A stretch of 50,489 nt of DNA from a virus. Lineage: Duplodnaviria; Caudoviricetes. Location: positions 1 to 50,489 of the IMG/VR virus record IMGVR_UViG_3300011339_000406; one strand, written 5' to 3'. The position numbers and the translations under genes were made by a program. The notes below the pieces were generated by a model that had not been told where the DNA came from, searched no databases, and was given only the letters and a program-made list of their open reading frames with translations. This document shows, piece after piece, positions 1-50,489 of the stretch. Position 1 is the stretch's first letter; each line of letters begins with the position of its first letter.

Positions 1-281
1 CCAGCCTCCGTGTTGGTACTACCGACAACGATATCAACGCGTTGAAGAACAACGGTTCGATTCCTGAAGGTTACACAATTAACCACTTCTTGACGGACAG
101 CAACGGCTGGTATCTGACCACTGACGTGCCTAACGGTATGAAGCACTTCGTGCGTTCGCCTTTGGCTAACTCAATGGACGGTGATTTTGACACCGGAAAC
201 GTGCGTTACAAGGCCCGCGAGCGTTATTCGTTCGGCTGGTCTGACCCTCTGGGTATGTACGGCTCGCCCGGTTCGTCCTAA
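1..281 (+). CDS. Major capsid protein, C-terminal fragment (Mu gpT-like, HK97 fold)
   Basis: Frame is open from the window edge (SLRVGTTDNDINAL...). Ends with DFDTGNVRYKARERYSFGWSDPLGMYGSPG, the typical C-terminus of gpT-like capsids. Followed by a strong terminator. Confidence 0.9.
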   Translation, partial: SLRVGTTDNDINALKNNGSIPEGYTINHFLTDSNGWYLTTDVPNGMKHFVRSPLANSMDGDFDTGNVRYKARERYSFGWSDPLGMYGSPGSS

Positions 282-306
282 AAACCAAGGGTTTATCCCT
301 AGTTTT

Positions 307-331
307 AAGGCCCTTCGGGGCCTTTTTCTTT
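307..331 (+). terminator. Rho-independent terminator after the capsid gene
   Basis: AAGGCCC-TTCG-GGGCCTT stem with a C(UUCG)G loop, followed by TTTCTTT. Confidence 0.9.
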
Positions 332-380
332 GTCTACGTTTTGGCGCACTGATTACCTGTGTCGTAACGCAGGAGGCATC

Positions 381-409
381 TTGCACCCCCCTGAGAAATA
401 GTGTATATT
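381..409 (+). promoter_or_regulatory. Sigma70-like promoter
   Basis: TTGCAC (381-386), 17-nt spacer, TATATT (404-409); intergenic, just after the terminator. Confidence 0.7.
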
Positions 410-418
410 GCTCTCATT

Positions 419-491
419 CCGGGGTTACCGGCGTATCAAACTGTCCCGGCAGACGACATACCGATTGATGCGCTTCACTTGTATGTAAGGA
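419..491 (+). ncRNA. Structured RNA with interlocked helices; candidate Mu-gpT-DE-like motif
   Basis: Pairings 419-424/444-449, 431-439/465-473 and 456-461/481-486. Lies downstream of a gpT-like gene and abuts the SD of the next gene. Confidence 0.6.
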
Positions 492-497
492 CTCATC

Positions 498-1001
498 ATG
501 GGATTCGCTACTCACCTTGGCCCTTGGCTCTTGGGCACTGTCAAAAACACCACCGGCACTACCGCTGGCACTATCCGTAATTTGGGCGCTACTATCGTTG
601 CCCAGACCTACACAGCCCCCACTTCTGTCATTCTGGCAAGCCCTGCTGCACAACTGATGTTCGTGCTTCCTGCTGGCGCTAAGATTGTTCGTTTTGGCCT
701 TGAAGTCAATGTTGCTTTGACTGGCGCGTCTAACTGCGGCGTTACCATCGGTAGCAGCGGCACTGCCAATCTGTACATGGCTACGGTCAACACCGGCACT
801 TCAGCGGTTCAAACTTCTCCAGCCACTATTGCAGCAGCTACTTCAGGTGTTTATGACAGCATTGGCACGACTGATGCGCTCATATACGGTACGTTTACTG
901 CGGCTACCGCTGACGCTACTGCCGGTACGATTACTGTCACTGTTGAGTACATCGTTCGTGACTCTGACGGCTCTGCCAATCCATCTGCAACCCAGCAGTA
1001 A
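498..1001 (+). CDS. Putative virion structural protein (capsid decoration-like)
   Basis: 167 aa, T/A/G-rich and beta-like; SD AAGGA at 487; directly after the capsid gene. Confidence 0.6.
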   Translation: MGFATHLGPWLLGTVKNTTGTTAGTIRNLGATIVAQTYTAPTSVILASPAAQLMFVLPAGAKIVRFGLEVNVALTGASNCGVTIGSSGTANLYMATVNTGTSAVQTSPATIAAATSGVYDSIGTTDALIYGTFTAATADATAGTITVTVEYIVRDSDGSANPSATQQ

Positions 1002-1008
1002 TTAGTCT

Positions 1009-1030
1009 CGGGGGCTTCGGCCCCCGTTTT
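1009..1030 (+). terminator. Rho-independent terminator
   Basis: CGGGGGC-TTCG-GCCCCCG followed by TTTT. Confidence 0.8.
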
Positions 1031-1044
1031 ACAGGAGATTGATT

Positions 1045-1323
1045 ATGATGCAGACAGACGTTAAAGCTACGCACGTAGAAGCTACGGGCACAGTGGTATC
1101 TGGGCGCAACCGCCTCAAGGCATACCATTGCATTTCCGGTGGGACAGCAGGTGACGTTATTTTCCGAGACGGAGGTGCTTCTGGCACGATTCGCCTGCAA
1201 TTTAATATTGGTACAGGTACGCAACCCGTTTCATTGCTCATCCCCAGCGAAGGCATTTTGTTCAATACGGACATCCATGTAACGCTTCCTACCGCCGCAA
1301 AAATTACGACGTTCTATGGCTAA
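1045..1323 (+). CDS. Hypothetical phage protein (probably structural)
   Basis: SD AGGAG at 1032-1036, ATG at 1045; small beta-rich protein in the head region. Confidence 0.7.
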   Translation: MMQTDVKATHVEATGTVVSGRNRLKAYHCISGGTAGDVIFRDGGASGTIRLQFNIGTGTQPVSLLIPSEGILFNTDIHVTLPTAAKITTFYG

Positions 1324-1570
1324 GAAAACCCCTTCCCTTGCAGTTGGTCGTGGCGAGAAGCTGCCCGTCTCCAAGGGGGCCGGGTTGACGGCTAAGGGCC
1401 GTGCCAAGTACAACGCAGCCACAGGCAGCAACCTGAAGGCTCCACAGCCCCAAGGTGGCCCGCGCAAGGACTCGTTCTGCGCCCGCATGAGCGGTATGCC
1501 CGGCCCAATGAAAGACGAAAAAGGTAAGCCTACCCGCAAGGCGGCTTCTTTGGCAAGATGGAAATGCTAG
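1316..1570 (+). CDS. Small basic phage protein (DUF6321-like)
   Basis: GLTAKGRAKYN...RKDSFCARMSGM...SLARWKC pattern recognised from memory. Confidence 0.65.
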   Translation: MAKKTPSLAVGRGEKLPVSKGAGLTAKGRAKYNAATGSNLKAPQPQGGPRKDSFCARMSGMPGPMKDEKGKPTRKAASLARWKC

Positions 1571-1579
1571 GAGCACGCT

Positions 1580-2107
1580 ATGGTTGATTACAAACGCAAG
1601 ATGGGTATTGAAGAGGACAAGGATTCTCCCGCGTATTACCGGGAAAAAGAAAACGTCCGCATGAGCAAACCCGGCAAGTACGACAGTATTCGCCCCGCTG
1701 GTGAAGAAGAGCGCCTTTCAAAACGTAAATCGGAAGGCTTGAAACAGGCAGCAATGGGTGCAGGGTTAGCCCCCGCTTCTATTGCTTTTGAAACCGCTTT
1801 TGGTGGCCGTTCCAGTGGAAATAAAGGCCCCATAGGTGCTGGTGCAGAGCAACTTGCTGGTGCTGGCGACAGACTTGTAAAGTCCACAAAAGAAGCTGCG
1901 GATTCTATTGGCGGAGGCCTTCGTCAATACAAGAACGCTAAGTCGGAAGCAGCGGATTTGGATACGGAACTTGACAGCCAAACAAAACGTGAAACCCGAG
2001 GCAAAGCCAAAGGTGGCATGACCAAAGCCTACGCCAAAGGCGGCTCAGTATCCGCCCGTGCAGACGGTATTGCCCAGCGTGGCAAGACCAAAGGACGGAT
2101 GTGCTAA
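1580..2107 (+). CDS. Hypothetical protein with C-terminal AKGG/RADG-GKT module
   Basis: SD AGGAG at 1569; ends YAKGGSVSARADGIAQRGKTKGRMC. Confidence 0.75.
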   Translation: MVDYKRKMGIEEDKDSPAYYREKENVRMSKPGKYDSIRPAGEEERLSKRKSEGLKQAAMGAGLAPASIAFETAFGGRSSGNKGPIGAGAEQLAGAGDRLVKSTKEAADSIGGGLRQYKNAKSEAADLDTELDSQTKRETRGKAKGGMTKAYAKGGSVSARADGIAQRGKTKGRMC

Positions 2108-2347
2108 ATGGACTTGAACTCAGCATGGTCAGCAGCGTTGACCTTAACAACGACCATCATTGGCTTTTTGTTGAAAGAGAAGTTCAACGAGTTAAAGCGG
2201 TTGGACATACTGCTCAACAAGACACGAGAGGAAATGGCCCGTGATTACACTACTCAAGCAGAAGTGCAGCGCATTACTGACCACATTGACCAACGGTTTA
2301 ACCGCCTTGAAGCAAAAATTGACCAGCTTATTCAAGCGGGGAAGTGA
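2108..2347 (+). CDS. Small membrane-anchored coiled-coil protein
   Basis: Hydrophobic N-terminus followed by a heptad-like tail (FNRLEAKIDQL); abuts both neighbours. Confidence 0.7.
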   Translation: MDLNSAWSAALTLTTTIIGFLLKEKFNELKRLDILLNKTREEMARDYTTQAEVQRITDHIDQRFNRLEAKIDQLIQAGK

Positions 2348-2817
2348 TGCCAGCGACAAGCCCTAAGCAAAAGAAATTTATGGATGCTGCGGCGCACAAT
2401 CCAGCGTTTGCCCAGCAGGCCGGGATACCTCAGTCCGTTGCAAAAGACTTTAGCGAGGCTAGCAAAGGAATGAAGTTTGGTAAGGGGCCCAAAGCGCGGC
2501 CTGATTTGCAACGTATCAACAAGCCTGAAACTCGACAAGGCAAAATGGAACTATTTAAGAAAGGTGGAAACACTATGGCCTCTAAAATGCCCGCAGCCCT
2601 CATGGCTAAATTTGAAAAGTCTGGCAAGGACGTTGAGAAAAAAGGGGCCAAAGAAGGCTCTAAGAAAGAAATGATGATGGACCGGATGCAGATGAAGACG
2701 AAGAAGATGGCTTCTGGTGGTCTGGCTTCTGGTCACAAGAGCGCCGACGGTATTGCCTCCAAAGGTAAGACCAAGGCTCGTCAAGTGAAGATGAACAAGG
2801 GCGGCATGGCCTGCTAA
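2347..2817 (+). CDS. Basic K/M-rich hypothetical protein
   Basis: TGATG overlap with the previous stop; MPATSPKQKKFMDAAAHNPAFA start; three xxGG motifs. Confidence 0.75.
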   Translation: MPATSPKQKKFMDAAAHNPAFAQQAGIPQSVAKDFSEASKGMKFGKGPKARPDLQRINKPETRQGKMELFKKGGNTMASKMPAALMAKFEKSGKDVEKKGAKEGSKKEMMMDRMQMKTKKMASGGLASGHKSADGIASKGKTKARQVKMNKGGMAC

Positions 2818-2827
2818 GGAGAAAATC

Positions 2828-3055
2828 ATGGCTGAAGATAAAAAACCCTCCAACTACGATGAAGTAGTGGATGCCAAGATGCAGGCAAAGAAAGACGCTG
2901 TATATGACGCTGCTGACAGTACTCCTGCAAACCCGAAGTCTGCTGGTGCTGGCCAAGGCATGCGCGGGGTCAAGAAGATGGCTAAAGGTGGTTCCGCTTC
3001 TAGCCGTGCAGATGGCTGTGCTCAACGTGGCAAAACTCGGGGAATGATGCTGTGA
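2828..3055 (+). CDS. Small hypothetical protein with AKGG/RADG-GKT module
   Basis: SD AAGGAG at 2816-2821; ends MAKGGSASSRADGCAQRGKTRGMML. Confidence 0.75.
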   Translation: MAEDKKPSNYDEVVDAKMQAKKDAVYDAADSTPANPKSAGAGQGMRGVKKMAKGGSASSRADGCAQRGKTRGMML

Positions 3056-3327
3056 TGGCTTCCCGTGGCATGGGTGATATCAACCCATCCAAGATGCCCG
3101 GCGCGAAGAAAAAAGCGCGTCGGGATAACACCGACTTCACGCAATACGCTGAAGGCGGCAAGGTCAATGCTGCGGGAAACTACACCAAGCCTAGCTTGCG
3201 CAAACGTATCGTGTCTCAGGTGAAGGCTGCGGCCACACAGGGCACAGGTGCAGGGCAATGGAGCGCAAGAAAAGCGCAGCTTGTAGCCAAGAAGTACAAA
3301 GCCGCTGGTGGAGGGTACAAGGATTGA
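3055..3327 (+). CDS. Small basic protein, DUF5872-like N-terminal half
   Basis: NYTKPSLRKRI...GQWSARKAQLVAKKYKAAGGGY motif. Confidence 0.7.
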   Translation: MASRGMGDINPSKMPGAKKKARRDNTDFTQYAEGGKVNAAGNYTKPSLRKRIVSQVKAAATQGTGAGQWSARKAQLVAKKYKAAGGGYKD

Positions 3328-3557
3328 AAGCACCGCAGCAATCCCTGAAAGCTTGGGGGGACCAGAAATGGCGTACCAAGTCGGGAAAGCCGTCGTCGAA
3401 GACAGGTGAACGATACCTCCCTGAAGCTGCTATAAAGTCCTTGTCCCCATCCGAGTACGCTGCAACCACTAAAGCAAAACGCGCTGGTAAAGCAGCAGGT
3501 AAACAGTTTGTGGCGCAACCCAAGAGCATTGCAAAGAAAACAGCAGGTTTTAGATAA
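3324..3557 (+). CDS. Small basic protein, DUF5872-like C-terminal half
   Basis: TTG start overlapping the previous TGA, SD GGAGGG at 3310-3315; QSLKAWGDQKWRTKSG...ERYLPEAA...GKQFVAQP. Confidence 0.7.
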   Translation: MKAPQQSLKAWGDQKWRTKSGKPSSKTGERYLPEAAIKSLSPSEYAATTKAKRAGKAAGKQFVAQPKSIAKKTAGFR

Positions 3558-4483
3558 TGGCCAATACCTCCGGCTCCACAGCTTTCAACCTTGACCTCAC
3601 CGAGTTGGTCGAGGAGGCTTTTGAGCGGGCTGGAAGTGAGTTGCGTACGGGCTATGACATGCGCACGGCGCGGCGCAGCCTCAACATCATGTTTGCCGAC
3701 TGGGCTAACCGGGGCATCAACCTGTGGACGATTGAGCCGGGCACGATTACCTTGGTGCAAGGGCAGAATACCTACGCCCTGCCAGACGACACGATTGACT
3801 TGCTGGAACACGTCATCCGTACGGATGCCAACAGCACTTCCAACCAGTCTGACCTGACCATCACCCGCATCAGTGTTTCTACTTACGCCACTATCCCGAA
3901 CAAGCTGACCCAAGCGCGGCCCATCCAGCTTTGGATTCAGCGGTACAACGGGCAGACTTCCGTAGTAGGGTTAACCCTAGCTACCACAATCACGAGCACT
4001 AGCACCGAAATCACCTTGAGTTCCACAGTGGGTTTACCCGCTTCTGGGTTCATCAAGATTGACTCAGAGACCATCAACTACGGCTACATAGATGGGAACA
4101 CCCTCTATAGCTGTTTCCGTGGGCAGAACAACACCACTGCGGCGTCCCATAATTCTGGGGCTACCGTCTATTGGCAGCAGCTTCCCGCCATCACCGTCTG
4201 GCCTACACCCGACAATGCACAGACATACACGTTCGCCTACTGGCGGCTACGCCGCACCCAAGATGCTGGCGGCGGTGTGAACATCATGGACGTGCCATTC
4301 CGGTTTATCCCCTGCATGGCGGCGGGCTTGGCGTTTTATATTGCAGGCAAGATTCCTACCGGTATGGAACGCCTACCCATGCTCAAGCAGCAATACGATG
4401 AGACTTGGGAGCTTGCGGCATACGAAGACCATGAGAAAGCGGCCCTCCGTTTGGTGCCGCGACAGACCTATATCGGGCGGTAG
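3557..4483 (+). CDS. Head-tail connector/adaptor-like virion protein
   Basis: EEAFERAG...ARRSLNIMFADWANRGINLWT...VWPTPD...FIPCMAAGLAFY pattern of podovirus adaptor-like proteins; position in the late module. Confidence 0.65.
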   Translation: MANTSGSTAFNLDLTELVEEAFERAGSELRTGYDMRTARRSLNIMFADWANRGINLWTIEPGTITLVQGQNTYALPDDTIDLLEHVIRTDANSTSNQSDLTITRISVSTYATIPNKLTQARPIQLWIQRYNGQTSVVGLTLATTITSTSTEITLSSTVGLPASGFIKIDSETINYGYIDGNTLYSCFRGQNNTTAASHNSGATVYWQQLPAITVWPTPDNAQTYTFAYWRLRRTQDAGGGVNIMDVPFRFIPCMAAGLAFYIAGKIPTGMERLPMLKQQYDETWELAAYEDHEKAALRLVPRQTYIGR

Positions 4484-4485
4484 TC

Positions 4486-4875
4486 ATGGGCAATAGATTC
4501 GCTTCTGGCAAGAATGCAATCTCCGAATGTGACCGTTGCGGTCAACGGTTTAAATTGAAGGTTCTACGCACAGAAATCATCAAGACGAAGAACTACAATC
4601 TCTTGGTATGCCCTGCATGTTGGGACCCTGACCAACCGCAGCTACAGCTAGGTATGTTTCCTGTAGACGACCCACAGGCTTTGCGTAACCCACGCCCTGA
4701 CCGTAGTTACGTAGCTTCTGGCCTAGATGTACTGGGGTATCCCGGTGGGGGTAGTAGGGACATCCAGTGGGGATGGAATCCTATTGGTGGGAGTAGTAAT
4801 TTTGATGTGGGTTTGACCCCCAACTACTTGGTCGGAACCACGAGTGTTGGCACGGTAACAGTAACGGTTTCATAG
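4486..4875 (+). CDS. Conserved phage protein with Zn-finger (CxxC...CxxC)
   Basis: CDRCG and CPACWDPDQPQL motifs, followed by DPQALRNPRPD. Confidence 0.75.
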   Translation: MGNRFASGKNAISECDRCGQRFKLKVLRTEIIKTKNYNLLVCPACWDPDQPQLQLGMFPVDDPQALRNPRPDRSYVASGLDVLGYPGGGSRDIQWGWNPIGGSSNFDVGLTPNYLVGTTSVGTVTVTVS

Positions 4876-4881
4876 GAGTCC

Positions 4882-5082
4882 ATGATGGCTAAAGAAGACA
4901 TGAAGAGTGACAAGGCGCAAGACAAGGCCATGATTAAGAAGGCGTTTAAGCAGCACGATGCTCAAGAGCATAAAGGTGGCAAAGGCACTTCGTTGAAGCT
5001 AAAAAAGGGTGGGCCGACTACGGATGACCGTATGCGCCTTGGTCGTAATATGTCGCGTGCGGCAAGCCAAAAAACGGGGTAA
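4882..5082 (+). CDS. Small basic hypothetical protein
   Basis: SD AGGAG; contains LKKGG. Confidence 0.7.
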   Translation: MMAKEDMKSDKAQDKAMIKKAFKQHDAQEHKGGKGTSLKLKKGGPTTDDRMRLGRNMSRAASQKTG

Positions 5083-5085
5083 ATC

Positions 5086-5349
5086 ATGGCATACAGTATG
5101 AAAAAAGGCGGTAAGGAAGTTGGTCAAGCCAGCGTCTACGCCAAGCCGCACACAATGGATGGCAAGGCAATGAAGATTGCTTCAAGCCCCGGTAAAGAAC
5201 CTAACCGCAGCAAGATGGACACGCTAGACATCAGCGTTGGTGGCATCAGCAAATCTGCTGGGGATGAACAGACCAAGACAGCTGGTATCAAAATGCGGGG
5301 AACTGGCTGCGCTACTAAAGGCACAATGTCAAGGGGCCCGATGGCATGA
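5086..5349 (+). CDS. Small basic hypothetical protein
   Basis: MKKGG near the N-terminus; ends IKMRGTGCATKGTMSRGPMA; ATGA overlap with the next gene. Confidence 0.7.
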   Translation: MAYSMKKGGKEVGQASVYAKPHTMDGKAMKIASSPGKEPNRSKMDTLDISVGGISKSAGDEQTKTAGIKMRGTGCATKGTMSRGPMA

Positions 5350-6041
5350 ACTATTCTGAGCTTGTATCGGCGATACAGACCTACACGGAAAATAACTTTC
5401 CGACGATCACCCTTGCGGATTCGTCTACGGTCTCGTCTACGGCTCAGATTAACCGTTTCATCCAACAGGCAGAACAGCGCATCTACAACACGGTGCAGTT
5501 CCCTTCTCTGCGTAGGAATGTGACAGGGGTTACTACTTCAGGTAACAAGTACTTAGCTTGCCCCGATGACTTCCTTGCCCCGTACTCTTTGGCTGTTTAC
5601 ACTACGTCCGGCCCGTTCATATACCTACTGAACAAGGATGTGAACTTCATCCGTGAGGCGTACCCAACGCCAACTGATACGGGAACCCCCAAGTACTACG
5701 CTTTGTTTGGCCCAGCCGTTGTAAGTTCGGTCATTAGTAACGAGTTGTCGTTCATCCTTGGCCCTACACCCGATGCGGTCTACAACGCTGAACTGCACTA
5801 CTACTATTACCCCGAGTCCATCACCTCCGCAGGTACTACATGGCTTGGGGACAACTTTGACACTGTGCTGCTGTACGGTTCGCTAGTTGAGGCGTACACT
5901 TTTATGAAGGGTGAAGCCGACCTAATCGCGCTATACGACGGTAAATATAAAGAGGCATTAGTTCTTGCTAAACGTCTGGGTGATGGTATGGAGCGTCAAG
6001 ACGCTTACCGTAGTGGTCAGTATAGACAGGCGGTGACATGA
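5346..6041 (+). CDS. Phage adaptor/tail tubular A-like protein
   Basis: MNYSELVSAIQTY...FIQQAEQRI...GTPKYYA...LGPTPD...LLYGSLVEAY pattern. Confidence 0.7.
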   Translation: MNYSELVSAIQTYTENNFPTITLADSSTVSSTAQINRFIQQAEQRIYNTVQFPSLRRNVTGVTTSGNKYLACPDDFLAPYSLAVYTTSGPFIYLLNKDVNFIREAYPTPTDTGTPKYYALFGPAVVSSVISNELSFILGPTPDAVYNAELHYYYYPESITSAGTTWLGDNFDTVLLYGSLVEAYTFMKGEADLIALYDGKYKEALVLAKRLGDGMERQDAYRSGQYRQAVT

Positions 6042-6451
6042 GCATTGTCCAGACGCAGACCACCAGCTTCAAGGAAGAGTTGTATCAGGCCGTCCACAAT
6101 CTGGCTACAGATACCATCTACATTGCCTTGTACAACGGTAACGCCAACTTGAATGCAGATACCACGGCCTACACAACCTCCAATGAAGTTGTGGCTGCTG
6201 GATACACAGCGGGTGGCAATGCGTTGACTGGAGTAGCTATTAGTTCTTCTGGTTCAACGGCGTACGTGAACTGGGCAAACACATCTTGGGCTGCTGCAAT
6301 CACGGCCCGGTGTGCGTTGATTTACAACGTGACCCAAGGCGGCAAGTCTATTGCAGTGATTGACTTTGGTGCAGATAAGACTTCGACTACCACGTTCACT
6401 ATAACGATGCCCGCTAACACGGCTACTACGGCGCTCATTAGAAGTTCGTAG
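6038..6451 (+). CDS. Virion structural (tail) protein
   Basis: TSFKEEL...IALY...GYTAGG...ARCALIYN...VIDFGADKTS pattern; tail-region context. Confidence 0.65.
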   Translation: MSIVQTQTTSFKEELYQAVHNLATDTIYIALYNGNANLNADTTAYTTSNEVVAAGYTAGGNALTGVAISSSGSTAYVNWANTSWAAAITARCALIYNVTQGGKSIAVIDFGADKTSTTTFTITMPANTATTALIRSS

Positions 6452-6459
6452 GAAGCAGC

Positions 6460-6741
6460 ATGGCTACTTGGACACCTATAGATACAAGTACTGATATAGC
6501 GGTATCGTATGACTTCAACCCGTATGCTACTTTGGCGTTTGCTGAAGGGGCGTTTGCAGACGGTACGGTTTATGACCCGTGGAGCAGTATTGGCACTGCG
6601 CAGTCGCCAAATTGGGGTGTAATAACAACTGGGACTTCACTGTCGTATGACTTCAACCCGTACGCCACCTTGGCTTTTGCTGAAGGTGCTTTTGCTGACG
6701 GTACGGTCTATGACCCGTGGACGTTGATTTCTACGTCCTAA
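6460..6741 (+). CDS. Small acidic protein with an internal 26-aa duplication
   Basis: SYDFNPYATLAFAEGAFADGTVYDPW occurs twice; the DNA copies differ only at synonymous sites. Confidence 0.8.
   Translation: MATWTPIDTSTDIAVSYDFNPYATLAFAEGAFADGTVYDPWSSIGTAQSPNWGVITTGTSLSYDFNPYATLAFAEGAFADGTVYDPWTLISTS
6505..6720 (+). repeat. 78-nt imperfect direct repeat (6505-6582 and 6643-6720)
   Basis: 70 of 78 nt identical; all 8 differences are at third codon positions. Confidence 0.9.
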
Positions 6742-6756
6742 GTAAAAAGGAATGAT

Positions 6757-8835
6757 ATGGCGCTCGTAATTGCGGATAGAGTCAGAGAGACCTCCACTAC
6801 AACCGGTACAGGTGACATTGTTTTGGGTGGCGCACCTGCTGGTTTTATATCGTTCTCTAGTGTTATGGCTAACACGGATACCACCTACTACGGCATCGTG
6901 GGCGGTAACTCTTGGGAAGTCGGTGTAGGGACGTACTCTTCTGTAACCAATTCGCTATCCCGTACGGTAGTCCTTGCGTCGTCCAATGGTGGGTCTCTTG
7001 TCAGCTTTGGTTCCGGCACTAAGAACGTGTTCCTTACCCAGCCTTCAGAACGTGCTGTCTACGTAAACGGTAACACTGTGGTTGCTGCAAACGGGGCCAC
7101 TGTACCCAACTCATTGCTTGCTAACAGCAGCATCACTATCAACGGCGTAACCATCCCTCTTGGTGGTTCTTCTACGACTGTTCCCCCGGCCTACCCACTA
7201 GTAGGCGCTACGCTTATTGACAGCCTTACACAAGGTACGGTGGTTACGGGCAATTCGGCATTTGATGCGTTGAGTGTTACTCAAAGTGGTTCTGGCGACG
7301 CGCTTGTTGTTACTCAGGCTGGGTCAGGCAATGCCCTAGTAGTCGAGGACACTTCAAGTCCTGACGGTTCTCCTTTTGTAATCACTGCAAACGGCAGCGT
7401 GGTAGCGGGGTATACAAGCACTATCAACGCAGGTGGAGCGGTCAACCCTAAACTTGAAGTGTTGGGCACAACGGCATCCCTAAGCACAATTGCAGTAGGG
7501 CGTTGGAGCGCGGATACAAGCCCATCTAGTCTGTACGCAATCAAGTCTCGCGCAGCTACGATTGGTGAAGCCTCCACCATTGTGCAATCCGGTGACCAGA
7601 TTGGTCAGGTAGTCTTTACCGCAGACGACGGGGTTACGTTCATTCAAGCGGCGACCATCGTTGCAGAGGTTGATGGCACTCCCGGCGCGTCCGATATGCC
7701 CGGGCGTTTGGTGTTCAAGACTACCCCTGACGGCTCTGCTACCCCCACTACGGCGCTCACCATCAACAACGCACAGCAGATTGGCGTAGGCCCTGCGCCT
7801 GTAACCAGTAAGGGTACGTTTCAAGTTGGCACGATAGGTTACACCGACACCGGCATTGTGGTTGCTGCGGCTTCCAGTGTGGCTGGCTACAACCAGATGG
7901 TTTTGCAGAACACGAGTAATAACGCCGCTGCGTCTACAAACCTGAACATCTCTAACGATGCTGCTACTTCGACTACCAACTTTGGCGAGTTTGGTATCAA
8001 CTCCTCTACCTTTACTGGTACGGGTTCGTTCAGCCAAGCGGGCTACACATACCTTGCTTCAGCATCTACAGACTTAGTAATTGGTACGTACGCATCAAAA
8101 TCCATTCGTTTTGTAATCAACAACGGGGCAACGGATGCGGCAATTATTGACACCGCTGGTAACGTCGGAATTGGTATTGCTCCCACTGCATACCTAACCC
8201 TCAAGGCCGGTACAGCAACTGCTAGCACTGCGCCATTGAAGTTCACCGCTGGAACCAATTTGACCAGCCCTGAAGCAGGCGCGTTTGAGTTTGATGGCAA
8301 TGCGTTCTACTCTACCGATGACGTTACTGGCGGGCGTGGGTACATTCCATCTGTTCACTACTTCCGTTTAACTTCCGATATCACAGCGTTTGGCCCCGCT
8401 ATCGCCAACTACTTTGGCACTACCTCTGGCGTTCCCCTTGACAACAATATCTTCTACGAGTTGGAAGCCAATTTGTTTTTCACCAAGACCACAGCAGGTA
8501 CGGTTACGTTCACGATGACGTTTACCAATGCCCCAGTGAATAACAACGCTTGGTATGTTGGAACACCTGTTGGCGGCATTGGAACTGTGGGCACGCCCCA
8601 GACAGCAGCTATTGCAAAGTCTACGGCAACTGCTGGCGCATTACCTGTCACCGGCTCTTTGACCACGGCAGTGAACCACCAATACCAGCTTTGCGCTATG
8701 TTTCAGACTAACGCGACCACGGGTGGTACGCTTAACATTCAAATTACTAGCAGTGCCGGTACTGTTACCCCACTGACTGGTAGCTACTACAAAATTACTC
8801 GACTCCCGTCTGCTAACTCGGGTGCGTTTGCCTAA
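6757..8835 (+). CDS. Tail fibre protein
   Basis: MALVIADRVRETSTTTGTG...WEVGVGTY...LSRTVVLASSN anchor domain; DMPGRLVFKTTPDG and GNVGIG fibre motifs. Confidence 0.8.
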   Translation: MALVIADRVRETSTTTGTGDIVLGGAPAGFISFSSVMANTDTTYYGIVGGNSWEVGVGTYSSVTNSLSRTVVLASSNGGSLVSFGSGTKNVFLTQPSERAVYVNGNTVVAANGATVPNSLLANSSITINGVTIPLGGSSTTVPPAYPLVGATLIDSLTQGTVVTGNSAFDALSVTQSGSGDALVVTQAGSGNALVVEDTSSPDGSPFVITANGSVVAGYTSTINAGGAVNPKLEVLGTTASLSTIAVGRWSADTSPSSLYAIKSRAATIGEASTIVQSGDQIGQVVFTADDGVTFIQAATIVAEVDGTPGASDMPGRLVFKTTPDGSATPTTALTINNAQQIGVGPAPVTSKGTFQVGTIGYTDTGIVVAAASSVAGYNQMVLQNTSNNAAASTNLNISNDAATSTTNFGEFGINSSTFTGTGSFSQAGYTYLASASTDLVIGTYASKSIRFVINNGATDAAIIDTAGNVGIGIAPTAYLTLKAGTATASTAPLKFTAGTNLTSPEAGAFEFDGNAFYSTDDVTGGRGYIPSVHYFRLTSDITAFGPAIANYFGTTSGVPLDNNIFYELEANLFFTKTTAGTVTFTMTFTNAPVNNNAWYVGTPVGGIGTVGTPQTAAIAKSTATAGALPVTGSLTTAVNHQYQLCAMFQTNATTGGTLNIQITSSAGTVTPLTGSYYKITRLPSANSGAFA

Positions 8836-8846
8836 AGGAATAGAGC

Positions 8847-9422
8847 ATGACTACTGCATATACCTCTCTATTAGGGTTAGCCCTTCCTGTAACAGGAGAA
8901 CTGTCAGGCACTTGGGGCGTTACGGTAAACGACTCCATCACTGGGTTATTGGACTCCGCTATTGCAGGCGCAACTGTATTAAACACCGATGCAGACGTAA
9001 CGCTATCGACTACGGATGCGGTGGCTAACCAAGCTAGGCAGGCTATCCTCTTATGGACAGCAGGGGGCACGGTAACCCGCACCATCATTGCCCCCGCCAA
9101 ATCCAAGGTCTACGTTGTAATTAACAAAACATCCGCTACACAGTCCGTCAAATTGTGTGGGCCGGGCCCAACCACGGGCATTACTGTAGGCGCGGGCAGT
9201 TCAGCAATTTGCGCTTGGAACGGTTCAGATTTTGTAAAAATCTCGGGTAGCGGCGGCGCTACAGGTGGTGGAGCCGACCAGATTTTCTATGAGAACGGTC
9301 AGACGGTGAACACCAACTACACCATTACAACCAACAATAACGCCGGTACATTTGGCCCTGTTTCTGTAGCCACTGGCGTGACGGTGACCGTTCCTACCGG
9401 CTCTGTCTGGTCTATCGTCTAA
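8847..9422 (+). CDS. Tail/structural protein
   Basis: LGLALPVTGELSGTWG start; C-terminal GGATGGG.DQIFYENGQTV...GVTVTVPTGSVWSIV connector motif. Confidence 0.7.
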   Translation: MTTAYTSLLGLALPVTGELSGTWGVTVNDSITGLLDSAIAGATVLNTDADVTLSTTDAVANQARQAILLWTAGGTVTRTIIAPAKSKVYVVINKTSATQSVKLCGPGPTTGITVGAGSSAICAWNGSDFVKISGSGGATGGGADQIFYENGQTVNTNYTITTNNNAGTFGPVSVATGVTVTVPTGSVWSIV

Positions 9423-9431
9423 GGAGCCTAT

Positions 9432-10373
9432 ATGAGTTCAATTGCACTTTCAGGCAATGCAGCGGGTGCTGGTGTATTCACCATAGCCTCGCCCAACAGC
9501 GCCAGCAACTACACCATCACATTGCCCGCCGTTACCGGAGGGAGTTTTATTGCTAGTGACGCAAGCGGCAACGTGGGGATTGGTACTACAAGTCCTGTTT
9601 CTTTACTACAAGTTGGAAGTACTGCAACTAGCGATACAACATTAACTGTTGCCTCAGCAAACAACACAGCAGCACAAATAAACCTACTTGGTGACTTAGA
9701 TTACACCTACGGCACAAATCTAAAATACGAAGGTAATGGAAACTACTTTGCGATAAGCTTGACTAATGCTGGTGCACTTACAGAACGGATGCGTATTGAC
9801 TCCACCGGCAACTTGCTGGTGGGCATTACAAGTAATAACGCTTCAACACCTATAGCCTATTTTAATTCAACTGGTGCTTCTGCCGATGGTATTTGGGTGG
9901 CTAACACTAATACTGCTGCAGCCACGGCAGTGCTTTGGAACAAAGCCACTTCTGGTAATAATGTTTTCCAAACTTTCTGTACAGAAGGAACTATAACTAC
10001 AAGAGGTAGCATTTCTTATAATCGTTCTGGTGGTTTAACCGCTTACAACACAACCTCTGACTATCGTGCAAAAACTGTTAAGGGTCCAGTTGAAAATGCA
10101 TTGGCAAAAGTAGCTTTGTTAAAGCCGTCAACTGGTCGGATGAATGATGCAAGCATTGACATTGAATTTTTTGTAGCACATGAGCTTCAAGAAATTGTGC
10201 CATCCGCAGTAACGGGCGAAAAAGATGCGGTAAATGAAGATGGTTCACCAGCATATCAAATGGTTGACAAATCGGCGATTATTCCATTGCTTGCCGCCGC
10301 CATTCAAGAGCAGCAAGCCCTCATTACTTCCCTGACCGCCCGTGTTGCGGCACTTGAAGGAGCAACACCATGA
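9432..10373 (+). CDS. Tail fibre with C-terminal peptidase S74 intramolecular chaperone
   Basis: GNVGIGTTSP and ERMRIDSTGNLLVG repeats; TSDYRAK autocleavage site; AHELQEIVPSAVTG; terminal coiled coil. Confidence 0.85.
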   Translation: MSSIALSGNAAGAGVFTIASPNSASNYTITLPAVTGGSFIASDASGNVGIGTTSPVSLLQVGSTATSDTTLTVASANNTAAQINLLGDLDYTYGTNLKYEGNGNYFAISLTNAGALTERMRIDSTGNLLVGITSNNASTPIAYFNSTGASADGIWVANTNTAAATAVLWNKATSGNNVFQTFCTEGTITTRGSISYNRSGGLTAYNTTSDYRAKTVKGPVENALAKVALLKPSTGRMNDASIDIEFFVAHELQEIVPSAVTGEKDAVNEDGSPAYQMVDKSAIIPLLAAAIQEQQALITSLTARVAALEGATP

Positions 10374-11218
10374 CCGCAAAAATTGACGGTACAAACGGGC
10401 TGCTTCAGTCCTACGACTACCAAGTCCCCGTCACAGGGTTTACGTACACGTTTGCTGCTGGTACTCAGGTGCTGGTGATGAACCCTGCTGGCACACTGGC
10501 TACTGGCACTATCACGATGCCCGCTTTGCCAGCGGATGGCATGACGATTACGTTTAGCAGCAGCCAGCAAATTACGGCGCTCACAATGGCGGGTAATGGC
10601 GCAACCGTAAGCAATGGAATAACCGCTTTGGCTGCTGGGCAGGCTATGGCGTACATCTATCGTGCTGCTTCTACAACGTGGTTTCCGTATGTAGCGGTGC
10701 CTTATGTAGCCCCGTCCCCGGGTTCACAGTTGGTCAGCGGCACTGCGGTCACCCTGACCACGCAGACCAACGTGGATTTCACCGGTATTCCATCTTGGGT
10801 AAAGCGTGTTACGGTGATGTTTAACGCAGTGTCGCTCAGTTCAACAACCCCCGACTTCTATATCCAATTAGGGTATGGCGCGACCCCTACTTTTGAAACT
10901 ACAGGGTACACAGAAAATTCCGCGCAAATTAATAGCGCAGGCACTGCTGCGTTCAACGGCAATCTATCTACAGCATTTTTCTTTCAGCGAGCTTTAGCGG
11001 CAATTACCGACACGTTCTCTGGCATTATCGTATTGACCAACGTATCGGGAAATATATGGGCCCAATCTGGAAACATCACTAGGAACGGTAATAACCTAGT
11101 AACCATGTCTGCGGGCGTAAAAACCATTTCTGGCGGCGCACTGTCAGCAGTTCGGGTGCTACACAGCGGGACAACGGAAACCTTCGACGCTGGCTCCATC
11201 AACATTCTTTACGAGTAA
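10370..11218 (+). CDS. Tail fibre-associated protein
   Basis: T/A/G-rich; VDFTGIPSWVKRVTVMF...TFDAGSINILYE domain. Confidence 0.7.
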   Translation: MTAKIDGTNGLLQSYDYQVPVTGFTYTFAAGTQVLVMNPAGTLATGTITMPALPADGMTITFSSSQQITALTMAGNGATVSNGITALAAGQAMAYIYRAASTTWFPYVAVPYVAPSPGSQLVSGTAVTLTTQTNVDFTGIPSWVKRVTVMFNAVSLSSTTPDFYIQLGYGATPTFETTGYTENSAQINSAGTAAFNGNLSTAFFFQRALAAITDTFSGIIVLTNVSGNIWAQSGNITRNGNNLVTMSAGVKTISGGALSAVRVLHSGTTETFDAGSINILYE

Positions 11219-11224
11219 ACCACT

Positions 11225-11596
11225 ATGACAACCACAATCAGCGGAAGCACTGGTGCTGCGGCACCGGGATTGCAATTGAGCGGCGCATACATTGAGGGTG
11301 TTGTAGGCATTGGCAACTCAGGCACGGCAAAGACCATTTCTCTGGCTTCTGGCACTTTTCAGACGGTGACCATGACGGGAAACTGTGTATTTACAATGCC
11401 CGCAACCACAGCAGGGCAATCGTTCATCCTAATCGTTAGCTCAGGAGCAGGTGGATTTACAGGCACGTTTACCAACGTGAAATGGCCTGCTAACACTGCG
11501 CCTGTTTTGACTTCGTCTGCTAACAATTGGGATATCCTGACGTTCGTAAGTAACGGCACTTACTGGTACGGTAACTACGCACAGGCTTATCAATAA
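11225..11596 (+). CDS. Tail fibre-associated protein
   Basis: QTVTMTGNCVFTMP...VKWP...DILTFVSNGTYWYG beta-sandwich pattern. Confidence 0.7.
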   Translation: MTTTISGSTGAAAPGLQLSGAYIEGVVGIGNSGTAKTISLASGTFQTVTMTGNCVFTMPATTAGQSFILIVSSGAGGFTGTFTNVKWPANTAPVLTSSANNWDILTFVSNGTYWYGNYAQAYQ

Positions 11597-14037
11597 TGTT
11601 TGCAGCTAAAAACGCATTTATTGGTAAGGGTAGCACCGGGTACAACATTGCCCGTTCTGTGCGGTTTCGTGGTAGCGCATCAGCTTATTTGAACAAGACG
11701 TTTGCTAGTGCCGGAAACCAGCAAAAATTTACAATGTCGTTTTGGTTTAAGCGCAGCTCTTTGGGTGGGTTGGCGCTTAATGTGTCTGGCTGGTCTGGTA
11801 GTGGCGCTACCCAAGGTGGCGGGTTTGTTTACTTTAGTAATGACCAATTGATAATTAACCAGCAAACAAACAACGCCAACGATTGGGGCTTGCAAACAAA
11901 CCAAGTATTTCGTGACCCATCCGCTTGGTATCATTTGGTTATTGCTGTTGATACAACGCAAGCAACAGCGGCGAATCGTGTGCTGGTGTATGTAAATGGT
12001 GTGCAGGTAACTTCTTTTTCTTCTGCTACTTATCCAACAATAAATCTCAACACCAAATTCAACGCAACAAATCAACGTATTGCGTCGTCGGATAACGGTG
12101 GGGCGGTCTATACCACGTTTGATGGGTATATGGCTGAGTACAATTTCATCAATGCCCAAGCCCTGACCCCCTCCAGCTTTGGCGCGTACAACATCTATGG
12201 TGTGTGGCAACCTAAGCAGTACACGGGCACATACGGCACTAACGGGTTCTACCTCAAGTTTGCTGACAACAGCACGGCGGCGGCGCTTGGCACTGACTCT
12301 AGCGGCAATGGCAACACCTGGACGGTGAACAACATCAGCGTAACCGCTGGCACTACCTACGATTCCATGACGGATGTGCCAACGCTGACAAGCGCGACAG
12401 CGGCGAACTACTGTGTGATGAACCCATTGTCAAATATTGGCACTGGAAATTTGTATACGTTTTCCAATGGGAATTTAAGCACCACTGTTAATGTGTCTAC
12501 TGGCGGCAGGGGTATTGTTTCTACTTACGGAATGACTTCTGGGGCAGGAATTAAATACTATGTTGAAATTAACGTAACGTCTTTTGGCGCTTCAAATAAT
12601 TCAGATTATGGAATATTGAACACGTCTACTACAGTAATGACAACGGGTAGTTTTGTTGAAGCTGGATGCATTGGTGCTTACCTATCCAACGGATATGCAA
12701 TGAGCGCAACTGGCAAAGTAATGAACAATGGGTCTACGCTTGCGTCTGGACTTGCTACGTTTGTTGATGGAGATATTGTTCAAATTGCTTACGATGGAAC
12801 AAATATTTATTTTGGCAGGAATGGCACTTGGTTAAATTCTGCTGTTCCAGCATCTGGTACAGGTGGCTTTAGTGTTGCGGCAGGAACATACGGTATCGCA
12901 ATGGGTGCTAGTGCAAACACAACAAAAACATCTACTGCAAATTTTAACTTCGGTCAACGCCCGTTCACCTACACCGCGCCCACTGGCTTTGTTGCGCTGA
13001 ACACCTACAACCTGTCCACGCCTACGATTGCCAACGGTGCAGCGTACATGGCGGCTACGCTGTACACGGGTACGTTGTTAAGCAATACCATCTCTAATGC
13101 AGTAAATAGCGTAAGTTTTCAGCCTGATTTTGTGTGGATTAAGTCACGGTCTGCTGCAACTGACAACAAGCTAACAGACGTTGTGCGCGGTGTAACTAAG
13201 GCGCTTATATCCAATACCACGGGCGCAGAAACAACCGATACGTTTGGTTTGACTGCGTTTAACAGTAACGGATTTACGGTAAGCACAGACACCACTTACA
13301 ACAACAGCGCAGCTACCTATGTCGCATGGCAATGGAAAGCCAACGGCACAGGCGTATCCAACACCGATGGCTCTATTACCAGCACGGTGAGCGCAGGGGC
13401 TACGCAAGGGTTTGCTGTGGTGACCTACACGGGTACAGGCGCGGCTGCAACTGTGGGACATGGGTTGGGCAATGTACCAAGCATGATTATTGTGAAAAAA
13501 CGCAGCGGCCTTGGCACTACTTGGGCTGTTTACAACGTAAACATTGGCGCGGCAAACTCGGTGTCGTTGAATTCTACAGCGGCATCCTCTGCCCAAAACT
13601 ATTGGAACAGCACAACCCCTACCTCATCTGTTTGGTCTATGACAGGCAACGCTGAAGTAAATGGTTCCGCTGAAACCTACGTTGCTTACTGCTTTGCCCC
13701 AATAGCAGGGTTTAGCGCATTTGGCAGCTACACGGGTAATGGCTCTACCGATGGGCCGTTTGTGTATCTTGGGTTCAAGCCTCGCTGGATAATGCTGAAG
13801 AAAACAAACGCAATAGGCAACTGGTCAATCATTGACACCTCTCGGCAAAACTACAACGTGGAAGGCCCGTACTTGAATCCGAATTTGTCGGATGCGGAAA
13901 CCACGGGTAGCACTATCTACGATATGTTGTCAAACGGATTTAAGCTGCGGGCAACCACTGGTGTAAACGATAGTGGTGCAACCTTTATCTACGCCGCTTT
14001 TGCCGAAAACCCATTCAAATATGCTTTGGCAAGGTAG
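11596..14037 (+). CDS. Concanavalin A-like lectin/LamG + SPRY domain tail (receptor-binding) protein
   Basis: RSVRF, FRDPSAWYHLVIAVDTTQ, GTYGTNGFYLKF, NFGQRPF, FQPDFVWIKSRS and YAAFAENPFK motifs. Confidence 0.8.
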   Translation: MFAAKNAFIGKGSTGYNIARSVRFRGSASAYLNKTFASAGNQQKFTMSFWFKRSSLGGLALNVSGWSGSGATQGGGFVYFSNDQLIINQQTNNANDWGLQTNQVFRDPSAWYHLVIAVDTTQATAANRVLVYVNGVQVTSFSSATYPTINLNTKFNATNQRIASSDNGGAVYTTFDGYMAEYNFINAQALTPSSFGAYNIYGVWQPKQYTGTYGTNGFYLKFADNSTAAALGTDSSGNGNTWTVNNISVTAGTTYDSMTDVPTLTSATAANYCVMNPLSNIGTGNLYTFSNGNLSTTVNVSTGGRGIVSTYGMTSGAGIKYYVEINVTSFGASNNSDYGILNTSTTVMTTGSFVEAGCIGAYLSNGYAMSATGKVMNNGSTLASGLATFVDGDIVQIAYDGTNIYFGRNGTWLNSAVPASGTGGFSVAAGTYGIAMGASANTTKTSTANFNFGQRPFTYTAPTGFVALNTYNLSTPTIANGAAYMAATLYTGTLLSNTISNAVNSVSFQPDFVWIKSRSAATDNKLTDVVRGVTKALISNTTGAETTDTFGLTAFNSNGFTVSTDTTYNNSAATYVAWQWKANGTGVSNTDGSITSTVSAGATQGFAVVTYTGTGAAATVGHGLGNVPSMIIVKKRSGLGTTWAVYNVNIGAANSVSLNSTAASSAQNYWNSTTPTSSVWSMTGNAEVNGSAETYVAYCFAPIAGFSAFGSYTGNGSTDGPFVYLGFKPRWIMLKKTNAIGNWSIIDTSRQNYNVEGPYLNPNLSDAETTGSTIYDMLSNGFKLRATTGVNDSGATFIYAAFAENPFKYALAR

Positions 14038-14044
14038 ACTGTAA

Positions 14045-14515
14045 ATGATAGACCCCTTTACCGCATTTGCAGCCGCTCAGGCAGCGGTCAAAGGAATTCA
14101 AGCTGCTATAAAATTAGGCAAGGACATCAACGGTATTGCGTCAGACCTTGGAAAGTTTTTTGAAGCCAAAGACATTGTTCAACAGGCCGCGAACAACCCC
14201 AAGAAGTTTAAATCGGATACCGCACAGGCGCTAGAGACGGTGATGCAGGCAAAGCAGCTTGCCGAGGCTGAGATTGATTTAAAGAACACGTTGATATGGT
14301 CGGGCAATGCAGATGTGTGGGAAGGTGTGCTGCTGGAGCGCAACAACATCATCCAGCGACGCAAGAAGGCAGAGATGGAAGCGGCAATGGCTAAAGCCAA
14401 GAAGCGCCAGCAGATAATGGAAGCGGTCAGCATGACGTTTTGGATTTCAATATTCTTATCTGCAATTGGCCTGAGCTACTTTTTTACAACCCTCTTTCTG
14501 GAGAGACGTACATGA
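14045..14515 (+). CDS. Helical protein with C-terminal TM segment (lysis-adjacent)
   Basis: MIDPFTAFAAAQAAVKGI start; hydrophobic C-terminus; ATGA overlap with the holin. Confidence 0.7.
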   Translation: MIDPFTAFAAAQAAVKGIQAAIKLGKDINGIASDLGKFFEAKDIVQQAANNPKKFKSDTAQALETVMQAKQLAEAEIDLKNTLIWSGNADVWEGVLLERNNIIQRRKKAEMEAAMAKAKKRQQIMEAVSMTFWISIFLSAIGLSYFFTTLFLERRT

Positions 14516-15024
14516 TTCCAATACTTGGTGCCCTGCTGGGCACGTTGGCAGAAAACGGGCTGGGGCTGCTGTCCTCTGCTATTCAGGCCAAGGGCAAAGA
14601 AGTCGTAGAGAACACTTTGGGCGTAAAAATTCCTGACAACCCCACGCCAGAAGATGTCGCCAAGCTGCGGCAGCTTCAATACGACCATGAAGAACGGTTG
14701 CTTGAGCTAGGCATTGAAAAAGCCAAGATGGAGTTGGCTGAACTGGAATTGCTTGCCAAGGCCGCTCAGAGCGATGCCGACAACGTCACAGACCGGTGGA
14801 AATCAGATATGTCATCGGACTCTTGGCTGTCCAAGAATATCCGGCCCATCAGCTTGATTGCCATTTTTGTAGGCTACTTTTTGTTCACCATGATGTCGGC
14901 CTTTGGATACAGCCCGCAAGAGAGTTTCGTAAGCCTCTTGGGGACATGGGGGCAGATAGTGTTCTTGGCCTATTTTGGCGGCAGGACTGTGGAAAAGCTG
15001 GCTGAAATGAGGAGCGCAAAATGA
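14512..15024 (+). CDS. Holin (3TM, GTA-type holin-like)
   Basis: ATG at 14512 with SD GGAG; RWKSDMSSDSWLSKNIRP, two TM segments and AYFGGRTVEK; upstream of the endolysin. Confidence 0.8.
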   Translation: MIPILGALLGTLAENGLGLLSSAIQAKGKEVVENTLGVKIPDNPTPEDVAKLRQLQYDHEERLLELGIEKAKMELAELELLAKAAQSDADNVTDRWKSDMSSDSWLSKNIRPISLIAIFVGYFLFTMMSAFGYSPQESFVSLLGTWGQIVFLAYFGGRTVEKLAEMRSAK

Positions 15025-15359
15025 GCCTAAGCACTGAACAAGCCGCATTCCTGCTGGATTTCTGTAAGCTGGTGCAGTACGCCACCGACCAAGGTTTTAT
15101 GGTTACCGGCGGGGAACTTGCCCGCACCCCCGAACAGCAGGCCATTTACTTCAAGACGGGCCGTAGCAAGACCATGAACTCCATCCACCTGAAGCGTTGT
15201 GCTGCCGACCTCAACTTCTTCCGTGATGGCAAAATCATCTGGGACAAGGCCATGCTGGCGCCCATTGGCGCGTATTGGGAAAGCCTGTACCCTAAAAATC
15301 GTTGGGGCGGAAATTTCAAGTCGCTGGTAGACTGCCCGCACTTTGAACGCAATGTGTAA
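15021..15359 (+). CDS. Endolysin, peptidase M15 family
   Basis: RTPEQQ, SIH-x6-D (SIHLKRCAAD), WGG and DCPHFE zinc-peptidase motifs. Confidence 0.9.
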   Translation: MSLSTEQAAFLLDFCKLVQYATDQGFMVTGGELARTPEQQAIYFKTGRSKTMNSIHLKRCAADLNFFRDGKIIWDKAMLAPIGAYWESLYPKNRWGGNFKSLVDCPHFERNV

Positions 15360-15368
15360 CCACCTGCC

Positions 15369-17441
15369 ATGCCATTACAAAAAGTTCTTCTCAAGCCCGG
15401 TGTAAACAGGGAAAACACCCGCTACACCAACGAGGGCGGTTGGTACGAGTCGGAGAAGATTCGCTTCCGCCAAGGCACGCCCGAGAAAATTGGTGGTTGG
15501 GCGCGTATATCGGCTGCTACGTTCCTTGGAGTGTGCCGGTCTTTATGGAATTGGGTGACGTTGGGCTCACAGAACCTGCTTGGCGTGGGTACTAACCTCA
15601 AGTTCTACATTGAAAACGGTGGCATCTATTACGACGTTACCCCCATTCGTGCCCAGTACACGCTGACCAACCCGTTTGCAACAAACGGCACTACTACGGT
15701 CACAGTCACTCACTCAGGCGGTGGGTTTGCGAACAATGCGTTTGTGACGTTCTATGGCGGCACAGCCGTTGGCGGGCAGACTATTACCGGTGAGTACCGA
15801 ATAACGCTCGTAGACCAAAATACCTACACAATCACTATTGCTACTGCGGCTACTACGGCTACTGGCGGTGGGACAGTCTATGCTGTGTACCAAGTAAACC
15901 CCGGCCCCGAGTACGCAGTTCCGTTGACTGGGTGGGGCGCTGGCGCATGGGGGGCTGGTACGTGGGGCATTGGCGCTACTTCTAGCGATTCGCTACGGCT
16001 TTGGAACCAAATAAATTGGGGGGAAGACCTTGTATACGGCCCTCGTGGTAGTCCACTCTACTATTGGAATGCAAACATTGGCTATCAAAACTCATCAATC
16101 ACTGTAACCATTGCAACTCCATGCGTAGTGACGGCGTCTATCAACCTCCCGGACGCGACCCCTATCACGTTGGCTACTACAGATGCACTGCCTACAGGAC
16201 TACTGCCCGGAGTGGTTTACTACACAAAACAAATTACTTCCACCACGTTCAATCTAGCCCTTACCCCCGGCGGCGCATCCATCAATACATCTGGTACGCA
16301 ATTTGGCGCGCAAAGTATTTCTCCTCGGGGAATTTTGCTGTCTAAGCTAGACGGTGCAGATGCAGACACTCCAAAATTTCAAAATGCAATGACGGTGTCA
16401 GACGCAAGCCGGTTTTTGCTTGTCTTTGGTACAAATGATTACGGAAGCACTGTCCTTGACCCCCTACTTATTCGTTGGTCTAACCAAGAGTCATTAACTA
16501 CATGGACTCCAGCAATAACCAATCAAGCTGGTAGCGCACGCCTGTCCCACGGTTCGGAAATTGTTACTACCTTGCAAAGCCGCCAAGAAATTTTAGTGTG
16601 GACTGACCAAGCCTTGTACTCATTACAGTACCTTGGCCCTCCCTATGTGTGGGGCACACAACTTCTAGTTGACAACGTGTCAATTGCCAGCCCCAATGCG
16701 GCATCTGTTGCTTCAGGCGTTACCTACTGGATGGGCGTAGACAAGTTTTACAAGTACGATGGTCGAGTTCAGACTTTGCGTTGCGACTTACGTCAGTACA
16801 TTTACGGAAACATCAGTACGACCCAATACGACCAGATTACATCTGGTACAAATGAAGGCTTTAACGAGGTCTGGTGGTTCTATTGCTCAGAAAACAGCAT
16901 AGTCAACGACAGATACGTCATATACAACTACGCAGAAGACCTGTGGTACTACGGTTCTATGGGACGCACAGCTTGGTTGGATTCTGGTTTGCGAACCTAC
17001 CCTCTAGCTGCCACATACAGCAACAACATTGTCAACCATGAATTTGGTGTAGATGACAACCAGACGGGGACTACACAGCCTATTGTGGCCTCCATAACAT
17101 CTTCCCAGTACGACATTGGGGACGGGCATAACTTTGCGTTTGTGTACCGCATGCTGCCTGACCTGACGTTCCGTGGGTCTACGGCGGGTACAACTCCTGC
17201 GGTGACCATGTACTTGCAAGGGCTGACAAACTCTGGTTCGGGGGTTACCCAATCAGGCAACGCAGGGGTCACCTACACTGGGCAAGCCCCATCTATCATC
17301 AACGTAGACCAGTACACCGGGCAGATTTACATTCGTCTCCGGGGTCGCCAGATGCAGATGCAGCTTACGTCCAACACAATCGGTACACAGTGGCAGCTTG
17401 GCGCTCCTCGTATTGACATCCGTCCTGACGGTAGAAGGTAA
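15369..17441 (+). CDS. Tail nozzle/DNA stabilisation protein (P22 gp10/T7 gp12-like)
   Basis: 690 aa, Trp-rich beta-propeller-like (IRWSNQES, EVWWFY, YVIYNY..WY.G...RTAW); ends RIDIRPDGRR; precedes the ejection genes. Confidence 0.65.
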   Translation: MPLQKVLLKPGVNRENTRYTNEGGWYESEKIRFRQGTPEKIGGWARISAATFLGVCRSLWNWVTLGSQNLLGVGTNLKFYIENGGIYYDVTPIRAQYTLTNPFATNGTTTVTVTHSGGGFANNAFVTFYGGTAVGGQTITGEYRITLVDQNTYTITIATAATTATGGGTVYAVYQVNPGPEYAVPLTGWGAGAWGAGTWGIGATSSDSLRLWNQINWGEDLVYGPRGSPLYYWNANIGYQNSSITVTIATPCVVTASINLPDATPITLATTDALPTGLLPGVVYYTKQITSTTFNLALTPGGASINTSGTQFGAQSISPRGILLSKLDGADADTPKFQNAMTVSDASRFLLVFGTNDYGSTVLDPLLIRWSNQESLTTWTPAITNQAGSARLSHGSEIVTTLQSRQEILVWTDQALYSLQYLGPPYVWGTQLLVDNVSIASPNAASVASGVTYWMGVDKFYKYDGRVQTLRCDLRQYIYGNISTTQYDQITSGTNEGFNEVWWFYCSENSIVNDRYVIYNYAEDLWYYGSMGRTAWLDSGLRTYPLAATYSNNIVNHEFGVDDNQTGTTQPIVASITSSQYDIGDGHNFAFVYRMLPDLTFRGSTAGTTPAVTMYLQGLTNSGSGVTQSGNAGVTYTGQAPSIINVDQYTGQIYIRLRGRQMQMQLTSNTIGTQWQLGAPRIDIRPDGRR

Positions 17442-17443
17442 GC

Positions 17444-17743
17444 ATGGCTCAAAAAAACGTAGTCGCCCCCCGGCTTCCTGCCGCCCCAGAAGAATATGAC
17501 CCTCGGGCGTTTAACGAGCTTTTTCGGGTTATTTCGATATACTTCAGGCAATTGGACAACAAAGGCCCCATAGCTGCCGGGACTCAACGGGATGGGACTG
17601 AAGTAATTGCGGCTTTAAGTTTTCCGCCCAATGTTGGGGCAACTGCGCCTAGCTTGCCAACACAAACCGAACTAGCCAATTTGCGGGTTGGGGACATCTA
17701 TTACGACACGACTGCTGGTAACGTACTAAAGGTAAAAACATGA
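17444..17743 (+). CDS. Hypothetical virion protein
   Basis: PRLPAAPEEYD...IYFRQLDN; ATGA overlap with the next gene. Confidence 0.7.
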   Translation: MAQKNVVAPRLPAAPEEYDPRAFNELFRVISIYFRQLDNKGPIAAGTQRDGTEVIAALSFPPNVGATAPSLPTQTELANLRVGDIYYDTTAGNVLKVKT

Positions 17744-19929
17744 GCCTTCAACTTGTCGCCAATCACTTAGCCCAAAAGGGCAGAGGCCCAGACTCCACCC
17801 TTGTCCATATGACCCCCGGAGAGGTAGCGAGCTTGCAATCTTTGGCTCAACAACATGGTGGCTCTCTAAGTATTAACCCTCAGACTGGACTCCCCGAGGC
17901 TGGGTTTTTGTCTGCTCTGCTGCCTATGGCGGCTGGTGCTGGGTTGGCGGCTATGGGTATGCCTTCTGGCTACGCTGCGTTGGCTGTTGGTGCTACGTCT
18001 GCTGCGACCAATGGTGGAAATATGAGAGAAGCCATGAAGGATGGTTTTTTAGCATACTCTGGCGCGGGCGTAGCCGATTCGTTTATGGGGGCCGGTGCGG
18101 CTATGCAAAGTGGTGCGGCTACTTCTGCTACGGCTCCTACGGTGCTTGAGACTTCTGCGGGTGCAACATCTCCATACGCCCTTACTGGTTCTTCTACCGC
18201 GCCTTCAACTGCTGGCTATTCTTTGGGGGAGTCGAGCAGCTTCCTTAATAAACCCTTACCCACACTGGCCAGCGCAGCACCAGCCGAAGTAGCTCAAGCA
18301 GCGGCAGCGGCAACCCCTGCGGCCCAACAAGCGGCAGCATTGGAGAGTATGGACATGAGCCAGCGTTTTGACGCGCTCAAAGCTGGAGCCAGCGGTTCCA
18401 ATGCAATGAAATACATCAAGGCCAATCCATTTACGTCTTTGGGCGTGGCCTCTATTGCAATGACCCCGGATGAGAACAAAACGCCCCAAAAGGCTACAGA
18501 CAGCGACCGTGGGCCTAGGGCTGGACTTAACTACTACCCTAACTGGAGCAATCCAACTCCTAAACCCAACATGCAAGGTATCGAGCAGACCTACAACCGC
18601 CCCTACTACGCTGCCGAGGGTGGCGTTACGCACATGGCTGAAGGCGGCAGCACGGGAGGTAAAGACTACGATGGCGTAGCAATGAGTCCCGCTATCCGTG
18701 AACTGCTAGCCCAACACGACAGAAGCCTGCGCGAAATTCAACGCTTGAAAGCCCAACAGGTGGGCGCTCCCCCTGCACCGCTCGACCAGAAACAACTCTT
18801 CGCCGACTACCTCAAGCGGGTAGCAGGAGGAACAGGAGCGGGAACGGGAACGGGGATAGAAGTTGCGCCAAAACCGGGGACTGGGGTTGAGACTGAAACA
18901 CCCAAAGTTGAGTTACCTTTCCTTGAAACCCCTGTGGCTAGCAATACGCGAGGTGGTGGCGGTGGTGGGCGTGGGAGTGACTCAGAAGGCCCAAGCGCAT
19001 GGTCGCAGATGACACCTGAAGAACGCGCAGCTTACTATGCAGAACACCCGACTGAAGGAAAGTTAGCTCTTTTAGGTCAAGACGCGTTGGGGTATACCAC
19101 TCTAGGGCTGTTGGCTAAAGCCGTAGGTAAGGATAAGTGGTACGACAGCAGGTTGGAAAAAATGGGCGTAAATCCAACCATAAGCTTAGAAAAACAAAAC
19201 CAAATCGCCGGTACTGCAATGCAAAAAGCGTTGGACTCGCAAGCGGCTACTCAGGCTCAGCAACAAGCAATAACTGAGGCAAATAAAACAAGTACAGTTT
19301 TTGGCGGTTACCCCAACGGTGCTCCAAATCCATACAGCATGGGGCCGGGAACTCCGGGATTTAATGCTGTACCTACAGGCCCAACTAGAGGAGCCTTTCT
19401 TCCAACACCTCTAGGTACTAATGCTGCACCAACTGACGGTGGTGCGCCTCCAAGTGGTGGCGGTGGCGGTGGCAATAAAAGCAGTGATGGCGGGAATGGT
19501 GGTGGGTATAGCGGAGCGCCAAGTGCGGGTTCTGACGTAGGACGAAGTCCTCCGGGGTCTGCGCACACAGATGCCCAAGGCGGCTACCTGCAACACGGTA
19601 AATTTGACCAGCGCATGGCCCAAGGCGGACTCTCCGACCCCTACGACCTAGGCTCGTACTCTGACGGTGGTCGGTTGCTCAAGGGCCCCGGTGACGGTGT
19701 GTCCGATTCCATCCCTGCCACTATTGGTAAGGGACGCCCTGCTCGGTTAGCTGACGGTGAGTTTGTGATTCCAGCCCGTATCGTCTCTGAGATTGGCAAC
19801 GGCTCCACTGATGCTGGTGCACGTAAGCTGTACGCCATGATGGACCGAATCCAAGCTGGGCGCAAGAAGTCTGTGGGTAAAAACAAGGTGGCGGTAAATA
19901 GCCGTGCCGACAAGCACCTGCCCGCATGA
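17740..19929 (+). CDS. Putative internal virion/ejection protein
   Basis: GRGPDSTLVHM...INPQTGLPEA N-domain and GPGDGVSDSIPA...LADGEFVIPA C-domain joined by a low-complexity A/G/P linker with xxGG motifs. Confidence 0.65.
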   Translation: MSLQLVANHLAQKGRGPDSTLVHMTPGEVASLQSLAQQHGGSLSINPQTGLPEAGFLSALLPMAAGAGLAAMGMPSGYAALAVGATSAATNGGNMREAMKDGFLAYSGAGVADSFMGAGAAMQSGAATSATAPTVLETSAGATSPYALTGSSTAPSTAGYSLGESSSFLNKPLPTLASAAPAEVAQAAAAATPAAQQAAALESMDMSQRFDALKAGASGSNAMKYIKANPFTSLGVASIAMTPDENKTPQKATDSDRGPRAGLNYYPNWSNPTPKPNMQGIEQTYNRPYYAAEGGVTHMAEGGSTGGKDYDGVAMSPAIRELLAQHDRSLREIQRLKAQQVGAPPAPLDQKQLFADYLKRVAGGTGAGTGTGIEVAPKPGTGVETETPKVELPFLETPVASNTRGGGGGGRGSDSEGPSAWSQMTPEERAAYYAEHPTEGKLALLGQDALGYTTLGLLAKAVGKDKWYDSRLEKMGVNPTISLEKQNQIAGTAMQKALDSQAATQAQQQAITEANKTSTVFGGYPNGAPNPYSMGPGTPGFNAVPTGPTRGAFLPTPLGTNAAPTDGGAPPSGGGGGGNKSSDGGNGGGYSGAPSAGSDVGRSPPGSAHTDAQGGYLQHGKFDQRMAQGGLSDPYDLGSYSDGGRLLKGPGDGVSDSIPATIGKGRPARLADGEFVIPARIVSEIGNGSTDAGARKLYAMMDRIQAGRKKSVGKNKVAVNSRADKHLPA

Positions 19930-20384
19930 CGGTAACGTATCAGACCGAAGACCCCGCCGAGTTTATTGAGGCGCTGAAGGGGGTTTTGCCTGAGCACTAC
20001 GATGAGTTGTGCGTTACCAAAGACTTTCCACTCATGCCCGACTACGAGGCATATGGGCGGCTCCATGTAGCGGGGATGTTGCGCTGCATTACAGTTAAAG
20101 AGGATAATGAGCTAATTGGTTACGCAATTTTTATAGTGCATCCACACCTGCACTATCGGTCATGCATAACTGCCTTTGAGGATATTTACTTCCTGAAGAA
20201 GGAACACCGCAAGGGCCGAGTAGGAATCCGTCTGTTCCAGTTCGCTGAAGACGTGCTTAAAAAAGAAGGTGTTCATAGGATAATCATGCACACGAAAATC
20301 CATATGGACAACACGCATCTGTTTGAGTACCTCGGGTACAAGCTTACTGACAAGCTATTTACAAAGATTCTGGAGAAGGTATGA
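19926..20384 (+). CDS. GNAT-family acyltransferase
   Basis: LIGYAIF...EDIYFLKKEHRKGRVGIRLF (acyl-CoA binding motif A)...LFEYLGY. Confidence 0.85.
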   Translation: MTVTYQTEDPAEFIEALKGVLPEHYDELCVTKDFPLMPDYEAYGRLHVAGMLRCITVKEDNELIGYAIFIVHPHLHYRSCITAFEDIYFLKKEHRKGRVGIRLFQFAEDVLKKEGVHRIIMHTKIHMDNTHLFEYLGYKLTDKLFTKILEKV

Positions 20385-22690
20385 GCTACTCTCGCCGTCA
20401 ACTCTACGCAATGGGTGAGCCCCTTGGAGATTCCGCAACATATCGTAAAGCCGGTGGAGGCTTAGTTTGCGGTGGAGGTGGAGGTGGTGGAGGTAGTCCT
20501 TCCAGTACTACTATAAGTTCCGCTGAACTCCCAGACTGGGCTCGGGGGTATGCCAAAAACACGTTGGCCGATGCAGCCAAGCTCACGGACATCAATAAGA
20601 ATCCGTACAAGGCTTACGACCAACCTCGGATTGCTGGGTTCTCCCCCATGCAGGAGCAGGCACAAACGGCAGCTTCAAACATGTCGGCTGGGCCAGAAGC
20701 GTTCCAGAAAAACATGAGTTCGTACATGTCCCCGTACATGCAAAATGTAGTGGACGTACAAAAGCAAGAGGCTGCTCGGCAATCGGGAATTATGGGTACG
20801 CAGCAGCAAGCGCAAGCCGCTCAGTCCGGTGCTTTTGGTGGTGGTCGAGATGCCATCATGCGGGCAGAACGTGAACGTAACCTTGGTCAGCAGATGAACC
20901 AAATTCAAGCGCAGGGCTCCCAAGCTGCGTACGACCAAGCTGCAAATCAGTTCCGTCAAGGTATTACCCAAGACACGGCTATTAATCAGTTGCAAAACCA
21001 ATACGGCGGTCAGCAGCAACAGCAAGCACAACGGGGTCTGGACCTTGGGTATCAAGACTTCTTGAACCAACAGAACTATCCCTACAAGCAGATTGGCTTC
21101 ATGTCCGACTTGGTTCGGGGCTTGCCGTTGGGTCAGCAATCTACAGCATCCATGTATCAGGCTCCCCCGTCGATGATGCAGAACGTCGGTGCTTTAGGCA
21201 TGGGCGCGTATGGCGCAAAGCAGTTGGGTATGTTTGCTGATGGTGGGCAGGTAGATAGCTACGCTGGCGGTGGTAAAGTCAATGCAATGAACGACCAGAA
21301 CCAGATGGCCGACGCAGTGGACAAGCTCACCGACGAGCAGCTACAGCAAATCATTCAAAACCCATCCAGCGCAGCCGAACTTGAAGCAGCCAAGATGGAA
21401 CTAGCTACCCGTGCCTCTGAACGAGGTGGACTTGCCGGTGCTTACAACATGGCCCAAGGCGGCATGGTTGCTTTTGCTCATGGGGGCATTCCCGGATACA
21501 AGGGTGGAGTTTTTGTACGTTCAAACGCAGACGAAGAGTCTGACTATGTAAACACTGCAAACGTGAACGACGAACTAGATGCACTTAGCGAAGACGGAAT
21601 AGCCGCACTTGAACGAGACCAAATCTATTCGGCAGGAAATGCGCCTATGTACAACCGATTTGGTACAAGGCTTGAAAAGGCACTTAACGATAACGATGCT
21701 GCGCCCAATGTAGCACTGCGTACTGACCAAGAAATGGAAGATGCAGCGTTAGCTAGATTTGGACGTTTGAACGAAAGAATTGGTGGGGATAAAAGCTACG
21801 CGGATATCCAAAAGCAAATTGCTGATATGCGCGGGGAGAACGAAGGCTCATTAAAAGAGGCCAGAGGTTTAGCTGCGCTTCAAGGAATGGGCGCAATGCT
21901 TGAAGGTAATGATTTTGCAAGGGCTGCTGGTAAAGCTGCTGCTACTTCTGCCTCTGCATACGCTCCTGCACTGGCTGCTAAACGTAAGGCAGACCAATCT
22001 TTCACTGAGATGAACATTAATTTGGCTAAAGCTCAACGCGCAGAAAAAGCGGGTCTACTTAAAGAAGCCGACATGTACACGCAGAACGCAGAAGCCAACA
22101 AAATTAACGCCAATAAGGCAGCCACAGCATCACGTAAAGCGGGCCTTGAAGCCTTGGCACAAGCAATGCGGGCTACTAAACCTAACCTACCTAGGCCTGC
22201 CGCTGCGGCTAAACCCGGCGATATGAGCTTGTATGCACAAGGTACTCCTGAGCAACGAGCGTTGTATAACGAATTTTTAGAGAAGAAAGGCGCGGGTCTT
22301 GCTGGAGTAATGGCCGGTGTTACAGGTAGAACTGATACTGCGGAAGCAACAGACCTTAGAGCTCGTGACGAAGCTGCGGGCAAAGCAAGTAATGAGGCAG
22401 CAAAACTTCTGAAGAACACAGCCGCCTATAGAGAAGCATTAGACAACGATAAACGTAACGGAACTAAGACCGCTGAAGCTATGGAAAAACAAACGCGGGA
22501 CACTGCTGAAGCTGGGTTCTATAGAAATGCTAGACCTAAAACGGATACAAGCGAAACGGCTAAAACTGCCAAGCCCGATATTAGTAAGGTAGAAGGTGCA
22601 CCTGCTGGTAGTACCGTTGGGGATTACGTGCAAGGCAAAGGCTACAAGGTGTTAGACTCTAAAGGCAAGCATATCGGGTTTGTCCAGTAA
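20381..22690 (+). CDS. DNA ejection/pilot protein (P22 gp7-like N-terminal region)
   Basis: Leader plus poly-Gly, then Q-rich helical region with YMSPYMQNVVD, GAFGGGR and YQDFLNQQNYPY motifs. Confidence 0.65.
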   Translation: MSYSRRQLYAMGEPLGDSATYRKAGGGLVCGGGGGGGGSPSSTTISSAELPDWARGYAKNTLADAAKLTDINKNPYKAYDQPRIAGFSPMQEQAQTAASNMSAGPEAFQKNMSSYMSPYMQNVVDVQKQEAARQSGIMGTQQQAQAAQSGAFGGGRDAIMRAERERNLGQQMNQIQAQGSQAAYDQAANQFRQGITQDTAINQLQNQYGGQQQQQAQRGLDLGYQDFLNQQNYPYKQIGFMSDLVRGLPLGQQSTASMYQAPPSMMQNVGALGMGAYGAKQLGMFADGGQVDSYAGGGKVNAMNDQNQMADAVDKLTDEQLQQIIQNPSSAAELEAAKMELATRASERGGLAGAYNMAQGGMVAFAHGGIPGYKGGVFVRSNADEESDYVNTANVNDELDALSEDGIAALERDQIYSAGNAPMYNRFGTRLEKALNDNDAAPNVALRTDQEMEDAALARFGRLNERIGGDKSYADIQKQIADMRGENEGSLKEARGLAALQGMGAMLEGNDFARAAGKAAATSASAYAPALAAKRKADQSFTEMNINLAKAQRAEKAGLLKEADMYTQNAEANKINANKAATASRKAGLEALAQAMRATKPNLPRPAAAAKPGDMSLYAQGTPEQRALYNEFLEKKGAGLAGVMAGVTGRTDTAEATDLRARDEAAGKASNEAAKLLKNTAAYREALDNDKRNGTKTAEAMEKQTRDTAEAGFYRNARPKTDTSETAKTAKPDISKVEGAPAGSTVGDYVQGKGYKVLDSKGKHIGFVQ

Positions 22691-22699
22691 GGAACTGCA

Positions 22700-25600
22700 A
22701 TGAAATTTGTTCCTCTTTCAGAGGTGGAGTCTGACGTTGGTGAGGCTGCGCCCGCTAAAGCGTTCAAATTTGTCCCCCTAGATGCAGCCCCTGCTACTTC
22801 CTCAACCGCCGCACAAAACTTAGCCGAGGCGCAAGCTAGGCAAGACGTAGCTTCAAAAGGGCCAGAGCAAGTCTCAATACCCCAAGCAGAGTTGGCTGCT
22901 GCGGAAAAAAATGCTGCTGCGCTTAGGAGAGAGCTAGCGCGTAAGGGTGTAGATGTTGGTGCGCCTCCTGCTATTGGGAGCAGCAAGGCCGGGGATTTTT
23001 TACGCGCCCAAGCGCAAGGCCAACAACCCGCCCCCGCCGCTGCGGTAACTCCCGCACCACCTTCCGCCCCTGTGGTAGCCCCCGCCCTTGCTCCTAAACC
23101 CGTAGTCGGTGGTCGGTTTGGTGCCCTTGGTGTTGGCCCCGCCGCACGCCCTGCGCCGCCACAATTGTCTGCATTGGAAAAAGCGCCCAAGGTAGCTCCT
23201 GTAGTGTCTGAGACCCAAACAGCCCTCAACATGGCTGGGGTCAGCCCGCAGTACGTAGCTTCCCTAAAAGCCGAGTTCTATCAGCTACCACCTACCCAAC
23301 GAGTTGCCGCATTGCAGCAAGCAATTGAAGCTAACCCACCCAACACGGTGAAGGGCCGTGCGGTACGCGCAGTAGCAGCAGAAGACGAGGCTTGGAAAGC
23401 GGCAACAAGCAGGACTTCCTCTGCTCGACTCCTCAGCCCTCGGATAGAAGACATAGCGGCGAACATCCAAGCCAAATACCCTGAGCGCCCTGCTGAGCTA
23501 GTCTTGTTGGATGCGCAAAGAGCTATAGACCAAGGACGTAGTGATGTTGATTACGACACCATGCAAAGAGATGTGGTTGGCGAACAAGCTGCTGCCGCCG
23601 CTGAGCAACAAGCTAAAGAACTTGAAGACGCTGGGTTAGCCAGACGTGCGGGTGCTGGGGCTTTATCGGGGGCTAAGAAAAGCGTTGCTGGGCTGGCTCA
23701 GTTTGGGGCTGACCTTTGGGGGGATAAAGAGTTCTCTCAGGAACTAGCAAACACGCAACGCATAGAAGGCGCTAAGTCTGCTGCAATCCCTCAAGGGGAA
23801 GGTGTTTTTGATAAGTCACTTCAAGGGGCAGTTACAAGCCTTGCAACGCAAGCACCTTTCTTGGTGTTGAGTGCCTTGACTGGTTCTCCCGCGCCCGTAA
23901 TGGCACAAGCGGGCCTTGCTACATTTGGAGAAAAATACGGAGAAGGTAAAGCTGCGGGCCTTGGTACTGCAAAATCTGCTATACGGGCAATACCAATGGC
24001 TGCGGCAGAAGTATTTTTTGAGCGTTTTGGTATGACCAAAGCCCTTGGTGGGCTAAAAGCGCATATAGCTAAATACGGTGAAGATAGCGTATATAAGTAC
24101 GTAGCAAAGGCTATAGCAACAGAGCTACCTTCTGAGATGGCTACTACCATATCGCAATACGGTATTGACGTATTGCCCGGTATAGGTCTGAACAAAAAAC
24201 CTAGCCTTATTGACCTGTACCAACAAGTAGAAGAAACGCTACGTCAAACAGTGCTACAAGCCGGAATTACCGCAGGGGCTACTGTGGCTACGGTAAAGGG
24301 CGTTCAAGGTGCTAGAGCTACCCCACAAGCAATAGATGCAGCAAAAGAACGACTCCGCGAAACCGCTAACCAAATAGTCGGCATAGAAAAAACCAACGAG
24401 ATACTTGGCCTTCGTGAAGGTGCATATGAGCGTCCGGGGGAAATAAGCCCAGCCAAGCTCATGGCAGAAATGAAACGAACTCCTTTTGCCTCTAGTTCAG
24501 GTGCCTTGAACGTACCCTCTGTAGAAAAAACCGTTGCTGAACCCAGACTAGGGGACATAGCAAACACGGGTATGCAAGAGGAAGAAGAACCCGGACTGCG
24601 TAGTTTTAAAAATCTAGGAGTGCAAGAGGAAGAAGAACCACCGTTGTTCGCCCCTCCAAACCCAGTAAAAGCAGAAGCGCAACGCAAAGAAGCTGTGACT
24701 GCTCTGGCCAACCGAATTGAACAAGAGCAGGGTATTCCTATTGAGGATGCCGAGCGGATTGCAGCCAATGATATTGCAGCTACCGAGGCGCAATACCGCC
24801 GCATTGCCGGTAAAGGTGTAGACCTGACCCGGATGGAAGAGATTGCACGTTCGCATATAGTGGCTGGTTACCCCCCTCCGGTCGCTATGGAGATGGCCGC
24901 AAAAGCGGTCCAAGAAGAACGCGCCGCCGACGCACTTGCTAAAGAAACAGGAGCACTAGATGTTAGAAAACCTAAGTCCAAAACAAGTAGAAGAGGCGCT
25001 GGCGTGGCTGGCGAGCCCGGAGTTGGAGCCCCCGCAGGACCTGAAACAACTACACGAGATGGAGTGGTTTCTACTGAGTCGGATGCTGGACTCGCTCCTA
25101 CAGGAGAAGCACCACAGCCCGGTGCACTAACTGAAACCGAAGGAACCATTGATGGCACTGAAACCGTTAAAACCGAGCAAACAGAAACGCAAGGACAAGA
25201 AAAACCCGCCGCAGTAGGTAAACCTCCCAAAGCGCCCAAGCCCGTAAAGGTAAAGGAAGCCAAGGGGGATGTGCATACGTTTGAAGAAGCGCAAGAAAAC
25301 AATGCACTTGGTAAACCTGTCAAAACCGGGTACAACTTACTCATCAACGGCGAAAAAGTTGGTACGTACAAAACCAAGCGCCAAGCTGTTGCTGCGTCTA
25401 ACCTAACCAAAGCGGAAAAGACAGGCAATGCTGAACTGATTGCCAAGAACAAGAAAGCCTACGACGATGCAATTGCATCGACTGGCGCTGGCCGACCACC
25501 AAAGGTCTATCCAAGACAAAAGCCTCCCACTGCTACCGCCCCCGCTGTTGAGTCTGAAGAAGCCAAAGCTAAGCGGGAGATGGACGAGGCTAGAGCCGAA

Positions 25601-28600
25601 GCTGCTGCGCAAGAAGAGTCCGACCGTAAAAAAGCGGAAGACTTTGAAGCCAGCACCGCTCCAAAAGCTGAAGGCCCTATTACGGTAGTTGAAACCCAAC
25701 TACTTAGGGGGGATGCGCTTACCGGCGCATCCACAAAGGTCAAGCTATCCGATGGTAGCGAGCACGAAATTAACCGCCAAGACTCTATTACCAGTATGGG
25801 GCTACCGGGGTGGCATGACGTAAATGCCGATACGATAAACAGCTATTTAGCGGATACCAAAGCTGAAGCCATCAAAGAACTAATCCGTCGGCAGGAAAAA
25901 AAGCGTGGAACGGCTAAAAAACCCAAGGGTAAAAAAGCCACCTCCGCCTCTGAAGCCCTTGAGACGGAAGCTAAGGAAAAGCTGGAAGAGCTAGAAGACC
26001 TGCTCAAGAACTACAACACAAACCCTGATGTTGCTAGCGCCAAAGCTTCTGCGCAAAGGATATACCGCATAGCCAACGACCTCGGCGCGCCTAAAGCAGT
26101 TCGGGACCGGGCTAAGAAAATCTTGGCGGACGAGATTGATGTTAAGGATATTGTCACGCAGAACAAAGATGCCATCCGCACTTCTTCTGCTGTGCTGCCC
26201 GGAGCTACGCCAGATGCAAAATTTGCTGAGTTCAAAAACGCCTCACAGGCTATTGCGCATGTAATCAAAACTGGTACTAAGTTTCAGCAAGCGTTGGGCA
26301 ATCGCCTGCGCGGGTTTGTCAACGGAGTCAAGTTTGTAGTGGTCGAGAAAGACCAGAAGGTTCCTGAAGGATTGACTGGTGCGCGTATTGCCAAGCGGTG
26401 GGAAAAATCCATTGCTATGTACGTGGAGAACTACGATACCGGTGAACGCACTGTCTATGTCCGAGGCGCATCCTTTGGCAATCGCCAAGGCCTGAACAAC
26501 ACAACCGTGCTGCATGAACTGCTGCATGCGGCTACAAGTCGGAAGCTTGACCTAGGACTACAAGCTATTAAAGACGGCGCGTCTAGAAGCACAAAGCTCG
26601 TGCGAGATACGATTAAGCTGGTGGAGCTCATGCACAGTTCCGGTAGGCTGTTTAACGACCTCATCAAGCAAGGTAAAGCCACTGAGAGCATGCGGCTGTT
26701 GAACGCATACGGGGATGTATTTTCTGACCCCAAAGAATTCTTAGCCTACGGCATGACCGACGAGGACATGCAGAACTTCCTCATCCAAGCCCACGGGTAC
26801 GAAGAAGACACTCCGTTCTTTACTCGGTTTGTCCGCGCCCTGCGCGACATGTTTGGCATGGGTGAGAACGACACAAACGCTTTGTCTGACCTGATTGTGG
26901 TGTCGGACAGCATCCTATCCACTCGGGTGCCGGTGGCCCAACGTACGGCGGGCATTAGCCTGAGCAGCGCAACAACCAAAGCTAGGCCCAGCGTCAATCA
27001 GCAACGGCTAGCCAAAATGCTCGGCAACAAGCTGTACGGTTCTCCCCAAGACATTGCCAAAGTGTCCATCAAGGAACTGTTCCAAAACGCATTTGACGCC
27101 ATTAAAGAGGCTATGGAAAAGAGTGGGCTTACCTTGGGCAAGGTGAACATCAAAATAGATGACAAGACCCGCACCATCACGGTGATTGACAACGGCCCCG
27201 GTATGCCTACTAGTGTGATGGGCGGGCAGTTCTTGCAAATTGCAGGTACGGTCAAAGGTACAGACCGCGCTTCTGGTGGCCTTGGTGTTGCCAAGATGCT
27301 GTTCTTGTTCGAGAACGATAATCTGGAAGTTGTTTCCCTGCGTAATGGGGTTGTGTCCCGCATGGTCACCACTGGGGATGAGCTTAAAGCTGCTATGGCG
27401 GCAAACCCAGTTACTCTTTTTGAACAACTAAAAGATTTTCTTTCCCCGGAAGACATTGAAGTTATTGCGCCCGCAATACAAGCATCTATTGCTCGTATGC
27501 GGGAAAGTGGAGAAGTTGTACCTGAAATAAAAATTGAAACTTCAAACGACCCTGAAACGGTTGAGAAGTACACCAAGACTATGTTCCCCGATGGGCATGG
27601 TACTGCGGTGGTTGTGCAGATACCCAAGACCTACACAGACACAACTACTGGGGACGAAAAGGTAATTGACTTTAACAAATATGACCTCAAGGATATTCCA
27701 GTTTTAACCGACAGCCCTTTGTTCGGGGATATTGAGGTTACTGTTGATTTAGGGCGTAGCGCGGATACGTTACCTGTAGGGGCAAACTTTCCCAAAGATA
27801 AGTACACGTCGTTTGCCAACGTCAAATTTAATTGGGGTGTTGCCCGCATATACGTAAGCAAAGAAAAACCCACACAGGGCATGTGGGATGGGAACACTTT
27901 TGTGTTATCTAATGGGCTGTGGCAGTTCACAAACAACATGAAGGACCGTCCGGGTTGGGATGGCAAACAAATAAAACGTAAGTTTTACATCGACGTTTCC
28001 CCTGCGAGCAACATAAAGCCAGAAGACCCTGCGTACCCGTTTGAGTTGAACCGCCAAGGTTTTTCTAAGACCGCCGAAAAAGACTTCAAGAAGATATACA
28101 ACTACATCACTGCCATTTATGGGCAGTTGGATTTAGCGCAAGGCGTAAAAAACTTTGGTACGGTTCAATACATGAACTTGGATGGCACACTGTCTAAGGC
28201 CGAAGTACTCGAACCAAAAACGCCCCCTACAGATACTGCGTTTACGCTAATCAAACCCACCGATAAAGTGGAGATTAAAGATGGCGTGATGTACGTAAAC
28301 AACCGGGCAGTGCCTGAGTTGACCAACGATGACTTGTCTAAAACTAGTGTACGTATTGATGAGCTAACCATACCGCAAGACGAACTTGACCCCGGTCGAG
28401 TTATGGTGCACGACAACACCGCATATGCACAACCAGATAAAAAATCTGCGGGAGAAATACTAGATGAATTTGTAGGTAAAAATCCTGAAGAGTTTGCAAT
28501 ACAGTGGAGTTCAACCTTTGATGTAACAGGCCTTAAAGTTTTTGCCCTAGACAAATCAGGGAACAGGGCTACGTTGGATAAAGAATTACAGGGTGATGCT

Positions 28601-31600
28601 GCATCACTTGTTACTCAGCTAGAAAATCTTGGGTGGGTGCCTACGCCAAAAACAGAGGAAAGTAAATCGCTTTCTGATGTTGCACGGGAACTATTTGGTC
28701 AGGGTTACGACTCGTACCTAGCTGGTGTTGGGCGGGTGTTTATGAACCTGCGCTCGGCCCTAGTAGCCGCGCACGGTGACTATGCTAACCTTGCTAACGA
28801 AGTAATCGGTACAAGCATCGACAACGAGTACTACGGGGTAAGCATCAGAGTGCCGTTCCACGGCATGTTCATAAACCCTGCTGTGACTGCGTTGACTGAC
28901 TCTCCAGCGCAGATTGCCTTGTCCCTAATAGGTACGATGGCCCATGAGTTGGCGCACTTCAGAGTGCGTAATCACGGTGCAGACTTTGCTACCGAAATGC
29001 AACGGGTTCTGGTATTGTTAGAGTCGGCACCCAACTCTGACTTGGGGATGCTTAAGAAGTACCTGACCAACCATATTGCTAAGAACCAAAGAATTTTTGA
29101 TTTTTTAAACAAGGAGTTCCGCAGTGGAAATCTCAAACCTCGTGGAAACCGCTTCCAAGACGCTAGCAACCAGCAAATCGGAGATGAAAGCACTGCTCAG
29201 TCAGTGGAAGGCGCTCGCACAGCAGAAGGGTGGCGACCCAGCCTATCTCAAATCTCTGAACCGGGCACTGAAGGTGCTGGAGAACTCGACGACTCTACCG
29301 CAGATGATTCAGACGCTGAAGCGGTCGAACTAGCACTAAGGACTCAAGCCCAAGTTGACCGGGATGTTAAGAAGGCTGCGTATACATTCAACGAGTCCGT
29401 AAAGGGGCATGAGTTTTCTAAGACCATCTCTGCGTTGCAGATGGTGCAAGACCCGCGCAAAGTCCTACCGGCACTACGGGCGTTGTGGAAACGAGCTACT
29501 ACGTCACAGCGCAATGTGTTGGTGTCTTTGCCGACAAACGAATTCTTAGCCGACTGGGCTGGAAACAGCGTACCTGAGCTTACCAATACTGCCAAGCTGA
29601 TGCAGAAGATGTCGGGCATGGCTGAGCGGCTGCTCAAGGCTGCGGGTGAACTGACGGATGAGATTGACCGCACATTCCGCAAAAACCCTGACCTACGTAA
29701 AAAGCTGGACCGCATTACGTTGATGTCTACCCTTGCACAGGTAGACCCAGCAGACCCTAACGTACGGGTAAATTCTGAAGTACTTGATAAGCAATGGCGG
29801 GAACTTGGTGATGATGGGCGACGCCTGTACAAGCGCATAAGAGACCACTTCGACACGCTGTCCAAGTACTACACCCAACTGCTAGACGACCAGATTACTA
29901 AGTCCGGTCTTGACATTGCCCAACAAGCAAACCTGATGAAGAAAATCAGGGCCATCTACGAGACGGGTAGCAAAATTGTTCCGTACTTCCCCCTGATGCG
30001 TGATGGGGAATTCTGGCTGGCAATCGGTAAAGGTAATGGCCGTAAGTTCTTCTTGTTCAAGACACTAGAGGAACGCGACAATGCCATGCAAGGCTTTGCG
30101 GATGAGCGCATTGTGCCCCGTAAGCCCAACGAATCAAAGGCTCAGTTTGACAAGCGCAGGGCCGACAACCTCCAAGAGCTACTGGAGGACTACGACTTTG
30201 AGCATGGCAACAACATAAGCACTATGCGCCGTGCTTCCTACGGCAGCAGCCCCATGCTGGGAGAAGTGTTTGCTGCAATTGACTCGGCTAACCTAGAAGA
30301 CATTGATGCGAAGGAAACCATCAAGGACGCTGTGTATCAGGTGTACATCCAGTCCATGCCAGAGCAGAGCTTCCGCAAGATGTTTATGCACAGGAAAGGC
30401 CGTGCAGGTTTCCGTCCTGACATCCTACAAAACACAGCCCACGCCTCGGCACAAATGGCTTCTCAGCTTGCCCGTATCAAGTACGCGCCGTTGTTGCGCA
30501 ACTCATTGTCTGCGGCAAGAGACTCTATCAGCAACCGCCCACGGTATGAGCCGTTTGTGATTGAAATGCAGCGGCGTGTAGCTCTTAACTTGGCCCCAGA
30601 ACGGCAATCAACTGCGGCTAATATCGCAGGGCTATTGAACAAGGCTTCGTTCATCTACTACTTGGGCGGCGCATCTTCTGCATTGCTCCAGCCGCTCAGC
30701 ATTTTCCAAACGGGTATGCCTGTGCTTGCTCGGTACGGTGCGTTTAACGCCTCCATACAAATGGCAAAGATGCTCAAGGTATGGAACAAGGTGGGGGTGT
30801 ACAAACGTAATATTGACGGTACGCACAGTTTTGTGGGGCCGTCTATGGAACACGGGGCATTGACCCCTTTCCAACGTAAGGCATTTAAAGCTGCTGAAGG
30901 ACGCAAGCTATTTGCATCTACTTATGCTAGCGCAGTCTTTGACTACAAGAGCACTCCTACAGAAGAGCTTAGCTCCCCCACAATGAAGTTTGCCAAGGGC
31001 ACGGTAGACACCTTGGTGCTCGGCGGGCTCATGCACTCAACCGAACGCATGTCGCGGGAGTTCATATACTTCTCCTCTATCGACCTGCAAGTAGCTGCGC
31101 TGAAAAAAGCAGAAGAGGATTTAACATCTGAAGAAGCTGAAAAAATCATAGACCAAGCTGTCTACGACACCAACGAAGCCCTCGGCAACTACGGGGAGTA
31201 CAGCCGTCCGTTGTTCATGCGGAGTGTGGGCGGTAAGGTACTGACGCAGTTTATGATGTACCCGCTGCATGTGTCCTTGTTCTTGCTCAAGAACTTCAAG
31301 GAGATGATTAAGCCAATGAACGGACGCACTCGGCAAGAAGCGTTCAAGAAGTTTTTTGGCACCATGCTGTCTACGTATGTACTTGGTGGTTACGTGGCGC
31401 TTCCAATGTTCAGTACCCTCATGGGGTTCATAGGCGCAGCGTTCAATGCTCTTAGGGGCGACGATGACCAAATACCTGATTGGGAACTGTACGTACGTGA
31501 AGTTTTGATACCGGATATGTTTAACCAAGTTACGATTGACGGTAAACCGCTGTCCCAGTATCTTGACCCAGAACTAGCTAAAACTGGGCCCTTGAACTAT

Positions 31601-32293
31601 TTCACCGGGGCAGACTTCTCTGGTCGCACCCAGCTTAACAACATGTGGTTGCGGGACACTAAAGTACACGCGACGTTCAGAGAAGATGCTATGGCGTTTG
31701 CGCTAGAGAAAGCTGGCCCTGCGGCAAATATGCTTGTTGCATACGGAGAAGGTTTTGAAGCTTTGTTTGCAGGAGACTACGGCAAAGCAATGAAGAAGTT
31801 TGCCCCTGCTGGATTCCGCAATTTTTCTACTGCTTATGAGCTATACACCCAAGGCGCTAAAGACAGCAAAGGCAATCAGCTACTTAGCAAGGATGCGTTT
31901 AGTACTGGGGCGTTGATTTTCCAAGCTGTTGGCTTTAGGTCGGATGCACTGGCTAACCTTCAGTACGTCAACTTTACAGTCATGGGCATAAAGCAAAAGA
32001 TAGCCAATGAACGCCAACAGATACTGAATAAGCTAGACCGAGCAGACCGTGAAGGCGATACGGCTGCATATAGCAAGGCCTACAAAGAGATGGAAAAATT
32101 TAATGACAAGCACTATGAACTGGAAGTGCAAATATCACCCGACTCCTTAGCAGAATCGTTAGAGGCACGGCGAAAACAACGTGCAGAAACTTGGCGCGGG
32201 GCTAGGTTGGAAGCTGCGGGAACTTACGACAAGTACTTGTCTGCCTCTAGAAGGAAAGCTGCCGAAGCCGAGGCAGAAGGGCGCAAGAAATAA
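22700..32293 (+). CDS. Giant polyvalent ejection protein (zincin + GHKL ATPase + zincin + PLxRFG-like + helical C-terminus)
   Basis: 3197 aa. HELLH at ~aa1272; KELFQNAFDA ~1458, DNGPGM ~1497, GGLGVAK and GHGT (GHKL boxes); HELAHxxxxxH ~2082; YFPLMRDG ~2431. Last gene of the virion module. Confidence 0.85.
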   Translation: MKFVPLSEVESDVGEAAPAKAFKFVPLDAAPATSSTAAQNLAEAQARQDVASKGPEQVSIPQAELAAAEKNAAALRRELARKGVDVGAPPAIGSSKAGDFLRAQAQGQQPAPAAAVTPAPPSAPVVAPALAPKPVVGGRFGALGVGPAARPAPPQLSALEKAPKVAPVVSETQTALNMAGVSPQYVASLKAEFYQLPPTQRVAALQQAIEANPPNTVKGRAVRAVAAEDEAWKAATSRTSSARLLSPRIEDIAANIQAKYPERPAELVLLDAQRAIDQGRSDVDYDTMQRDVVGEQAAAAAEQQAKELEDAGLARRAGAGALSGAKKSVAGLAQFGADLWGDKEFSQELANTQRIEGAKSAAIPQGEGVFDKSLQGAVTSLATQAPFLVLSALTGSPAPVMAQAGLATFGEKYGEGKAAGLGTAKSAIRAIPMAAAEVFFERFGMTKALGGLKAHIAKYGEDSVYKYVAKAIATELPSEMATTISQYGIDVLPGIGLNKKPSLIDLYQQVEETLRQTVLQAGITAGATVATVKGVQGARATPQAIDAAKERLRETANQIVGIEKTNEILGLREGAYERPGEISPAKLMAEMKRTPFASSSGALNVPSVEKTVAEPRLGDIANTGMQEEEEPGLRSFKNLGVQEEEEPPLFAPPNPVKAEAQRKEAVTALANRIEQEQGIPIEDAERIAANDIAATEAQYRRIAGKGVDLTRMEEIARSHIVAGYPPPVAMEMAAKAVQEERAADALAKETGALDVRKPKSKTSRRGAGVAGEPGVGAPAGPETTTRDGVVSTESDAGLAPTGEAPQPGALTETEGTIDGTETVKTEQTETQGQEKPAAVGKPPKAPKPVKVKEAKGDVHTFEEAQENNALGKPVKTGYNLLINGEKVGTYKTKRQAVAASNLTKAEKTGNAELIAKNKKAYDDAIASTGAGRPPKVYPRQKPPTATAPAVESEEAKAKREMDEARAEAAAQEESDRKKAEDFEASTAPKAEGPITVVETQLLRGDALTGASTKVKLSDGSEHEINRQDSITSMGLPGWHDVNADTINSYLADTKAEAIKELIRRQEKKRGTAKKPKGKKATSASEALETEAKEKLEELEDLLKNYNTNPDVASAKASAQRIYRIANDLGAPKAVRDRAKKILADEIDVKDIVTQNKDAIRTSSAVLPGATPDAKFAEFKNASQAIAHVIKTGTKFQQALGNRLRGFVNGVKFVVVEKDQKVPEGLTGARIAKRWEKSIAMYVENYDTGERTVYVRGASFGNRQGLNNTTVLHELLHAATSRKLDLGLQAIKDGASRSTKLVRDTIKLVELMHSSGRLFNDLIKQGKATESMRLLNAYGDVFSDPKEFLAYGMTDEDMQNFLIQAHGYEEDTPFFTRFVRALRDMFGMGENDTNALSDLIVVSDSILSTRVPVAQRTAGISLSSATTKARPSVNQQRLAKMLGNKLYGSPQDIAKVSIKELFQNAFDAIKEAMEKSGLTLGKVNIKIDDKTRTITVIDNGPGMPTSVMGGQFLQIAGTVKGTDRASGGLGVAKMLFLFENDNLEVVSLRNGVVSRMVTTGDELKAAMAANPVTLFEQLKDFLSPEDIEVIAPAIQASIARMRESGEVVPEIKIETSNDPETVEKYTKTMFPDGHGTAVVVQIPKTYTDTTTGDEKVIDFNKYDLKDIPVLTDSPLFGDIEVTVDLGRSADTLPVGANFPKDKYTSFANVKFNWGVARIYVSKEKPTQGMWDGNTFVLSNGLWQFTNNMKDRPGWDGKQIKRKFYIDVSPASNIKPEDPAYPFELNRQGFSKTAEKDFKKIYNYITAIYGQLDLAQGVKNFGTVQYMNLDGTLSKAEVLEPKTPPTDTAFTLIKPTDKVEIKDGVMYVNNRAVPELTNDDLSKTSVRIDELTIPQDELDPGRVMVHDNTAYAQPDKKSAGEILDEFVGKNPEEFAIQWSSTFDVTGLKVFALDKSGNRATLDKELQGDAASLVTQLENLGWVPTPKTEESKSLSDVARELFGQGYDSYLAGVGRVFMNLRSALVAAHGDYANLANEVIGTSIDNEYYGVSIRVPFHGMFINPAVTALTDSPAQIALSLIGTMAHELAHFRVRNHGADFATEMQRVLVLLESAPNSDLGMLKKYLTNHIAKNQRIFDFLNKEFRSGNLKPRGNRFQDASNQQIGDESTAQSVEGARTAEGWRPSLSQISEPGTEGAGELDDSTADDSDAEAVELALRTQAQVDRDVKKAAYTFNESVKGHEFSKTISALQMVQDPRKVLPALRALWKRATTSQRNVLVSLPTNEFLADWAGNSVPELTNTAKLMQKMSGMAERLLKAAGELTDEIDRTFRKNPDLRKKLDRITLMSTLAQVDPADPNVRVNSEVLDKQWRELGDDGRRLYKRIRDHFDTLSKYYTQLLDDQITKSGLDIAQQANLMKKIRAIYETGSKIVPYFPLMRDGEFWLAIGKGNGRKFFLFKTLEERDNAMQGFADERIVPRKPNESKAQFDKRRADNLQELLEDYDFEHGNNISTMRRASYGSSPMLGEVFAAIDSANLEDIDAKETIKDAVYQVYIQSMPEQSFRKMFMHRKGRAGFRPDILQNTAHASAQMASQLARIKYAPLLRNSLSAARDSISNRPRYEPFVIEMQRRVALNLAPERQSTAANIAGLLNKASFIYYLGGASSALLQPLSIFQTGMPVLARYGAFNASIQMAKMLKVWNKVGVYKRNIDGTHSFVGPSMEHGALTPFQRKAFKAAEGRKLFASTYASAVFDYKSTPTEELSSPTMKFAKGTVDTLVLGGLMHSTERMSREFIYFSSIDLQVAALKKAEEDLTSEEAEKIIDQAVYDTNEALGNYGEYSRPLFMRSVGGKVLTQFMMYPLHVSLFLLKNFKEMIKPMNGRTRQEAFKKFFGTMLSTYVLGGYVALPMFSTLMGFIGAAFNALRGDDDQIPDWELYVREVLIPDMFNQVTIDGKPLSQYLDPELAKTGPLNYFTGADFSGRTQLNNMWLRDTKVHATFREDAMAFALEKAGPAANMLVAYGEGFEALFAGDYGKAMKKFAPAGFRNFSTAYELYTQGAKDSKGNQLLSKDAFSTGALIFQAVGFRSDALANLQYVNFTVMGIKQKIANERQQILNKLDRADREGDTAAYSKAYKEMEKFNDKHYELEVQISPDSLAESLEARRKQRAETWRGARLEAAGTYDKYLSASRRKAAEAEAEGRKK
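24960..25130 (+). CDS. Candidate overprinted small protein (+1 frame), 56 aa
   Basis: AGGAG at 24949-24953, ATG at 24960; MLENLSPKQVEEALAWLASPELEPPQDLKQLHEMEWFLLSRMLDSLLQEKHHSPVH. Confidence 0.6.
   Translation: MLENLSPKQVEEALAWLASPELEPPQDLKQLHEMEWFLLSRMLDSLLQEKHHSPVH
25152..25217 (+). CDS. Candidate overprinted basic peptide (+1 frame), 21 aa
   Basis: AAGGA at 25140-25144, ATG at 25152; MALKPLKPSKQKRKDKKNPPQ. Confidence 0.35.
   Translation: MALKPLKPSKQKRKDKKNPPQ
29124..29333 (+). CDS. Candidate overprinted helical protein (+1 frame), 69 aa
   Basis: T-rich leader, AAGGAG at 29111-29116, GTG at 29124; amphipathic helical sequence. Confidence 0.55.
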   Translation: MEISNLVETASKTLATSKSEMKALLSQWKALAQQKGGDPAYLKSLNRALKVLENSTTLPQMIQTLKRSN

Positions 32294-32319
32294 AAAACCC
32301 CCGGTGTTTAGCCGGGGGT
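32292..32319 (-). terminator. Rho-independent terminator at the convergence of the two arms
   Basis: On the - strand: ACCCCCGGC-TAAAC-ACCGGGGG followed by TTTTTT. Confidence 0.85.
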
Positions 32320-32350
32320 AATGGAAGGACCACTTCCAAGGAGGAGCAAC
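32292..32350 (-). ncRNA. Candidate ~59-nt sRNA with anti-SD 5' end
   Basis: Promoter TTGCGG-17-TACACT at 32385-32357; then GUUGCUCCUCCUU, hairpin UGGAAG/CUUCCA and the terminator. Confidence 0.45.
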
Positions 32351-32364
32351 GCTGTCAGTGTAGC

Positions 32365-32559
32365 TCAAGTTCTCCAGACCCGCAAGCCCTTCACCCCATC
32401 CATGATGACCACCTTGGTGATGGTGGTTATCTTTAGCCGTTTTGTAACTACAGCCAACGTAGCCCGCGCCGCCTTGTGGTCGATGCAGGGGATGAAGAAT
32501 GAATAGCCCTTGCGGAACTTGGACCAGTCAATCCTGTACGCTACTGTCTCGATTTTCAT
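32365..32559 (-). CDS. Small basic hypothetical protein (possible DNA-binding)
   Basis: MKIETVAYRIDWSKF..GYSFFIPC...GLRVWRT; overlaps the end of the primase gene. Confidence 0.7.
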   Translation of the reverse strand: MKIETVAYRIDWSKFRKGYSFFIPCIDHKAARATLAVVTKRLKITTITKVVIMDGVKGLRVWRT

Positions 32560-35380
32560 CTGTGCCCAGTATTGCTTCCACCCGCAGAGTCTCGTCGGCA
32601 GAGGTGTCAAACTTCAGGACGCGCACAGCAGGGGACACAATCTTCATGCCCTTAGACATGCGCTTGTTGGTGGCCTCTAGGAAAATACCCAAGTCGGTTA
32701 GCTTTTTCAGTAGCTCTTTGTAGCCTGTCTGCTGCTTGACGCAGAAAACTTTGAACTGCTTGGCCGAGATGTAGAGGTGCTTGGTATCCGGTTCGTAGCG
32801 TATGAGCAATTCCCCCCGTGGCTCCAGCGTCGGCAGCGCCGACAGATTACTGCGGGAATCGACTTCACCATTGACCACCAGCGTGTTGTAGATGTGCCCG
32901 TTGATGAACTCACCCAACGTAGAGATGGGGGACAGACTAGGGGGCTTTACATCTATGCGCATCTCGCCCAGCATGCCCTTCAACCAGCCGTACACGTTGC
33001 CCATGTGGAAGTCGTGCAGTCCTAGCTCTTTGGCAATCAAGCCACCGGCAATGTTGCATGCCGACTGTGCAGACCAAAAGCGTTCCCGTGAGGTGAACTG
33101 GACTTCCTTGTCGATGCGGGCCTGTACTTTGCGCACAAGGTCTTGGCAGTACTCAAGGTTGTTGACCAAGAAGCTGATGTAGATTTCCCCGGCATGGCCG
33201 TAGTTCTCGTTCAGTTGGTGGTCAAACATCTGCTTGCCGACAGCTACGCCGATTATGTCGTTTGGCTCAATCTTGTACTCCAGCAGACGCACAGACTCAC
33301 CGTCCGGTGTGTTCTTCAACTCACCCAGCTTTTCATAAAAGCTGCAATTAGCCGAGGCCAAGGTCATGTTCTTCCATGAGGTGTTGTTAAGGCGCAGACT
33401 GTTGACGCTACCCCGCATGCGGTTCTTGCCTCGTCCGTGGCTGATGCCGTAGGCCAAGTCGGAGAACTCCGCGCTCGTCATGTTGGTAATCTCGTCGATG
33501 GTGTTGGGCAGGTTGTTCATCACCCCTAGCTGCTGCATCTTGGCGTTCAGTGTGTCCTTCTCGATGCCCATCAATTCTTTAGGCTGGCCGTACACGCTGT
33601 TGCACATACGCAGGATGGTGGACTTCCCTGACCCCGCCATCTCGTAGATGACGTTGATGATTGCCCCATCCAAGCCCGTGAACTTCATCAGCGGCGAACC
33701 GAACGCAGTCAGGGCAGCAAACGCATGCGGCTCCATCCCCGGCAGGGCGTACAGGTTAAACACTTCCTTCCACTTCTCAAAGGAACCCTTGGCATGAATC
33801 TTCTCGGCGAAAAACTCCGTTGCTTCTGACGGCGGGCTATAGAACGTACCGTCCTTGGTAATTTCTTTGTCGCCCATGATGAACTTGCTATCGTTCTCTA
33901 CCCAACCAAATTGTGTTCTCATAATGTCTGCTTTCTTTTCGTACTGCATATTCTTAACAAAAGTCACCACGTAAACAGCTAGGTTCTCGTACTGCTTGTG
34001 GTGGGCCATGACCCCTTGCTGAGCCAATGCTTTGCGTAGCTCGTCCTTGGACGATATGGCTGCGGTGGATATGGAAAATTCTCTGATGCCGTCGTGTGGC
34101 AAGTGCAGCCTAAACAATATGACTTCACCCGCTTGAGGGTCGCGCATACGTTTAACCACGTAGAAATCATGCTCATAGACCATCGTAGGGTCTGCTTCTT
34201 CATCGTCGGCGCGTCTATAGACACCGCCATTCTTCCCGCGAAAAAACGGGAACGGATACTCAGGAATGTTTATGGTTACCTGCTTACCCGCTTCAACCTC
34301 AACAACCACTTCATTGTCTTCATCGTCGGCTTCCTCTATCTCTAGCCCCAACACAATCGGGGACTTAATCTTGCCTTTGTGCACACAGCCATCGCACCCA
34401 CCGGGGTTTTGCTTCTCAAACGTAGTGCAGTGGTGTGGCCCACCTTTGGTCAGCAAGTGGTACACCTTGGCTTCAACCTCGTCAGGGTCGTAGTCAGGAT
34501 ACTGGTCTGACATCTTCTTGGTCGCACTGTCTTTGTCTACGCAGAAAGCTGCAATCGACAGGGCTGAGCGCCACAAAGGTTCCTCAAGGGTTGCTTGGTT
34601 CTCAAAGCAATGAATCAGTTGGTTGCAGCCTTCGCCCTTGGCCGACTTCATCATTATGGTTTTGAACCGCTTGACCTTGTTTGCCATCAACGCTTCCATC
34701 ATCGGGCTCATGGAGCTTGGGATGAAGTCAGGTTTTGCGGGCTTAGGGTCAGGTGCGCCTAGCAACTCTTTCATCTGCGCATATGGGATGCGCACGGTAT
34801 CGGAGTTCAATACCTCTACAGGCATTGGCTCTTCGTTTTTGAAGTTGAATGTGCCGGGTATACGCAGGACTCGTGATGCTTCAAACACCGACGAATCAAC
34901 GATGAGCCCCTTCTCTACACACAACTCCCGTAGCCGACCTGACAGTGGCTCCCAATCTACACGGGACACTGTTTCTTCAAGTAGCCAGTAGGCATGAATC
35001 CCGTAACCGGAACTCACTAGGATTGGCCTTGGTAGGCCCACAGCCTTGCAGAACTTCTGAAACTCAACAAGCCCAGTTTGCTGGTCGATGTAACCCTTAA
35101 CCTTGCCCCGCTCGTCGGGTGCAGCCTTCGTGGGGCCGCAGTCAATGTCCATCCACAGTGCGCGGAAGTAGGTGGCGTTCTCGTGTGTGCGGTTGTTCAG
35201 TGGGCCGTACTTGGCGCACCCAAAATACACATCAGCGTTACGCGCTACAAACTTCCCAACTAGCTCATCAACCTCTTCTCGTGTATCCGCAAACTGCTGG
35301 TCTACGTACTTACCAATCCCCAACACGCAGTACCTTCCCCCTACGGGAAGAACCGCATCCAGCAAGTCGAAGTTGGACAT
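32528..35380 (-). CDS. Primase-helicase (RepB/AEP-like primase + DUF927 helicase)
   Basis: LWMDIDC, SSGYGIHAYWLL and RVLRIPGTFN primase motifs; Cys cluster CTTF...CDGC; Walker A GSGKST; Walker B TIDEIT. Confidence 0.85.
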   Translation of the reverse strand: MSNFDLLDAVLPVGGRYCVLGIGKYVDQQFADTREEVDELVGKFVARNADVYFGCAKYGPLNNRTHENATYFRALWMDIDCGPTKAAPDERGKVKGYIDQQTGLVEFQKFCKAVGLPRPILVSSGYGIHAYWLLEETVSRVDWEPLSGRLRELCVEKGLIVDSSVFEASRVLRIPGTFNFKNEEPMPVEVLNSDTVRIPYAQMKELLGAPDPKPAKPDFIPSSMSPMMEALMANKVKRFKTIMMKSAKGEGCNQLIHCFENQATLEEPLWRSALSIAAFCVDKDSATKKMSDQYPDYDPDEVEAKVYHLLTKGGPHHCTTFEKQNPGGCDGCVHKGKIKSPIVLGLEIEEADDEDNEVVVEVEAGKQVTINIPEYPFPFFRGKNGGVYRRADDEEADPTMVYEHDFYVVKRMRDPQAGEVILFRLHLPHDGIREFSISTAAISSKDELRKALAQQGVMAHHKQYENLAVYVVTFVKNMQYEKKADIMRTQFGWVENDSKFIMGDKEITKDGTFYSPPSEATEFFAEKIHAKGSFEKWKEVFNLYALPGMEPHAFAALTAFGSPLMKFTGLDGAIINVIYEMAGSGKSTILRMCNSVYGQPKELMGIEKDTLNAKMQQLGVMNNLPNTIDEITNMTSAEFSDLAYGISHGRGKNRMRGSVNSLRLNNTSWKNMTLASANCSFYEKLGELKNTPDGESVRLLEYKIEPNDIIGVAVGKQMFDHQLNENYGHAGEIYISFLVNNLEYCQDLVRKVQARIDKEVQFTSRERFWSAQSACNIAGGLIAKELGLHDFHMGNVYGWLKGMLGEMRIDVKPPSLSPISTLGEFINGHIYNTLVVNGEVDSRSNLSALPTLEPRGELLIRYEPDTKHLYISAKQFKVFCVKQQTGYKELLKKLTDLGIFLEATNKRMSKGMKIVSPAVRVLKFDTSADETLRVEAILGTDENRDSSVQD

Positions 35381-35383
35381 GTG

Positions 35384-35623
35384 TTATTTGCGCTTCTTGA
35401 GGTACTCTATGTACTGAATCACACGGGGCTGTAGGTGAATGGTGGGGGTTCTTACCCCCCAAAACCAGTTGTAAATCGTCATCCGACTTACGCTCAGTTC
35501 TTTTGCCAATTCACTTACAGACACCTCATGCTTGATACATAGGCGACCCAAGGCTACGCCCAAAGACTTGATGTTGGCCTTTTTGTTGGCTTCCACCAAG
35601 CTTTGGCTGTAACCATAGCTCAT
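35384..35623 (-). CDS. XRE-type HTH DNA-binding protein
   Basis: SVSELAKELSVSRMTIYNWFWG helix-turn-helix. Confidence 0.8.
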   Translation of the reverse strand: MSYGYSQSLVEANKKANIKSLGVALGRLCIKHEVSVSELAKELSVSRMTIYNWFWGVRTPTIHLQPRVIQYIEYLKKRK

Positions 35624-35625
35624 GC

Positions 35626-36540
35626 TTACTCCTCATCCGACCAAGCTGCCACCACCGAATCCAAGTTTTTCTTGGCAGTGACAGCGGGCTCAGCCGGTTT
35701 CTTGGACTCGCGCTTCTTAGGCTCCTCAAAAGGAGGTTCATCCTCGGCGGCAGCTTTGGCCTTGGGGGGCTCGGCTACACGCACAGGTGCTTCCAGCTTG
35801 GGAGCGCGACCGGACGTATCGGCTTGATACGGGGTCATGGTGACCATCTTCTGCACCGCAGGGTTTGCCGCCACTTTGCTCGTTACAGCATGCTCATGCT
35901 TGTTGATGAACCGCACAGGGGTGAACAGCACCGACTGGTTGTCGTTGTCCTCGTTGAAGCTCATCTGTGTAACCACGTAGTCCAAGCTCTTGCCGTTGTT
36001 AGCAAGGTACTTGGTGTAGCTCTCAAACGGATGGGTGTTGTCACCCACGCTATCACCGAACAGAGACTTGGAAGCCAAGTTCATCTGATAGACCTCGCCC
36101 TCAAGCGAAGTACCAAAGTCCTCTTCCAGCGTCACAGCAATGCGGCGCGAGTAGCGGCATGCCTTGGAGTTGCCCATACCGGAGCCCTTGATGTTCTGCT
36201 GGCACCCATCGCAGCGGTCAGCTTGGGGGTTTGCTGAACCAGCATCAGGCGCAGTGCCATCGTTAGAGAAGCAGTCAGGCGCAGTCGGCTCGGCATCAGG
36301 GCTCCATTGCTTAACGTAGAAGATACGTCCGACTTTGGGTGATGCGTTGACCACGATGACATTGAGGTCACCCTTGACTTTACCCATCTCTTCGCCGCCG
36401 ACTACCTTGCGGAAGATGCCGTTTTTCGGCACGATGCGCTTGACACCAGTGCGACCAGCAAGTTGCTTTGTAAGCTCACTGACCCCAGCGGTTTGCAGGA
36501 AGTCGGGGAGGTCTTGATTTAACAAGGCGAGATTACTCAT
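35626..36540 (-). CDS. Putative ssDNA-binding/recombination protein
   Basis: PDCFS.DG...CDGC.QN.KGS...KACRYSRRIAV; flexible tail ending in acidic WSDEE; replication context. Confidence 0.55.
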   Translation of the reverse strand: MSNLALLNQDLPDFLQTAGVSELTKQLAGRTGVKRIVPKNGIFRKVVGGEEMGKVKGDLNVIVVNASPKVGRIFYVKQWSPDAEPTAPDCFSNDGTAPDAGSANPQADRCDGCQQNIKGSGMGNSKACRYSRRIAVTLEEDFGTSLEGEVYQMNLASKSLFGDSVGDNTHPFESYTKYLANNGKSLDYVVTQMSFNEDNDNQSVLFTPVRFINKHEHAVTSKVAANPAVQKMVTMTPYQADTSGRAPKLEAPVRVAEPPKAKAAAEDEPPFEEPKKRESKKPAEPAVTAKKNLDSVVAAWSDEE

Positions 36541-36542
36541 TT

Positions 36543-36968
36543 TCAATTTTCCTTTGAACGTCTAACTACCACGGTGTAAGAATTCTCCACGTTGAGACCA
36601 ACGGGATACAAGTCGGGATTCTCTGCAAGAAAGTCCTTCATGTTTGTCTGATGAAGTCGTTTCTCCAGTAGGCCAAATGCACCTTGCCCTTCAATGAAGG
36701 AGTACATAGAATCCCAATCGTTCGTCCAGTACCGTGACTTAACTGAGCGAATGATTGTGCCGTGTGGGGTTTTGATGCTGTCGGCTCCGATGCGCTTGCA
36801 TGCTTCAAGCATTTCATCTGCGACTATCTGCATCTGCTCTTCGAGACCCTTGTCTCTCTCCTCAAACTCTTTCTTAGCTATCGCCCGCTTGTCGCGTATC
36901 TTGATGTACACGGCGGCTAGCTTGTCCATGTCAACGGAGGATGTTTGCTCCTGAACTGCTTCGTCCAT
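36543..36968 (-). CDS. Conserved phage coiled-coil protein
   Basis: YIKIRDKR...SIKTPHGT...DWDSMYSFI...LLEKRL; SD GGAG. Confidence 0.75.
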   Translation of the reverse strand: MDEAVQEQTSSVDMDKLAAVYIKIRDKRAIAKKEFEERDKGLEEQMQIVADEMLEACKRIGADSIKTPHGTIIRSVKSRYWTNDWDSMYSFIEGQGAFGLLEKRLHQTNMKDFLAENPDLYPVGLNVENSYTVVVRRSKEN

Positions 36969-36997
36969 TGTTTGCTCCAGTGGTTAGTGGGAGAAGA

Positions 36998-37025
36998 ACT
37001 ATAACACAACTTTTGACATTGTCAA
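36998..37025 (-). promoter_or_regulatory. Sigma70 promoter with a palindromic operator over the -35
   Basis: TTGACA-16-(TGn)TATAGT; perfect inverted repeat TTGACA-T-TGTCAA at 37013-37025. Confidence 0.8.
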
Positions 37026-37030
37026 CGTGT

Positions 37031-38410
37031 TTACGAAGAAATTTCTTGTCGGTATAAGTCTATGATTTTGCTGTGATTTCTTATGTTGCCCTGCAACATA
37101 GAGTACATCTTTGCTTCAACCGGACTGCCCGTGATGTGCACGATGGTCATGTTGTTGACCTGACCGGGGCGGTCAATTCGTGCGTTAGCTTGGAGGTAGG
37201 TTTCCACGCTAGTACAAGGAGCGTACCAGATGATTGTGTTCGCCGCCGTTAGGGTTAACCCGTGAGATGCGGCCTTTGGCTGGATGAGCAGCACCTTGGT
37301 TGTGTCCTGTTCTTGGAACCGCTTAACGATGTCGGAACGGTTATTAACACTGACGCTTCCGTTGATGACTTCACACGTTATGCCGTTCTTGATTAAGTGC
37401 TTCTCCAGTAGCTCGATGGTGTGCGTGAACGGGATAAACACCAGCACCTTGTGGCTCGACTCCTCAATGACTTCCTGTACCACATTCAGCCGATTGCCTA
37501 CGTCGAACTCGATAACTTCACCCTTGTCGGTGTACACCGCACCGCCCGCAATTTGCAACAGCTTGTTAATTTGTACCGCAGCATTGACCGCGCTCACTTC
37601 TTCCCCGTCGGCTTCAATCAGCATCTGCTTGCGTAATACGTTGTAGTACTTGTGCTGCTGCGGAGACATGATGGCTTCGCGTTCAACGAACGTCACCGGA
37701 GGTAGGTCAAGACACTGCTTCTTCTCAAACCGGATGGCGGGCTGGAGGATGTTGGCTACAAGCTGGCTTGAGTTGGGCTTGGGAACCCAGCGGTACATGC
37801 TCACCTTGGTCATCACCGTGTCCTTGAACTGCCCAAAGAACGGCGACACAGCCTTGGGGTTGACTAGCTTAGCGAGTCCGTAAGCATCCACAGGCGACTG
37901 CGCAGCAGGTGTACCCGTCAGCATCCACAGACCCTTGATGGCCTTGTTCAGGTCACGCATAACTTTCCAGCGGGTTGTCTGTGCGTTCTTATACGCAGAC
38001 GCCTCGTCCACCACAATCAAGTCGAAACCACCGGCAAGTATTTCCTTCTTGACAATGCCCACTCCATCGAAGTTGATGATGACGAACTCGGCCATGCCGT
38101 TGATGACTTCCTTGCGCTTCTCTGCGCTGCCATAAGCTATCGCAACCGTGCGGTGGAGAGCAAACTTGAACAGGTCACCCTGCCACGCCGACTTCATAAT
38201 GGACAGGGGGCACACCACTAACACTCGTTTCACCAGCCCTATCTGCATGAGATAGTCCACGGCCCAAATCACTGATGCTGTCTTACCTGTACCCTGCTCG
38301 TTGAAGCAGAATGCTTTGGGGTTTGCTAATAGGAACTCGGCTGTTAACTTCTGATGCGCGAACGGGGTGAACCCGTGTGGACGGGGCCACTCATACTCTG
38401 ATAGGTTCAT
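37031..38410 (-). CDS. SNF2-family (SF2) helicase
   Basis: EQGTGKT, VDEAS, LTGTP, HGLTLTAA and QANARIDRPGQ motifs. Confidence 0.9.
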   Translation of the reverse strand: MNLSEYEWPRPHGFTPFAHQKLTAEFLLANPKAFCFNEQGTGKTASVIWAVDYLMQIGLVKRVLVVCPLSIMKSAWQGDLFKFALHRTVAIAYGSAEKRKEVINGMAEFVIINFDGVGIVKKEILAGGFDLIVVDEASAYKNAQTTRWKVMRDLNKAIKGLWMLTGTPAAQSPVDAYGLAKLVNPKAVSPFFGQFKDTVMTKVSMYRWVPKPNSSQLVANILQPAIRFEKKQCLDLPPVTFVEREAIMSPQQHKYYNVLRKQMLIEADGEEVSAVNAAVQINKLLQIAGGAVYTDKGEVIEFDVGNRLNVVQEVIEESSHKVLVFIPFTHTIELLEKHLIKNGITCEVINGSVSVNNRSDIVKRFQEQDTTKVLLIQPKAASHGLTLTAANTIIWYAPCTSVETYLQANARIDRPGQVNNMTIVHITGSPVEAKMYSMLQGNIRNHSKIIDLYRQEISS

Positions 38411-38682
38411 TTTTTGGGTTTGTTGATTTTGACCGTGTGGTCTGAGTTACGGGTGAAAGAACGGTTGGCACTTGGGCTTTTCAGCTTCAGGTTACCCGCA
38501 GCGTTTGTGCCCCCTTTGGATAGAGGGATTGCATGGTCGATGTCCTTACCGGCTCGGTCAACACCCTTCTTGTCCATCTCGGTGCGGGCACGTTGACGTT
38601 CAAGGCGGGGCTTCTCTTCGCCTCGGTCTAGCTGTTGCTGGTATTCCTTTTTGTAAGGTCTAGGCTTGTTTACGTATGGCAT
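38407..38682 (-). CDS. Small HNH-fold protein
   Basis: DIDHAIPLSKGGTN...NL...SANRS. Confidence 0.75.
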   Translation of the reverse strand: MPYVNKPRPYKKEYQQQLDRGEEKPRLERQRARTEMDKKGVDRAGKDIDHAIPLSKGGTNAAGNLKLKSPSANRSFTRNSDHTVKINKPKK

Positions 38683-38684
38683 TA

Positions 38685-39023
38685 TTAGCTTCCAATCGTG
38701 GTTCTGAGTTTGTAGCAGTGCACTAGGTTTTCCATAGCTGAAAAGAAAGCTTGGGCTTCCATACCGCCATAGAGTGTTAACTGTACTTTATCGCTGGTAA
38801 AGTCGTAGTCATCTGGAAAACCTTTTGCATCAACTGCTATGTGGCTACCACCGTAACCACCCGTGTCAAAGGTGATTACAGTCTCTTCACTGTCGCCACC
38901 TGTGTTGTCGTTAGTGACCGTGATGTTTAAGAATTCCCAAAACGCACTTTCTTCAGCGTTCGCAACTTTTGCGTGTTCAAACTTCTCGTGGTCAAAGTCC
39001 AACCACTGTTTTGTTTCCTTCAT
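38685..39023 (-). CDS. Hypothetical protein
   Basis: SD AGGAG; acidic 112-aa ORF filling the gap between neighbours. Confidence 0.7.
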   Translation of the reverse strand: MKETKQWLDFDHEKFEHAKVANAEESAFWEFLNITVTNDNTGGDSEETVITFDTGGYGGSHIAVDAKGFPDDYDFTSDKVQLTLYGGMEAQAFFSAMENLVHCYKLRTTIGS

Positions 39024-39025
39024 GT

Positions 39026-39691
39026 TTAGCTCCTGTTGTACTCACATGACTTCACTGCGCAGAACTTGCACAGTGGGCCGCTTATGGGGTTCCACACCCC
39101 GTTCTTTATCGCTGCCTCGATACGGGCAACGTCTTGTGATGGCTTCTCTAGGTACTTGACCATCATCTCCTTGTGGTGCTCAGCCCGCACGAACTCCTTA
39201 CTCACTACAAAGATAAGGCCCGACTTCACCCTCTGTATCTCCGGAAACTTGGCAAACAAGCCACAGGCAACAATGTCCAGTTGCTTCACGTCCGCATATC
39301 TCGCACTCTTGCTTGTCTTGTAGTCCACCGAGTGGGCCACCCCCGTCTTCCGATTGATAATGACCAAATCGGCTATCCCATGCCACCATACATTCGGTGC
39401 ACTGAAATCGCAAGCCTCTAGGTCTTTGGTCAGCCCCAGTTTCACCTCGCATAGCTTTTCTCCTTCGATGTTCTTAAGCGCGTCCAACGTGGGCTGCATG
39501 TACTCAAAGGCAGAGGGAACTGGCACATCATCGCGGATGTATTCTTCGGCCACCGTGTGGGCAGTCTTGCCGTACAGCGTAGCTTGCGTGTCGGGCTCAA
39601 CTATGTCCTTGGCTATTTTGGTGTGGTAGTACTTCCTCGGACATTGCTGAAACGTCTTTAAGCTGCTGAATGACCAGACGATGTTTTTCAT
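39026..39691 (-). CDS. PD-(D/E)xK exonuclease (RecB/Cas4-like)
   Basis: WSFSSL...CPRKY, G...H, E, GIADL, DYKT, Q and C-terminal CKFC-x4-C. Confidence 0.85.
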   Translation of the reverse strand: MKNIVWSFSSLKTFQQCPRKYYHTKIAKDIVEPDTQATLYGKTAHTVAEEYIRDDVPVPSAFEYMQPTLDALKNIEGEKLCEVKLGLTKDLEACDFSAPNVWWHGIADLVIINRKTGVAHSVDYKTSKSARYADVKQLDIVACGLFAKFPEIQRVKSGLIFVVSKEFVRAEHHKEMMVKYLEKPSQDVARIEAAIKNGVWNPISGPLCKFCAVKSCEYNRS

Positions 39692-40104
39692 TCGGTAAAC
39701 CCTAGTTGGCGTAAAGTCTCAGCGGCCTTTGCTGGGCGGGCGGCGTTTGACGGCTTATCCCTGACGCTCTCAGCAACAGACCACAGCGCGGTATGACGGG
39801 GCGGGTTAACCCACTCCGTAATGTAAACATCTTTCATGCCCCTCAGTTTCTTTCGCACATCGCCCACAGTTATCCCTACGACTTTACCAATCTGCACGGG
39901 CGATAGGCCATTGGGTACGCTGCGTAGCAGATTGCGTATTTCATCTGGCTTGCTACTTTTTCTATAGTTGTCCCACACAGCAAAAGTTTCTTTGGTGGAA
40001 AAGCTATGTTCGTTAGCGCATTGGTAGCGGCGGTAAACTTCGTTGTTGGGTTTGCTGCGAGTCTCTTTCACCTCCACCCATGCCTTGCATGTTGGGCACT
40101 TCAT
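39688..40104 (-). CDS. Zn-ribbon (NrdR/Ogr-like) + HTH protein
   Basis: MKCPTC...ETR...RRYQCANEHSFSTKE, followed by an HTH-like segment. Confidence 0.7.
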   Translation of the reverse strand: MKCPTCKAWVEVKETRSKPNNEVYRRYQCANEHSFSTKETFAVWDNYRKSSKPDEIRNLLRSVPNGLSPVQIGKVVGITVGDVRKKLRGMKDVYITEWVNPPRHTALWSVAESVRDKPSNAARPAKAAETLRQLGFTE

Positions 40105-40286
40105 TGTTGCTGTTCCTTCATGTGCCGCAGTGCACCGTACATAAGCCGTGCACAAATGACCGCATCCATAGTGTGAGTCATAGCTTGTTCCAGCTTACCG
40201 TCCAGCACAGCGTTGTGCGCGTCCTTCAATGCCTTTTCTGCGTCCATGCAGGGTTTAGCGTAATCAATAATCTCAGCAGTCGCCAT
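40101..40286 (-). CDS. Hypothetical protein
   Basis: MATAEIIDYAKPC...; SD GGAG; overlaps both neighbours. Confidence 0.65.
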   Translation of the reverse strand: MATAEIIDYAKPCMDAEKALKDAHNAVLDGKLEQAMTHTMDAVICARLMYGALRHMKEQQQ

Positions 40287-42090
40287 AGCTTGCTCCATAT
40301 CCAGCCTCACAATTTAAGGGTAATTCAAGCGCCCACTGGGGACGTAGGCGCATACATAGTTCAACGTACTCTTTAGCAACTTCAGCCTCGGCTGCGGGCA
40401 CAATGATGGCAATCGCGTCATGGACGGTCATCACCACACGGTACTTCTTGGCAATCATCAGCATCTGCTCCCCAATGATGATACGGGCTAGGGCTTGGCA
40501 CACGTTCTCAATGACCTTGCCGCCGTAAATTCGGTTGGGGATGGTGGCCTTGCCCTTCTTGGTGTCGTAGACGATTTCGGCCTTGCCTTCCTCGTTCTCG
40601 TATAGGCGCAAGTTGGGGTACTTCAAGCGCAAGCCATTTGGCAAGATGATGCCGTCTGCGCCCTGAACGGATAGAAAGTCGCCGCGTCCAAGATGCGTCT
40701 TCTGCTTCTGTAGTATGGCCTTGAGTGCTTCTCCTGCGTCTTTCCATAGCTCCACAATTTGCGGGTACGTCAAGCGGTACGTGTCGATGATGCGCTTGGC
40801 CTCATCTAGGGTTACCTCAACGCCAAAATTCTTGAGTTGGGCTTGGAACTTAGCTGGGCCCATGCCATACCCTGCACCGAGGATGGTCGTTTTGCCCACG
40901 AACCGTTCGTCTTTGGTAATCGACTCAATCGGCTTGTTGTAGATGGCCGAGGCCATTATTTTGTAGACATCCTCACCATCCTCAAACGCTTGCACTAGGT
41001 CGTTCTGCCCTGCCAGCCATGCCAACGTCCGCGCTTCAATCTGTGAAGAGTCCGAGTCCAGTATCACGTAGCCCGCAGGGGCAATGATGGCTTGCTTTAA
41101 CTTGGACTTGCGTGGTAGGTTCTGTAGGTTCACCTTGTCATCGCCGCCCCAACGCCCCGTGTGTGCTGCGTAGTAGCGTAGGGGTACAGGCAACGGGCCT
41201 CGGTTAGCAATCCCAATGAACCGCTCGGTGCGTGTCTCCTCAATGGTGGACTTTGTGCCTAGCCGCGCAGCTACAAGTGCTTGTACTTCGTGGTGTGGGT
41301 GCTCAAGCAACGCCTTGAACTCCTCGTCAGTCTTGGAGAACGCATACGTCTGCTTGCCCGTAGTGGGGCTCTTCTTCATCGGGGGTTCTACCCCCAATTC
41401 CCGCAGTGACGCTGCAAATCTTGGATTGCTCATTAGGTCGTCTTTATCGTAGGCACCTAGAACAATTTCTTTAGTGGCTTTAACCTTATACAAGTGCTCT
41501 TCCAATACCCCTACGTCCAACCGCAACACCGGCTCGGTGAACATCTTGATGGTCAGGTCAATGAGCCGCAACTCAGTCGGCGGGAACTCTTTGCTCATCG
41601 CATTGAACAACGCCCATGTCAGGGTCACATCGTTCTTGCAATAGTCACCGTACCGTGCAAGCTGGTCGGCAGGGAACGCTTCACGGCGTAGCCCCAAGGC
41701 ATTGACTACCTCAGTACCCTTAACGCCAAGGCCATAGTGGGCTGAAAGCACAGCCAAGCTACCGCCTACCTCTGTTCCATGTAACGCACGGCCCATGCTT
41801 AGCGTGTCCAGCCACCCCTTGGGCTTGATGCCGAACTGCTCGGACAGAATGAACCCGTCGAACACAGCGTTATGGGCTAGTGCAAGAGAGTTCCTCCAGT
41901 CATACCCCGACAAAAACTGCGCAGTCTCTATCATGCTTCCGGTGAACCACTCGGGCTCACCGTCGTCTACCTGTACTGCAACACCGATAACCTCGAAATA
42001 CGTGCTGCGTATGTACTCCTCAGTGGTGTACTTCTTTAACCCATAGTCCGCAGAGTAGTAGGTCTCAAAGTCAATCGTGATGATGTTCAT
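40273..42090 (-). CDS. polA: DNA polymerase family A with 3'-5' exonuclease
   Basis: ExoI DFETY, ExoII HNAVFD, ExoIII YCKND; HTGRW, NLQNLP; motif A DSSQIEAR, motif B RFVGKTTILGAGYG, motif C VHDA. Confidence 0.95.
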   Translation of the reverse strand: MNIITIDFETYYSADYGLKKYTTEEYIRSTYFEVIGVAVQVDDGEPEWFTGSMIETAQFLSGYDWRNSLALAHNAVFDGFILSEQFGIKPKGWLDTLSMGRALHGTEVGGSLAVLSAHYGLGVKGTEVVNALGLRREAFPADQLARYGDYCKNDVTLTWALFNAMSKEFPPTELRLIDLTIKMFTEPVLRLDVGVLEEHLYKVKATKEIVLGAYDKDDLMSNPRFAASLRELGVEPPMKKSPTTGKQTYAFSKTDEEFKALLEHPHHEVQALVAARLGTKSTIEETRTERFIGIANRGPLPVPLRYYAAHTGRWGGDDKVNLQNLPRKSKLKQAIIAPAGYVILDSDSSQIEARTLAWLAGQNDLVQAFEDGEDVYKIMASAIYNKPIESITKDERFVGKTTILGAGYGMGPAKFQAQLKNFGVEVTLDEAKRIIDTYRLTYPQIVELWKDAGEALKAILQKQKTHLGRGDFLSVQGADGIILPNGLRLKYPNLRLYENEEGKAEIVYDTKKGKATIPNRIYGGKVIENVCQALARIIIGEQMLMIAKKYRVVMTVHDAIAIIVPAAEAEVAKEYVELCMRLRPQWALELPLNCEAGYGASYGDC

Positions 42091-42524
42091 TTGTACGGGT
42101 TTTGGGTGTTGAGTGCAGGGTTGTAAGTGTTGACAGCGCCATTGGATAAGGCGTTGTATGCTCTATTGTTAGCGTCTCGCTGCTGTTGGCTGTTCCCTAG
42201 CTGCGCTGCACCAAACACATCATTGAGGCCGGTGCTTATTTCATTGACCACATGCTTCCTAGTCATAACCCCACTAGACCGTGCCTGTTTCACCGTTTCT
42301 TCCTCGGTGTCCCGCAGTATCCTGCGCATGACAAGCTCGTCGAACTCTTTGCGCCGCGCCTCTTTCAATGCCTCGTGCAACGCGCCCTTCTCGGGCTCGG
42401 TCATCACATCGCGGAAGTTGGGCTCGAACATGAAAGCCCATTTACCGGCGTTGCCGTAGAACTCTTCGGGGTTGGATTCCATACGGCCTAGTAGTGCACG
42501 TACACCTGCTGATAGTTCGCTCAT
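42087..42524 (-). CDS. Hypothetical protein
   Basis: LLGRMESNPEEF motif; ATGA overlaps on both sides. Confidence 0.7.
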   Translation of the reverse strand: MSELSAGVRALLGRMESNPEEFYGNAGKWAFMFEPNFRDVMTEPEKGALHEALKEARRKEFDELVMRRILRDTEEETVKQARSSGVMTRKHVVNEISTGLNDVFGAAQLGNSQQQRDANNRAYNALSNGAVNTYNPALNTQNPYK

Positions 42525-42823
42525 TTTTTCTCCTTCATAAGGTTAAGATAGCCCCCAAGGGCAGATACATTGTCTTCGCTGAGGACGCAAGTTATGCCCC
42601 CAGCGGTTTCAATATCGCGTAGATTTTTGTCTTGTAGTGCGGTGGTCTTGCCACCATTGGCCTTGGCTTCGATAGCCAAAAACCTACCTTCGTAGCAGCA
42701 CAAAAAGTCGGGTACTCCTGCATTGCCATACCCCGTACCAATCGGCATCGCGTAGTAGACCCCATGCACTTTGAGGATGGCCTTGATTTTGGCCTTGACA
42801 GCTACCTCTGGAGTTCGTGCCAT
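42521..42823 (-). CDS. VRR-NUC domain nuclease (resolvase-like)
   Basis: TPE..VK, GVPDFL, FLAIEAKA and TALQ motifs; SD GGAGG before ATG at 42823. Confidence 0.85.
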   Translation of the reverse strand: MARTPEVAVKAKIKAILKVHGVYYAMPIGTGYGNAGVPDFLCCYEGRFLAIEAKANGGKTTALQDKNLRDIETAGGITCVLSEDNVSALGGYLNLMKEKK

Positions 42824-43272
42824 ACAACCTCCTTTTGGAAAGAACCCCATTGTTTCCACCGCCAGTGCGCTAATTCTTTACTTACCCCCACTAGCGCCGC
42901 GCACTCCACTAGCGTTCCAGTAAATACACCGTTGGAGTACCACCGTGTGGACGTTTTGTTTTTTTGCTGCTCGCTACGTGTAGCCCAGCGGCAATTGCTC
43001 GGTTTGTAGCCTAAGTTGGTGTTTACTCGCTCCAAACTATACTCAGCATTTGGGCGCTTCCCCATGTCCGCAAGAAAGTTTTCGTACTTTAACCATCGCT
43101 TACAGACTTTTATACCCCGAGCACCGTAGTACTCGTATGCGCTTTGGTTAGGGTTGGTACACCGAGCAACCATGGTGCGCCAAGTGTAGTGTTCAGGCCG
43201 TTCCTTACCACCCAAATAGCCGCCATGCGTAGTACGCGCTGCCATCCAATTAACACGTTGTTCAGGGGTCAT
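42802..43272 (-). mobile_element. Free-standing HNH homing endonuclease gene
   Basis: THG, WRTMVARC, YGARGIKVCKRW, FLADMG.RP and SLERVNTNLGYKPSNCRWAT..EQQKN motifs; SD GGAG before ATG at 43272. Confidence 0.85.
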
Positions 43273-43325
43273 AATTTTCTCCAAGGTTCAGGAGTATTGT
43301 ACCCTAGTTCAGGTGTCGCTGCCAT
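43269..43325 (-). pseudogene. 18-codon leader ORF, probably the remnant 5' end of the VRR-NUC gene
   Basis: SD GGAG + MAATPELGYNTPEPWRKL*; MAATPE matches MARTPE of the VRR-NUC gene; its stop overlaps the HNH ATG. Confidence 0.6.
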
Positions 43326-43353
43326 CTAATACTCCAGTAGTTTTCAGGCCCCC

Positions 43354-43381
43354 ACTGTAGCACAGTATTGGACTTTGTCAA
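43354..43381 (-). promoter_or_regulatory. Sigma70 promoter
   Basis: TTGACA-16-(TGn)TACAGT; closely similar to the promoter at 36998-37025. Confidence 0.8.
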
Positions 43382-43391
43382 CGTCAGAAAC

Positions 43392-43414
43392 AAAAAAACC
43401 GCCCGAAGGCGGTT
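43392..43414 (-). terminator. Rho-independent terminator
   Basis: On the - strand: AACCGCC-TTCG-GGCGGTT followed by TTTTT. Confidence 0.9.
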
Positions 43415-43433
43415 GGGGTTTTCCCTAACAATG

Positions 43434-43928
43434 TTAGGTTGCTAAGGTCTCCTGTAACTTGGTGGCGTACCACACTAGCTTAGCCAAGTCCTCAGAGGCA
43501 TCGCCCTTGTAACCCACTCGGCTAGAGTACTTCAACACGTTGCCTTGCAAGTAGCCACGGAACTCTTCAGTCGTTAGCTTAGCTTGGATGAAGTCGATGA
43601 CCTCGATACCGCCTACCTTGTAATGCGGAGGGCTGTTGACCATGTCTACCTCTATCTTGGGTTCTTCCATCGTGATGGGCATCTCCATTATCCTAGGCTC
43701 AAACGGGGTGTTGCTTGAGACCACGGCTATCGGTGTCCACGCTCCTGCCTTAGCTTTCCTTGTGTACCTACGCTTGGGTGCACCAAACTTTTTGTCTCGC
43801 CATAGTGTGGCATGCACACGATGCACCTTGATGCCTAGTTCCTTAGCTATCTCCATAGGTTTTGCCTTGGGATTAAGTTTCATGTAGACACGGATTTTAT
43901 GTGCCGCGCTGTTTTTATGTGTTGCCAT
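43434..43928 (-). CDS. DUF3310 (T7 gp1.7/SaV-like) protein with N-terminal HTH-like region
   Basis: DMVNSPPHY..GGIEVIDFI...GNVLKY..R...KG...EDL.K..WY. Confidence 0.85.
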   Translation of the reverse strand: MATHKNSAAHKIRVYMKLNPKAKPMEIAKELGIKVHRVHATLWRDKKFGAPKRRYTRKAKAGAWTPIAVVSSNTPFEPRIMEMPITMEEPKIEVDMVNSPPHYKVGGIEVIDFIQAKLTTEEFRGYLQGNVLKYSSRVGYKGDASEDLAKLVWYATKLQETLAT

Positions 43929-44133
43929 TGCTAGCTCCTTGCTGTTGGTTGGTTACGTACTCGGTAAGAATTTCTCGGATTTTGGCTTGCTTTGTGTACG
44001 GATGGTTTGTGCTGAAGTAGTCCAACACATTCCTTGGTAAACGCAAGCTCGTAGCAAACAACGACGGCTTCTTACTGGGGCCGCGCCCTTTGCGCTTTTT
44101 CTCGGGTTTCAAATACTCAATTCCGGTAGTCAT
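43915..44133 (-). CDS. Small ribbon-helix-helix-like DNA-binding protein
   Basis: GRGP + TSLRLPRNVLDYF...QAKIREILTEYV (BrnA/CopG-like pattern). Confidence 0.6.
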   Translation of the reverse strand: MTTGIEYLKPEKKRKGRGPSKKPSLFATSLRLPRNVLDYFSTNHPYTKQAKIREILTEYVTNQQQGASNGNT

Positions 44134-44141
44134 GTTTTTTC

Positions 44142-44378
44142 CTAGTAGACGTTGTGCTTACGTGAACGCACGTAGCCACTGTTGGGTGTCATCAACTCGC
44201 TCCTTGGCTCATCGTAAAACTTACGGTTTCGCACTGACGCGCTGCTGTTAAACTTTTCAGGTGCTGACTTACGGATAGCCGCAATGACTGCATCTAGTTC
44301 CTTGTTGTCCACGTTGAAGTCCTCGCGGTTAGGACGCGCTGCCCACACTAGCATCTGCTGATGCTCAATACTTAACAT
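44142..44378 (-). CDS. Hypothetical protein
   Basis: SD AAGGAG; fits the tightly packed operon. Confidence 0.65.
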   Translation of the reverse strand: MLSIEHQQMLVWAARPNREDFNVDNKELDAVIAAIRKSAPEKFNSSASVRNRKFYDEPRSELMTPNSGYVRSRKHNVY

Positions 44379-44380
44379 CT

Positions 44381-44617
44381 TTACTCCTTCTTCAGGGACT
44401 TTATGTACACGGCAAAACTGTCCCTAGTCGTTGTGCCGAAAGCTTCTATGTCGTCGATACGCATAGCCGCCATGTTGAGTGCCGAGTTCCATCCATCAGT
44501 GAAAGCGTTAAGGTGTTCTACCCCCTTCGACTTCAGCATGTCCCGCAGTTCGTCCCGCTGTGCCTTGATGCACTCAGGGTAGTGGCAGTAGTAGCTGCAT
44601 GAATGAACGTCATCCAC
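44381..44617 (-). CDS. Hypothetical protein
   Basis: HSCSYYC..PECIKAQRDELRD Cys/His motif. Confidence 0.65.
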   Translation of the reverse strand: MDDVHSCSYYCHYPECIKAQRDELRDMLKSKGVEHLNAFTDGWNSALNMAAMRIDDIEAFGTTTRDSFAVYIKSLKKE

Positions 44618-44792
44618 CGTTCTGCCCCTTCAATTTAGCGTTTATCAAGCGTGTAAAGATTCGGGTGAATTCCCTGCTGCCAGCACCAATCATGTGCCGT
44701 TGCGTTTCAACAAATAGGTCATCAGCATCGTCGTCTGTCAGGTCTACCCACGGCTTCTTGTAGACCTGTATGTCATCATCCTCGTCATCCAT
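44610..44792 (-). CDS. Hypothetical protein (PWVDLTDD module)
   Basis: SD AAGGAG; shares a module with the adjacent ORF. Confidence 0.6.
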   Translation of the reverse strand: MDDEDDDIQVYKKPWVDLTDDDADDLFVETQRHMIGAGSREFTRIFTRLINAKLKGQNGG

Positions 44793-45126
44793 TGTTCTTC
44801 TCCTTCAGCTTGGCTTCAATCTGGTCAAACAGTTTGCGGGTGTAGCCCTTGACGGGCGTGTCGCCCCACGACCCAATGATTTCTTTAATCTCCTCATCAG
44901 TCAGCCCTACCCACGGGCGCTGTGGTGGGGTGGTGTAGAGATGTCCTGTATATTTCTCAGGCAAAGCAGATTTCACAAGCACACCATCAATTACCAACGC
45001 CACAGGCTCCTGCGCTGGCTCCTGCATCTTGTTCGCAGCCATCTGCCGCTTAGCCTGATAGCCACCACCCCAATCACCCTGCCGCTTCGCCAATTCGTCA
45101 AACGCTTCGTCTTCTGCATCTTTCAT
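44785..45126 (-). CDS. Hypothetical protein (QEPVA/PWVGLTDEE module)
   Basis: ATG at 45126 with SD GGAG; QEPVA...LYTTPPQRPWVGLTDEEI...IEAKLKEKN. Confidence 0.7.
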   Translation of the reverse strand: MKDAEDEAFDELAKRQGDWGGGYQAKRQMAANKMQEPAQEPVALVIDGVLVKSALPEKYTGHLYTTPPQRPWVGLTDEEIKEIIGSWGDTPVKGYTRKLFDQIEAKLKEKNNG

Positions 45127-45236
45127 ACCAAACTCCATACGATTAGGCCAACACCACCCACGACAAACAGCACCACCATGACGGTCAACGCTGTGAACAA
45201 CATACTGACTAGCATGTCATCGTCTTCATCGTTCAT
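45123..45236 (-). CDS. Small single-TM membrane protein (37 aa)
   Basis: MNDEDDDMLVSMLFTALTVMVVLFVVGGVGLIVWSLV; ATGA overlaps on both sides. Confidence 0.65.
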   Translation of the reverse strand: MNDEDDDMLVSMLFTALTVMVVLFVVGGVGLIVWSLV

Positions 45237-45451
45237 TTCTTTCTCTCTTTCAGCATTGCGTCTGCCATCATGTAGGATGTAACAGCAACTTCTTGTTTGA
45301 CGTCCTTTCCCAAATGGCAATACATATCAATTAACTCTTTATCTGCTATGTAAGTTTGCATAGCTAACGCTGCGTAGTAATCACGCATGGTCATGTCGCG
45401 GGCATAGCCTCCGTGGACTTCTATCCACGTTTTGTCGGTGTCTTCTTTCAT
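45233..45451 (-). CDS. Conserved small phage protein
   Basis: MTMRDYYAALAMQ...SYMMADAMLKER motif. Confidence 0.75.
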   Translation of the reverse strand: MKEDTDKTWIEVHGGYARDMTMRDYYAALAMQTYIADKELIDMYCHLGKDVKQEVAVTSYMMADAMLKERKK

Positions 45452-45645
45452 GCTTGCTCTCCTTTGAGTTCAGTCAGTCGTATCCTCAATCGCTCGATGC
45501 GCTGGTTGTTGTAGTCAACCATGCTGTATGCGTAGTCCAACGCAGACTCGGCTTTTAGTTTGTCGCGTTGAGCTTCCACCAGTTCCCGCGCTGCCATTTC
45601 CAACGGGGTCGGCGTCGTGGTTAGTCGCTTGTATATATCAATCAT
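45448..45645 (-). CDS. Hypothetical coiled-coil protein
   Basis: PTPLEMAARELVEA...YNNQRIERLR; SD AAGGAG. Confidence 0.7.
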   Translation of the reverse strand: MIDIYKRLTTTPTPLEMAARELVEAQRDKLKAESALDYAYSMVDYNNQRIERLRIRLTELKGEQA

Positions 45646-45647
45646 GC

Positions 45648-45842
45648 TTACTCCTTCTCAACCGGTACATCACCCCATTCACCGCTCGAGTCTCCAGCAA
45701 TTGCTGCGGTATATTGGCTTGCAATGTCTTTCTCCCACCATTGCTGGAGGATGTGGACTGTTTTATAGGTCACAACAAAATCGCCTTGAACTGGCACTTG
45801 TACTTCGCGCTCAACAAAACGCAACTTGGGTGTTGGGGTCAT
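45648..45842 (-). CDS. Hypothetical protein
   Basis: MTPTPKLRFVER...ILQQWW...GEW.DVP; SD AAGGAG. Confidence 0.7.
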   Translation of the reverse strand: MTPTPKLRFVEREVQVPVQGDFVVTYKTVHILQQWWEKDIASQYTAAIAGDSSGEWGDVPVEKE

Positions 45843-45976
45843 TTGCACTCCTTGGTGAATACGGATGCCACGGTGTAGCACTTGGGTTGGTAGGTGGTGT
45901 AGCCGAGGTAGAACCCCGCCACGATGATGGTGGAGACAAGCCCGATGAGGGCGAAGAAGTCAGCTATGTATTTCAT
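45839..45976 (-). CDS. Small membrane protein (45 aa; not in the ORF track)
   Basis: SD GAGGAG; MKYIADFFALIGLVSTIIVAGFYLGYTTYQPKCYTVASVFTKECK; ATGA overlaps on both sides. Confidence 0.7.
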   Translation of the reverse strand: MKYIADFFALIGLVSTIIVAGFYLGYTTYQPKCYTVASVFTKECK

Positions 45977-46824
45977 ATTTGCTCCTCTTCAGTTACCGCT
46001 ACAACAAACACCTCGTCATTCACTCGGCAACCTACGTCACTGAGGAAACATCCAGCGTCCACTAACTTGAGCATGCCTAGGTTTCTTTTCATGCTCTCAG
46101 GTAACGTATTATCATCATAGATTTGTACATTGTCATCTATTCTAACTAAGTACTTACCCGTATCTCGCACAACCAAAGCTGCGATTTGATTGTCAAACTG
46201 ACGGCGAATCTCTTCGATGGACTTCACCTCCATGCTTAGCTGTTCTTCGCCTCCCAAATGTTTTGATACCTCGGCTCTACTGCGCGGCTCCAACGTCTGC
46301 ACATACGCTAAGAACTCCGCATGCCCTGCACCCCTAACGTACTCAAGCATCGCTTCTTTGATGCTGTACTTGTGTTTATCAAGGGCTCGGCCTTTGGCGC
46401 TCTCCTGTTGGTTGATGAACCTATCGGCTTCCTTCTGCGCCTCGGCTAGACGCTCTTTCGGATTGCGCGGGGAGAATGTCTTCTTGACTTTGAGCACGGC
46501 CTTGTCCACATCTGCGGTCTTGTACGTACTGCCCCGTGTTCTGCTCTCGGCTATGCGGTGATTGCTAACCGCAACAACGTAGTCTCGCCCGTGATACAGG
46601 CGGCTGATGCTGCCAAGCTCTTCTCCATTTGCTACTACCTTGAACGTAACCACCTCGTCGCTAAAATGTATGGACGGCACTACGAACTGCCATAGCGGGT
46701 ACATCGGGGCCAGCTTCACAATCGTCTGCTTCAGCAGGGTGTGGGCTTTCAGACTGCCCTTGGCATGGCCGTCCTTAACCACATCAGGGTGCAACACCAC
46801 GTTGTTGAAATCAAATATGTTCAT
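45973..46824 (-). CDS. Hypothetical protein
   Basis: SD AGGAG before ATG at 46824; C-terminal LPESMKRNLGMLKLV...DVGCRV. Confidence 0.75.
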   Translation of the reverse strand: MNIFDFNNVVLHPDVVKDGHAKGSLKAHTLLKQTIVKLAPMYPLWQFVVPSIHFSDEVVTFKVVANGEELGSISRLYHGRDYVVAVSNHRIAESRTRGSTYKTADVDKAVLKVKKTFSPRNPKERLAEAQKEADRFINQQESAKGRALDKHKYSIKEAMLEYVRGAGHAEFLAYVQTLEPRSRAEVSKHLGGEEQLSMEVKSIEEIRRQFDNQIAALVVRDTGKYLVRIDDNVQIYDDNTLPESMKRNLGMLKLVDAGCFLSDVGCRVNDEVFVVAVTEEEQI

Positions 46825-46853
46825 GTCTACTCCTAGGTTGATACTCTTAACTC

Positions 46854-47708
46854 TTACCACTCAAACTTCTTAAGGATGTCGTCCACCTTGGACTTCAACG
46901 CGCTGCGCGAGTCGGCATCCTCTTTGATGCTCTCGATGTCGGCCCCCATCATGGTTAGCTCTACTTGCCTACGTGCTGCTTCCAACACAGGGTCGTTCGT
47001 CACGTTCAGCTTGGTCAGCAGAGAACACAACTCGATGGGGTTGGTAATCAGCGTGTCGTGATACCGCTTCTTCGCATCCTCACCCTCAAGGTCGGTCAGC
47101 TTCTCAGACATACCGACAAGCATCTTGTGCAGTCTGTCCCACGGCTCACGCATCGCCTCGGCTAGCTTGTTCTCCTGCTGTGCAATGAACTCGGCCTTCA
47201 TCTCCTCTAGGTCATACGCAGGGATGTCCAGTCGGAAGTCACCAGCCTCGGGCACAGGCTTCACCGTGCGCCGGAAACCGAACTTCTCTCGTACTGCTTC
47301 GATAGCTGGATAGTCCTCGGCCTTGTACAGCCCCTGCAACGCAATCGGTGCTTCGGCAACCAACCTCGGGTACTCAACATAGAAGTTGTTGCACATCATG
47401 TCGAACGTCTGCTCGAACCCATTCATGGTCTGCTTGTATTCCATGAACAACGCAGTCGGTAACATGCGCTCACCCTTGTCAGCCCACGGCAGCGTGTGCT
47501 TGTTGTGATACAGCCGAACCCGTGCAGCAAAGTCTGAGATGTCTTTGCGTAGGCTAGTACCTGCAAACAGATTCTTCTTCGTCTGTGACGCACCATGTAC
47601 CGCCCCCGCATCGCTGTTTACCTTGTTGGTAATCTCGCGGTCAATCTTCGACGCAGGCCACACACTGATGTTCAGTTCCACTAACAATGCTGATGCACTA
47701 ATACTCAT
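46854..47708 (-). CDS. Conserved helical protein linked to AAA/vWA (DUF3150-like)
   Basis: ALLVELNISVW...KKNLFAG...TLPWADKGERMLP...LLTKLNVTNDP; SD AAGGAG; neighbourhood. Confidence 0.6.
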   Translation of the reverse strand: MSISASALLVELNISVWPASKIDREITNKVNSDAGAVHGASQTKKNLFAGTSLRKDISDFAARVRLYHNKHTLPWADKGERMLPTALFMEYKQTMNGFEQTFDMMCNNFYVEYPRLVAEAPIALQGLYKAEDYPAIEAVREKFGFRRTVKPVPEAGDFRLDIPAYDLEEMKAEFIAQQENKLAEAMREPWDRLHKMLVGMSEKLTDLEGEDAKKRYHDTLITNPIELCSLLTKLNVTNDPVLEAARRQVELTMMGADIESIKEDADSRSALKSKVDDILKKFEW

Positions 47709-47732
47709 TTCAGTTCTCCTTGGTTAAAAATT

Positions 47733-48965
47733 TCATTGCGTTTCGACATGGATAGTCTTCCCGTTCGGTGCAATGTCGCTACTGCCCCCAACGATGCACC
47801 ACAGCACCTCTGCTGTCCAATCGCTACCCCAATCACCACCCACGTAGCCATCGGTCAACATGATGATGCACTCGGGCTTGATGGCCTTCTCTTTCAGGTA
47901 CGTTGATACGCAGCTTGGGCTTGTGCCTCCACCGCCTCGGGGCTTGGTGCTTTGGATGATGTTGGATACCTCCGCGCCTTCGTACACCTCGTGCCTAGCT
48001 ACCTCGCAGTCCCAGTACAGCAAGTCCACCACCTCGGGGTTGACCTCCTCGGCGATAGCTTTGACCTCGGACAGAAACTCAGCTTGCTCTTGCGCACCAA
48101 TCGAACCCGACATGTCAAGACCAATCACGATGTGCCCAACCTTCTCGCCAATCATGCTTGGCATGTACACACCTGTAGACAGGAACCGACGATTGACTCT
48201 GCGCCAGCTACTCGTATCCTTGGCATTGCATGTGGCTTTCACAAACTCACGTAGCACCTCGCGCCAATCCACCTTGGGCTCCAACAACCCTTCGAGTTCG
48301 CGGTCAAGACCACCTGCTCCAGTACCCGCAATCTTTTGGTGCGCCATGATGCCTTGACGAATAGCTTGGTCAACCTCCTTGAGCAACTCCTTCTTCTCTG
48401 CATCGGTCATGTTCTTTGCATCGGCCCAGTCGTGCTCGTCGAACCCACCATCGCCATCACCGTCACTGTCACTGTCACCGTCACCATTGCCTTTGCCCTT
48501 ACCTTTCTTCTCCTGCTTGAGAATGTCGAACACTTGCTTGGTGTTCATGTTGCGGAACCGCTCGTCAACCAAGCCCATGCGCTCACCCTTGTGCGGGCCG
48601 TCCTTGTACCTCGGCATAGCTACCAGCGTCTCGCTTGGGTCTATGTCTTGCAGTTGCAGATTGATAACGTAGTCACACGCTGAGTTAGCTAGACGATGGT
48701 CTTCGTCATGCAGCTTGCGCCATGTGGTCAGATGCCGGTACATCTTGTGATACCCCTCGTGTGCTACAAGGAAGTTCAACTCCTTGTCACTCAACTCCTT
48801 AACGAACGCCCGCCCGTATCGCTCGTCCCGCCCGTTGGTACAGGCTGTCGGGATGTTGTCATCTACCCGTGTCTTGCCCACCATCAAGATGCCCGATAGC
48901 AGGGCAAACTTAGGACTACGCATCAGCGCAATCTTTGCCTTCTGTAGTTTCCGTTCCTCGTTCAT
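47733..48965 (-). CDS. DUF2201-type metallopeptidase + vWA protein
   Basis: TACTNG, HEGYH (HExxH), NSACDYVIN; MIDAS DMSGS, GGGGT and LTDGY. Confidence 0.9.
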   Translation of the reverse strand: MNEERKLQKAKIALMRSPKFALLSGILMVGKTRVDDNIPTACTNGRDERYGRAFVKELSDKELNFLVAHEGYHKMYRHLTTWRKLHDEDHRLANSACDYVINLQLQDIDPSETLVAMPRYKDGPHKGERMGLVDERFRNMNTKQVFDILKQEKKGKGKGNGDGDSDSDGDGDGGFDEHDWADAKNMTDAEKKELLKEVDQAIRQGIMAHQKIAGTGAGGLDRELEGLLEPKVDWREVLREFVKATCNAKDTSSWRRVNRRFLSTGVYMPSMIGEKVGHIVIGLDMSGSIGAQEQAEFLSEVKAIAEEVNPEVVDLLYWDCEVARHEVYEGAEVSNIIQSTKPRGGGGTSPSCVSTYLKEKAIKPECIIMLTDGYVGGDWGSDWTAEVLWCIVGGSSDIAPNGKTIHVETQ

Positions 48966-48979
48966 ATCTAACTCCTTCT

Positions 48980-49390
48980 TTAATAGTCACACTCAATACG
49001 CCTACTCACCCTCAGCACATACGATGAGTCGTCTTGCTCACACTCAACATCCTCGGTGTCCTCACCTATGCGGACAAACTCAAACTTCCACTTCTTGCCA
49101 TCCTCCTGCTCGTCTAGCAGGGCGTGGTACTTTGTCTTGAACGCATCGAACGCTTTCACGTCCTCGTAGCCCGAGTACCACTTCACGTTCTCGGGCTTAA
49201 ACTCGTACCCGTAGATACGGTTGCTACTTATCTCCTCTAGGTCTCCGCACACCTCTTTGGGGAAGTTCTCGTCCATGAACAGCTTGAGTACAGGCAAGTC
49301 CTCCTTCGTCGTTGTGTAGAACAACGCATGCACATCACTTCGGTATCCCATGTCATCCATCCTTTCGTATTCAGTTAAGTCCCATGTCAT
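48980..49390 (-). CDS. Hypothetical protein
   Basis: MGYRSDV...VKWY..Y.DV...FVRIGEDTED pattern; start could be internal. Confidence 0.7.
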   Translation of the reverse strand: MTWDLTEYERMDDMGYRSDVHALFYTTTKEDLPVLKLFMDENFPKEVCGDLEEISSNRIYGYEFKPENVKWYSGYEDVKAFDAFKTKYHALLDEQEDGKKWKFEFVRIGEDTEDVECEQDDSSYVLRVSRRIECDY

Positions 49391-49686
49391 CTCGGCTCCC
49401 GCTCGATGCTCAGCAGCATCTTCAGGGTCGCTATCACTTGGTCAGGGTCGGTTGTTTCCAGCAGTACATGTCGCGCTTTTACATCCCTGTTATCGTTTGG
49501 CTCCCACTTCAGCACGATGTACCTGTACTCCGCTTCATCTAAGCCCCACATCACTCGACGCTCCATGCCCACTTGGTAGTTGGGGTTGTGCCTCCTGAGT
49601 TCTTTCTCAAGCCACTCAATCTCGCGGACTTTGAGCGCAAGTTCTTGGGGGTAGTTCATCCTGTCTATGGGTGCGTACACAGCCAT
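49387..49686 (-). CDS. Hypothetical protein
   Basis: 99-aa ORF filling the gap; ATGA overlap downstream. Confidence 0.6.
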   Translation of the reverse strand: MAVYAPIDRMNYPQELALKVREIEWLEKELRRHNPNYQVGMERRVMWGLDEAEYRYIVLKWEPNDNRDVKARHVLLETTDPDQVIATLKMLLSIEREPR

Positions 49687-49698
49687 TTGGTTTCCGCC

Positions 49699-50489
49699 TC
49701 AGAGTAGGTCTTGGTTCTTAGCAACCCAGTCGGCGAACGCCTTGCAACTGAATGCAATGTTCTGCTTGGTCGGGGTCTTGGCAATGTTGATGGCGAACAC
49801 CGATTGCCACTCGGGTTCAAACCGTTCCAAGTACGTCATAAAGGGCGTAATGGATTCCTTAGTAATCCGAGCGATTGCACCGAACACAACGATGGCACAT
49901 GCCCCGCTGCTTGTAGGTATGCGCGTATTGCGAGGGTCAGCTATCGTTGCTTCCCACGTTGGCAGTTGGTCTGAGAACTCGATGTACGCTTGCATGTCTC
50001 GTGCACCTGACTCGCCGATAGCACCAGTCAACGCTGCAATGATGGACTCGTGGTCGTTCTGCTTGCGTGTGCGGACGATGTTGCTTGCTGTCTCGAGCGA
50101 ACGTGGACTTACGAACGCATTCATAGTCTTGCGGGGATTGAAGATGTACGGGTTGTCGGCCTGTCCACCATCGGTGTAGCTTGCAAGCACTTGCGGGAAA
50201 CGGTTAACCCACGCAATCACTTCGGGCTCGATGTTGCTGTTCATCGCCCACTCAATCCACTCGTCCGATGTCGGCTTAGCTACGGTTATCTCCACGATAC
50301 GGTTGCGGGTATGCGCTTTCAAGGTATCGCCCACGCCGTCACTGCTCAAGTTACCCGTAAGAAATACCACATTGTTAGAATTCAATGAGATGTCACCCAA
50401 GCGCGGGTTGGCCTTCTCTAGCATCGGGTGCAGCATGTTCTTCACAGGGTCTGCGCCTTTGCTGAACTCGTCGAGCATGACGGCCACGG
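49699..50489 (-). CDS. MoxR-like AAA+ ATPase (5' truncated)
   Basis: Walker B VMLDEF, sensor-1 TGN, arginine finger RNR, sensor-2 SPRS; upstream of the vWA gene. Confidence 0.85.
   Translation of the reverse strand, partial: VAVMLDEFSKGADPVKNMLHPMLEKANPRLGDISLNSNNVVFLTGNLSSDGVGDTLKAHTRNRIVEITVAKPTSDEWIEWAMNSNIEPEVIAWVNRFPQVLASYTDGGQADNPYIFNPRKTMNAFVSPRSLETASNIVRTRKQNDHESIIAALTGAIGESGARDMQAYIEFSDQLPTWEATIADPRNTRIPTSSGACAIVVFGAIARITKESITPFMTYLERFEPEWQSVFAINIAKTPTKQNIAFSCKAFADWVAKNQDLL

Follow-up and report, generated by a model that had tools for sequence, protein, structure and literature searches.

The window analysed here, the whole stretch of 50,489 bases taken from a virus record, has the layout of a podophage, with tail and virion genes followed by a giant gene and then by primase, helicase and polymerase genes on the opposite strand. 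The gene upstream of the giant gene (20381-22690) matches a DNA ejection protein. The giant protein carries an LPD39 domain (aa 2264-2407; 34.4 bits, above the Pfam cut-off of 27), a DarB-like PHROG match at its C-terminal end (E 7e-43) and a GHKL ATPase, and this combination places it among the phage polyvalent proteins as characterised in the available part of PMC5512222; it is multidomain, contains LPD and MPTase-type domains and lies within the virion module. Judging from this gene context and from the analogy with phi24B gp47, as described in the accessible portion of bioRxiv 10.64898/2026.04.10.717836, it would be packaged and injected together with the DNA. The features of the giant gene that concern us are as follows.

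22700-32293, plus strand: gene for the giant polyvalent, ejection-type protein (3197 aa; LPD39, DarB-like PHROG match, GHKL ATPase)
24960-25130, plus strand: nested +1-frame gene of 56 aa preceded by AGGAG; family found in 47/77 loci
25152-25217, plus strand: nested +1-frame ORF of 21 aa, a very basic peptide; family found in 16/77 loci
26993-28150, plus strand: GHKL ATPase and transducer-like domain, giant aa ~1432-1817, from Pfam and structure matches
28667-29122, plus strand: Wss1/WLM-like zincin metallopeptidase, HELAH at aa 2082-2086 and third His at 2092; predicted docking site of the nested protein
29094-29106, plus strand: U-rich tract TTTTTGATTTTTT, within the codons of the zincin's last helix (I-F-D-F-L)
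29111-29116, plus strand: Shine-Dalgarno (SD) sequence AAGGAG, 7 nt upstream of the GTG; the giant frame reads the same bases as Lys-Glu
29124-29333, plus strand: nested gene of 69 aa in the +1 frame of the giant gene, a four-helix bundle predicted to bind the zincin and its likely inhibitor
29141-29161, plus strand: main-frame motif R-G-N-R-F-Q-D (aa 2148-2154), directly behind the zincin and under constraint in both frames

The nested ORF begins where the GHKL-ATPase/Wss1-like zincin module ends. The model of this module (giant aa 1432-2141) has a pLDDT of 88, and its GHKL part matches GRP94 (Z 19.5) and ParE (Z 18.5), with further matches to Hsp90, SMCHD1 and MORC at E ~1e-9; Pfam HATPase_c is found in 59/59 module sequences. 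The zincin part resembles Wss1 (5xbn, Z 8.9, rmsd 2.7 over 109 aligned residues; 5ln5, Z 8.1). Pfam matches at E<=0.01 are weak, to YgjP-like in 34/59 and WLM in 12/59 sequences (best 1.2e-4), and the window module scores 17.7 bits against YgjP-like, for which the curated cut-off is 26. HExxH is invariant and the third His conserved at 0.98 across 98 sequences, the complete motif being present in 75/77 and 23/25 loci, and from these residues the zincin looks catalytically active. The module was not found in any cultured phage (50,697 records), where neither it nor the nested peptide of the window has a relative and distant modules match only at their GHKL parts. A viral model, A0A516L4L2, holds the module (TM 0.73), and the ESM Atlas contains viral clusters of similar GHKL proteins that carry no functional names. 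In two loci (L025 and L027, rows 7 and 8 of alignment A4) the module contains, or is immediately preceded by, a match to the ART-PolyVal ADP-ribosyltransferase. A second zincin-like domain lies upstream in the giant protein of the window at ~26190-26945 on the plus strand (aa ~1165-1415, HELLH at aa 1272).

The nested ORF opens with the GTG at 29124, closes with a TAG ending at 29333 and overlaps main-frame aa 2142-2212. The 69-aa peptide, the GTG, the AAGGAG, the 7-nt spacer and the +1 frame described in an earlier note on this DNA were all borne out in the sequence. By itself the length of the ORF is unremarkable, as its 74-codon stop-free stretch is in joint third place among the gene's 160 such stretches in the +1 frame (87, 82, 74, 74), and the excess over chance comes from its retention in relatives selected by the module and not from its length. 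It is, however, the only alternative-frame ORF of at least 25 codons in the giant gene with AAGGAG 4-11 nt ahead of its start. Between 22000 and 33000 there are two sigma-70-like sites, fewer than the 7.1 in shuffles and none of them close to the nested ORF, and an internal promoter was rejected on these grounds.

In order to follow the ORF among relatives, loci were gathered by the module alone and not by the nested peptide. A search with a zincin alignment returned 54 viral and 27 metagenome loci, the metagenome scan covering 30 of 64 parts; with the window included, 71 of the loci are distinct. Scored as an ATG- or GTG-started +1 ORF of at least 55 codons at the zincin's end, the ORF is present in all 71, and applied elsewhere in the same giant genes the test passes at 113 of 985 positions (11%). 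A second set obtained with whole-module patterns (best 80 of 185 kept) added 25 further distinct loci, of which 25 have the ORF, as do 3/3 AT-rich distant loci. In total 99/99 distinct module-selected loci keep the +1 ORF down to ~28% module identity; disruption of the ORF in relatives that retain the module, which the earlier note had named among the observations that would speak against a gene, was looked for and occurs in 0/99.

Across 102 loci, including six found via the peptide, the nested ORF has a median length of 73 codons (range 57-162), with the assignment of the start uncertain in a few (e.g. L054, L067 and L210). In 101 of these 102 loci no stop interrupts the giant frame over this span. 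In the exception, L115 (853-1095), the giant frame stops within the nested gene and the nested frame continues, either through faulty assembly or because the giant gene is broken. Among the most distant loci, L139-L141 for example, a profile comparison does not match the ORF to the peptide of the window, so that kinship there rests on position. The AT-rich distant modules of L140, L141 and L221 keep HExxH with the third His replaced, and a nested gene of 57-63 aa is still there.

The position of the gene is tied to the module and not to what follows. A GHKL match lies ~580-735 aa upstream of the zincin's end in 68/77 loci; eight of the nine others hold too little upstream frame and L135 is a true miss. 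Downstream, an LPD39 domain directly follows the nested gene, as in the window, in 37/77 loci, lies 408-651 aa away in eight and gives no match in 30. In L044 and L104 the other zincin of the giant protein, a relative of the zincin-like domain that lies upstream in the window, directly follows the nested gene instead of LPD39, an arrangement showing domain shuffling around the cassette. In 10/77 loci other domains intervene between the nested gene and LPD39 or the C-terminal region, and the gene stays at the zincin's end. As it is found at the module's end throughout, the nested gene is part of the GHKL-zincin cassette and not of the downstream domain. The suggestion that it directly follows the module as an immunity gene would is thus upheld in that it adjoins the module and is co-inherited with it across the module-selected loci.

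The gene had also been counted as the third nested in the giant gene, correctly, two other conserved +1 ORFs lying upstream at 24960-25130 and 25152-25217. The 56-aa gene lies at a variable distance of 782-1563 aa upstream of the zincin's end and has a pN/pS of 0.62 in the nested against 1.32 in the main frame. The 21-aa ORF (24-50 aa in the relatives shown) has values of 0.47 and 1.01 respectively.

The signals that would start translation of the 69-aa protein were examined through the codons that the giant frame uses over them. At the start column the bases are AGT, GAT, AAT or TAT followed by G in 35/35 close zincin-selected loci, codons that span four main-frame amino acids and always end in T, against a T-ending background of 47%. 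The Lys-Glu dicodon over the SD is written AAGGAG in 34/46 cases compared with 41/419 elsewhere in the module, and an SD-like motif precedes the ORF in 66/71 loci. Judged by this codon choice, the start codon and SD codons of the nested gene are under selection. The same approach did not support the proposal that the U-rich tract is an enhancer. The Phe codon is TTT in 105/175 cases at this site against a background of 1967/2984, and five T in a row occur in just 33% of relatives. As TTT is not in excess the idea was dropped; the tract represents the Ile-Phe-Asp-Phe codons of the giant protein and is not a selected feature.

These signals bear on whether the ORF could instead be reached by a +1 ribosomal frameshift, giving a shortened giant protein with an alternative C-terminal cap. 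The ORF starts at the zincin's end, a U_UUU_UUA heptamer lies ahead of it in the window, and an intramolecular cap would likewise dock on the zincin. Heptamers of this type drive -1 shifts, however, and a -1 shift at this one leads into a different short frame; such heptamers are found in 21/102 loci only, a +1 stop lies at a median of 5 codons ahead of the start, and both the ATG/GTG and the SD are selected. With a selected start and SD, an upstream +1 stop and rare heptamers, a frameshift fusion was rejected as very unlikely to account for the ORF.

Substitution patterns over the overlap separate the two frames. In 38 close loci the pooled pairwise dN/dS of the nested frame over four divergence bins is 0.23, 0.28, 0.27 and 0.24, and that of the giant frame over the same overlap 1.39, 1.18, 1.39 and 1.77, both sets of values pooling pairs that are not independent. 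Within the zincin mismatches peak at main-frame codon position 3 (0.33/0.24/0.59), and within the overlap they peak at main-frame position 1, which is the nested wobble position (0.43/0.28/0.21). On this comparison the nested gene is under purifying selection, and the frame-specific conservation put forward as a check in the earlier note takes the form of a constrained nested frame beneath a giant frame with a dN/dS above 1. A chance open frame arising from the low-complexity composition of the linker might be envisaged, given that the giant gene has four +1 stop-free stretches this long and that the giant frame constrains the first ~12 codons. Retention in 99/99 loci, selection on the nested frame and the selected start and SD speak against it; the frame-specific tests refute a chance ORF, the likelihood of which we regard as negligible. 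The nested ORF is almost certainly a real gene.

The main frame over this span had been described as a disordered acidic linker, and it is indeed mostly a passive spacer except at its beginning, where the first ~12 nested codons are constrained in both frames. Here the main frame carries a G-x-R-F-x-D motif (conservation G 0.88, R 0.74, F 0.72), and because of this motif nested codons 7, 9 and 10 have fixed wobble bases (G 98%, C 81% and T 76%). The R-G-x-R-F-x-D motif could be a cleavage site, or a strand packing on the protease. Past the motif the nested wobble bases are 54% G and 8% T against a background of 23% and 34%, a bias that keeps the outer frame free of stops and rich in Gly, Glu, Ser and Ala.

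The gene had been called overprinted, and the ORF does lie within the giant frame. The order of origin that this term implies is only one of those that the data allow, since the nested frame is the more constrained of the two. Among the 99 loci there is neither a module without the ORF nor a free-standing pair of genes. With the inner frame more constrained, a small gene that is the older of the two, and over which the giant frame later opened, agrees with the sequence data no less well than a new overprinting.

The predicted fold of the 69-aa protein consists of four helices (residues 3-12, 18-34, 39-54 and 58-68) with a pLDDT of 92.5, so that the helical bundle anticipated from the sequence is also what the model returns. 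Searches with the protein against Pfam, PHROGs, NCBIfam, PADLOC and PDB sequences gave scattered weak helical matches only. Foldseek with the model gave no match at E<=0.001, the best VIA-align Z of 7.7 is below what helical bundles reach through arrangement alone, and the ESM Atlas held no usable match. This absence of a family or fold match does not show a new fold. Profiles of immunity families did not match the first member, and EntA_Immun matched 2/79 members at E 0.008. The PADLOC profile JetD1 (Wadjet JetD; profile positions ~100-164) matches 11/79 nested proteins of alignment A3 weakly (best E 1.3e-4), which may be a helical chance match.

The small domain also occurs inside longer called proteins. 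P0020 (273 aa, on contigs of up to 78,923 bases) contains two versions of it in one protein, aa 45-113 resembling the peptide of the window and aa 212-270 resembling those of L132-L134, and from this arrangement it is possibly a poly-immunity protein; no locus for it was found in the viral collection. P0022 (185 aa), P0026 (205 aa) and P0028 (117 aa) each hold the domain, one of these three with a long N-terminal extension and one with hydrophobic membrane-like segments after the domain. P0024 (1265 aa) does not match the family profile and was dropped as a chance hit. A profile search directed at longer proteins turned up no free-standing or fused form in the 8000 candidates that were scored, a result of little weight, and the module was not seen beside a separate, non-nested small gene.

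In order to address what the protein might bind it was folded together with the whole 710-aa module, as had been proposed. Binding to the module's zincin is predicted with an ipSAE of 0.84 (0.84, 0.79 and 0.85 in individual runs), against 0.00 for the best of three controls, including one that keeps the partner and replaces the module. In calibration, the counts of which apply roughly to the alignments used here, the 0.84 mark is reached by 116/157 solved and 2/215 mismatched pairs. The runs agree in at least 93% of contacts with a partner pLDDT of at least 86. The confident contacts are confined to the zincin, the GHKL part being free of them, and fall at aa 2044-2046, at aa 2063-2065, along the active-site helix in its first half, as far as His2082, and at aa 2091-2108 including His2092. 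Two of the three zinc ligands (H2082 and H2092) are therefore contacted; neither the catalytic Glu2083 nor His2086 makes a confident contact. From the anatomy of zincins we take the contacted surface to be the primed side of the substrate cleft, with one of the contacting segments presumably the strand that lines it. Covariation is slight among the 25 pairs predicted to lie closest (mean MI-APC z 0.51, p 0.008) and 8 of the top 25 inter-protein covarying pairs fall within both interfaces, where 9% are expected, a signal that is weak, ignores kinship and is not independent of the folding model's input alignments. Interface residues are no more conserved than the rest on either side (nested p 0.90, zincin p 0.29), and searches of the PDB found no like complex. 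Overall the complex model makes it probable that the nested protein binds the zincin.

This prediction argues against a real gene whose product acts elsewhere, on a host protein, on the GHKL clamp or in DNA packaging, and which is held in place by co-expression or linkage. Such a gene would be in keeping with the two further nested genes in the giant gene, which imply that linkers host small genes generally, with the presence of the domain in the longer proteins P0020, P0022 and P0026, and with the weak JetD match (11/79 members, best E 1.3e-4). Set against this are the complex score of 0.84 compared with 0.00, the module-replaced control included, and a position fixed at the zincin's end across modules down to ~28% identity, and we regard another target as improbable.

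What binding would do to the zincin is harder to assess, as the binding model cannot separate inhibition from activation or chaperoning. The small protein may be a folding chaperone, a stabilising subunit or an activator of the zincin, for example in timing self-cleavage of the giant protein, and linkage and predicted binding are explained equally well in this way. Many zincin interface residues are hydrophobic, and no locus has lost the gene, those with a substituted third zinc ligand included; its persistence in L140, L141 and L221, whose zincins lack the third His, also counts against an inhibitor. Autoproteolysis has in addition been proposed for polyvalent-protein zincins in the available part of PMC5512222. 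However the module folds confidently alone (pLDDT 88), and a block fits the predicted contacts, among them two zinc ligands and the presumed cleft-lining strand, better than a scaffold does. A chaperone or activator thus appears rather unlikely, though a good deal less so than another target, and we lean towards inhibition of the zincin, with the nested protein as the cognate inhibitor of the Wss1-like protease domain encoded just upstream.

Wss1 cleaves DNA-bound proteins. In the reading we favour, the giant protein would be packaged and then injected together with the DNA, and once inside a fresh host cell its ATPase-protease module would attack proteins, which may be DNA-bound like the substrates of Wss1. 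While virions are being built, the small protein, translated from the mRNA of the giant gene, would keep the protease quiet in the producing cell by docking, as modelled, on the active-site helix of the zincin, in contact with two of its three zinc ligands; it would stay behind when the giant protein is packaged or ejected, and the protease would thereby be released. Through nesting, the inhibitor would follow its enzyme on every transfer of the module from one giant gene to another, at no more cost to the giant protein than a spacer rich in Gly, Glu, Ser and Ala.

In polymorphic toxin-immunity pairs a small gene lies right after an enzymatic domain, is co-inherited with it and encodes a product that binds it. 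The locus described here shares the small gene after an enzyme domain, the co-inheritance and, by prediction, the binding. It differs in that the enzyme sits in the interior of a 3197-aa protein, with its partner wholly nested in another frame. Embedding of this kind is known from Rz/Rz1 of lambda, where the inner gene lies in the +1 frame and its product binds that of the outer gene; these are membrane spanins of lysis, unlike the soluble helical bundle predicted here to bind a protease domain. In phage ShiLan an HNH endonuclease read out of frame, with a GTG start, lies in a methylase gene as a homing insertion, and the available part of its description (PMC11855218) likewise shows a functional out-of-frame gene within a phage gene, the outer frame staying open as a loop. 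Unlike the ShiLan gene as presented there (PMC11855218), the gene of the window has no nuclease motif, encodes 69 aa that are all helical, is never absent beside the module (99/99) and has a product predicted to bind the outer protein. A homing out-of-frame endonuclease of the ShiLan type was rejected on account of the missing HNH nuclease and the presence of the gene in 99/99 loci. OAFI (bioRxiv 10.1101/2024.11.07.622342, as far as its accessible text goes) is an engineered, synthetic alternate-frame insertion, and the present case is natural and kept over deep divergence.

The folds of the two module halves are those of the Wss1/WLM zincins (5xbn, 5ln5) and of the GHKL ATPases (Hsp90, MORC, topoisomerase B subunits and T4 rIIA); unlike in those proteins, both are fused here as one module within a virion-type protein. 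Phage polyvalent proteins with MPTase and LPD domains, in the parts available of PMC5512222 and of the phi24B gp47 report (bioRxiv 10.64898/2026.04.10.717836), are giant multidomain proteins of virion type, as here with LPD39. For neither is a nested gene or a cognate zincin inhibitor mentioned in those parts, and GHKL, HATPase and overlap are absent from the main text of PMC5512222. The accessible portions of work on GHKL in rIIA-like proteins (PMC7824862) and on HExxH in N4 vRNAP (PMC13434306) do not cover the module of the window. In the literature surveyed, mostly papers free of subscription, neither this module, nor genes nested within those for polyvalent or ejection proteins, nor a nested inhibitor was found described. 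Nested phage genes as such are already known (Rz1, ShiLan), and the gene of the window likely works like one half of an effector-immunity pair. Whether the whole amounts to a mobile, ATP-driven Wss1-like protease cassette in giant injected proteins, with its cognate inhibitor in the +1 frame of the following spacer and hence an effector-immunity pair in one ORF, we judge to be evenly balanced.

Polyvalent ejection proteins presumably carry enzymes into the host, which the phage has to make and store while sparing the cell that produces it; a cognate inhibitor nested in the same gene offers a concrete and testable answer to this problem of self-harm. The small protein would serve as a reagent for cloning and assaying the undescribed GHKL/Wss1-like module. 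A spacer that resembles fast-evolving disorder, with a main-frame dN/dS >1, can be a second gene, and a hidden second gene matters both to the annotation of giant phage genes and to selection scans of them. The locus also provides a natural and deeply conserved counterpart of the laboratory alternate-frame insertion design. If the proposed pairing of protease and inhibitor is true, polyvalent proteins would quite generally conceal the regulators of their domains within their disordered linkers, and proteins with tandem copies, of which P0020 is one, would provide poly-immunity against rival phages.
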